This document shows positions 1 to 46,895 of a DNA stretch of 46,895 bases, one piece after another. The notes under the pieces were generated by a model. It made no database searches, had not been told where the DNA came from, and saw nothing but the letters and a program-made list of their open reading frames with translations. Position numbers and translations under genes: made by a program. The stretch's first letter is position 1; each line of letters starts with the position of its first letter. The stretch lies in the sequence record DRR378314_2487. One strand, 5' to 3'.

Positions 1-29
1 GTCGCTCTAACCAACTGAGCTAAGGGGGA
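1..29 (-). tRNA. 5' portion of a tRNA, probably tRNA-Asn (truncated by window edge)
   Basis: Minus strand reads TCCCCCT-TA-GCTC-AGTTGGTTA-GAGC-G-AC: acceptor 5' arm, D-stem GCTC/GAGC and D-loop GG. Anticodon is outside the window; Asn is inferred from the 5'-TCC start. Confidence 0.8.
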
Positions 30-48
30 AGCGTCATGCCTTTCAACG

Positions 49-84
49 GGGCGAAATATTAATGATGGAGCCGCAAAGTGTCAA
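49..84 (-). promoter_or_regulatory. Sigma70 promoter of the tRNA with GC-rich discriminator
   Basis: Minus strand TTGACA (79-84), 17-bp spacer, TAATAT (56-61), then TTCGCCCC; typical stable-RNA promoter. Confidence 0.85.
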
Positions 85-654
85 CATAAAAACTTCATAA
101 ATTCAAAAAAGTAGTTTATTCGATGTTTTTATGTTCGATCTGCGCGTTTTATAACTCTAATCGTGCAATTAATAACATCCCAAAAAAGAAAAACTTCAGC
201 AACAGGGTGATTATGTAGCTAGGTTTAAGTGATGTAGCACCAACTAAAAATATGAAAAACCATAATTTGGTATCAATTTTATTCTCTAAAATACAAAAAA
301 ACAGTTTTTATACGGCAAATACTTTAAAGGGGGATTTTTTATTATTAAGCGCTAAGCAGTCGCTTTTGTAATAAGTTACGAAGTTTTTTAACGCTAAGAA
401 TTTTGTTAGGGCAAATTTTAGAAATAATATCAGAACGAATCCCAATAAATTTTTTACTTTAAATTCAGATTAATAAAGAAGACTTTCTTAAGTTGGAGGG
501 TTACTTTCGACTGTAGATATGCTCATACATTGCATGTTTAGATGATTTTTTCATCTGAAATGCCAAAATGAATTAAGTTAGTATTCGCCAACGTAATTAG
601 AATTTAGTTTCTATCGATAAGTTAAACCCCTTGATTGGTGCGGGTTTGAATGAG

Positions 655-689
655 TTATCCACGGAATCTGTGGATAACTCTGTTTATTA
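655..689. promoter_or_regulatory. DnaA-box cluster, DARS-like core
   Basis: TTATCCACG (655-663), 5 bp, TGTGGATAA (669-677), 3 bp, TGTTTATTA (681-689). First two boxes are inverted. Lies upstream of the uvrB operon. Confidence 0.75.
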
Positions 690-855
690 AAGTTTAAGAA
701 CATCATCTACGCTATATTTTTCGGGCGCTGTAAGGATATCAAGCACTAAAAACATTTTTTTTATCTATATATAAAACAATGTCTTAAAAAAAAAGCATGA
801 ATTAGCACCCTATGATGAGGAAAATTATTCGTGACGATAAGATATAAGCAATTTT

Positions 856-864
856 TGTGTAAAA
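856..864 (-). promoter_or_regulatory. Additional DnaA box
   Basis: TGTGTAAAA, i.e. TTTTACACA on the minus strand, fits TTWTNCACA. Confidence 0.4.
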
Positions 865-1114
865 AATCAGCGCTAGCGGAGAGGGTTTTGTTATAAACGT
901 TACATAAGTGTATTTTTATTGTTTTTAACTGATGTTTTTGAGCTATTGCAAGGAAACCGCTTAAAACGTGTACTTTTCTACCAAATTTATGACCGTTATG
1001 AACGATAGAAACTTTATCTACCTATATGTAAACGGATTCATTTAATAAATGCGTGGCTTGCAACGCGCTGATGCTTTAAAATGGCAGCTTAATAAAAGAG
1101 GCTTATTTATTCAC

Positions 1115-2494
1115 ATGCGCGCAAACTTGCAAACAAACACATCCCCTGATTTATTAAACTCCCCAATAGTTCCAACGCTAAAACGTATGACGATCCCGAT
1201 GATCTTCGGCATGATCACATTGATGATGTTTAATATTGTTGATACGTTTTTTATTAGTTTGTTGGGTACCGAGCCTTTAGCCGCGGTGAGTTTTACTTTT
1301 CCTGTTACTTTTACTGTTATCAGTTTGGCAATTGGTTTAGGTATTGGCACATCTGCTGTAATAGCAAAAGCGTTAGGCAGTAATAATATTGAAGAAGCGC
1401 GGTTTGACGCTAGCATGGCGTTGTTGGTAGCTGTTGTGATGGTGCTTATTTTATCTTTATTCGGCTATTTATTTATTGAGCCAATATTTAAATTACTTGG
1501 GGCAGGGCAGAATACGCTGCCATTAATTCATGATTACATGGGTATTTGGTTTATGGGTAGTGTGTTTTTAATCACGCCGATGATCGGAAACTCAGTATTG
1601 CGTGCAAGCGGCGATACAAAAACTCCAAGCATAGTGATGGGGGGAGCCGGGCTAATAAATGCGGTACTTGATCCCATCTTAATTTTTGGCTTTGGTCCAT
1701 TCCCCGCAATGGGCATCAAAGGCGCTGCAATCGCGAGCGTGATAGCTTGGTCTGTAGCTGTAGTGATCATTTTATATATTTTAGCCGTAAAAAAAGGCTT
1801 GTTGAGTTTACATGCAAAAAACCAAACAGCTTTGGTATCGGTTAAGAAAATTTTAAAAATCGGGTTTCCCGCAGCGGGCGCTAATATGCTCACACCCATT
1901 GCGATGGCTGTGATGACAGCACTCGTTGCTGGTTATGGACCTGAGGCGGTTGCTGCGTTTGGTGTGGGTAGTCGAATTGAATCCATAGCAAGCCTTGTTG
2001 TGCTGGCGTTGTCGATGACATTACCGCCATTTATAAGCCAAAACTTTGGTGCAGGTAAATTAAGTCGAGTGAAAGAGGCTTATTGTTCAACGCTTAAATT
2101 TGTAATGATATGGCAATTTATCATTTACTTATTGCTAATCGTATTTTCAGGTGTGATCAGTCAATTGTTTGGTAAAGAGCAAATGGTTATCGATGTAATT
2201 ACCTTGTTCATTTACACGTTACCGCTTAGTTATGGTTTTCAAGGCGTAATAATTTTATCTAACTCATCTTTTAATGCGCTACATAAGCCTATGAATGCGC
2301 TAGTGCTTAGCGTTATTAGGTTATTTGTGTTTTATGTACCGTTTGCTTATATCGGAAGTTTAATTGCAGATTTACCCGGTTTATTAATAGGTGCTGCAAT
2401 AGGTAATGTGTTCACCGGCTTAGTTGCCTATAAATGGTTCATAAAAGAACTCAATGCTATTAATAATTCACCCGTCAAGGAGTGCCAAGTATGA
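1115..2494 (+). CDS. MATE family efflux transporter
   Basis: About 12 hydrophobic segments; motifs [40 protein letters not shown]. Start placed at ATG 1115 after AAGAGG (ORF track starts at 1049). Confidence 0.92.
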
Positions 2495-4491
2495 GTGATC
2501 ATTTCCAACTCGTTTCGCAGTTTACCCCAAGTGGCGATCAACCTACTGCCATAGCCCAGTTATGCGAAGGCTTAGAGTCAGGATTAGCACATCAAACCTT
2601 ATTGGGTGCCACGGGAACAGGTAAAACATTTACCATGGCAAATATTATTAATGATTTAAATCGCCCGACAATCATTATGGCGCATAACAAAACACTTGCA
2701 GCGCAGCTGTATGGGGAGATGAAAGAGTTTTTCCCTCACAACGCCGTTGAGTATTTTGTGTCTTATTATGATTATTATCAGCCAGAAGCCTATGTTGTAG
2801 CCAGTGACACATTTATCGAAAAAGATGCGTCTATTAACGAACATATTGAACAAATGCGCTTAAGTGCAACAAAAGCTTTGTTAGAGCGTCGTGACACGAT
2901 AATAGTGGCGTCAGTATCAGCCATCTATGGTTTGGGCGATCCTGATTCATACATGAAAATGATGTTGTTATTAAAAGTCGGTGAGACAGTTGATCAACGC
3001 GATATGCTTCGTCGTCTTGCAGAATTACAATATACACGAAATGATATTGATTTTAGCCGTGGTACGTATCGAGTACGTGGCGAAGTTATTGATATCTTCC
3101 CTGCGGAGTCAGAGACTTATGCCGTGCGTGTAGAAATGTTCGATGATGAAATTGAACGTTTGAGTATATTTGATCCGCTAACAGGGGCGGTTGAAAAACA
3201 TATAGTACGTGCCACCATCTATCCTAAAACGCACTATGTGACACCACGAGAGAAGATCCTCGATGCCATAGAGCATATTAAGGCTGAACTAAAAGAACGT
3301 CGTGCTCAGTTATTAAGCGCAAATAAGCTTGTTGAAGAGCAACGTGTAGCACAACGAACACAGTATGATATCGAAATGATGACCGAGCTTGGTTATTGTT
3401 CGGGTATCGAAAACTACAGCCGTTATTTATCAGGTCGCACACCGGGTGATCCACCACCCACATTATTGGATTACTTACCCGATGATGCGCTTATGATCAT
3501 CGATGAATCGCATGTCACAGTATCGCAAATAGGCGCTATGTATAAAGGCGATCGCAGTCGAAAAGAGAACCTTGTTGAATATGGTTTTAGAATGCCCTCG
3601 GCAATGGACAATAGGCCGTTACGATTTGAAGAGTTTGAAGCTATCGCGCCGCAAACTATTTATGTGTCAGCCACCCCTGGGGACTTTGAGTTGGAGCGCT
3701 GTGGTGATGATATTGCAGAACAAGTGATTCGTCCTACAGGCTTACTTGATCCTGTAATAGAAGTGCGCCCTGTTGGCACTCAGGTTGATGATTTACTGTC
3801 TGAAATATATAAACGCGTTGAAATTGATGAACGTGTACTAGTAACCACACTTACGAAACGAATGGCCGAAGATTTAACGGATTATTTGAACGAGCATAAT
3901 GTTAAAGTTAGGTACTTGCATTCAGATATTGATACCGTTGAGCGTGTTGAAATAATAAGAGATTTTCGAGCGGGTGTATTTGATGTGTTAGTGGGGATCA
4001 ATCTTTTACGAGAAGGCTTAGATATGCCAGAAGTTTCTTTAGTGGCGATACTTGATGCCGATAAAGAAGGCTTTTTGCGCTCGGCACGTTCGCTTATTCA
4101 AACCATAGGGCGTGCAGCTCGTCATTTAAACGGACGTGCAATTTTATATGCTGACCGCATGACAAAATCTATGACTAAAGCGATAGATGAAACCCAACGT
4201 CGTCGTGATATACAACACGCTTATAATATTAAGCATGGTATTGAGCCAAAGGCACTATTGAAGAAAATTACCGACATTATGGATGTGGGTGAGCAGGCAG
4301 GCCCGCAGGATAATTTAAAACTTATTCGCAAAGAAACCAATAAAGTGCTCAGTGCTAAAGAGATTGCAGTTCAAATGAAAGAACTTGAAACTAAAATGCA
4401 TGCCTATGCAAGCGATCTTGAATTTGAAAAAGCCGCTTCAGTGCGCGATGAAATACACGAATTACAACAACAGTTGATTAAAAATGCATAA
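2491..4491 (+). CDS. uvrB: Excinuclease ABC subunit B
   Basis: Walker [19 protein letters not shown] beta-hairpin, [13 protein letters not shown]-terminal UVR coiled coil. ATG 2491 overlaps the MATE stop (ATGA). Confidence 0.99.
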
Positions 4492-5419
4492 TTTTTCTCC
4501 TCTAATCACTGCACTGGATAGTGCACCGATTGCAGCTAATGAGCTGTGCCGTATTTTCCATGGTCGTGGTCACAGTGTTGAACATTTAAGCCATTTAAAT
4601 TTAGACTTTTATCCACCGAGCTTATTTATAGTATCTTATGATGAGATAACACCTGAAACTCTTGAACAGCTGACTGAGCAAGTTTGGAACTGGGTAAAAA
4701 CAAATGCACCTGAACATATTACGGCACTGGTTTACCAGCAACGTGCAGGGCTAAAAACTCAAAATACATTGTTATACGGTGAGTTACCTGAATCTCACAT
4801 AGTTAAAGAAGGCGCTGCCAAGTTTCATGTTGATTTAATGAGTCGCCAAAACACCGGGATTTTTCCTGATATGCGAAATGGCCGCGAGTTTGTGAGTAAT
4901 AACAGTAAAGGCGCCAAGGTCCTTAACTTATTCTCTTATACATGCGGGTTTTCAGTCAGTGCCATGCAAGGTGGTGCTGACTGCGTAATCAACATGGATA
5001 TGAATAAAGGCGTGTTACGCACTGGGAAACAAAACCATCAATTAAATGGGTTTGATCGCGGTGTGAGTTTTTTACCTCATGATATTTTAAAATCATTCGG
5101 GAAACTTAAAAAAGCAGCACCTTTTGATTTAATCATTGTTGATCCACCGAGCTTTCAAAAAGGCAGTTTTATACTGACCAAGGATTATCAAAAAGTATTA
5201 CGTCGCTTACCAGAACTATTAACCTGCGATACTCAGTTATTATTATGCGCAAACAGCCCTGAATTGTCAGAACATGCGTTTAAAGCATTAATCGAAGAAC
5301 ATACGCAAGGTGCTATCACTTTTGTTGAGCGTTTAGCACCTACGTCAGGATTTGTTGAAGTAGATAGTGATCGTAGCTTAAAAGCACTTATTTATAAAAC
5401 CACTATAACATCTGCATAA
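4484..5419 (+). CDS. Class I SAM-dependent methyltransferase, RlmI/RlmK-like
   Basis: [35 protein letters not shown] motifs. Confidence 0.85.
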
Positions 5420-5420
5420 T

Positions 5421-6107
5421 ATGAAACTCAGCCATCGTTTGAGTGCGATTAATTCATTGGTAGATGAATCCTATGATGTAATTTGGGATTGCTGCTGCGA
5501 TCATGGTTTATTGGGAATGACACTCCTTAAACGAGAGGTTGCAAATAAAGTAGTTTTTGTAGATATCGTACCTGAGCTGATGGATGCATTAAGTAATACA
5601 CTCGCGCGCTTTGCAGATTCAAACGCTAACAGTCAGTGGCAGGTTCAATGTAAAGATGTATCAAGTATTGAACTTATCCCTGATGCGACACAATTGATTA
5701 TTATCGCAGGTGTAGGGGGGGAGCTACTATTAAGGCTAATGCAAAAAATCATTGAAAATCATGATCAGCAAACGCTTAATCAGCTCAGCTTTATAATATG
5801 CCCTGTGCACCATACTTACGCGTTAAGGAAAGGGCTTGCACAATTGGGCCTGGGGTTAAAATCAGAGCAGATAATCATCGAAAATAAACGGTTTTATGAG
5901 CTTTTACATGTAAGCTTTAAATCAAACATACCCATTGAGCCTACCGGCTGTTCAATGTGGGACTTTACTGATAAACACCATCAGCAGTATGTTAAAACCT
6001 TAATAGCGCATTACACTCGCATGACAAAAAAAGAACCCACATATTATGAGCAGGTCATTGCTGATTATAAGCAATTAAATTTAGTTAAAACTAACAGGGC
6101 AGTGTGA
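5421..6107 (+). CDS. trmK: tRNA (adenine(22)-N1)-methyltransferase TrmK family
   Basis: LSHRLSAI, WDCCCDHGLLG, IIIAGVGGEL, ENKRFYE motifs. Confidence 0.8.
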   Translation: MKLSHRLSAINSLVDESYDVIWDCCCDHGLLGMTLLKREVANKVVFVDIVPELMDALSNTLARFADSNANSQWQVQCKDVSSIELIPDATQLIIIAGVGGELLLRLMQKIIENHDQQTLNQLSFIICPVHHTYALRKGLAQLGLGLKSEQIIIENKRFYELLHVSFKSNIPIEPTGCSMWDFTDKHHQQYVKTLIAHYTRMTKKEPTYYEQVIADYKQLNLVKTNRAV

Positions 6108-6171
6108 TCTACTTACTCTATTAAATTCGTACCACTTTTACGCCACTTGTATGAATTAATGTAATTTAAGT

Positions 6172-7200
6172 ATGAATAGTAAAATAAAAGACTTAAAGCC
6201 TTCCACTGCGAATAATGCGAAGTGGCCACACAGCTTTGAACAACCAATTTCTTATGCGCCTTTGGTACAACTTTCTAACGGTAACTGGGTAGTCCCGCAA
6301 CATTTTTTACGTTACAAGCATACTCTGCAATCTGTTAATGACGTACTCAGTCAAATTAGCTTTTCGGCTCATTTTCGCGTTATTGCGGCTGTAAAAGACC
6401 AGCAAGTTTATTTGCAAGTTGCTATTTTGAATCCCGACAATTACCAATCTAGTGAGCTTAATCAAAATGCGAAAAAATTACTATTTGGCAGGCGTTGGTA
6501 CGTAGAGGAAAACTTACCTACATCAGAGCTTATTCAAACCGCTTATTTAGCGCTAAAAGTAGCACGCGAACATGAAGTAAGAGAGCTTATTAAGTTTAAA
6601 CACCAAAACGGATCAAGTACGCCATTTAATAATCACCATGATTTACCTCTAATGGCACAAAATGCTGAGCTTGTGATGTCAGATGGTAAAGATATAAGTG
6701 ATGTAAACGAGGTTATAGATAATTGTATTTTTGCAGGAGCGCCAATCAAACTGATTAACGTTAATAAAATTGATAATTCAACGGTTTTATATCAAGTACA
6801 GTTAACCTGCCATGACTGCCAGCTTCACGAATTCAATAATACTCAAGTTTCATTTTTGGTAAATAACACAAGTACCAATCTATTTTTACATGGTCTGATT
6901 GATGCATTAATTAAAATCAGTAATGAATTTGTCAGTGAAAACTTTAAATACAATGACCTTGCTCGTTTTAGTAAGCACATATCCGTTGAGAAGATTGGGG
7001 AGTTAAGTATCAAACTTCGCTCTCATAATGCGTTAAATTTATGCTCATTGGGTAAGCAGCATGCTAATCAGCTCAATTTTGAAATTGATAGTGGGCGTGC
7101 GCCGCAAGGGTGTAACAGTGAAATATCTGGTTTTCTAGCCGCTCATGGTGTTGAGCGGCCGCAGAATGCTCACCTGTATACTAACCAGTTTACAGATTAA
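6172..7200 (+). CDS. Hypothetical protein, possible two-fold internal repeat
   Basis: 342-aa ORF with GRRW...ELIQTAYLALKVAREHEVRE; no family recognised. Confidence 0.75.
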   Translation: MNSKIKDLKPSTANNAKWPHSFEQPISYAPLVQLSNGNWVVPQHFLRYKHTLQSVNDVLSQISFSAHFRVIAAVKDQQVYLQVAILNPDNYQSSELNQNAKKLLFGRRWYVEENLPTSELIQTAYLALKVAREHEVRELIKFKHQNGSSTPFNNHHDLPLMAQNAELVMSDGKDISDVNEVIDNCIFAGAPIKLINVNKIDNSTVLYQVQLTCHDCQLHEFNNTQVSFLVNNTSTNLFLHGLIDALIKISNEFVSENFKYNDLARFSKHISVEKIGELSIKLRSHNALNLCSLGKQHANQLNFEIDSGRAPQGCNSEISGFLAAHGVERPQNAHLYTNQFTD

Positions 7201-7206
7201 TAGGTT

Positions 7207-7449
7207 TTATAGCTTATTTATTTCTTGATTAACATTAAAGCTTGAATCAGTAACAATAGCTTCGAGTGTTTGAATACGCTCTTTTAAAGCGCGCACCTCG
7301 GCATTCACTGCATCTAATTGTTTGTTTGCATCATGGTTGTTATTTTGCATTTTGTGCTTAAATTCGAGGTGCTTTTTATACATATCGTAAATGACCCCTG
7401 AACCCACAGAGATAAATACAATTAACACGATCATAGTAGTGCCTGACAT
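7207..7449 (-). CDS. Small single-pass membrane protein with coiled coil (PspB/PspC C-terminus-like)
   Basis: N-terminal hydrophobic helix, C-terminal LKERIQTLEAIVTD; GGGA RBS upstream. Confidence 0.7.
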   Translation of the reverse strand: MSGTTMIVLIVFISVGSGVIYDMYKKHLEFKHKMQNNNHDANKQLDAVNAEVRALKERIQTLEAIVTDSSFNVNQEINKL

Positions 7450-7620
7450 AGTTTTTATTTCCCTAATACGTCTTATTTAGTATAAAGTATAACCTGCTTT
7501 GTGTAGGTATAAAGCTGACAATTGTAACTTTATTTGTATTTTATGCTTATCCTTAGGTGGCCGCAGATAATGCCATATTATGCAAAGGGATAGGTTGGAA
7601 CACTGTTAAGAGAGGGACTT

Positions 7621-8070
7621 ATGTTACATACCAAAATACCACCCGTTATAGTGGTGTTATTTTTTGCAGGACTAATGGCATTGATTGCACATTACACTGT
7701 GATTGACTTTAATTTATTTGTTGCTTACGTTGCGACTATTTTAGTGTGTTTAGGCGTTATATTTTGTATCGCAGGTGTGGTGAGTTTTCGACTAGCCAAA
7801 ACCACGGTCAATCCTACTAATCCTGAGCAAGCCTCAGAGCTAGTGACGGCAGGCGTGTATAAAATATCTCGTAATCCAATGTATGTTGGTTTCGCTTTTA
7901 TTTTACTTGGGTGGGGGGTATGGCTTGCCTCTATTTGGGCGGTTTTAAGTATTATAGGTTTTGTGGCGTACTTAACATGGTTTCAAATCATGCCAGAAGA
8001 GAGGGCACTAACCGAGGTTTTTGGTCAGTCATATATCGATTATAAGGCGAAGGTTAGACGCTGGTTATAG
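7621..8070 (+). CDS. Isoprenylcysteine carboxyl methyltransferase (ICMT/PEMT) family membrane protein
   Basis: TTVNP, LVTAGVYKISRNPMYVG, PEERAL...FG..Y..Y...VRRWL. Confidence 0.88.
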   Translation: MLHTKIPPVIVVLFFAGLMALIAHYTVIDFNLFVAYVATILVCLGVIFCIAGVVSFRLAKTTVNPTNPEQASELVTAGVYKISRNPMYVGFAFILLGWGVWLASIWAVLSIIGFVAYLTWFQIMPEERALTEVFGQSYIDYKAKVRRWL

Positions 8071-8075
8071 ATGTT

Positions 8076-8100
8076 AAAAGGCTTTCATTGATAGCCTTTT
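8076..8100. terminator. Bidirectional intrinsic terminator
   Basis: AAAAGGCT...AGCCTTTT between convergent genes. Confidence 0.7.
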
Positions 8101-8117
8101 AACATGGCTATGGTAAT

Positions 8118-8774
8118 TTACTCGTACTCTAGCGGGTCTGTAACATCGTTAAGCTTAAATGCTTCAAGGCGCTCTTGGCACGCACCGCATTTACCACAGG
8201 CTTTTTCTCGGCCGTTATAACACGTCCAAGTTTCGCTGTAGTCTAATCCCATTTTTATGCCATCAGTTAAAATGTCAATTTTGGTATTGTTTAAATACGG
8301 GCTAAAAATTTCAATGGCATCATAGTTAGCAATGCGGCACAAATCGTCCATTTTTTTCACAAACTCAGGGCGGCAATCTGGGTAAATTGCATGATCGCCA
8401 GAGTGAGCCCCATAATAAACTTGGCTGGCTTTTAGTGATACAGCATACCCTACAGCTAATGAGAGCAAAATCATGTTGCGATTAGGCACAATCGTACTTT
8501 TCATGCTTTCTTCTTCGTAATGGCCTTCAGGCACATCGATATCATCAGTTAATGATGAGCCACCAATCAGTTGGTTAATAGCAGAAATATCGACGATTTT
8601 ATGGGGAACATTAAGCTTTTCACATACCTGTGCGGCGACCTTAAGCTCTTTAACATGACGCTGACCATAATCAAATGATAAGGCATATACATCGTGGCCT
8701 TCTTGCAGGGCTTTATTTAATACGGTAAATGAATCCATACCGCCGGAATAAATCACAACTACTTTTTGCGTCAT
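8118..8774 (-). CDS. queC: 7-cyano-7-deazaguanine synthase
   Basis: [38 protein letters not shown]. Confidence 0.98.
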
Positions 8775-8812
8775 ATCTGTTTTGCTCTTAGTTTTAATAG
8801 AGGTTTATATCA

Positions 8813-8850
8813 GGGCGCGATATACTACACGGCTGGAGCATAAATAACAA
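8813..8850 (-). promoter_or_regulatory. Sigma70 promoter of queC with GC-rich discriminator
   Basis: Minus strand TTGTTA (8845-8850), 17 bp, TAGTAT (8822-8827), then ATCGCGCCC. Confidence 0.6.
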
Positions 8851-8928
8851 TTTTTGCCTATGCTTTTTGATTTTTGATGTGTCGCTCTAATCGGTCTGAT
8901 GAGTGCTAAGTAGTAAGTGAGATAACGT

Positions 8929-9594
8929 TTGTATAAAATTAATGAAATATTTGAAACCATCCAAGGTGAAGCAAGCTTTACTGGTACGCCTTCCGTATTT
9001 TTACGTTTACAAGGGTGCCCTGTAGGCTGTGCATGGTGTGATACAAAACAAACGTGGGAACTAGACAATGTATACAAAGTCTCGCTTGATGACACAGTGG
9101 AAAAAAAAGCGGACTCTGATCATTGGGCAAATGCCTCAGCGGAACAGATATTGGCACTTTTTAATTCGCGTGGTTACCGTGCAAAGCATGTAGTTATAAC
9201 CGGTGGCGAGCCTTGTATGTATGACTTGAACCCAATATGTAATTTATTACATGAACATGGGTTTAGTACGCAGATAGAAACAAGTGGTACTTTTGAAGTT
9301 TTAGCTCCGACACAAACATGGGTTACTGTTTCACCAAAGATTAATATGCGTGGTGGCTATGAAGTTCTGACCTCAGCAATGAAGCGTGCAGATGAGATAA
9401 AACACCCCATTGCAATGCAAAAACATGTGGAAGAACTTGAAGCGCTATTTTTAAAAACAGGTGTCAATCCAAAGCTTGTTTATTTACAGCCGATTAGTCA
9501 AAAAGTGTCTGCGACAAAGTTGGCGATAGAGACGTGTATAGACAAAAATTGGCGTTTATCTGTGCAGGTTCATAAGTATTTAGGGATAAGTTAG
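8929..9594 (+). CDS. queE: 7-carboxy-7-deazaguanine synthase (radical SAM)
   Basis: EIFETIQGE, CPVGCAWCDT (CxxxCxxC), TGGEP, IETSG, WRLSVQVHK; TTG start. Confidence 0.97.
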   Translation: MYKINEIFETIQGEASFTGTPSVFLRLQGCPVGCAWCDTKQTWELDNVYKVSLDDTVEKKADSDHWANASAEQILALFNSRGYRAKHVVITGGEPCMYDLNPICNLLHEHGFSTQIETSGTFEVLAPTQTWVTVSPKINMRGGYEVLTSAMKRADEIKHPIAMQKHVEELEALFLKTGVNPKLVYLQPISQKVSATKLAIETCIDKNWRLSVQVHKYLGIS

Positions 9595-9609
9595 CTTCAA
9601 AAGCGTAAA

Positions 9610-9648
9610 TTAAGAGTGCTTAGCAATGTGTAATTTAAGTACTCTTAA
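9610..9648 (+). terminator. Hairpin after queE
   Basis: TTAAGAGTGCTTA...TAAGTACTCTTAA inverted repeat; no clear U-tract. Confidence 0.45.
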
Positions 9649-9963
9649 GCAAATCAACAATCTATTTACTATAACTACCCTATGTCATTTTTGCTTCATA
9701 ACTCCCTCTGAACATATAGAAATAATTAGCAGCTTGCGTTATTGTTACTCTAATAGAAACGGATTCTAAGTGACGTGTGACTCGTACGAATTAATACTGT
9801 GGCTTATTGGTTATTGACTATAATTTACTTAGCCTTTGTTGTTTTACTTTTAGATAACATTGCAATAACTCGTGATATAAAATCTTAGCGCGGCATAGCG
9901 ATTTAAGCGTTACACCACTTTTTCGTATACCACGATGAAGCAAAATTCAGGACTTTGTGAAAT

Positions 9964-12213
9964 ATGCAGGATAAGCAACTTTTAAAGTTATTAAAGCAAC
10001 AGCAAAAAATACTCTCGAAAATAGCGTTAGGGCAGCCTTTAAGTGAAATAAGTGAAGAGATCTGTTTAGCTATCGAGGAAATGCTAGAGGATGAGTCTGC
10101 CAAGTGCTCAATTTTATCGCTTCAGGGTAATCAACTGTTTCATTGTGCTGCCCCAAGTATTGATGCTAAGTATTGTCAAATAATCAACGGAATTGAAATT
10201 GGCCCTAAAGTAGGATCGTGTGGGACGGCAGCATTTTCAGAAGCAAGAATTATCGTTGATGACATTAACACATCGCCGTTGTGGGAAGGCTTTAAACAAA
10301 CGGCGCTAACCTTTGGACTAGCCTCATGTTGGTCAACCCCCATTATTTCTACTAAAGCTGAAGTGTTAGGGACATTTGCTGTCTATCATACCACTGCAAA
10401 AAGTCCTACAAAGCAAGATTTGGAGCTGATTGATCATTTTGTAAACTTTACCAGTATTGCGCTCGAAAATGACGCCAATGCAACTAAATTAAATGATGTT
10501 ATTAGTCAACTTAAGCACAGCAATGATAAATTTGAAGCGTTCACCCAAGTAATGCCTGATCTTGTTCTTATTTTGGGTGAAAATGGCGAGTATGTTGACG
10601 TATATGGTTCTTCAAATGAATTTTTATATTCTTCTTTACTGCAAAGTAAGGGAAAAAATGTCAATGATGTTTTAGATCCTAAAGATGCGCTACCAATTAT
10701 GGCGGTACTCGAGAAAACACTCGCGACAAATGAAGTTCAAGTGTTCGAATATGAGTTAGAAGTGCCCAAAGGAAAGGTGGTCTTTGAAGGGCGCACGGTA
10801 CCTGTGGATCATTATCAATCTAAGAGTAGTCAGTCTAGGCATGTTTTATGGGTTGCAAGAGATATCACACAAAGAAAAGAAGCAGAAAAAGCCGTAGAAA
10901 AGCTCGCCTATTATGACCCTTTAACAAAACTCCCAAACAGACGAATGTTAAATGAGCGCTTAAACATCGCTGTTGAAAAAATAAAGCGCTCAGGCGAAAC
11001 AGGAGCTTTACTATTCTTAGACATAGACGACTTTAAGCGCCTCAATGATTCATTAGGACATTCATCAGGAGATGAATTACTCATTGAAGTTGCCCGAAGA
11101 TTAGGTGCGGTTATAAGGAAATCAGATACATTAGCGCGGTTGGGAGGCGATGAGTTTGTTGTTTTATTAGAATATCTTGGTGACGATAATGACCAAGCCA
11201 ATGTGGAATCAGCCATTGTGGCGCAAAAGATCCACGAAGTTTTTGAGCAAGAGTTTAAAGTAGGGGCCTTAAAATTCCAGGTTAGTTGTAGTATTGGTAT
11301 TTGTTTAATTGAAGGCGCAGATATAACTGCGAGCAATATTCTAAAGTTTGCTGACACCGCTATGTATCGCTCAAAGGCGAAAGGTGGGAATAGCTATAGT
11401 TTTTATGATCCACAACTGCAGACATTATTAGATAGAAAGATAAAACTCGAAACAGAGATTTTAAAATCGATTGAGAATGATGAGTTTTGTGCTTACTTTC
11501 AGCCACAAATTAACAATGAAGGCAAGGTCGTGGGAGCCGAGGCGCTGATCCGTTGGATCCACCCGATTAATGGAATTATTGCGCCAAGTGAATTTATACC
11601 GGTTGCTGAGCAGTTTGGTTTAATACAACGTTTGCAAAATATAGTTCTTAGAGATATCTGTACATTACTTAAACGTTTAAACCCGTGTGTTATAGATGAT
11701 GACTTTAAGGTGTCGATTAATATAAGTGCTTCACAATTCAAGTCTTCTTTATTAAAGTCTGAGTTACTTCATGTGCTTAATTATCACCACCTTTCTCCGT
11801 CTAAAATAACCCTCGAAATTACTGAAAGTATGCTAACTCATGATGTTGAACATACAATACAGCAAATGAAAGAGCTCCAGTCAGAAGGGTTTACTTTTTC
11901 AATTGACGATTTTGGCACTGGATATTCTTGTTTAGCTTATTTACACGCTTACCCGGTAAAGCAGTTAAAAATAGATAAAAGCTTTATTGATAGAATATCC
12001 GATGAAGAATCAGGGTTTAGCATTGTAAAAACAATTATTGATTTAGCAAATAACTTGGGGATGGGTGTGGTTGCAGAAGGCGTTGAAAGCAAAGAGCAGC
12101 TTACTATCCTAAAAGGTTGTAATATTGACTCTACACAAGGTTTTTACTTTGCCAAACCTATGCCAATGAACGACTATTTAAATAGCCATAGTAAGAACTT
12201 TAAGCGTGACTGA
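9964..12213 (+). CDS. GAF-PAS-GGDEF-EAL c-di-GMP signalling protein
   Basis: GAF (GSCGTAAF, SCWSTPI), PAS, YDPLTKLPNR, RKSD I-site plus GGDEF, EAL, DDFGTGYS, AEGVE. Confidence 0.95.
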   Translation: MQDKQLLKLLKQQQKILSKIALGQPLSEISEEICLAIEEMLEDESAKCSILSLQGNQLFHCAAPSIDAKYCQIINGIEIGPKVGSCGTAAFSEARIIVDDINTSPLWEGFKQTALTFGLASCWSTPIISTKAEVLGTFAVYHTTAKSPTKQDLELIDHFVNFTSIALENDANATKLNDVISQLKHSNDKFEAFTQVMPDLVLILGENGEYVDVYGSSNEFLYSSLLQSKGKNVNDVLDPKDALPIMAVLEKTLATNEVQVFEYELEVPKGKVVFEGRTVPVDHYQSKSSQSRHVLWVARDITQRKEAEKAVEKLAYYDPLTKLPNRRMLNERLNIAVEKIKRSGETGALLFLDIDDFKRLNDSLGHSSGDELLIEVARRLGAVIRKSDTLARLGGDEFVVLLEYLGDDNDQANVESAIVAQKIHEVFEQEFKVGALKFQVSCSIGICLIEGADITASNILKFADTAMYRSKAKGGNSYSFYDPQLQTLLDRKIKLETEILKSIENDEFCAYFQPQINNEGKVVGAEALIRWIHPINGIIAPSEFIPVAEQFGLIQRLQNIVLRDICTLLKRLNPCVIDDDFKVSINISASQFKSSLLKSELLHVLNYHHLSPSKITLEITESMLTHDVEHTIQQMKELQSEGFTFSIDDFGTGYSCLAYLHAYPVKQLKIDKSFIDRISDEESGFSIVKTIIDLANNLGMGVVAEGVESKEQLTILKGCNIDSTQGFYFAKPMPMNDYLNSHSKNFKRD

Positions 12214-12276
12214 GCATAAAGTTAACTATGTTTAAAAATACTCACTTGCTAGGTTTAAATAGTAACATATTGTTGT

Positions 12277-12305
12277 GTATGCTGGTTATAGGTTAACCAG
12301 CATAC
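12277..12305. terminator. 12-bp perfect stem-loop between convergent genes
   Basis: GTATGCTGGTTA-5 nt-TAACCAGCATAC. Confidence 0.6.
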
Positions 12306-12316
12306 TAGTTTGTGAT

Positions 12317-14284
12317 TTAATCGTTAAACTTGATACGAATGCCAGCATTGACAGTAAAACCATCGTTTCGAGACCAAATATCAGTTGTCCAACGACCACT
12401 CGATGCTTGTTGTGGCAATATGAGAGAGTCTTCTTTTGTTTGTCTTACATTGAGTAGATTCTCAGCATTAACAAAATAGCTAATCCGTCCAACGGTAATT
12501 TGCCCAAGTAAACCGAAGTGCCAGTAAGCATCACTTTTATCTCTGTAAGGGTTATTCTCAAGCTGTTGTGTGCCGGTGTAGTAGGCTTCAAAACCAACTA
12601 AGTGGCTACCGTGCTCTTCCCACATAATTACTGCACCCGCTGAGTGTTCTGGGGTGAGAGTAAGCGGTACGCGACCTGTTCCTGAGTTAATTTGCTTACT
12701 TGCATCTGTATATAAATAACTACCCGTTAACTTGATATCATTCCAGCGATAGCGCAATAGAAATTTTGCACCACGTATTTCACTTTAGCCTTGGGCGTTG
12801 ACGATGCGAACGTTTTTACCTGATGGCGTGAGTTGCTGGTTGATGACTTCTAACTCAGTGACATTTTCAACATCGGAGGAGAAAAAAGTAACACTTGTTT
12901 CAACGCTATCAAATGTATAGCTGATATCGATAGAGGCTGTGTTTGCATGTTCCTCTTCAATATTTTCGAGCGGCTCTAAATGGGATAAACCTGCATCTTC
13001 AATGTCTTCAATAAATGGAGTGGGGGCGAAAAACCCTTTACCGTACGAGCCTCTTACGGTCCAGTTTTCTGGTTTATACAGCATGGAAATTCGCGGACTA
13101 AATTGCGTGCCGTATTCATTGTGCCAGTCGGCACGTGCACTCAACGACAACGATATATTTTCGCTGGCTTCATAATCAAGCTGTGAAAAAACGCCCGGCA
13201 CTTCGTAGTGATAATCAAATGCAGCAAAGTCTTCTGATTGGTATTTTTCAGATTGATACGCAGCACCGACTAGCCATGCGATGTTGTCGGTATAACCAGA
13301 GATACTTGACTCTAATAAGTAACTCTCATGGTTGTCATTTTCGTTTATAGTACCATATAGGTGATCATGATCTTGCTGCATTGCAGAACCACGTACATTT
13401 AAGGCCAGTACTTCATTTATTGGTTTATCAAATATAAACCCCGTATCAAGCCTTAAGCTGTCTTGTGTTTGTGCAAATGGATTGCCATCTGGCATTATTG
13501 CGTTTTCAGCTGTGCCGCCATCTCTTTGCTCGGTCATCGCGCCTACCGTGACGTATAAATTGGCGCCATTATCGCCTTCCCAATAAACACGGGGGCGTAC
13601 ACTTGCTCTGTTATAGCTTGCCATATCAAGCCAGCCATCATCATCTAAGTCTTGCTCCTGTTGATGATGAAGCCCTGCGGTAACAGAGGCGCTGATAGAG
13701 TTAGTTAACGGTGCCGCAAAGTAAGAGGTAACATCTTGGCCATTTTTTGAGGTGGCATTGAGAAGAAGTTCGCCTTCAAACTCATCGCTCGGTGTACGTG
13801 AAATCAAATTGATCACTCCACCTAACGCAGAGCCTCCATATAATGAAGAGGCAGAGCCTTTAATGATCTCAACATTGGCAAGATCAGTCGGCGGGATTTG
13901 TAATAAGCCTATTGATTGACCGCCATATAATGGCAGTCCGTCACTCAGTAGCTGGGTATAGCGGCCATATAGGCTTTGCAAACGGATATTTGCACTACCT
14001 AAAGCGGGTGAAGTGTTTTGCACGCGCACTCCACCAGTTTCTGCCACTAACATTGAAATGTTGCCAGGGCGCATTAAGGCTTTCTCGTGTATTTCTTCAC
14101 TATTGATTATTTCAGTGCGAGTTGCTGACTCGGTAACAATTCGACCAAGGCGAGAAGCCGTGACTTGTATTTTCTCTATCGATTTTTTTTCATGTTCGTC
14201 ATGGTCATGATGCTGTTCATGGGCGAACGAATAAGCAGGGAATAACGCAGCAGCAACAGCTAGCTTGGATGTTTTTATAAACAT
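12317..14284 (-). pseudogene. TonB-dependent receptor (His-rich N-terminus, probable metal uptake) interrupted by an in-frame TAA at 12785-12787
   Basis: Signal peptide, HEQHHDHDEHE, TonB box IEKIQVTA, plug motif VEIIKGSASSLYGGSALGGVINLI. ORFs 12785-14284 and 12317-12757 share one frame and read NAQG*SEIRGAKFLLRYRW. C-terminus has VNAENLLN...AGIRIKF. Confidence 0.88.
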
Positions 14285-14355
14285 ATTTGTCTCATAATTG
14301 TATTAAAGTAGAGCGAATTAGCCCTCAACGTGGCTAAAAAATATGGGAACTGTAT

Positions 14356-14718
14356 TTATGAGATAGAGATAGGAGGGCGGAATACATGAGTCGGCATCAA
14401 AACTTTTCGTTCGACGTGTTGGTTTATAACATTAGACTTTTGCACAACAAGGGCAGTTGCATTTGCTTGACTAGGTAAATAAAAGGCCGACACACATGTG
14501 TTTGCAGGGCAAATACAAGTGACTTCACAGCACTCGGTATCGCAACATTCATCTTCACTTTGGGCTTGCTCATCGGTGAGGATATAATCTGTTGCTGATG
14601 ATTGTTGAGAATGCGATGCAGTATTTGTAGGCAGATTAGCACTGTACGCCATCGTTTGGCCAAAAAAGCTTAGCAAAATAAATAATATTGCCAACAAATT
14701 TGAAAATGGCTTAGGCAT
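14356..14718 (-). CDS. Cys-rich exported leader protein with C-terminal RPP motif (DUF2946/CruR/CopL-like)
   Basis: ATG 14718 with GAG upstream; hydrophobic N-terminus; DECCDTECCEVTCICPANTC; ends HVFRPPISIS; 71 nt upstream of the TBDR. Confidence 0.72.
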   Translation of the reverse strand: MPKPFSNLLAILFILLSFFGQTMAYSANLPTNTASHSQQSSATDYILTDEQAQSEDECCDTECCEVTCICPANTCVSAFYLPSQANATALVVQKSNVINQHVERKVLMPTHVFRPPISIS

Positions 14719-14895
14719 ATTAATCTCAAGTACAAATAGTATGTGTAGTATATTGAATCTTAGGTGCTTTGTGAATATCAATGACGAGATAGCTGGGCCC
14801 AAATGTTTTCTTTAAAAAGTGTAAAGCCGTTACCCGTACAATAAAATAAAGCATGGTGCGCTTTTAACACATAAATAAGTGGATGCTGTTTTTGA

Positions 14896-15909
14896 ATGAG
14901 CTATTTTAAAAATCTAATAACAAAATTTATTATAATGATGCAACAACGGCCCGGTTTGTTGGCTGTATTTGCGTTTTGCAGCGGTGTGGCAAGCTACCTT
15001 TTAGTTGAGCGAAAGGAGTCGTTTTCGCAAATTATTGCCATACTTTTACTGATCAGCTGGGTTTGGTTGATTGTGGATAATTGGCTGCGCGATAAAGTAG
15101 AGCAACGCTTTGGCGTGGCTGTTTCACCTAACTTTATGCGTTTTGCATTACAGATGGTGCAGCAAGAAAGTTTATTTTTTGCCTTGCCGTTTTTTCTCGC
15201 TGTGACTTCGTGGAATCATCCGCAGGCTGTTTTTACATCGCTAATTATACTTTGTGCATTTATTTCAGTTGTTGATCCGCTTTATTATAAAAAGTTAGCG
15301 AAACACAGCATTTTGTTTACTATCTTTCATAACTTTGCACTGTTTGTTGTTATTCTCGTTACTCTACCTATTTTACTTAATCTCACCACCAGTCAAAGCT
15401 TAACAATAGCATTGATCACCTCAGTTATTTGTACACTGCCAAGCTTAGGTAATTTAATGCCAAATGCTCGCTGGTGGCGTTTTCCTTTGCTCGTTTTATT
15501 ATTGAGTGCGCTTAGCGCGGGTTTATGGCAGCTACGCAGCTGGGTACCGCCAGCGGCGCTGCGCTTAACTGATATTACGGTATCCCACCAAGTCGATATT
15601 GCACAACGCAAGCCCATCGGTAACGTTAAGCAGTTAGATGTAAATACGTTACGACAGGAAGGTTTGTATAGTTGGACAGCGGTGAAAGCGCCAAGAGGTT
15701 TAAACGAAAAGATTTTTCATGTTTGGATCCTTAATAACCAAGTCGTAGAGCGAATCGCATTAGATATTACAGGCGGGCGGGAGCAAGGTTATAGAGCGTG
15801 GACCCACAAAATGAACTTTCCCGTAGACTCAGTTGGGAAATGGCAAGTACACGTTGTCACTGAATCAGGACAATTGATAGGACTCGCTAAATTTAATGTT
15901 AGTCTATAA
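14896..15909 (+). CDS. DUF5924/DUF2914-type membrane protein
   Basis: Multiple TM helices, QESLFFALPFF, WVPPA, C-terminal AVKAPRGL...GGREQGYRAWTHK...GKWQVHV. Confidence 0.8.
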   Translation: MSYFKNLITKFIIMMQQRPGLLAVFAFCSGVASYLLVERKESFSQIIAILLLISWVWLIVDNWLRDKVEQRFGVAVSPNFMRFALQMVQQESLFFALPFFLAVTSWNHPQAVFTSLIILCAFISVVDPLYYKKLAKHSILFTIFHNFALFVVILVTLPILLNLTTSQSLTIALITSVICTLPSLGNLMPNARWWRFPLLVLLLSALSAGLWQLRSWVPPAALRLTDITVSHQVDIAQRKPIGNVKQLDVNTLRQEGLYSWTAVKAPRGLNEKIFHVWILNNQVVERIALDITGGREQGYRAWTHKMNFPVDSVGKWQVHVVTESGQLIGLAKFNVSL

Positions 15910-15939
15910 TCAGTTGTCCTTATTATGAATAGGAGTTCA

Positions 15940-16440
15940 TTAGGTTATATAAGGATTGTTATTTTGTTCGACCAAGACACAAAATATCCGTAAATCTAAC
16001 TCCAGTTGGTGGTACTCTGGTTCCATGTGACAACACAGGGCGTAAAAACTTTTGTTGTGATCTTTTTCTTTAAAATGGGCGAGTTCGTGAACTACTAACG
16101 CTTTTAATAATGGCTCTGGCGCGCGTAGTAAATCGCTGTTGATTGCTAAATCATGTTTGCGGGTTTTGCCTTGCATACGGTAAGTATGCGTGCCCAGTGC
16201 GTTAGTGACCATATCACCTTGCTTTTTAAATGCCGCGCGGCCAAACGGCGGGGCATTTTTTAAGTAGCGCTTTTTAAGCTCGGTCGCGTAAGCATATAAT
16301 GACTTGTCACTCGTTATCGTATGAGCATGCGGGTATTTTTTTGTTAAATACGCACTGTGTTTGTTGTTATTAATGAGCTGCATCACTTGTGTGACAATTT
16401 GCTCAGGGTAGCCGGTAAAATAGCGAGAATAGTCTTTCAT
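15940..16440 (-). CDS. YgjP-like zinc-dependent metalloprotein
   Basis: VVHELAHFKEKDHNKSFYALCCHMEPEYHQLE; ATG 16440 chosen to avoid overlap with DUF72. Confidence 0.85.
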   Translation of the reverse strand: MKDYSRYFTGYPEQIVTQVMQLINNNKHSAYLTKKYPHAHTITSDKSLYAYATELKKRYLKNAPPFGRAAFKKQGDMVTNALGTHTYRMQGKTRKHDLAINSDLLRAPEPLLKALVVHELAHFKEKDHNKSFYALCCHMEPEYHQLELDLRIFCVLVEQNNNPYIT

Positions 16441-16444
16441 AAAT

Positions 16445-17293
16445 TTAAAATAAGCTCGATTGAGTGGCTTCTTTTTCACCTATAAAAGGTGATAAAACGC
16501 GGTGGTTATAATTTAAGTCTTGGCAAAATTGACGTGCTAACAATGGAGCTTGGCGGTTATCGGCGGTATGAAAAAAAACATAAGGTGTTTTACCTTCATC
16601 GAGCCATTGTTGTACTTTTTTCAGCCACGGCTGGTAATAACTTTTATAGTCATGCTCTAAACTGGCAATCACAAACCTTGCCATTGGCTGCTCACCTGTG
16701 GCGATAGCATGAACGGGTAAATGAGGCTTTTTTTGTTGTGCATCTATCAAGGCTTCGGTATTAGGTTTTACCGCAAACAGGGCGCGCGTATCCATGGCTA
16801 TCCGATTAATGTTGTTGGCCATTAATAACTGGTTTAACGCAACTTCTGCATCGCCTTTTTTAAAAAACTCGCCGTGGCGTACTTCAACCCCGTAATTTAT
16901 ATTGTGTGGCAACTTACTAATAAACTGTTCGAGAAGGGGCAATTGCGCAGGGCTAAAGCTATTGGGTAGTTGCAACATGATTTGGCCGATATAAGGTAAT
17001 AGCGGTTCGAACAAATTAAACCAAGCTGTAAGCTCGTCATCAATGTTGGTTAATTGCAATTCGTGACTAAAGCGGCGATGGAATTTAAAAGTAAATTTAA
17101 AGTCGTGATTCACAGCATCACGCCAGCGCTTTAGGGATTCAATACTCGGATCTGCATAAAAACTGGTATTACCTTCGACAGAATTAAACACCTGCGCGTA
17201 TTCATGCAGCATGTCAGCATTTTTACAATGGCTGGATAACAAATTGCCTTTCCACGCAGTGCTTGACCACTGCGGACACCCTAAATACAACAT
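16445..17293 (-). CDS. DUF72 (YecE-like) protein
   Basis: YLGCPQW, FNSVEGNTSFYA, FKFTFKF, LQLP, VEVRH, FFHTADN. Confidence 0.88.
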   Translation of the reverse strand: MLYLGCPQWSSTAWKGNLLSSHCKNADMLHEYAQVFNSVEGNTSFYADPSIESLKRWRDAVNHDFKFTFKFHRRFSHELQLTNIDDELTAWFNLFEPLLPYIGQIMLQLPNSFSPAQLPLLEQFISKLPHNINYGVEVRHGEFFKKGDAEVALNQLLMANNINRIAMDTRALFAVKPNTEALIDAQQKKPHLPVHAIATGEQPMARFVIASLEHDYKSYYQPWLKKVQQWLDEGKTPYVFFHTADNRQAPLLARQFCQDLNYNHRVLSPFIGEKEATQSSLF

Positions 17294-17368
17294 AAAACGG
17301 TTAACTGATTGTGTGTTTTGGCTAGTATATCAAATCTATAAATTGAAAGCACAGAGCCCGCTGCCGCG

Positions 17369-17405
17369 CTCGCATTTTTAAGTAACTTGGGTATAATGCA
17401 CCCCC
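17369..17405 (+). promoter_or_regulatory. Putative aspS promoter
   Basis: TATAAT (17392-17397) followed by GCACCCCC; weak -35 CTCGCA 17 bp upstream. Confidence 0.5.
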
Positions 17406-17495
17406 TAAAATGATTAATAAATAGTGGCTTTAACTCCCCAAAAACAGCAAATTCTTAGGGAAAGCGGCTATGAGTCTTTAACTGACAGGAATACT

Positions 17496-19274
17496 ATGCG
17501 CTCTATATACTGCGGACAGCTTAATAAAACTCACGTAGATCAAGAAGTTGAACTATGTGGTTGGATAAATAAACGACGTGACCTGGGTGGTCTTATTTTT
17601 GTTGATTTACGCGACAGAGAAGGCTTAGTGCAAGTTGTATTCGATCCTGAAGTTGAAGGCTTAATGGATACAGCGAATAAACTTCGCCAAGAATTTTGTG
17701 TGCAGCTTAAAGGTGTTGTACGTGCGCGCCCTGATAGCCAAGTAAATAAAGATATGGCAACGGGTGAAGTTGAGATTTTAGGCACTAGCTTAACGATTAT
17801 CAATCGCTCTGAGCCGTTACCACTTGACTTTAACCAAGTGAATTCAGAAGAGCGCCGTTTAAAATACCGTTACCTAGATCTTCGCCGCTTAGAAATGAGC
17901 GACCGTATTAAGTTACGTGCTAAGGCAAGCAGCTTTGTTCGTCGCTTTTTAGATGAAAATGCATTTTTAGATATTGAAACACCTGTATTAACGAAAGCGA
18001 CGCCAGAAGGTGCGCGTGATTACTTAGTACCGAGCCGTGTTCACAAAGGCAGCTTTTACGCATTACCGCAATCACCACAGTTGTTTAAGCAATTATTGAT
18101 GATGTCTGGTTTTGATCGTTACTACCAAATCGTTAAATGTTTCCGTGATGAAGATTTACGTGCAGATCGTCAACCTGAATTTACTCAAATAGATTTAGAA
18201 ACGTCGTTCATGAGCTCTGATCAAGTACGCGGTATGACTGAAAAGATGATCCGTGAAATGTGGCAGTCATTGCTTAATGTTGATTTAGGCGAGTTCCCAA
18301 TCATGCCTTATTCAGAGGCAATGAGCTTGTACGGCTCTGATAAACCAGACCTGCGTAACCCAATGAAGCTAATTGACGTTGCTGACTTGGTAAAAGACGT
18401 TGAGTTTAAAGTATTCTCAGGCCCTGCAAATGATGAAAAAGGCCGTGTTGCAGTACTAACAGTTCCAGGTGGCGCGAAGCTTTCTCGTAAACAGTTAGAT
18501 GACTACACCAAGTTTATTGGTATTTACGGTGCAAAAGGTCTAGCTTGGATGAAAGTTAACGACCGTGATGCAGGCGCTGAAGGTGTTCAATCGCCAATCG
18601 CTAAGTTCTTAAACGAAGAAGTGATTAATGAACTTCTAGCGCGTACGAATGCACAAACTGGCGACATCATTTTATTTGGTGCAGATAAACGCAATACAGT
18701 AAATGAAGCCATGGGCGCATTACGCTTGAAGATTGGTGTTGATTTAGAAATCACCAACCTTGATAGTTGGGCACCACTTTGGGTTGTTGACTTCCCAATG
18801 TTTGAAGAAGATGACGAAGGCACACTTCACGCCGTGCATCATCCATTTACTGCACCTAAAGACATTGATGCAGTAGCGCTTGAAGCAAACCCAGCATCGG
18901 CTATCTCAGATGCCTACGATATGGTATTAAACGGCTACGAAGTAGGCGGTGGCTCTGTTCGTATTCACAATGCAGATATGCAAGAAGCGGCTTTTAGAAT
19001 TCTAGGTATTGAAGCACAAGAGCAACAAGACAAGTTTGGCTTCTTACTTGATGCGCTTAAATACGGCACGCCACCGCATGCTGGTCTTGCGTTTGGTTTA
19101 GACCGTTTAGTAATGCTACTGTGTGGTACTGATAACATTCGTGACGTTATTGCTTTCCCTAAAACAACACAAGCCTCATGTTTACTGACTGACGCACCAA
19201 GTAAAGCCAATGCAGATTCATTGACTGAGCTTGCTATCAACGTTGTTGAAAAAGCTGAAAAACCAGCTGAATAA
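17496..19274 (+). CDS. aspS: Aspartate--tRNA ligase
   Basis: [64 protein letters not shown] 17496 with AGGA RBS. Confidence 0.99.
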
Positions 19275-19299
19275 GTAACGAACAAACTAGTTTAATGTT

Positions 19300-19331
19300 A
19301 AAAACCCTAAGCTTATTCTTAGGGTTTTTTT
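19300..19331 (+). terminator. Intrinsic terminator after aspS
   Basis: AAAAACCCTAAG-cttatt-CTTAGGGTTTTTTT. Confidence 0.85.
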
Positions 19332-19365
19332 ATTGCTGTTTTAAGAGGGAGTTATAGCAGAAGGT

Positions 19366-19959
19366 ATGTTATTTACACAAAACGATTACTATGAACACGA
19401 ATTTTTAAAGTTAAAAGCGACAGCAAAGCGTTTTAGTGACATTGAATTTGAGCAATGTCAGTTTATTGAGTGTGACTTTAGCCAAGCTCAATTTAGTAAC
19501 TGTCGTTTTATCGATTGTGAGTTTATCAATTGCAATTTGAGTGATTTAAGTTGGAACTACAGCTCATTAGAAGAGGTGGATTTTAAAGGCTGTAAGCTCA
19601 ATAGCATCGTGTGGGGACAAGTAAACTGGCCGCAACTGGCATTGACTGCGCCCGTTAGTTTTAAAGATTGCGAGCTTAGCCACGGCTCATTTTTTGAGTT
19701 GTCATTAAAAACGCTAACGATGAAAGACTGCTTTGCAAAAGATGTCGATTTTAGACATGCAAATTTAGCGAAAAGCCAGTTTATAGGCACAGATTTTAGA
19801 GACAGTGTGTTTCATCAAACCAATTTAAGTAACGCTAATTTTGTCGGTGCCACACAGTTTAATATTGATATAAAAAATAACGACGTAAGTGGTGCTAAAT
19901 TTGAACGGTTTGAGGCTTTAAATTTATTAGCTGGGCTTGATATCGAGCTAGTGGATTAG
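19366..19959 (+). CDS. Pentapeptide repeat protein (McbG/Qnr-like fold)
   Basis: Five-residue periodicity: CQFIE CDFSQ AQFSN CRFID CEFIN CNLSD; VDFRH ANLAK SQFIG TDFRD. Confidence 0.9.
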   Translation: MLFTQNDYYEHEFLKLKATAKRFSDIEFEQCQFIECDFSQAQFSNCRFIDCEFINCNLSDLSWNYSSLEEVDFKGCKLNSIVWGQVNWPQLALTAPVSFKDCELSHGSFFELSLKTLTMKDCFAKDVDFRHANLAKSQFIGTDFRDSVFHQTNLSNANFVGATQFNIDIKNNDVSGAKFERFEALNLLAGLDIELVD

Positions 19960-19997
19960 CATTTTTTAAAAAAGCTAATCCACAAGTAACACTTATA

Positions 19998-20321
19998 TTA
20001 ACAGCTTGGGCCGTTTTTATTGCGAGCGCTGGCAAGAGCACGAGCAATCTCAAGTAGCGCAGGGTTAATATCATCAGCGCCATCTTTGATTAATTTAGTC
20101 ACATCGCCAGACGAGTATAAGCTATCGCGTGGTGATTTAATGCCAAGTTCACGCACAAAATCTTTCGTTTTACCTGTGCTACCAGTTTCAATAAACTTAA
20201 AAATAATACGCTCGTTATTATTTTTAGGCTCGGCTTGTAGTACTGCGATTTCTTCTTGGTAAGCTTCAATACGACTTTGTAAAATGTCGATACGTTGTTC
20301 GATGCTGCTGTATGATTTCAT
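19998..20321 (-). CDS. Hypothetical protein (coiled coil plus possible HTH)
   Basis: 107-aa ORF with N-terminal heptad pattern. Confidence 0.65.
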   Translation of the reverse strand: MKSYSSIEQRIDILQSRIEAYQEEIAVLQAEPKNNNERIIFKFIETGSTGKTKDFVRELGIKSPRDSLYSSGDVTKLIKDGADDINPALLEIARALASARNKNGPSC

Positions 20322-20466
20322 AGGGCACTTTTAAATAAACATAAATATTAGCGCCATTATCGCATATATTTACAATAAATAATCGTTTAGCTGCGAGTAA
20401 CTTGTCTGAACGTATACAACGCTTTAAACTTATTGTAATTAAAATAAAAACTATAAGATTCACACC

Positions 20467-21201
20467 ATGATGAACGCTTTAAAGTCTCTCATTATATTAA
20501 GCTGCTTTTCTTTCTGCGCGGTTAGTTTTGCCAAAAATGAAGTGATTGTTGACAAATCCCGTGATCGTGCGATTCCCGTTAGTATCTCAGAGCCGAGTAA
20601 TTCATCCACCTGCAGCGAACATAATAAATGCCCGGTAGCGTTTATTAATCCAGGGTATGGTATTGCGCATACGGACTATCAATTTGCAGCTGATATTTTT
20701 ACTTCCAAAGGGTATTTAACAATCGCCGTTGCCCACGAATTACAGGGCGACCCTGCGCTTAACAGAACCCCGCCTTATATGGCGACTCGGCTAGAGAACT
20801 GGCACCGAGGTGTGGTGACCTTAAAGTATTTAGCCAATGAGTTAAGCAGCCGTTATCCATCTTATGATTTTAGCCATTTAACTTTATTTGGCCATTCCAA
20901 TGGCGGGGATATCTCGGCGCTTTACGCAGCACTTTACCCTAATGAAGTGGAGAGTATAATCACACTTGATCACCGCCGTATGTTATTGCCTCGTAATAAA
21001 AATATAAGTGTACTTACATTGCGCGGCAGTGATTATCCAGCTGATGAAAATGTACTACTGAATGACACAGAGCTAAATGAGTTTCCTGTCAGGCAAATCC
21101 TGATAGAAAAATCACGTCATAACGATATGTATGATGATGGCCCTAAATGGTTAGTTGAGCGAATGAGTAAAGAATTGACTGTATTTATGAACAAAAATTG
21201 A
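20467..21201 (+). CDS. Secreted alpha/beta hydrolase
   Basis: Signal peptide; GHSNGG nucleophile elbow; C-terminal RHND. Confidence 0.85.
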   Translation: MMNALKSLIILSCFSFCAVSFAKNEVIVDKSRDRAIPVSISEPSNSSTCSEHNKCPVAFINPGYGIAHTDYQFAADIFTSKGYLTIAVAHELQGDPALNRTPPYMATRLENWHRGVVTLKYLANELSSRYPSYDFSHLTLFGHSNGGDISALYAALYPNEVESIITLDHRRMLLPRNKNISVLTLRGSDYPADENVLLNDTELNEFPVRQILIEKSRHNDMYDDGPKWLVERMSKELTVFMNKN

Positions 21202-21373
21202 GGCGGTTTGGGTATAGTTTTTGATCTGTATCAATAATTAGATTGTTACTCAGCAGTGCGGACATAAGTCCTTATGTTTTTAAGGCTATTTTATTATCCT
21301 CGCGAAGCGCTACAATGGAGCAACTGCTATGATTAGCAAAGGCTTTTGACAACTTTATTCATTGGATACCAAC

Positions 21374-22213
21374 ATGCAACTACCTACCGTCGATTATCAA
21401 GCGAGCGATGCAGCCGCTCAATTTGTTGAATCTCTTAGAAACACTGGTTTTGGTGTACTCAAGAACCACCCAATCCCGCAATCTTTAGTTGAATCAATCT
21501 ACGAAAACTGGCAGGCGTTTTTTAATTCTGAGCAGAAGCATGAGTTCTTATTTTCAAAAGAAACCCAAGATGGTTATTTTCCGCCGTCAGTATCTGAGGT
21601 TGCCAAAGGTTTTACTGTAAAAGATATCAAAGAATACTTTCATGTTTATCCAAAGGGTCGAGTTCCAGAGCAACTAGAGGCAGATGTACGTGAGTACTAT
21701 CGTTTAGCCAATGAGTTTGCGGCAACATTGTTAAGTTGGGTGCAAGCAGAAGCGCCAGCAGAGGTACGTGCTAAATTTTCAATCGATTTAAAAGACATGA
21801 TTGCCGATTCTGAGCAAACGTTACTTCGTATATTGCATTACCCACCGATGACGGGTGATGAAGAGCCTGGTGCCATTCGCGCCGCAGCACACGGCGACAT
21901 CAATCTATTAACTGTTTTACCTGCCTCTAATGAGCCTGGTTTACAAGTGCAAAAAACTGACGGTGGTTGGTTAGATGTGCCGTGTGATTTTGGCAGCTTA
22001 ATCATTAATATTGGTGACATGCTACAAGAAGCATCAGGCGGGTATTTTCCATCAACGATTCACCGTGTAATTAACCCAACGGGTAAGGCGTCGACTAAGT
22101 CACGTATATCATTGCCGTTATTTTTACACCCACGCCCTGATGTTGTGTTGTCTGAGCGTTATACTGCTGATAGTTATTTACAAGAGCGTTTACGTGAATT
22201 AGGCGTAAAGTAA
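21374..22213 (+). CDS. 2OG-Fe(II) oxygenase, isopenicillin N synthase family
   Basis: GFGVLKNH, LRILHYPP, HGD (HxD), NIGDML, STIHRV, RIS (RxS). Confidence 0.92.
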   Translation: MQLPTVDYQASDAAAQFVESLRNTGFGVLKNHPIPQSLVESIYENWQAFFNSEQKHEFLFSKETQDGYFPPSVSEVAKGFTVKDIKEYFHVYPKGRVPEQLEADVREYYRLANEFAATLLSWVQAEAPAEVRAKFSIDLKDMIADSEQTLLRILHYPPMTGDEEPGAIRAAAHGDINLLTVLPASNEPGLQVQKTDGGWLDVPCDFGSLIINIGDMLQEASGGYFPSTIHRVINPTGKASTKSRISLPLFLHPRPDVVLSERYTADSYLQERLRELGVK

Positions 22214-22253
22214 TTGTAGTAATAATTCCAGTGTCTTAAGCTGGGAAAGTTTT

Positions 22254-22280
22254 AAAAGCGGCTTTTTTAGCCGCTTTTTT
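22254..22280. terminator. Bidirectional terminator
   Basis: AAAAGCGGCT-ttttt-AGCCGCTTTTTT. Confidence 0.85.
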
Positions 22281-22305
22281 GTTGAAGCTACTTTATTGTT
22301 TAAGA

Positions 22306-23106
22306 TTAAAATCCGCGAGGGGATACAAACTGACCACTTTGAATTTTGTCGTAAGTCTGTTGTGCTAGTGTCTCTAAACTATCTAGGCTTCGCCCTGTTG
22401 CTGTGAGTTGGTGCTCAATAGGTAGAATTTCTATATTTGTTACGCCAGATAACTGCGCAACACGAGCAAACGTGTAGGCGTGTTTGTACTTTTCGTGTTT
22501 ATTGAACAAGCTTACCAGAGTCATATAAATTTCTGGGTTAGGTTCTTCACCCGCTTTATTTAACTCTAGTGTTTTATAAAGTAAATCAATCGTTTTCTCT
22601 TCATCTGATTTTATATAGTAGGTCGCTAAAAAAAACTGCATTTGTGCATCATTCGTTACACTAGGGTCATTTTCTAACGATAGTAGTTTGGTTAACGCAG
22701 ACTGGTCATTATTGCGTGACCAATGATAGTAGAGCAGGCCAGGGTGATTAGTACCTTTAGTATCTTGGTATAAACGCGTCATCTCTTTAAGGCTCACTAA
22801 ATGACCTTCTACCCGTGAGGTGGTTTTTTCTTTTAGCTTGATATGCTCTATTTTTGCTGCAAGAGATACGCATTGGTTATAGCTTTCGAAGCCTTGTAAC
22901 AAAGTATATTTGTTTTCTTCAGTGGGCTGCTTATATTCATGGTACCGAGCAACGATAACTTCAGCGCGCTCTTTTTTACAGTGGCTGTCTTTATTTAAAT
23001 CATTACATAGCCCAGGTGTTTCTTTACAAATTTTAGCCTGTGTTAGTGGCTCTTCACACCCAGTAAGTACCAAAATACTCAATAATACAGTTGTTCTGAG
23101 TAACAT
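22306..23106 (-). CDS. DUF2989-type lipoprotein
   Basis: Lipobox LTGC; Cys pattern IC...LC.DLNKDSHC; LLYYHWSR. Confidence 0.75.
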   Translation of the reverse strand: MLLRTTVLLSILVLTGCEEPLTQAKICKETPGLCNDLNKDSHCKKERAEVIVARYHEYKQPTEENKYTLLQGFESYNQCVSLAAKIEHIKLKEKTTSRVEGHLVSLKEMTRLYQDTKGTNHPGLLYYHWSRNNDQSALTKLLSLENDPSVTNDAQMQFFLATYYIKSDEEKTIDLLYKTLELNKAGEEPNPEIYMTLVSLFNKHEKYKHAYTFARVAQLSGVTNIEILPIEHQLTATGRSLDSLETLAQQTYDKIQSGQFVSPRGF

Positions 23107-23283
23107 CCCTAAACCCTATTTTTATAATATATCTTTTATTCTAGCCCAACGAATTGATCTGTAACAGTGGAGAATCGCGCGAGTTTAAATTAGAATACCC
23201 CCGACCATAGTGATGAATTGCTCTCACATGCTAAATTTGCGCTATGGATATCCGTTCAAAAACTGTTTAATTAGGTAAAAAAC

Positions 23284-24726
23284 ATGACCTCATCTCACGA
23301 GTTAGAATACACTAATAGCTGGCAAGAACGCCAAGATTATGCTGAAAGCATGCAACCGATAATCGGTAAATTATACCGTAGTCGTGGTATTGAAATTGCT
23401 GTTTATGGTCGTCCACTTGTTAACGCAAGCCCTATTGATATCATCAAATCTCACAAAACTGTGGCACAATTTGAAGGTACAAAATTACGTTTACGCGAAA
23501 GCTTCCCATTTCTAGAAGCAATCAGCAAAATGGATTTAAACTCAGCGCGTATTGATATTGGTAAGCTGGCATATGGATACCTGTTTAATGATGCTGCTAA
23601 AGGTCGTTCAGTTGAAGAATACTTAAACGATGAACTAGCTGAAATCATTAATTCAAAAGCTAAAGAGCCTCGTGATGTTGTTTTATATGGATTTGGACGT
23701 ATAGGTCGTTTACTTGCGCGCTTATTAATTGAAAAATCTGGTCCATACGCTGACTTACGTTTACGTGCGATTGTTGTTCGTGGTGGTAAAGATGGTGACC
23801 TTGAAAAGCGTGCAAGCTTATTACGCCGCGATTCTATCCATGGTCCATTCAATGGCTCGATTACTATTGATAAAGAGCGTAATGCAATTAAAGCAAATGG
23901 TAGCTATATTCAAGTTATCTACGCTAATTCGCCAAGTGAAATTGATTACACAGCATACGGTATTGAAGATGCACTTATTGTCGATAATACTGGTATCTGG
24001 AAAGACGAAGCAGGCCTTGGCCAGCACCTTGAATCAAAAGGCGCTGCAAAAGTACTATTAACAGCACCTGCTAAAGGTAATATTAAAAACATCGTATACG
24101 GTGTAAATAACCAAGACATTTTACCTGAAGATAAAATTGTGTGTGCGGCAAGCTGTACAACAAATGCCATTACGCCAACGCTTAAAGCATTAAATGATAA
24201 GTTTGGTATTAATAATGGTCACGTAGAAACCGTTCACTCATACACAAATGACCAAAACCTAATTGATAACTACCACAAAGCAGAGCGCCGTGGTCGTGCT
24301 GCTGCATTGAATATGGTTATTACAGAAACAGGTGCTGCTAAAGCAGTTTCAAAAGCATTACCTGAACTTGAAGGTAAACTAACAGGTAACGCAATCCGTG
24401 TACCAACACCTAATGTTTCATTGGCAATCTTAAATCTAAACTTGGCGACAGATACATCAGTAGAAGAGCTTAACTCTTTCTTACGCAATGCCGCTTTACA
24501 TTCAGATTTACGTGATCAAATCGATTACACCGCTTCAACTGAAATTGTATCTACCGATTTAGTGGGTAGTCGCTACGCAGGTGTTGTTGATTCACAAGCA
24601 ACGATTGTTGATGGTAACCGTGTAGTACTTTATGTTTGGTACGATAATGAATTTGGTTACAGCTGTCAGGTTGTTCGCTGTATGCGTGACATGGCTGAAG
24701 TTGCATTTCCAAGCTTACCGCGTTAA
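23284..24726 (+). CDS. gap: Glyceraldehyde-3-phosphate dehydrogenase, long N-terminally extended type
   Basis: GFGRIGR, ASCTTN, TGAAKAV, RVPTPNVS, WYDNEFGYS; about 130-aa N-terminal extension. Confidence 0.95.
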   Translation: MTSSHELEYTNSWQERQDYAESMQPIIGKLYRSRGIEIAVYGRPLVNASPIDIIKSHKTVAQFEGTKLRLRESFPFLEAISKMDLNSARIDIGKLAYGYLFNDAAKGRSVEEYLNDELAEIINSKAKEPRDVVLYGFGRIGRLLARLLIEKSGPYADLRLRAIVVRGGKDGDLEKRASLLRRDSIHGPFNGSITIDKERNAIKANGSYIQVIYANSPSEIDYTAYGIEDALIVDNTGIWKDEAGLGQHLESKGAAKVLLTAPAKGNIKNIVYGVNNQDILPEDKIVCAASCTTNAITPTLKALNDKFGINNGHVETVHSYTNDQNLIDNYHKAERRGRAAALNMVITETGAAKAVSKALPELEGKLTGNAIRVPTPNVSLAILNLNLATDTSVEELNSFLRNAALHSDLRDQIDYTASTEIVSTDLVGSRYAGVVDSQATIVDGNRVVLYVWYDNEFGYSCQVVRCMRDMAEVAFPSLPR

Positions 24727-24749
24727 GCAATAAGGTTTAGCTAAGTACG

Positions 24750-24774
24750 AAAGCCAGCAATTGCTGGCTTTTTT
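24750..24774 (+). terminator. Intrinsic terminator
   Basis: AAAGCCAGC-aatt-GCTGGCTTTTTT. Confidence 0.85.
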
Positions 24775-24927
24775 AGTCGTGAATTTTTTCAAAATTCAAG
24801 GTGTGTGGTAGGCTGTTTCTAGTTCACTACATTTTACTAACAAAACGCTCCATCAAAAGAGTGTTACATAATTTCTGACTAATATTGATTGGTTAGACTT
24901 TATTATTCACCTATAGGTTTATTTTAC

Positions 24928-26058
24928 ATGAAGATCACCAGTAATTTTGACAGTGGTAATATCAATGTTATTGCAGCCACAGACCCATTAAATATTCAAT
25001 TAGAGATCAATAAAGATCATCAATCGGATTTTTTTCAATGGTTTCATTTTCGTTTAGAGACAATGCCGTTTCAAAACCATAAATTACACATCAACAATCT
25101 TGAAAACTCCGCTTATCCTGATGGCTGGGTAGGTTATCACGCTGTTGCATCGTATGATCGTCAAACATGGTTTCGTGTTCCTTCAAATTACAGTGACGGT
25201 ACGCTAAGTTTTGAAATTGAACCTGAGTGCGGCACAATTTACTTTGCTTATTTTGCCCCGTATAGCTACGAGCGCCATTTAGACTTAATTACATGGGCGC
25301 AAAGCCAAGAAGCATGTCAGCTAGAAACACTTGGTGAAACACTCGATGGCCGAGATATGAGTGTGTTGCGTGTAGGTGGTGAAAGTGATGAGAATAAGAA
25401 AATAATCTGGATCACAGCACGTCAGCACCCTGGTGAAACAATGGCCGAATGGTATGTTGAGGGTGTATTACATAAGTTACTGGATGATGAAGACCCGCAT
25501 GCAGCAGCTCTTCTATCTAAAGCAGTATTCTATATCGTACCAAACATGAACCCAGATGGCAGTGCGCGTGGTCACTTACGTACTAATGCTAAAGGTGTAA
25601 ACTTAAACCGTGAGTGGCAAACACCGAGTATGGAAAATAGCCCTGAAGTGTATTTAGTGCTTAACAAAATGCGTGAAACAGGCCTTGATATGCACTTAGA
25701 TATTCATGGTGATGAAGCCATTCCATATAACTTTGTTGCAGGCAGTGAAGGCATTCCAAGCTACGATGCTCGCATGAAAGACCTAGAAGATAGCTTTAAA
25801 GCAGCTTTGCTTGTTGTGACTCCTGAGTTCCAAGATGAGCATGGCTATCCAAAAGATGCGCCAGGTGAGGCAAACTTAACTGTAGGCTCATCAGCGGTAG
25901 CTGAAGAGTTTAAAGCACTTGCTTATACTGTAGAAATGCCATTTAAAGATAACGATGATTTACCTGATCCAGACTATGGCTGGTCAGACCGTCGCTCTTA
26001 TCAATTCGGACAAGATACATTAGCGGCCATTGTTAATGTTGTTGATAAGCTAAGATAA
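24928..26058 (+). CDS. M14-type cytosolic carboxypeptidase
   Basis: ITSNFDSGN, ARQHPGE, NPDG, NLNREW, LDIHGDE, EMPF. Confidence 0.92.
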   Translation: MKITSNFDSGNINVIAATDPLNIQLEINKDHQSDFFQWFHFRLETMPFQNHKLHINNLENSAYPDGWVGYHAVASYDRQTWFRVPSNYSDGTLSFEIEPECGTIYFAYFAPYSYERHLDLITWAQSQEACQLETLGETLDGRDMSVLRVGGESDENKKIIWITARQHPGETMAEWYVEGVLHKLLDDEDPHAAALLSKAVFYIVPNMNPDGSARGHLRTNAKGVNLNREWQTPSMENSPEVYLVLNKMRETGLDMHLDIHGDEAIPYNFVAGSEGIPSYDARMKDLEDSFKAALLVVTPEFQDEHGYPKDAPGEANLTVGSSAVAEEFKALAYTVEMPFKDNDDLPDPDYGWSDRRSYQFGQDTLAAIVNVVDKLR

Positions 26059-26300
26059 TTTCATATCATATGGGCGCCTTTGAGCGCCTATTATCCCCAC
26101 AAAACATCCCCAGTTGTTATTTCAAATTGATTTTTGGAAATTAAGTGTTAACAAACTTGATAGGTTTAAGTTAACATGAGTGCGTTACCCTTATAAAAGT
26201 GTTATTTATTGATTTAATTGATAAGGGTTGTCACATATTCTGAGTTACTAAAGCAAAGTATCGTAACTAAAAATAAAAAATATAATTGTAGAGGATATCT

Positions 26301-27815
26301 ATGGAAGCTTTTGTAAGCGCTGTTAATGATGTTGTGTGGAGTAGTGCACTCATTTACTTATGTCTAGGCGCAGGTCTATTTTATTCTATTCTAACTCGTT
26401 TTGCTCAAGTTAGACATTTCAAAGAAATGTGTAAACTGCTACTCACTTCTAACCGTTCAACAACAGGTATCTCGTCATTCCAAGCACTTGCCGTATCATT
26501 ATCAGGGCGTGTGGGCGTAGGTAACATTGCAGGTGTTGCTGCTGCAATAGGCTTTGGTGGCCCAGGTGCCATTTTTTGGATGTGGATTGTTGCTTTTTTA
26601 GGTGCGAGCACGGCATACGCAGAGTCAACTTTAGGGCAAATTTATAAAACAGAAGAAGACGGCCAATATCGTGGTGGTCCAGCGTATTATTTTGATCGTT
26701 GCTTAGAGCAAAAATGGCTAGGTATTTTATTTGCTGTTTCTGCAATCATTGCCTGTGGTGTATTTTTACCTGGCGTTCAAGCTAATGCCGTTGGTAATGC
26801 GTTCACTCAAGTTTTTGGTAACGGAGAAATGGTATCAACGAGTTTTGGTGAAGTTGGTACATTTAAATTAGTGGCACTGGCGATTATTTTAATCGTGTTA
26901 GCGTTTATCATTTTTGGTGGTATTAAGCGCATTGCAAACTTTACGCAAATAGTCGTGCCATTTATGGCGTTAGGTTACATTGTACTAGCACTTATCGTGG
27001 TATTTTTAAATGTAGATAAAGTACCGGGTATCTTCTCGTTAATTATTTCTGATGCATTCACCGCACAAGCTGGTTTTGGTGCCGCGATAGGTTGGGGTGT
27101 AAAGCGCGGTATTTATTCTAATGAAGCGGGTCAAGGTACAGGCCCTCATGCCGCTGCTGCTGCTGAGGTTGATCACCCTGCACAACAAGGTTTAGTACAA
27201 GCATTTTCAGTGTATGTTGATACAATTTTTGTTTGTACAGCAACGGCACTAATGATTTTAATAACACAGCAATACAACGTTGTTGGTGAACTGCCAGCGG
27301 GTCAATTTATTGTACAAAATGTTGATGCTGCAACTGAAGTAGGCTCAGCTGCATTCACTCAAATGGCATTATTTAGCGTATTTGGTGGTTTTGGTGAGGC
27401 GTTTGTAGGTGTGGCTTTATTCTTCTTCGCGTTTACTACGATACTTGCTTACTACTACATAGCAGAAACCAACGTAGCTTATTTAAACCGCTACTTTAAA
27501 GGCAGTATCCCATTATTAATCGTTAAATTAGTGATTATGTTTATGGTCGCATACGGCATGGTTAATAATTCTGGCTATATTTGGAGTATTGGTGATATTG
27601 GCGTGGGCTTAATGGCGTGGATCAATATTGTTGGTATATTAGCTATTTTCTTCGTTGCGAAACCTGCCCTAAACTGTTTACGTGACTATGAAGAGCAAAA
27701 GAAAGCGGGCGGCGAGATTACGTTTGATCCGGTCAAATTGGGTATAAAAAATGCCACTTTTTGGGAAAAACGTTTAGCTGATAAAGCCAAAGAAAAAGTA
27801 AAACAGCCGGAATAA
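26301..27815 (+). CDS. Alanine/glycine:cation symporter (AGCS)
   Basis: GISSFQA, GRVGVGNIAGVA, GGPGAIFWMW, RGGPAYY, SNEAGQG. Confidence 0.95.
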   Translation: MEAFVSAVNDVVWSSALIYLCLGAGLFYSILTRFAQVRHFKEMCKLLLTSNRSTTGISSFQALAVSLSGRVGVGNIAGVAAAIGFGGPGAIFWMWIVAFLGASTAYAESTLGQIYKTEEDGQYRGGPAYYFDRCLEQKWLGILFAVSAIIACGVFLPGVQANAVGNAFTQVFGNGEMVSTSFGEVGTFKLVALAIILIVLAFIIFGGIKRIANFTQIVVPFMALGYIVLALIVVFLNVDKVPGIFSLIISDAFTAQAGFGAAIGWGVKRGIYSNEAGQGTGPHAAAAAEVDHPAQQGLVQAFSVYVDTIFVCTATALMILITQQYNVVGELPAGQFIVQNVDAATEVGSAAFTQMALFSVFGGFGEAFVGVALFFFAFTTILAYYYIAETNVAYLNRYFKGSIPLLIVKLVIMFMVAYGMVNNSGYIWSIGDIGVGLMAWINIVGILAIFFVAKPALNCLRDYEEQKKAGGEITFDPVKLGIKNATFWEKRLADKAKEKVKQPE

Positions 27816-27920
27816 TTAAGGATTACATTGGTGATTCTGATGTATTCATCACCTTTGGCAATGTCTTAGCAATTGATTGCAATTCAAAACAGACATAGCG
27901 GCATAAAACAAGTACAATAC

Positions 27921-27945
27921 AAGGCGCCTACAGGCGCCTTTTTTT
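27921..27945 (+). terminator. Intrinsic terminator-like hairpin
   Basis: AAGGCGCCT-ac-AGGCGCCTTTTTTT. Confidence 0.65.
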
Positions 27946-27966
27946 ATGTGAAGTATGGAGAGTTAT

Positions 27967-28293
27967 ATGGCGATTGTCAGTTGTCCTAGTTGTAATAAAT
28001 CGATATCAGATAAACATAAACAATGCCCTCATTGTGAGAATAACGTGGCAGAGCTTAATGATGAGCAACGCCAGCAACTATTGCGTGAAAAGCGCATCAA
28101 TAAACAACAAATGTTTATGAATCACTCCTTTTTTGCACTATTCATATTCTTAGGTGGCTTTTTTTGTTTGTATTTTTTACAGCCAGAACCTGAAACAGCA
28201 AGATGGTATTTATGTTCTGCAGCCATTGGCATCGGGTGTATTTGGTATTTAGTTAATCGCGTAATTTTAGTAGTACTTAAAAAGAAAAATTGA
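27967..28293 (+). CDS. Zinc-ribbon membrane protein
   Basis: CPSC...CPHC followed by two TM helices; GGAGAG RBS before ATG 27967. Confidence 0.8.
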   Translation: MAIVSCPSCNKSISDKHKQCPHCENNVAELNDEQRQQLLREKRINKQQMFMNHSFFALFIFLGGFFCLYFLQPEPETARWYLCSAAIGIGCIWYLVNRVILVVLKKKN

Positions 28294-28294
28294 T

Positions 28295-28576
28295 ATGAAC
28301 ATCGACAACCTTGTAAATAATATTACCCCAGAATTATTTGAACGTTTACAGTATGGTGCTGCAACAGGCAAGTGGCCTGATGGCACTGCACTCAGTGACG
28401 AGCAAAAAGAGCAAACAGTGCAAATTGTCATGCTTTATCAAGCTAAAGTAGCCCAATCAAACGAGCAATTTACCATTGGGTCTAATGGCGAAATGGTACA
28501 AAAGACCAAAGCGCAGTTACAGAAAGAATTTAACTCAGATAATGAAATAGCAAGGTTCAGTGAACATGATCTTTAA
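28295..28576 (+). CDS. yeaC: YeaC / DUF1315 family protein
   Basis: ITPELFERL...GKWPDGTALSDEQKE. Confidence 0.85.
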   Translation: MNIDNLVNNITPELFERLQYGAATGKWPDGTALSDEQKEQTVQIVMLYQAKVAQSNEQFTIGSNGEMVQKTKAQLQKEFNSDNEIARFSEHDL

Positions 28577-31247
28577 ACATCTTTTTACCCCAAAATGGAA
28601 ACACCCAAAACAACACGTTCGTTTAGAAGCGATTGAAAGATTAGATGTAGAACGAGATGCAACTATTCTGAACAAGCTTGCACTTGATGACAATTCAGTT
28701 GAAATTAGAAAAAAAGCGCTCAACAAAGTAAACGATTTAGTGTTGTGGTGGAAAGCCTATAAACAAGATCAAAATCTAAAAGATCTAGCTGAGCAGCATA
28801 TTTCGAATGCAGTATTAAATAACGAGCAGGCGCTTAACAACGATATCAAAAATGAATACATCGAACGTTTTGCACCAGTTAAAACGCTCGAAAAGCTGGC
28901 CTTCGCTGAAAAAGAATTACAAGTTAGAGTTAAACTACTAAAGCGATTAGCGAACCCTAAGCTAACAGAAAAGGCTTTTAAAGAAGGCTCTGTTGAATTA
29001 CAGCAGCAGTTAGTTGAGCTTGTTATTAATCAACAATTAGCAAAAACGTTAGTCAAACATGCACAAGGTGAGGCCAAGAGTAGTTTGCAAACGTATTTAG
29101 ATGACGAGCAACGTGCTATTGAAATGCCTATTCAAGTGCAAAATGAAACGCGTGTTATTTTAGCGAAACTCAATGCATTGCGCGAAAAGCAGGACTATGA
29201 GCTTGTTAACGAACAAAGCCAAGCACTTATTGCGCAATGGCAAACGCAAGAGCTTAAATGGTTAAGCACTGAACAAGTCACAAACCTAGAAGAAAAATAT
29301 AACGCAATAACCACTAAACTGAACACGCATGTGTCTCAGTTAAAAGCGAAATTTGACCAACAACAAGCAGAGCTTGCGCAAAAGCAGCGTGACGTATTAG
29401 CAATTGCTAACCTTGAAGCACTGAGTGAAGAGATTGAAAATGCATTGCAATTGGGCTTAGAAACGCCAGAGCAAATTCAACAAGATTGGTTAGATGCAAA
29501 AGTAACGCAAGCACAAGAAGCAATGAATACAAGCGAACTGGCAGACAGTGCGCAAAAAGCCCAAGTCTTTACTAAGTTATCTCAACTTGCAAAACAGGTT
29601 GCTCAGTTACCACAATTAAGTGCTGCCATTACGCAGTTTAAGCAGGCATTTAATGAACTCACTGAAGTAACAACGGATGTTGATAAAAGTACATTTGATG
29701 ATGTTAGTCAACAGTTCGATTTAGCTTATAAAGCAGCGAATGCACCATTAAAACAGCTGCCAGTAGCGTTACAGGCTCCGTTTAAGGCGCAATTAAAATC
29801 GCAAAAGCAATTATGGTCTAATGCTGTTGAGCCACTCACTAAGCAACTAACAAAAAACCAACAGCAAGCGAGTCGTAAGGGGCGCGATGTAAAACGCTTA
29901 ATTGAACAAGGTCGTTTTAATGTGGCATTTGGTGTGTTTAAAGGCTTTGTTGAGCTTTATGATTCATTAACCCCCGCTTTTGCACAGCAACTTGATAAAC
30001 TGAAAGTTGAATTAGAGACGCAACTTGAAAATGCACGAGACTGGCAAAAATATGCGTCTGCACCTAAGCGTGAAGAGCTCATAAATGAAGTTACAACGTT
30101 ATTAGAGCAGCCTTGTACAGATGCAAAAGCGCGAGTTGCACAAGTGAAAACGTTACGCCGTCGTTGGAATGAGTTAGGGCGTTTAGACACAGAGCAAGAG
30201 CAACAGCAGGGTAAAGAGTTCGATGAAAAAATTGAGCTTCTCTTTGCACCTTGTCGTGAATACTTTGCGCAATTGGAACAGCAACGAGAGCAGATCAAAC
30301 AATCGAGAGAGACCGTTATTTCTCAAATGCAGGCCTTGGCACAAACAGATACCGCTATTGAAGCCTTTGATTGGAAAGAATACGAAAGCCAATATAATCG
30401 TATAAACAAAGCATGGCGAAATGCCGGTAACGTAGAGCCTAAAGTGTATCGTGAGTTACAAACGCTTTATAAGCCACACCAGCAAACTGTTTTACATACA
30501 CTTAATTCATTCCATAAAGCGAATAGCGCAGCTAAAAACAGCCTAGTTGAACACGCTGAACAATTATCACAGTCAGATAATTTGGCTGATGCTTGCCAGC
30601 AACTCAAAGAGCTGCAACAGCAGTGGCAAAAAATTGGTTTTGCTGGCGTAAAAGCCGAAAACGCATTATGGCAAAAGTTTCGTCAGTTTAATGACTTAAC
30701 ATTTGCTAAGCGCAGTGAAGAGTTTGCTCAGCACAAAGAACAGCAGGCGACGGATAATGCTATTATCGAACAGCAATTATCAGAATTAGAAGATGCGCTT
30801 CCTGCGGTTAACCAAAAAGCACAATTACTTGATTTGCGCACAAAGGTATCAGCTTTAACGCAAGTTAAGTCGCTTTCAAACCGGATCAATGCTTTACAAG
30901 CTGCGATTGATACAAAGTTAGCAGAGTTGACACAACAAGCAGCTAAAGCTGACTTTAATGCACTCTTTAGCGCACTGGAAAATCAAGAGGCTATCCCTGC
31001 ACAATGGAAAGCTAATATAACGAGCCACCTTTCAGTTGCACAGTTATTAATACGTATGGAAATTCTTGCGAACGTAGATAGCCCTGCAGGCAGTGAACGT
31101 ATGGCTGAGCAAGTTGCTATGCTTGATGATAAACATCGTGGTGAGCAAGCTGATTTGCAGTTTTACCTTAAACAGCTGCTTGCGCTCAGTGAGGGTTCAG
31201 TTGATGCTGACACACTAGTGCGATTAAAAACGATTTTTAACGCATAG
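28566..31247 (+). CDS. DUF349 domain-containing helical protein
   Basis: PKWKHP N-terminus; repeated LQQQWQKIG...LWQKFR / LRRRWNELG units; C-terminal IRMEILA. Confidence 0.8.
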   Translation: MIFKHLFTPKWKHPKQHVRLEAIERLDVERDATILNKLALDDNSVEIRKKALNKVNDLVLWWKAYKQDQNLKDLAEQHISNAVLNNEQALNNDIKNEYIERFAPVKTLEKLAFAEKELQVRVKLLKRLANPKLTEKAFKEGSVELQQQLVELVINQQLAKTLVKHAQGEAKSSLQTYLDDEQRAIEMPIQVQNETRVILAKLNALREKQDYELVNEQSQALIAQWQTQELKWLSTEQVTNLEEKYNAITTKLNTHVSQLKAKFDQQQAELAQKQRDVLAIANLEALSEEIENALQLGLETPEQIQQDWLDAKVTQAQEAMNTSELADSAQKAQVFTKLSQLAKQVAQLPQLSAAITQFKQAFNELTEVTTDVDKSTFDDVSQQFDLAYKAANAPLKQLPVALQAPFKAQLKSQKQLWSNAVEPLTKQLTKNQQQASRKGRDVKRLIEQGRFNVAFGVFKGFVELYDSLTPAFAQQLDKLKVELETQLENARDWQKYASAPKREELINEVTTLLEQPCTDAKARVAQVKTLRRRWNELGRLDTEQEQQQGKEFDEKIELLFAPCREYFAQLEQQREQIKQSRETVISQMQALAQTDTAIEAFDWKEYESQYNRINKAWRNAGNVEPKVYRELQTLYKPHQQTVLHTLNSFHKANSAAKNSLVEHAEQLSQSDNLADACQQLKELQQQWQKIGFAGVKAENALWQKFRQFNDLTFAKRSEEFAQHKEQQATDNAIIEQQLSELEDALPAVNQKAQLLDLRTKVSALTQVKSLSNRINALQAAIDTKLAELTQQAAKADFNALFSALENQEAIPAQWKANITSHLSVAQLLIRMEILANVDSPAGSERMAEQVAMLDDKHRGEQADLQFYLKQLLALSEGSVDADTLVRLKTIFNA

Positions 31248-31270
31248 TACCTTTGCGTTATATGAAATTA

Positions 31271-31300
31271 AATAAAGCCGCAATCTAGCGGCTTTATTTT
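31271..31300 (+). terminator. Intrinsic terminator
   Basis: AATAAAGCCGC-aatcta-GCGGCTTTATTTT. Confidence 0.8.
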
Positions 31301-31316
31301 TGAATAGGAAAAACAC

Positions 31317-31871
31317 ATGAAATTGATTTTATTAATAGGTTGTTTATTTTTATCAGCGTGTAATACCACACAGGGCGTATCGGTTTACTCATTTACTGAC
31401 ACAGAAATCGAAACGGTATTAAAGCAGCAACTACCCAAACTAAGTGATCAAATAAAACTCGTAGGTTTACCTGTGCAATTTGATGTCAATGATATTAGCG
31501 TTGACGTTGGTCCAAACAACCGTGATGTAATTGTTCTTGGTGCGGACTCAAGCGCTGTTATTAATGCATTTGCACTAAAATACCCTGTGCGCCTGAAGTT
31601 ACAAATTGAAGGAGCTCCTTATTATGACAGTGAGAAGAAAGCGGTATTTTTGCAACGTGTAAAACTTTTAAACTCCACAATTGATGCAGGTGGCTTTAAA
31701 GGTAACTTAGGTGTGCTAGATGATGAAGCGATGAAAATTATTAATGGCTTTTTAGCGGTCAACCCTGTTTATACGCTTAATATGAATGACCCAAAAGTCG
31801 CTTTGTTAAGTAAGCTACCGTTAGATATGAAAGTAGCGCAAGGTGCGATAAAACTGGTACCCAGTATTTAG
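31317..31871 (+). CDS. DUF1439 (YceB-like) lipoprotein
   Basis: Lipobox LSAC; PYYDSEKKAVFL; NPVYTL. Confidence 0.8.
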   Translation: MKLILLIGCLFLSACNTTQGVSVYSFTDTEIETVLKQQLPKLSDQIKLVGLPVQFDVNDISVDVGPNNRDVIVLGADSSAVINAFALKYPVRLKLQIEGAPYYDSEKKAVFLQRVKLLNSTIDAGGFKGNLGVLDDEAMKIINGFLAVNPVYTLNMNDPKVALLSKLPLDMKVAQGAIKLVPSI

Positions 31872-31884
31872 TCTATGAGCAAAT

Positions 31885-31913
31885 AAAAAGCCCTGATAAA
31901 ATCAGGGCTTTTT
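31885..31913. terminator. Bidirectional terminator
   Basis: AAAAAGCCCTGAT-aaa-ATCAGGGCTTTTT. Confidence 0.88.
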
Positions 31914-31933
31914 GTCAGGGGAATGTTTAGAAG

Positions 31934-33559
31934 CTAGTTTACGTCAGCATAAAAACAGCCAAAACCGGGCAGGGTTAAGCGCTTGTCGGTTACAGTTGCA
32001 TTATGATGGCTAAGCTGTTCATGTGAGTTTATTATCGTGTTGCTCAGCGTTAATGTTTCAGTGCTGGCTGCTAAGTTAAATACGCACAGCATTGTTTTAC
32101 CTTCCAATCGACGATAGAACGCTAGCACTGGTTCAGGTGTATCAATAAACTCAATATCACCTTCTAGCAACACAACCTGCGTTTTACGCCACGCCATAAA
32201 CTCACGAAATGCGTTCAAAATAGAATCTGCATTTGTATCTTGCTCATTAACCGCTTGGCGTTTATGGTTTGCATCGACAGGTAACCAAGGTTTTGTCGTT
32301 GAAAAACCAGCTTGCTCACAGTTGTCGTTATGCCAAGGCATCGGTGTACGACAGCCATCACGGCCTTTAAAGTTTGGCCAAAAGGTAATGCCGTATGGGT
32401 CTTGTAAGTCTTCAAACGCAACATTGGCTTCGCCAAGGCCTAACTCTTCACCTTGGTACATGCAGACACTACCACGCAACGATGCAAGTAGGGCGCTCAA
32501 CATTTTACATTGTGAGGGGTTGATGCTGTTGTCGCTGCTCCAGCGACTTGCTACACGCTCAACATCATGATTACTGAACGCCCAGCATGGCCAGCCTTCA
32601 GTCATGCGTTCTTCAAGTGTTTTAACTGTTGTGCGAATGTACTCGCTGCTGTAGTCATTAGTCAGTAGTTCAAAACTGTAACCCATGTGCAGCTTATCGC
32701 CGCCAGCTGTGTATTGAGCCATAGTGGCGAGTGAGTCTTCAGAAGATATTTCACCTAACGACACAGTACCAGGGTATTTGTTAAGTAAGGCACGAATATC
32801 CTGCATAAAGCTAATATTTTCAGGCTGGGTGTTGTTGTAGTCATGATATTGAAATGCGTACGGATTATCCTCACTAAAACCACGACCTTGGCGTTTTTCA
32901 GGTGGTTTAGCTGGGTTATCACGAAGCTGCGCATCGTGATAGCAAAAGTTAATGGCATCTAAACGAAAACCATCAACACCTTTTTTAAGCCAAAACTCAA
33001 CGTTATCCAGTACTGCTTTGCGTACATCTGGATTATGGAAATTTAAGTCAGGTTGCTCTGTTAAAAAGTTATGTAAATAGTATTGCCCGCGACGAGGCTC
33101 CCACTGCCAAGCAGGTCCACCAAAAATGCTTAACCAATTATTTGGTTGAGTACCGTCTGGCTTTGAATCGGCCCATACGTACCAATCAGATTTGTCATTG
33201 TTTTTATCTTCACGGCTGTCTAAAAACCATTGATGTTGATCTGACGTGTGGCTTAATACTTGGTCAATAATGATTTTGATATCACGCTGGTGGGCTTGAG
33301 CAATTAACTCATCAAAGTCATTTAAATCACCAAACAAAGGGTCAATGTCACGATAATCACTTATATCATAGCCAAAATCTTTCATTGGGGATTTAAAGAA
33401 TGGTGAGATCCAAATAGCATCAACACCTAAACTTTTAATGTAGTCAATTCGAGAGATGATCCCTTTTAAATCACCAATTCCATCGCCATTGGTATCTTGA
33501 AAACTGCGCGGGTAGACTTGATAAATAACTGCGCCTTTATACCATTGCTGCTGAGCCAT
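31934..33559 (-). CDS. Alpha-glucosidase, GH13
   Basis: YQVYPRSF, QPDLN, GFRLDAIN, GEI, SNHD, YQGEELG, RDGCRTPM; GGAG RBS before ATG 33559. Confidence 0.95.
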   Translation of the reverse strand: MAQQQWYKGAVIYQVYPRSFQDTNGDGIGDLKGIISRIDYIKSLGVDAIWISPFFKSPMKDFGYDISDYRDIDPLFGDLNDFDELIAQAHQRDIKIIIDQVLSHTSDQHQWFLDSREDKNNDKSDWYVWADSKPDGTQPNNWLSIFGGPAWQWEPRRGQYYLHNFLTEQPDLNFHNPDVRKAVLDNVEFWLKKGVDGFRLDAINFCYHDAQLRDNPAKPPEKRQGRGFSEDNPYAFQYHDYNNTQPENISFMQDIRALLNKYPGTVSLGEISSEDSLATMAQYTAGGDKLHMGYSFELLTNDYSSEYIRTTVKTLEERMTEGWPCWAFSNHDVERVASRWSSDNSINPSQCKMLSALLASLRGSVCMYQGEELGLGEANVAFEDLQDPYGITFWPNFKGRDGCRTPMPWHNDNCEQAGFSTTKPWLPVDANHKRQAVNEQDTNADSILNAFREFMAWRKTQVVLLEGDIEFIDTPEPVLAFYRRLEGKTMLCVFNLAASTETLTLSNTIINSHEQLSHHNATVTDKRLTLPGFGCFYADVN

Positions 33560-33690
33560 GCTTTTCTCCATCGTGACAATGCTGCTTCACCACATTTGTT
33601 GTAGTGATTACGTCAATCTTATATGTGGCTACTACTTCGCCACGTTATTTTTAAAAAGCATACGTGAAGGTCACAAGAGTGTAAAAAGAC

Positions 33691-33704
33691 TGCATACGTA
33701 TGCA
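33691..33704. promoter_or_regulatory. LacI-family operator (maltose regulator type), copy 1
   Basis: Perfect palindrome TGCATACGTATGCA with central CG. Confidence 0.75.
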
Positions 33705-34112
33705 TGGTAAATAGATTCAAAGTGTGCAAGTAAGCGCACTTAAATTTCATAATTAAAAGAGACATATTAATGTTTTGTGAAAACTTACCAATTTGTTAAA
33801 TAAAACTATTAACAATAGGGCGTTTCCAACTTGGTGCGATTTTAAAAGGGTTTGCTAGTTGTTGGTGCAAAAAGAAATGGTCTTACCAATTAGCTGTGGT
33901 TAAAATGTTCGGGCTGCGTAAGTCGACTAATAAGCGACTTTGTTGGAAATGAATGCCTTAGGTGTTCATCTAGCAGGCACAAGGGATTCAGAACGAGGAA
34001 ATTAGTTTTTATTTAGGCTGCACCATTATATTTATTTTTTATCCCTATAAAAACAATGTGTTGACTTAATTTTTGTGAAGTTTTTGTTAAAAGAAGTGGT
34101 TTTGCACTAACC

Positions 34113-34126
34113 TGAATACGTATGCA
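34113..34126. promoter_or_regulatory. LacI-family operator, copy 2
   Basis: TGAATACGTATGCA upstream of the TBDR. Confidence 0.75.
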
Positions 34127-34257
34127 TAAAGTTGTTAATAAAATAAGGCGAGCGTTAATATTCATCCTGACAACAAAATCAGCCAATGAGTCGCTCGCTT
34201 CTATCACAAGCAGTGAATAACGTTGGTAATACAAAATATGGGTAACGGGAAAACATC

Positions 34258-37044
34258 ATGTCTATGTTCAAACCAAGTATATTAACAATTGCACTTGCAA
34301 CAGCAGGTATTAGCAGTTTCGCTTCATACGCACAAGAAGAGCAATCAACAGCAAATAATGATGTCGAAGTCATCGAAATTAAAGGTTTTCGTGGCAGTGT
34401 TGTAGAGTCAATCAATACAAAGCGTTTTTCATCAGAAGTGGTTGAATCTATCTCTGCTGAAGATATCGGTAAATTACCAGATTCGTCGATTGCAGAATCA
34501 ATTGCTCGCTTACCGGGTTTAACGGCGCAGCGCCTTGATGGTCGTGCTAGCCGTGTTAGTGTGCGTGGTTTCAGCGAAAACGAAAGTGCAACAACCTTTA
34601 ATGGTCGTGAGCAAGTGTCGATTGGTGATAACCGTGGCGTTGAGTTTGACCTTTACCCATCAGAAATAATGAGCGGTGTAACCGTATATAAAACACCAAG
34701 CGCGAGCATTGAGGCAGAAGGTATTGCTGGTGTAATCGACATGCAAACCGTAAAACCTTTAAGCAAAGGTGAGCGAGTCATCATGTTTAATGGCCAATTA
34801 GAGCAAACAGGCTTTGATAAGCTAAACCCAGACGGCGATGATCAAGGTTATCGTGGCACGGTTTCATACATTGACCAGTTTGCAGATGATACGTTCGGTG
34901 TTGCATTTGCTTATAACAAAATGAGTTCACCTAACCAAGAAAAACGTTGGAACTCATGGGGCTACCCTGATTTTACTGGCGATGATGGTCAATCATATTC
35001 TATCCTCGGTGGTGCAAAACCGTATGTACGTTCTTCAACGCTTGAACGTGATTCAGCCATGTTAGTACTTGAAGCTGCACCAACAGATCGCTTAAACATG
35101 ACGTTTGACGCGTTATACATTGATTTCTCAGATGAACAAATCCTACGTGGTATTGAAGTTCCATTCGCATGGGGCCAAGGTTCAATTGACCCAGCTTCAA
35201 CAACCGTTGACGCAGAAACAGGTTTTATCACAAGTGCATTAACGCAAGGACAACGAGTTGTTGTTCGTAACGATCACCAAGAAAGAAAAGCAGATTTAAC
35301 GCAATTTGGTTTTAATGTTAAATATGACTTAAACGATGACTGGAGCACTGAGTTTGATATAAGCCGCTCAGAAGTAGAGCGTCAGTTGTGGAGTATTGAA
35401 AGTTATTCAGGCACAGGTCGCGGTGATGCTAATGGTGTAGCTGACAACATTGGTTATGCGTTTGACGGCGGAAACACAGGTGCACAGTTTTCACATGAAT
35501 TAGATTACAGTGACTATAGCTTAATGCAATTAGGTGGACCATTATCATGGGGTGCAAGTGCCGCACTTAATGACAAGTATGGTTTAACTGACACGCCATA
35601 CCAGAATACAGCACAAGATGGCTTTATTAACGCGCCAAAAATCAATGATGAGCTGACAACCCTTAAGCTTGCTGCCAGTAAGATGCTTGATAACGCATAT
35701 GTAAGCACCATTAAATTTGGTATGTCATACCGTGATCGTGAAAAGTCAAAACTGTCTGAAGGTTATTTCTTAACATTAAAAGACTTTTCATTGTCAAACC
35801 CTGGCATGATGTCAGTGCCTGAGCAATACCGTTTAGGTTCAGCCAGTCTTGATTTTATCGGCATGGGCGACATGATTGCTTATGACACAAGAGGGCTTGT
35901 GAATGACGGTTACTATGACCTATTGCAAGAGAGCCTAACAGACCAAAAACACAAAACGCAATCGTGGACAGTGCAAGAAAAGGTAACAGCATTCTTCGCG
36001 CAAGCTGATATCAATGCTGAACTTGGTTCAATCCCTGTAACAGGTAACATTGGTGTGCGCTATGTTAAGACTGAACAGTCTTCACAAGGCTCAGCAGCAA
36101 ACACGGTAGACGGTTTAGTGGTAGTATCACCTACAGATGTTAGCCATGATTACAGCCATATTTTACCGAGCCTTAACTTATCTTTCGCAATTGATGAAGA
36201 GCAAACGGTGCGTTTTGGTGCAGCAAAAACTATTTCTCGTGCGCTATTAAATGACATGAATTCGTCGATTAATGCATCTTACTCGCAACAGCCAGATGAT
36301 AACGGTAATTTCTGGAATATTTCAGGCGGTAACCCTAAGCTTGAACCAAAAGAAGCCACAGGTTTCGATGTAAGTTATGAAAACTACTTTAATGCCGAAG
36401 GTTATTTCTCTGCTGCAGTTTTCTATAAAGACATCACACAATGGATATTTGACGGTAACTACGAAGTTGACATGTCAGGTGTTGCAAACCCAGCAACCGG
36501 CGAAATACCAGCAAGCTCTACAGGTTCAGGTTCTGGTAAAGTCAATGGCGGCGGCGGTGACCTGTGGGGTTACGAGCTTTCACTGGCGTTACCATTTTAC
36601 ATGTTTCACTCGTCGCTTGATGGCTTTGGTTTAATTGCGAGTCACACTGGTATTGAACAAGATGTTGAAAACCAAAACGGTCAACCATACGAGCTTGTTG
36701 GTTTATCTGACCAAATTGATAGCCTGACAGTGTACTTTGAGCGTAACGGCTTCCAAGCACGTACCAGCATGCGTAAACGTAGTGACTTTAAAGGTAACGT
36801 GAATGGTTTAGGTCTTGCCGCTACTCAGGTTGATATTGAAGGCGAAACAATTTGGGATGCACAAATTGGCTATGACTTTGGTGAAGCTGGTGTCGAAAGC
36901 CTAGAAGGCTTAAATGTGACATTCCAAGTACAAAATATCACAGAAGAACCGTTCACCACACTACAAGGTGACAATGCACTGCAAGTACGTGATTACCAAG
37001 ACTACGGTCGTACATTCTTGTTAGGCTTTAGTTACAAGCTATAA
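34258..37044 (+). CDS. TonB-dependent receptor, probable maltose/maltodextrin uptake
   Basis: Signal peptide, VEVIEIKG TonB box, EDIGKLPDSSIAESIARLPG plug, GNPKLEP, C-terminal GRTFLLGFSYKL; flanked by GH13/GH15 genes. Confidence 0.93.
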   Translation: MSMFKPSILTIALATAGISSFASYAQEEQSTANNDVEVIEIKGFRGSVVESINTKRFSSEVVESISAEDIGKLPDSSIAESIARLPGLTAQRLDGRASRVSVRGFSENESATTFNGREQVSIGDNRGVEFDLYPSEIMSGVTVYKTPSASIEAEGIAGVIDMQTVKPLSKGERVIMFNGQLEQTGFDKLNPDGDDQGYRGTVSYIDQFADDTFGVAFAYNKMSSPNQEKRWNSWGYPDFTGDDGQSYSILGGAKPYVRSSTLERDSAMLVLEAAPTDRLNMTFDALYIDFSDEQILRGIEVPFAWGQGSIDPASTTVDAETGFITSALTQGQRVVVRNDHQERKADLTQFGFNVKYDLNDDWSTEFDISRSEVERQLWSIESYSGTGRGDANGVADNIGYAFDGGNTGAQFSHELDYSDYSLMQLGGPLSWGASAALNDKYGLTDTPYQNTAQDGFINAPKINDELTTLKLAASKMLDNAYVSTIKFGMSYRDREKSKLSEGYFLTLKDFSLSNPGMMSVPEQYRLGSASLDFIGMGDMIAYDTRGLVNDGYYDLLQESLTDQKHKTQSWTVQEKVTAFFAQADINAELGSIPVTGNIGVRYVKTEQSSQGSAANTVDGLVVVSPTDVSHDYSHILPSLNLSFAIDEEQTVRFGAAKTISRALLNDMNSSINASYSQQPDDNGNFWNISGGNPKLEPKEATGFDVSYENYFNAEGYFSAAVFYKDITQWIFDGNYEVDMSGVANPATGEIPASSTGSGSGKVNGGGGDLWGYELSLALPFYMFHSSLDGFGLIASHTGIEQDVENQNGQPYELVGLSDQIDSLTVYFERNGFQARTSMRKRSDFKGNVNGLGLAATQVDIEGETIWDAQIGYDFGEAGVESLEGLNVTFQVQNITEEPFTTLQGDNALQVRDYQDYGRTFLLGFSYKL

Positions 37045-37059
37045 TAATCTTTAGCGTTG

Positions 37060-37095
37060 AAAAGCCCTTGTGAATTGTTTTACAAGGGCTTTTTT
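37060..37095 (+). terminator. Intrinsic terminator after the TBDR
   Basis: AAAAGCCCTTGTGA...TTACAAGGGCTTTTTT. Confidence 0.8.
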
Positions 37096-37136
37096 ATATC
37101 GACTACACTTAAGCAAAAACAAGTGGAGCAGGGGCT

Positions 37137-38636
37137 ATGAAAAATAAACAAATAAAAGACGTGGTAATAGCGGGTGGTGGTACTGCTGGGTGGATCACCG
37201 CAGCGCTACTTAATAAAGTGCTCGGCAAAGTTGTTAACATTACCCTTGTTGAATCAGATCACATTGGCACCGTGGGCGTAGGCGAGGCGAGTATACCGCC
37301 CATTCTTCATTTAAATGCCGCGTTAGGTATTCGAGAAAACGAGTTTATTAAAGCAACTCAAGCGACCATTAAATTGGGGATCGAATTTGAAAACTGGCGT
37401 TCACAAAAGCACGCATACATGCATGCTTTTGGCGATATTGGCAAAGACTTTCCGTTTTGTGAATTTTATCATTTTTGGTTAAGAGCCAAACAGCAAGGCT
37501 CAGCCTCTGATTTTTGGGATTTCTCCCTTAACTACCAAGCTGCAAAACAGCATAAGTTTACTCATCTTCAACACATACCTAACACACAATTGACCGGTTT
37601 AAATTACGCCTATCATTTTGATGCCACACTGTATGGCGAGTATTTAAAATCGCTTTCCATATCACGGGGCGTTAACCGAATTGAAGGTAAAATAGCCCAA
37701 GTTGAGCAATGTCAAAACACAGGCTTTATTACGGCGCTTGCACTTGAAGGTGGCCAAACAGTTACCGGTGACTTATTTATCGATTGTACTGGGCTGAGCG
37801 CCTTATTGATTGAACAAACCCTTAATACTGGCTTTGAGGATTGGTCTCATTGGCTCCCTTGCGATAGTGCTATCGCGGTACAAACAAAAAGCGCAGCTGA
37901 GCCTGTGCCTTATACCCGTTCTATTGCGCACGATGCTGGTTGGCAGTGGCAAATACCACTACAGCACCGAGTTGGTAATGGCTTAGTGTTTTCAAGCCGC
38001 CACATTACTGATGAACAGGCAAAACAACAGTTATTAGAAAATCTTCCTGACGAGCCTATTACTGAGCCGAGAGTTATTCGATTTAAAACAGGGCGTCGTC
38101 GTAAACAGTGGCATAAAAATGTGGTGTCTGTGGGTTTATCAAGCGGGTTTTTAGAGCCGTTAGAATCAACCAGTATTCATTTAATCCAAACCGCGGCTAT
38201 TCGTTTAATTAAGCTTTTTCCACATAACGGAATTGATGACAGCTTAGTCGAGACATTTAACCAACAAAGCCAAACTGAAATTGAACGCATTCGTGATTTC
38301 ATTATTCTGCATTACAAATTAACCGAACGGACCGACAGTGCTTTTTGGCGTCAATGTAAGCAAATGAGTATTCCAGATTCACTGCAAAAGAAAATCGATT
38401 TATTTAAAGCGACTGGCAAAACTATACGTGAAGATGACGAGCTGTTTGCGCAAATCGCTTGGCAACAGGTGATGATAGGGCAAGGGCTTGAAGCAAACGA
38501 CTATTCTGCACTTGCAAGTGCATTAAGTGATGACCAACTCAGCGAGTTATTTAGCAGCTTAAAAACGTTAATTAACGGCACTGTTGAGCAACTTCCTAGT
38601 CACAGTGACTTTTTACTACGGATGAAAAATAATTAA
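37137..38636 (+). CDS. Tryptophan halogenase family flavin-dependent enzyme
   Basis: [43 protein letters not shown]. Confidence 0.92.
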
Positions 38637-38637
38637 G

Positions 38638-40494
38638 ATGAAAAAGACTCTCCGCAAATTTATCGCAAGCACCTTTATAACAGCCTGCTTGGGCACAACT
38701 TTGAGCGCCAATGCGTTATCTATTTCGCCAGAAAACTGGTGGGTTGGCATGCAAAACAGCACATTACAAATTATGCTGCATGAAAATGAGGTTGCAAAAC
38801 AACACTGGCAACTCGTGCCATACCCGGGCGTTAAGTTAAAAGGCATTACCAAAACGGATAACGCAAATTATTTATTTATAGATCTTGATATTAGCCCAAG
38901 TGCCAAGCCGGGCAACTTACTTTTTAAGAATCAAGCGGGCGATCAATTTAAATACCCGCTATTAGCACGCAACAAGCAAAGCGCAGAACGTCAGGGGTTT
39001 GATAGCGGCGATACAGTCTACTTAATTAACCCAGATCGTTTTGCCAATGGCGATACGAGTAACGATACCGTCAAAGGTATGAAAGAAGCTGCCAAACCAG
39101 CAGAACGTGGCGGGCGCCACGGAGGTGACATTCAAGGTATTATTAACGCGCTACCCTACTTAGATGAGTTGGGTGTTACGCAATTATGGCTAACCCCGCC
39201 GCTTGAAAACGATATGCCCAGTTATTCATATCATGGCTACGCCATTACCGATTTTTACACTATAGATCCGCGCATGGGTTCGAATGAACTTTATAGGGAA
39301 TTATCATCTAATGCGAAGCAACATGGTATCGGTTTAGTGATGGACTTAGTGCTGAACCATTTTGGCTCAGAGCACGTGTGGATGACAGATAAACCAACGT
39401 CAGATTGGATTAACTTCAATGGCGAATTTGCAGACGGTAAAAATGCCACTAGTCATGCACGTCAAACGATCCAAGACCCACACGCAAGTGAGTTCGATAA
39501 GCGACAGTTTAATGATGGTTGGTTTGTATCAACCATGCCAGATTTAAATCAACGCCAGCCTTTATTAGCAACCTACCTTATTCAAAATGCGATTTGGTGG
39601 ATTGAATATGCTGACTTAAGTGGGATTAGGGTGGATACCTATTCCTATTCCGACAAGGCATTTTTAGCCGATTGGACTAAAGCAATCATGACCGAATACC
39701 CTGCCTTTAATATCGTAGGCGAGGAGTGGACATCCAATCCAGCCATTGCGTCTTATTGGCAAGCAGGCAAAGTGAATAATGATGGGTATACATCGAGTTT
39801 ACCCAGTGTGATGGACTTTGCATTGCAAGAGGCAGTTATTCAAGCGCTTAATGAACAAGAAAGCTGGAATACGGGCTGGGTGAAAGTGTACCAGTCACTG
39901 GCGAATGACTTTTTATACCCCAACCCTGATAACTTACTTGTGTTTGCGGATAACCATGATATGAGCCGCGTATACACAGAACTTGGGCAAGATATTGCTA
40001 AAACAAAAATGGCGATGACCTTGTTGTTAACGACTCGGGGGATTGCGCAAATGTATTACGGTACAGAAATACTGCTCGATAACACGGGTAGTAACGACCA
40101 TGGTGATATACGCATAGATTTTCCAGGAGGATTTGAAGGGCAAAAAGCGAACGCGTTCACGGGCAAAGGCTTAAACAGCGATCAAATTGAAATGCAGCAA
40201 ACTATCACCACATTGCTAAACTTTAGAAAAAATAGCCCCGCGTTAAGCAAAGGTAAACTCACTCATTTCAGCCCTAAAAATGGCGTATATAGTTATGCCA
40301 GAATAAGCGAGCAACAAACCGTACTCGTACTTTTAAACAAAAATACGCAGACCAAATCGTGGTCACTGGACTACATGAATGAAGTACTTGCAGGTAAAAA
40401 GCAAGCGCAGGCTCTTTTTACAAAGCAAGCAGTCAGGTTAAATAAGCCCATCTCACTCCCTGCAATGAGTGCTCTGGTATTGGTGATTGAATAG
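38638..40494 (+). CDS. GH13 cyclomaltodextrinase/neopullulanase (SusA-like), secreted
   Basis: Signal peptide, PENWWVGM, PDRFANGD, YHGYAITD, MPDLNQ, GIRVDT, GEEW, DNHD. Confidence 0.9.
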   Translation: MKKTLRKFIASTFITACLGTTLSANALSISPENWWVGMQNSTLQIMLHENEVAKQHWQLVPYPGVKLKGITKTDNANYLFIDLDISPSAKPGNLLFKNQAGDQFKYPLLARNKQSAERQGFDSGDTVYLINPDRFANGDTSNDTVKGMKEAAKPAERGGRHGGDIQGIINALPYLDELGVTQLWLTPPLENDMPSYSYHGYAITDFYTIDPRMGSNELYRELSSNAKQHGIGLVMDLVLNHFGSEHVWMTDKPTSDWINFNGEFADGKNATSHARQTIQDPHASEFDKRQFNDGWFVSTMPDLNQRQPLLATYLIQNAIWWIEYADLSGIRVDTYSYSDKAFLADWTKAIMTEYPAFNIVGEEWTSNPAIASYWQAGKVNNDGYTSSLPSVMDFALQEAVIQALNEQESWNTGWVKVYQSLANDFLYPNPDNLLVFADNHDMSRVYTELGQDIAKTKMAMTLLLTTRGIAQMYYGTEILLDNTGSNDHGDIRIDFPGGFEGQKANAFTGKGLNSDQIEMQQTITTLLNFRKNSPALSKGKLTHFSPKNGVYSYARISEQQTVLVLLNKNTQTKSWSLDYMNEVLAGKKQAQALFTKQAVRLNKPISLPAMSALVLVIE

Positions 40495-40496
40495 GG

Positions 40497-40510
40497 TGAA
40501 TACGTATGCA
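40497..40510. promoter_or_regulatory. LacI-family operator, copy 3
   Basis: TGAATACGTATGCA, identical to copy 2, upstream of the GH13 lipoprotein gene. Confidence 0.75.
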
Positions 40511-40609
40511 AATGCTGTCAGTCAGCGGCTGTTCACATTAGTATCATAGGTAAAATAAAATGACGGCTTAATGAACTCTTGTTAAGCCTTCTGATTAAAT
40601 AAGAAGATT

Positions 40610-42496
40610 ATGACAACACACACAACAAGCACAATTAAGTATGGCTCTTGGTTACTTGCCAGTAGTTTGCTGTTAGCGGGTTGCTCTGAACAGCCCGACA
40701 CAAAAACAGATGAACCAGCGCCAAAGCAACATGTAAATGAGCACACCAAGCCGGTTGTATACCAAGTCTTTACACGTTTATTTGGTAATACACAGACTGC
40801 GAATGTGCCATGGGGCACTAAAGAGCAAAATGGTGTAGGCACGTTTAGTGACTTCAATAATGCAGCATTATTGGGTATTAAAGAGCTTGGAACCACTCAC
40901 ATTTGGTACACCGGTGTCTTGCATCACGCATTGGTGGGCGATTATAGCCAGTATGGTATTAGTCAAGATGACCCAGATGTAGTAAAAGGGCGTGCAGGCT
41001 CACCCTATGCGATTAAAGACTATTACGATGTAAATCCTGATTTAGCAATCAACCCTGAGCGACGCCTTGAAGAGTTTTCAGCGTTGATTGAGCGCACCCA
41101 TCAACATGGCATGAAAGTAATTATTGATATAGTACCAAACCATGTTGCGCGAGATTATCACTCAACAGCAAAGCCTACTGGCGTAAAAGACTTTGGTGAG
41201 CAAGATGACACCAGCGTAGAGTATACTCGCGATAATAACTTTTACTATGTAACAGGGCAGTCGTTTCAAGTACCGACCAGCGAAGGCTACCAAGTACTCG
41301 GTGGTAACCCGCATCCATTAGCAGATAACTTATTTGATGAAACACCTGCTAAGTGGACGGGAAACGGCGCACGTGCAGCTAAACCAGATATAAACGACTG
41401 GTACGAAACAGTAAAAGTGAACTACGGCGTAAAACCGGATGGCAGCTACGATTTTCCAACGTTACCAAGCGATTATGCGAACAAAGACTTACGCGCTCAT
41501 TTTGAATTTTGGCAAGATAAAGATTTGCCAAATAGTTGGTATAAATTCCGCGATATTACGTTGTATTGGCTTGATAAAGGCGTAGATGGTTTTCGTTATG
41601 ACATGGCCGAAATGGTGCCAGTAGAGTTTTGGAGCTTTTTAAACTCGTCTATCAAAATGCACAACCCAAACGCATTTTTGTTAGCAGAGGTATACAACCC
41701 GACTTTGTATCGTCCTTATATTCAGCAAGGCAAAATGGACTACCTTTACGACAAAGTAGGTTTTTACGACACCTTAAAAGGCGTTATGCAAGGTAAACAA
41801 GCGGCAAACAGCATTTTTGCACCACAGCAAGAAGTGGCTGATATTGAAAAACACATGTTGCATTTTTTAGAAAACCATGACGAACAACGTATCGCCAGCC
41901 CAGACTTTGCGGGCAGTGCAGCCAAAGGCAAACCAGCGCTGGTGGTATCGCACTTGATTAGTCGTGCACCTACATTGTTGTATTTTGGTCAAGATGTGGG
42001 CGAGGACGGCTCAGAAGATGCAGGCTATGGAAAGCCAACGCGTACCAGTATTTTTGATTATATTGGCGTCCCCGCGCACCAAGCGTGGATGAATAACGGT
42101 AAGTTTGATGGCGGCGCATTAACCACTGATCAAAGCCAATTACGTGAATATTATAAATCGGTAATGGCATTAAGTAAGCACCCGGCAGTTGTTGCTGGTG
42201 ATATGCAACCGTTAACCGTAAAGGGCAGTGATCAGGTTGCTGCATTTAGTCGACGCATTGGTCAGCAACAAATTTGGGTTGTTAGCAATTTTGCAGATAC
42301 TCAAACAGCCATCAAGATTGAGCTACCTCTAAGTACGCTGATTGATGATAAGCAAGGCACGTTCAAATTACTTGATTTACTTGAAGCAAACCAAACCGCA
42401 TTAGTCACGATCACCCCCGAAAAAGCACACATTAGTCTAACGTTAGATGCGCTTAGCAGTGCAGTTCTCACTACTGGAGCACATAATGAAAGATAA
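40610..42496 (+). CDS. GH13 alpha-amylase family lipoprotein
   Basis: Lipobox LAGC; YQVFTRLF, GSPYAIKDYY, DIVPNH, GFRYDMA, AEVY, LENHD. Confidence 0.9.
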   Translation: MTTHTTSTIKYGSWLLASSLLLAGCSEQPDTKTDEPAPKQHVNEHTKPVVYQVFTRLFGNTQTANVPWGTKEQNGVGTFSDFNNAALLGIKELGTTHIWYTGVLHHALVGDYSQYGISQDDPDVVKGRAGSPYAIKDYYDVNPDLAINPERRLEEFSALIERTHQHGMKVIIDIVPNHVARDYHSTAKPTGVKDFGEQDDTSVEYTRDNNFYYVTGQSFQVPTSEGYQVLGGNPHPLADNLFDETPAKWTGNGARAAKPDINDWYETVKVNYGVKPDGSYDFPTLPSDYANKDLRAHFEFWQDKDLPNSWYKFRDITLYWLDKGVDGFRYDMAEMVPVEFWSFLNSSIKMHNPNAFLLAEVYNPTLYRPYIQQGKMDYLYDKVGFYDTLKGVMQGKQAANSIFAPQQEVADIEKHMLHFLENHDEQRIASPDFAGSAAKGKPALVVSHLISRAPTLLYFGQDVGEDGSEDAGYGKPTRTSIFDYIGVPAHQAWMNNGKFDGGALTTDQSQLREYYKSVMALSKHPAVVAGDMQPLTVKGSDQVAAFSRRIGQQQIWVVSNFADTQTAIKIELPLSTLIDDKQGTFKLLDLLEANQTALVTITPEKAHISLTLDALSSAVLTTGAHNER

Positions 42497-43976
42497 CAAA
42501 CCAGATTTAAGTTTTTGGCAAATATGGAATATGTGCTTTGGCTTTTTAGGCATTCAATTTGGTTTTGCACTGCAAAACGGTAATGTCAGCCGAATATTTC
42601 AAACCCTCGGAGCCAACGTTGATGATATTCCTATTTTATGGGTAGCAGCACCACTAACAGGTTTGATTGTGCAGCCAATAATTGGCTACTGGAGTGATAA
42701 AACCTGGGGTAAACTAGGTCGTCGTCGTCCGTTCTTTTTGTATGGCGCCATACTGACTACGCTTTCTTTATTTATCATGCCAAACTCACCAACGCTTTGG
42801 ATTGCAGCGGGTATGTTATGGATCATGGATGCTTCAATCAATGTCACGATGGAACCATTTCGTGCCTTAGTGGGCGATAATCTTCCAAAAAAACAACGCG
42901 CGACTGGCTATGCCATGCAAAGCTTTTTTATTGGGGTAGGTGCGGTAGTGGCATCAGCACTTCCATGGATGATGACCAATTGGTTTGATATAGCCAATAC
43001 TGCACCAGCAGGGCAAATACCTGATTCGGTAAAGTATTCATTTTATTTTGGCGGTGTAATTTTACTTATCGCTGTTGGTTGGACCATCCTCACAACAAAA
43101 GAGTATTCCCCTGAGCAATTAGCGAAGTTCAACGAGCAAGACAGCAGTAATGACCCTGAAACGCTTACTCACAACACGGTTAATTTCAACAAAGGCGGGA
43201 TTGTTTTTACTGTACTTGGTTTAGTGGTACTTGGCCTTGTCACGGGGCTTAATCTTGAAAAAGAGCTGTACCTCCTAGCTGGTGGCTTGGTGAGCTTTGG
43301 TATTATTCAGTTTATTGCGGGTCTTCTTAAAGCCAAACAAGCCACATCAGGCGGTTTTTACCAAGTGGTAAACGACGTATTCACTATGCCAGAGGCGATG
43401 AAACAACTGGCCTGGGTGCAATTCTTTAGTTGGTTTGCACTGTTTGCAATGTGGATTTATACCACGTCAGCGGTAACAAGCTTTCATTATGGTAGTACCG
43501 ATACAAGTTCCGCGGCTTTTAATAATGGCGCGGATTGGGTTGGTATTTTGTTTGCTGCTTATAATGGTTTTGCCGCAACTGCTGCGTTATGTATCCCGAT
43601 CATCGTAAAGCGTGTGGGTTTAAAACTCGCGCATGCCATCAACTTGGTATTAGGTGCGCTAGGGTTAGTTAGTTTTATAGTCATCAAAGATCCTACATTG
43701 CTTATTTGGCCAATGGTAGGCGTTGGCTTTGCGTGGGCGTCTATTTTATCACTGCCTTATGCCATGTTAAGTACGTCAGTACCGAGCCACAAAATGGGTG
43801 TATATATGGGGATTTTTAACTTCTTTATAGTGATACCACAATTACTCGCTGCCAGCGTATTAGGCCTAATTTTACGTCATTTCTTTGCAAATCAACCTAT
43901 TTACGCATTGGTACTAGGCGCAGTGTCGTTTGTATTAGCAGCCCTTGCTGTTATGCGAGTTAAACATACGCAGTAA
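42486..43976 (+). CDS. MFS sugar (maltose-type) transporter
   Basis: WNMCFGFLGIQFGFALQ, SDKTWGKLGRRRPF, MEPFRA, MGIFNFFIVIPQ; GGAG RBS before ATG 42486. Confidence 0.9.
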   Translation: MKDNKPDLSFWQIWNMCFGFLGIQFGFALQNGNVSRIFQTLGANVDDIPILWVAAPLTGLIVQPIIGYWSDKTWGKLGRRRPFFLYGAILTTLSLFIMPNSPTLWIAAGMLWIMDASINVTMEPFRALVGDNLPKKQRATGYAMQSFFIGVGAVVASALPWMMTNWFDIANTAPAGQIPDSVKYSFYFGGVILLIAVGWTILTTKEYSPEQLAKFNEQDSSNDPETLTHNTVNFNKGGIVFTVLGLVVLGLVTGLNLEKELYLLAGGLVSFGIIQFIAGLLKAKQATSGGFYQVVNDVFTMPEAMKQLAWVQFFSWFALFAMWIYTTSAVTSFHYGSTDTSSAAFNNGADWVGILFAAYNGFAATAALCIPIIVKRVGLKLAHAINLVLGALGLVSFIVIKDPTLLIWPMVGVGFAWASILSLPYAMLSTSVPSHKMGVYMGIFNFFIVIPQLLAASVLGLILRHFFANQPIYALVLGAVSFVLAALAVMRVKHTQ

Positions 43977-44024
43977 ACCACTTAGCGAACAATTTTAGAA
44001 ATAAAGAAAATTTAAGGGTTAAAA

Positions 44025-46427
44025 ATGAAAAAATATAACATCATTACCGCAAGTTTACTTATGCTTGGTTTAACAGCCTGTAGTTCAGAACAAACAAGTA
44101 CGTCAGTGATAACTCAGCAACTTAAAGCGCCAGGCGCACCAGGTGCTGAACCATTTTGGGCATATTCAGGCAAAACAGGTATTGGTACCTCATTTGAGCA
44201 ATACAAAAACGGTGCTTACAGCGACACTGCGGCAACCGGTACGGTCTCAAAAGTATGGTTTTCAATAGCAAAAGGCATGATCACAGAAACCATGTTTGGT
44301 CTAATTCATCAAGCCCAAATTAAAGACATGCATTTTGTTGTGGTTGGCAAAGACTTTACTGTTACAGAAACCGACGACCTTGATGTAACCATTGACTATT
44401 TATACAAAGATGAAGCAGGGCGTCCACTATCACTGGCTTACAAAGTAACTAGCACAGATAAGCAAGGTCGTTTTAGCCTAGAAAAACACATATTCACCGA
44501 CCCAGACGGGCAAACGTTATTTGTACGTAGTATTTTTAATACCGAGCTCGATGGCGTAAAAGCGTATGTAAGTGTTAACCCATATATTGATAACAACGGC
44601 TTTGATGACTTTGCAAAAACAACTGAGCAAGGAGTAGTTGCTTGGCAGGGCGATAATTATTTATCACTGCAAGGCGCAAAACCGTTTAAACAGACCAGTG
44701 TTGGTTTTACGGGCAAAAGCGATGGCCTAAGTGAGCTTAAAAACTCACAGCAACTAACTAATGTATATACAAACACAGGTGAGCAATCAGGTAACGTAAG
44801 CTTGCTTGCAGAGCTGGGTGAGATTGGCAAAAACAGCCAGTTTGATTTAACCCTAAGCTTTGGTAACAACGAGCAATCGAGCTTTAAAGAAGGTAAAGCA
44901 AGTTTAAATCGGGGCTATCAGCAAGTACTTGATAACTACAATGGTAAAGGCGAGGCATTAGGCTGGCAAGATTACTTACAAAGCCTTAAGCCGCTTAATA
45001 CCATGACGGCGCAAACAGCTGATAACGGTAAGCTACTTTATACCAGTGCACTGGTTTTAAAAGCGCAAGAAGACAAAACCCATGCAGGCGCCTTAATTGC
45101 GTCTTTATCAAACCCATGGGGCGAAACGGTCTCAGCTAAAACAGGGTCAACAGGTTATAAAGCGGTTTGGGTGCGTGACTTTTACCAAGTCGCTATGGCC
45201 TTTATGGCAATGGGCGATAATGCCACAGCTAAAACCGCATTTGAATACCTTGAAAAAGTACAAGTAAACGCCAAAACTCCAGGCAACAATGGCGACACAG
45301 GCTGGTTCTTACAAAAAACACATGTTGATGGCGAGCTTGAATGGGTGGGCGTACAGCTTGACCAAACCGCCATGCCTATTATGCTTGCATGGAAACTGCA
45401 CCAAGCCGATGTATTAACTGATGCAGAGCTCACTGATTGGTACGGGCGCATGTTAAAACCTGCTGCTGACTTTTTGGTAGACGGTGGGCGCGCCAAAATT
45501 TTGTGGAACGATATGCAAATTACGCCGCCAGCTACTCAGCAAGAGCGCTGGGAAGAGCAAGAAGGATATTCACCTTCAACTACCGCAGCGGTTGTTGCAG
45601 GCCTTATCACTGCGGCTGATATTGCAACACTCGCTGGCGATGACAAAAACGCAAAGCGTTACCTTGAAACCGCCAAAAGTTACAACAGCGATATTGAAAA
45701 CATTATGTTTACTACTGCTGGTAATTTAGAATCAAGCAATTCAGACGGTGAGTATTTTATTCGTATTGGCCAAGACAAAGACGCCAATTCAAACACTAAA
45801 ATTAACGCCAATAATGGCCGTGAAGGCTTTAATAAAAAGCAAATTTTAGACGGTGGCTTTTTAGAGCTAGTACGCTACGGTGTGCGTGAAGCACTCGCGC
45901 CAAGTATACTAAAAACATTGCCAGAATATGACGATGAAACGTTAGCCGATAATTTACAAGTTAAGTACAGCTTTAACTTTAGTGATGGCAGCGGTTCATT
46001 CCCAGGCTTTCGCCGCTATGGTAACGACGGTTACGGCGAAGATGAAGTAACTGGCACAAATTACGCCGAAGGTGGGCAAAATACCCCAGGGCAACGTGGT
46101 CGTGTTTGGCCGTTCTTTACAGGCGAGCGAGGTCATTACGAAATTGCTGCAGCCAATGCCACACAATCGTTAAACGCAGACAAACAACAAGCCATTAAAA
46201 ACACGTATGTGAAAGGGTTAGAGCAGTTTGCTAACGAAGGCATGATGCTACCTGAGCAAGTATGGGACGGCGTGGGTAATAACAAAGCCGGCTATCAACT
46301 CGGCGAGGGCACTAACTCTGCCACACCACTTGCGTGGACGCATGCAGAATACGTTAAACTGGTTCGCTCACTGAGCGACAAACACGTATGGGATCACTAC
46401 CCAGTGGTTGAAAAAGCTCTAAAGTAA
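44025..46427 (+). CDS. GH15 glucoamylase/glucodextranase lipoprotein
   Basis: Lipobox LTAC; APGAPG, ALIASLSNPWG, VWVRD, QLDQ, ERWEE, LPEQVW, PLAWTHAEYV. Confidence 0.92.
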   Translation: MKKYNIITASLLMLGLTACSSEQTSTSVITQQLKAPGAPGAEPFWAYSGKTGIGTSFEQYKNGAYSDTAATGTVSKVWFSIAKGMITETMFGLIHQAQIKDMHFVVVGKDFTVTETDDLDVTIDYLYKDEAGRPLSLAYKVTSTDKQGRFSLEKHIFTDPDGQTLFVRSIFNTELDGVKAYVSVNPYIDNNGFDDFAKTTEQGVVAWQGDNYLSLQGAKPFKQTSVGFTGKSDGLSELKNSQQLTNVYTNTGEQSGNVSLLAELGEIGKNSQFDLTLSFGNNEQSSFKEGKASLNRGYQQVLDNYNGKGEALGWQDYLQSLKPLNTMTAQTADNGKLLYTSALVLKAQEDKTHAGALIASLSNPWGETVSAKTGSTGYKAVWVRDFYQVAMAFMAMGDNATAKTAFEYLEKVQVNAKTPGNNGDTGWFLQKTHVDGELEWVGVQLDQTAMPIMLAWKLHQADVLTDAELTDWYGRMLKPAADFLVDGGRAKILWNDMQITPPATQQERWEEQEGYSPSTTAAVVAGLITAADIATLAGDDKNAKRYLETAKSYNSDIENIMFTTAGNLESSNSDGEYFIRIGQDKDANSNTKINANNGREGFNKKQILDGGFLELVRYGVREALAPSILKTLPEYDDETLADNLQVKYSFNFSDGSGSFPGFRRYGNDGYGEDEVTGTNYAEGGQNTPGQRGRVWPFFTGERGHYEIAAANATQSLNADKQQAIKNTYVKGLEQFANEGMMLPEQVWDGVGNNKAGYQLGEGTNSATPLAWTHAEYVKLVRSLSDKHVWDHYPVVEKALK

Positions 46428-46450
46428 GTTTGCTTTACTAATTAATACTA

Positions 46451-46480
46451 AGAGCCACGGTTAACAGCCGTGGTTTTTTT
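46451..46480 (+). terminator. Intrinsic terminator after GH15
   Basis: AGCCACGGT-taaca-GCCGTGGTT followed by a T-tract. Confidence 0.8.
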
Positions 46481-46552
46481 ATGGAAATTTTAAATAGTAA
46501 TGCGGTATCAAGTTATGTAGCAGCAATTCTGCACAAAATATCTAAGCCTAAG

Positions 46553-46894
46553 CTATGACAATCTCGAAAATGGACTAATCACGCCATTAGCACCCTGCTG
46601 TAAAACATGCGTATATATCTGTGTTGTTCGCACATCGCTATGGCCTAATTGCGCTTGAACCGTTCGAATATCAGCACCACTTTGTAATAAATGTGTAGCA
46701 AATGAATGGCGTAAGGTATGCGGTGTCACATGTTTCTTAATGTTGGCATCAAAAGCTGCTTTTTTAATCGCTCGCTGTATTTGCTTTTCATCTATATGAT
46801 GCCTTCTCATTTGCTTACTTTCAGGATCAATACTGAGCTTATAAGATGGGAATAAATATTGCCATCCCAGCTGCTTGTTATGATTTGGGTATTT
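46553..46894 (-). CDS. intI: Integron integrase, C-terminal part (truncated by window edge)
   Basis: Frame stays open to the window end: [36 protein letters not shown] (integron-specific insertion), then [12 protein letters not shown]...[22 protein letters not shown]. Confidence 0.93.
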
Positions 46895-46895
46895 T

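Follow-up and report, generated by a model that had tools for sequence, protein, structure and literature searches.

The window, that is, the whole stretch of DNA analysed here (46,895 nucleotides of sequence record DRR378314_2487), contains on its minus strand a short open reading frame (ORF) followed by the gene of a TonB-dependent receptor (TBDR). The features of the locus, in window coordinates, are the following:

14747..14775, minus strand: promoter-like site TTCACA-17 nt-TATACT, 5' of the leader ORF (10 of 12 sigma-70-like positions)
14356..14718, minus strand: leader ORF, 120 aa, a CopL-like/CutF-like exported Cys-rich peptide (translation; profile search)
14647..14718, minus strand: predicted signal peptide codons, about residues 1-24 (sequence features; AlphaFold2 helix 4-27; Q21 at least 90% conserved)
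14494..14547, minus strand: seven-Cys cluster CCx3CCx3CxCx4C, residues 58-75, presumed metal-binding sensor
14371..14379, minus strand: Arg114-Pro115-Pro116 codons, presumed ribosome-arrest site (conserved motif)
14355..14364, minus strand: putative anti-Shine-Dalgarno arm, codons Ile119-Ser120, stop and one further base (AUCUCAUAAA), in a predicted duplex with the receptor ribosome-binding site (RBS)
14285..14355, minus strand: intergenic region between leader and receptor, 71 nt
14290..14297, minus strand: UUAUGAGA, the receptor Shine-Dalgarno-like GAGA with its flank, partner of the tail arm
12317..14284, minus strand: TBDR gene, Plug and barrel domains, with a His-rich N-terminal stretch and an in-frame TAA at 12785-12787
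12277..12305, no strand assigned: terminator-like palindrome between the receptor and a convergent GGDEF/EAL gene

The leader ORF starts with the ATG at 14718 and ends with the TAA at 14358-14356. Its N-terminus is Sec-like by sequence features: K3 is followed by a hydrophobic core (residues 8-20) and by TMA/YS. A polar and acidic linker leads to the acidic seven-Cys cluster EDECCDTECCEVTCICPANTC (residues 55-75), whose Cys-bearing core (residues 58-75) is CCDTECCEVTCICPANTC, and FRPP, close to the C-terminus (residues 113-116), is separated from the stop by ISIS. The original prediction, made from the letters of the sequence, had described a 120-residue protein with a signal-like N-terminus and an acidic seven-Cys cluster, and translation bore this out; FRPP four residues before the stop and a TBDR 71 nt downstream on the same strand were likewise found as described. 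The spacer, put there at about 32 residues, had been miscounted: 38 Cys-free residues separate Cys75 from Arg114, so that the distance from the last Cys to Arg is 39.

We considered a longer frame of 148 aa from the TTG at 14802 and rejected it, since the distant homologues align from the ATG and the promoter-like site falls inside the extension. The reading of the leader as a spurious ORF was also rejected on account of its conservation. The site TTCACA-17-TATACT at 14775-14747 was the best sigma-70-like match within 12200-14950, and by eye a TTCACA...TAnAnT pattern was recognized at equal distance 5' of the TBDR-type leaders of other genomes. The 71-nt intergenic region is AT-rich (C 14 and G 10 of 71), and no terminator-like hairpin was found in it. 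A promoter-like site before the leader, a palindrome after the receptor and no terminator-like element between the two genes fit a two-gene unit. Contigs of a marine metatranscriptome (one library, X4) span 14254-14723 and parts of the receptor with 90-99% identity, but such RNA-library contigs may hold DNA and give no evidence of transcripts, of their starts or of their levels.

The receptor starts with the ATG at 14284 and contains Plug and TonB beta-barrel domains. A His-rich stretch, HEQHHDHDEHEKK, is located right after its own signal peptide and before the TonB-box region. The gene is interrupted by the in-frame TAA at 12787-12785, after which the same frame resumes to 12317. In the nearest genome compared (G001), whose leader is 98% identical to that of the window, the DNA alignment gives CAA at the position of the nonsense codon and an intact protein of 655 aa. 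The receptor presumed to be regulated by the leader is broken in this strain, an interruption that the original prediction did not mention. None of the NCBIfam TBDR models reached its cut-off with the receptor, and TIGR01778 (copper receptor) was absent from the matches; a PDB sequence search returned generic TBDRs only, for example CirA and PirA, which did not narrow the substrate.

Relatives of the leader were collected by an exhaustive HMMER search (E≤1e-3), which gave 144 cluster representatives (clusters at 50% identity), against only 4 found by a word-indexed search. We retrieved 143 of them, and [RK]PP was present near the C-terminus in 140. Three proteins were dropped, a frameshifted fragment of 93 aa (P0006), a protein of 2058 aa (P0014) and a truncated one (P0130), leaving 140. 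Besides experiments, the original prediction had named conservation of RPP, of the Cys-to-RPP spacing and of downstream metal genes among homologues as points on which it could be judged, and the family agrees with it on all three. Pro-Pro is present in 140/140, preceded by Arg in 138 and by Lys in the other 2; the residue before Arg is Tyr or Phe in 137/140, Ile follows Pro-Pro in 137/140, and the protein ends 3-4 residues after Pro-Pro in 124/140. In 121/140 the distance from the last Cys to Arg is exactly 39 residues, the exceptions mostly having an extra Cys within the spacer. In the 141-row alignment the columns C63, C64, C68, C70, P115 and P116 are invariant and Q21, C75, R114 and I117 are conserved in at least 90%. 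The family is hypervariable in the linker that leads to the Cys cluster. Over 57 distinct loci R-P-P is written with five different Arg codons and each of the four Pro codons, and this synonymous variation indicates that selection acts on the peptide.

Within the genus, 37 genomes were sampled and 31 carry the family, which often has 2-3 paralogues there; in the order it is present in 95 of 301 genomes, belonging to 30 of 92 genera; the related genomes in these counts are not independent samples. The sole relative with a source name (P0005) comes from Pseudoalteromonas and is annotated as a "hypothetical protein". Among 72,556 plasmid records, tblastn with the leader found nothing at 1e-3. A literature search with [FY]RPPI-type motif strings returned, among the matches listed, proline-rich and other antimicrobial peptides and no leader peptides.

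To describe the neighbourhoods, 60 distinct leaders were taken from their loci, the window leader and that of L001 being near-identical, and the downstream ORF, available in 57, was assigned with Pfam. The next gene was on the same strand in 57/57, and it was a TBDR (Plug) in 20 and a copper-linked gene in the remaining 37: DUF411 in 20, OEP in 15, a multicopper oxidase in 1 and a CusB-CusF fusion in 1. DUF411 is what we take to be the CopG-like family. In the longer loci, cusB- and cusA-like genes, recognized by their N-terminal sequence only, come after the DUF411 and OEP genes.

The type of the downstream gene is matched by the form of the Cys cluster. The 7-Cys form was found in 20/20 TBDR-linked leaders and in 0/37 of those linked to efflux or oxidase genes, whereas the 5-Cys form was found in all 37 leaders located before copG-like (DUF411), cusC-like, CusB or multicopper-oxidase genes. 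The linkers also differ: those of the TBDR leaders hold 0-6 Met plus His per 35 residues, and those of the 5-Cys leaders mostly 7-13 Met/His, with three exceptions. All 20 leader-linked receptors possess a His-rich N-terminal stretch. Both forms coexist in G001, which carries one 5-Cys and one 7-Cys leader. A 5-Cys form with a Met/His-rich "antenna", presumed to be periplasmic, precedes copper efflux and detoxification genes, and a 7-Cys form without antenna precedes His-rich TBDRs.

By comparison with protein profiles, the leader gave no match in Pfam at E≤0.01, nor at E≤1, and the gathering score of PF11162 (DUF2946) was not reached. Among the relatives, PF11162 matched weakly in 9/141 (best E 8.7e-4), it was not found in G001, and an hhalign comparison of the family with three DUF2946 proteins gave a probability of 0.66%, a weak test with 3 sequences only. 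The NCBIfam model CopL_fam (NF033807) aligned leader residues 32-117 with profile positions 46-128 of 129 (E 1.1e-6), at 29.2 bits and thus below its curated cut-off of 40 bits. This was the sole library model that detected the family, with 122/141 relatives at E≤0.01; its cut-off was reached in 0/201 sampled genomes of the class, and [FY]RPPI is likewise the ending of the sub-threshold matches in other Gammaproteobacteria. Judging from this alignment, the leader is likely a homologue of CopL, the cis-acting upstream gene that Xanthomonas and Stenotrophomonas copLAB need for copper-regulated expression of the next gene. CopL, unlike the window leader, precedes copA/copB and not a TBDR.

A second known system to which the leader can be related is CutF of Rhodobacter capsulatus (cutFOG), in which the cutO Shine-Dalgarno is hidden in a stem-loop that melts when the ribosome stalls at a Pro motif near the C-terminus (PMC9973294; bioRxiv 10.1101/2025.02.05.636593). 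The survey of CutF-like proteins by Ozturk et al. 2023 (PMC9973294) reports neighbours of the OEP/Cus and TonB-like types and includes CopL in its network. Its set was gathered by iterative jackhmmer starting from CutF seeds linked to cutO, and its rules ask for a protein of fewer than 150 aa that has a signal peptide and PP among its 15 C-terminal residues, with a neighbour on the same strand at less than 1000 nt. The window protein has 120 aa, PP at 115-116, a TBDR 71 nt away and an N-terminus with typical n-, h- and c-regions, which AlphaFold2 models as a helix at 4-27. As in CutF, we find a small, predicted Sec-exported peptide with a Cys motif, a Pro motif few codons before the stop, a short intergenic region and a predicted RNA pairing that hides the Shine-Dalgarno of the next gene and is close enough to the Pro motif to be reached by a ribosome stalled there. 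The neighbours of the family, Cus (OEP/ACR_tran/HlyD_D23) and TonB-like, are also those given for the CutF-like set. The differences are the motif ([FY]RPPI against PPP), the sensor (a 7-Cys cluster against CxxxC), the Cys-to-arrest distance (39 against about 70), the target (a TBDR against a multicopper oxidase) and the anti-Shine-Dalgarno arm, which consists of the last codons of the leader itself and not of a separate intergenic stem-loop. The original prediction had held the variant to be, to its knowledge, uncharacterised, and as to the kind this needs correction: leaders of this kind are already catalogued, given the CopL_fam match, below cut-off as it is, and the CutF-like rule definition, which lists TonB-like and Cus neighbours.

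The literature account given in the original prediction agrees with the sources: CruR of Bordetella pertussis (Bp2923, DUF2946) has CXXC and RAPP, arrests ribosomes at the latter and puts a TBDR under copper control (Roy et al. 2022, PMC9426467), and RAPP-type motifs arrest ribosomes also in ApdA, ApdP and SecM, with the core R-[A/G]-P-P, RAPG or RAGP, while RxPP with Pro as x is described as only partly active (PMC10951233, PMC12992588). The likeness to CruR that had been drawn from it stands in part. Like CruR, the window leader lies directly 5' of a TonB-dependent transporter, combines a Cys motif with a motif that contains Arg-Pro-Pro and is three to four residues from the stop, and is a predicted export substrate with little predicted structure. 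The spacing between the two motifs is conserved in each case, 39 residues here and 44-48 in three DUF2946 proteins (46 in CruR, C93-R139). In contrast to CruR, the window leader has neither CXXC nor RAPP, its motif being R-P-P-I, and does not belong to Pfam DUF2946. With ApdA, ApdP and SecM it shares an Arg near Pro-Pro at the C-terminus of a small protein, here predicted to be exported, encoded 5' of the gene that it regulates or, here, would regulate; it differs in that Arg directly precedes Pro-Pro, that an almost invariant Ile comes next, and that the RAPP-type targets are Sec/YidC components. As there is no residue between Arg and Pro-Pro, the Arg-to-Pro register differs from the one studied structurally. 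Considering that the motif is R-P-P-I and not R-A/G-P-P and that the protein is not a DUF2946 member, RAPP-type stalling chemistry cannot be assumed.

A distinctive property of these loci is the relation between the end of the leader and the beginning of the next gene. At the window locus AUCUCAUAA, made up of the final two sense codons and the stop, pairs with UUAUGAGA, which contains the GAGA Shine-Dalgarno of the receptor. The predicted duplex has 8 bp and -8.6 kcal/mol, a value matched by 2/300 shuffled arms (p=0.007), and the tail arm ranks 3/104 among the windows of the leader ORF. The pattern is stronger in the relatives, where AUUUUUACCUC, encoding Ile-Phe-Thr-Ser, is the exact complement of GAGGUAAAAAU, formed by the receptor Shine-Dalgarno, spacer and start; at the DUF411-type loci AUUUUUGCC faces GGCAAAAAU. 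In minimum free energy folds the tail codons were paired with the downstream Shine-Dalgarno and start at many loci. For the TBDR-type loci the mean duplex energy was -10.3 kcal/mol, against -5.4 kcal/mol with shuffled arms, and 12/19 loci had p≤0.05. In the ten-pair helix aligned over 17 TBDR-type sequences, 88.2% of the 170 cells can pair, against 46.8-63.3% when the partner was slid by 1-3 columns, and 0/500 shuffles reached that proportion. Matched changes on the two sides were observed from ACCUC/GAGGU to AUCUC/GAGAU in L003 and the window, and further matched pairs are ACCUU/AAGGU in L042 and UUCGCC/GGCGAA in L048; the compensatory CG-to-UA changes are restricted to 2 pairs and 3 cells, and their covariation score was reached by 25/500 shuffles.

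We then modelled a ribosome at the motif: 28 nt were blocked as its footprint, placed so that the P site held the first Pro codon, and the partition function was recomputed. RBS accessibility was taken as the mean unpaired probability from -14 to +3 of the downstream start, with 0.15 as the threshold for a gain. With the footprint at RPP, the unpaired probability of the RBS in the TBDR-type loci rose from 0.29 to 0.48. A gain of at least 0.15 was obtained in 12/18 of these loci, against 1/18 with the footprint 15 codons upstream, and in 5/19 DUF411-type and 0/16 OEP (Cus-type) loci. The window itself went from 0.42 to 0.54, below the threshold. At L049, L050, L053 and L055, which are TBDR-type loci from another genus, good tail-to-RBS pairing was absent, and these four, together with the lack of gain in the OEP loci, indicate that unmasking of the RBS by the tail is not universal in the family. 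It is well supported for the TBDR subfamily and has modest support for the window locus. Part of the complementarity could be due to the conserved Ile-Phe-Thr-Ser peptide meeting an ordinary A-rich RBS. Rfam gave nothing in the window at gathering score and chance-level matches in nine related loci, and RNAalifold on the 45 nt 3' of the stop of 27 related loci gave no consensus structure.

On the basis of what was computed here, namely the existence of a family, the constancy of its motif and of the Cys-to-Arg distance, the kinds of downstream gene and the match between tail and RBS, we propose with a probability of about 0.62 that the ORF acts in cis as a regulatory leader, like CutF, CruR and CopL, co-transcribed with the receptor, in which a metal-modulated stall at RPP would free the receptor start. 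Leader and TBDR would be transcribed from one promoter, and the signal peptide would target the nascent leader to Sec. When Arg114-Pro115-Pro116, possibly with Ile117, reaches the peptidyl-transferase centre, the ribosome would pause four codons before the stop. During the pause it would cover the last codons of the leader, otherwise paired with the receptor Shine-Dalgarno, so that the receptor start would be free only while the stall lasts. Binding of metal to the Cys cluster would alter the duration of the stall and in this way set receptor synthesis.

The geometry of the peptide is compatible with such a sensor. The capacity of the exit tunnel is commonly quoted as 30-40 residues. The Cys cluster, 39-57 residues back from the motif, would be at or just beyond the tunnel exit during the pause; with Pro115/116 at the peptidyl-transferase centre, Cys75 would lie about at the exit, and Cys58/59, at a distance of some 57 residues, would be within a docked translocon or immediately beyond it. 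Folding of a zinc finger at the exit tunnel reportedly releases an arrest. Nascent-chain force measurements have been used to study how a small zinc-finger domain folds in the exit tunnel in a metal-dependent manner (PMC4571824).

The sensed metal is most likely copper by association, as paralogous leaders head cus, copG and multicopper-oxidase genes; the receptor itself matches no copper-receptor model above cut-off. Metal could prolong the stall, as in CutF, turning the receptor on, or relieve it, as in CruR, turning the receptor off, and we consider the two about equally likely.

An alternative for the same two genes is attenuation of the CruR type, in which the stall at RPP would keep Rho off the RNA and release would lead to termination before the receptor, the tail-RBS pairing being secondary. 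We regard it as unlikely, and it could also act jointly with unmasking of the RBS. Rho-dependent termination is the mechanism of CruR, the sole characterised leader before a TBDR; the spacing of 39 is nearer to that of the DUF2946 proteins than to that of CutF (Cys45 to PPP at about 114-116), and the RBS effect in the window is modest. Against it, the gap is 71 nt, AT-rich and with no obvious C-rich rut site, compared with the 162-nt GC-rich spacer described for B. pertussis (PMC9426467), and the tail-to-RBS complementarity across the TBDR-type loci needs no Rho.

Less likely still is that the product acts in trans as a mature periplasmic metal-binding protein or chaperone, handing metal to the receptor or buffering it, with RPPI as a recognition or degradation tag. 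The predicted export, the seven Cys, the name of the related NCBIfam family ("metal-binding regulatory protein") and the conservation of the peptide over its full length within the genus would suit such a protein. It conflicts with the AlphaFold2 model (141-sequence alignment), in which the leader has a pLDDT of 67.5 and a pTM of 0.27 and the helix at 4-27 is the only structured element; a leader without predicted fold beyond its signal helix is more in keeping with a sensor that acts as a nascent chain than with a stable protein. The hypervariable linker also speaks against it, and a soluble chaperone would be expected neither to keep its last Cys at a constant 39 residues from a motif near the stop (3-4 codons away) nor to have tail codons complementary to the RBS of the next gene. 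That the leader is the ribosomally made precursor of a Cys-rich metallophore or bacteriocin taken up by the receptor is very improbable: a small secreted Cys-rich peptide does adjoin a TBDR, and 8/141 relatives have weak Conotoxin matches in Pfam that reflect the Cys pattern only, but the module consists of leader and receptor without modification, export or immunity genes, the divergent DUF5924/DUF2914 neighbour has no synteny at 18 other TBDR-type loci, and such a precursor makes no sense for a family that also heads efflux pumps and oxidases.

Returning to the cis-acting leader, the coexistence of two sensor forms admits a further reading, which is tentative and in our opinion has the odds against it. 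The two forms would share the RPPI arrest module and the 39-residue ruler and respond to metal in opposite directions: in the efflux leaders, periplasmic Cu(I) would hold on to the chain and so prolong the stall, and in the receptor leaders the enlarged Cys knot, folding around metal at the tunnel exit, would pull on the chain and end it. The Met/His-rich stretch of the efflux-type paralogues is further out and could already be periplasmic at that point.

The design is already known from CutF, CruR and CopL, and its principle is not new. Metal-sensing arrest leaders of the CutF and CruR kind have been described only in 2022-2025, and copper prolongs the stall of the former and relieves that of the latter. 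What the present family adds is a widespread branch unrecognised by Pfam, distinguished by the [FY]RPPI motif, an exact 39-residue ruler and last codons that double as an anti-Shine-Dalgarno arm. As to annotation, its mostly unnamed ORFs could be labelled as regulatory leaders. Its main value lies in the receptor- and efflux-linked paralogues found side by side in the same cells and told apart by their 7-Cys or 5-Cys sensor, and Pseudoalteromonas-like marine bacteria would be convenient for swapping sensors, spacers and tails between import and export leaders. If the opposite-sign reading were true, one peptide scaffold would switch import off and export on, and the two forms would provide a natural matched pair for the unexplained difference in polarity between CutF and CruR.

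The TonB-dependent receptor (TBDR) downstream of the Cys-rich leader carries a His-rich stretch, which was also found in the related loci L002-L055:

14183-14221, minus strand, His-rich stretch of the TBDR

Its position, directly after the signal peptide and before the TonB-box region, places this stretch on a periplasmic N-terminal extension of the receptor, an unusual feature among TBDRs. Codon 500 of the same gene is an in-frame TAA (12785-12787, minus strand), the corresponding codon in the nearest genome, G001, being CAA (Gln). TBDR domains are kept on both sides of this stop, so that a nonsense mutation of recent origin and an error in the assembly are the two explanations for it.

Regarding the leader itself, the strings FRPPI and RPPIF occur in the literature on proline-rich and other antimicrobial peptides; of 115 matches, the 10 listed all deal with subjects other than leader peptides. 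The ribosome is the target of some proline-rich antimicrobial peptides; the resemblance of the leader tail to these peptides is only a lead. In the search for relatives of the leader protein, eight separate stretches of P0014, a protein of 2058 aa, matched the part of the leader that holds the Cys cluster (query residues 60-103, E 2.1e-14), and P0014 may be a repeat protein of similar Cys-rich units.

A conserved motif, AGGRTTAGTGCGYCYAAAATTT, was detected a few bases 3′ of the leader stop codon in 27 related loci, covering all three operon types (TBDR, DUF411, and OEP), and it was not seen in the window. Examples in related loci are the following:

L014:1450-1494, minus strand, AGGRTTAGTGCGYCYAAAATTT motif
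L024:4581-4625, minus strand, AGGRTTAGTGCGYCYAAAATTT motif
L068:1462-1506, minus strand, AGGRTTAGTGCGYCYAAAATTT motif

The motif folds as a weak hairpin in 19 of the 27 loci, with the A/U-rich stretch in the loop and stems that vary; RNAalifold gave no consensus structure for the 27, and no Rfam match was obtained.

G001 also has a leader paralogue with five Cys, rich in Met and His (G001:C3:69877-70242, locus L022), which lies upstream of a cusC-like (OEP) gene; genes resembling cusB and cusA come next. Since this efflux-type paralogue exists besides the receptor-type leader, both types coexist in one genome. In the window, a divergent gene lies on the other side of the leader:

14896-15909, plus strand, DUF5924 + DUF2914 protein

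This neighbour was not found beside 18 other TBDR-type leader modules, and therefore leader and receptor appear to form a self-contained two-gene unit that moves as such.
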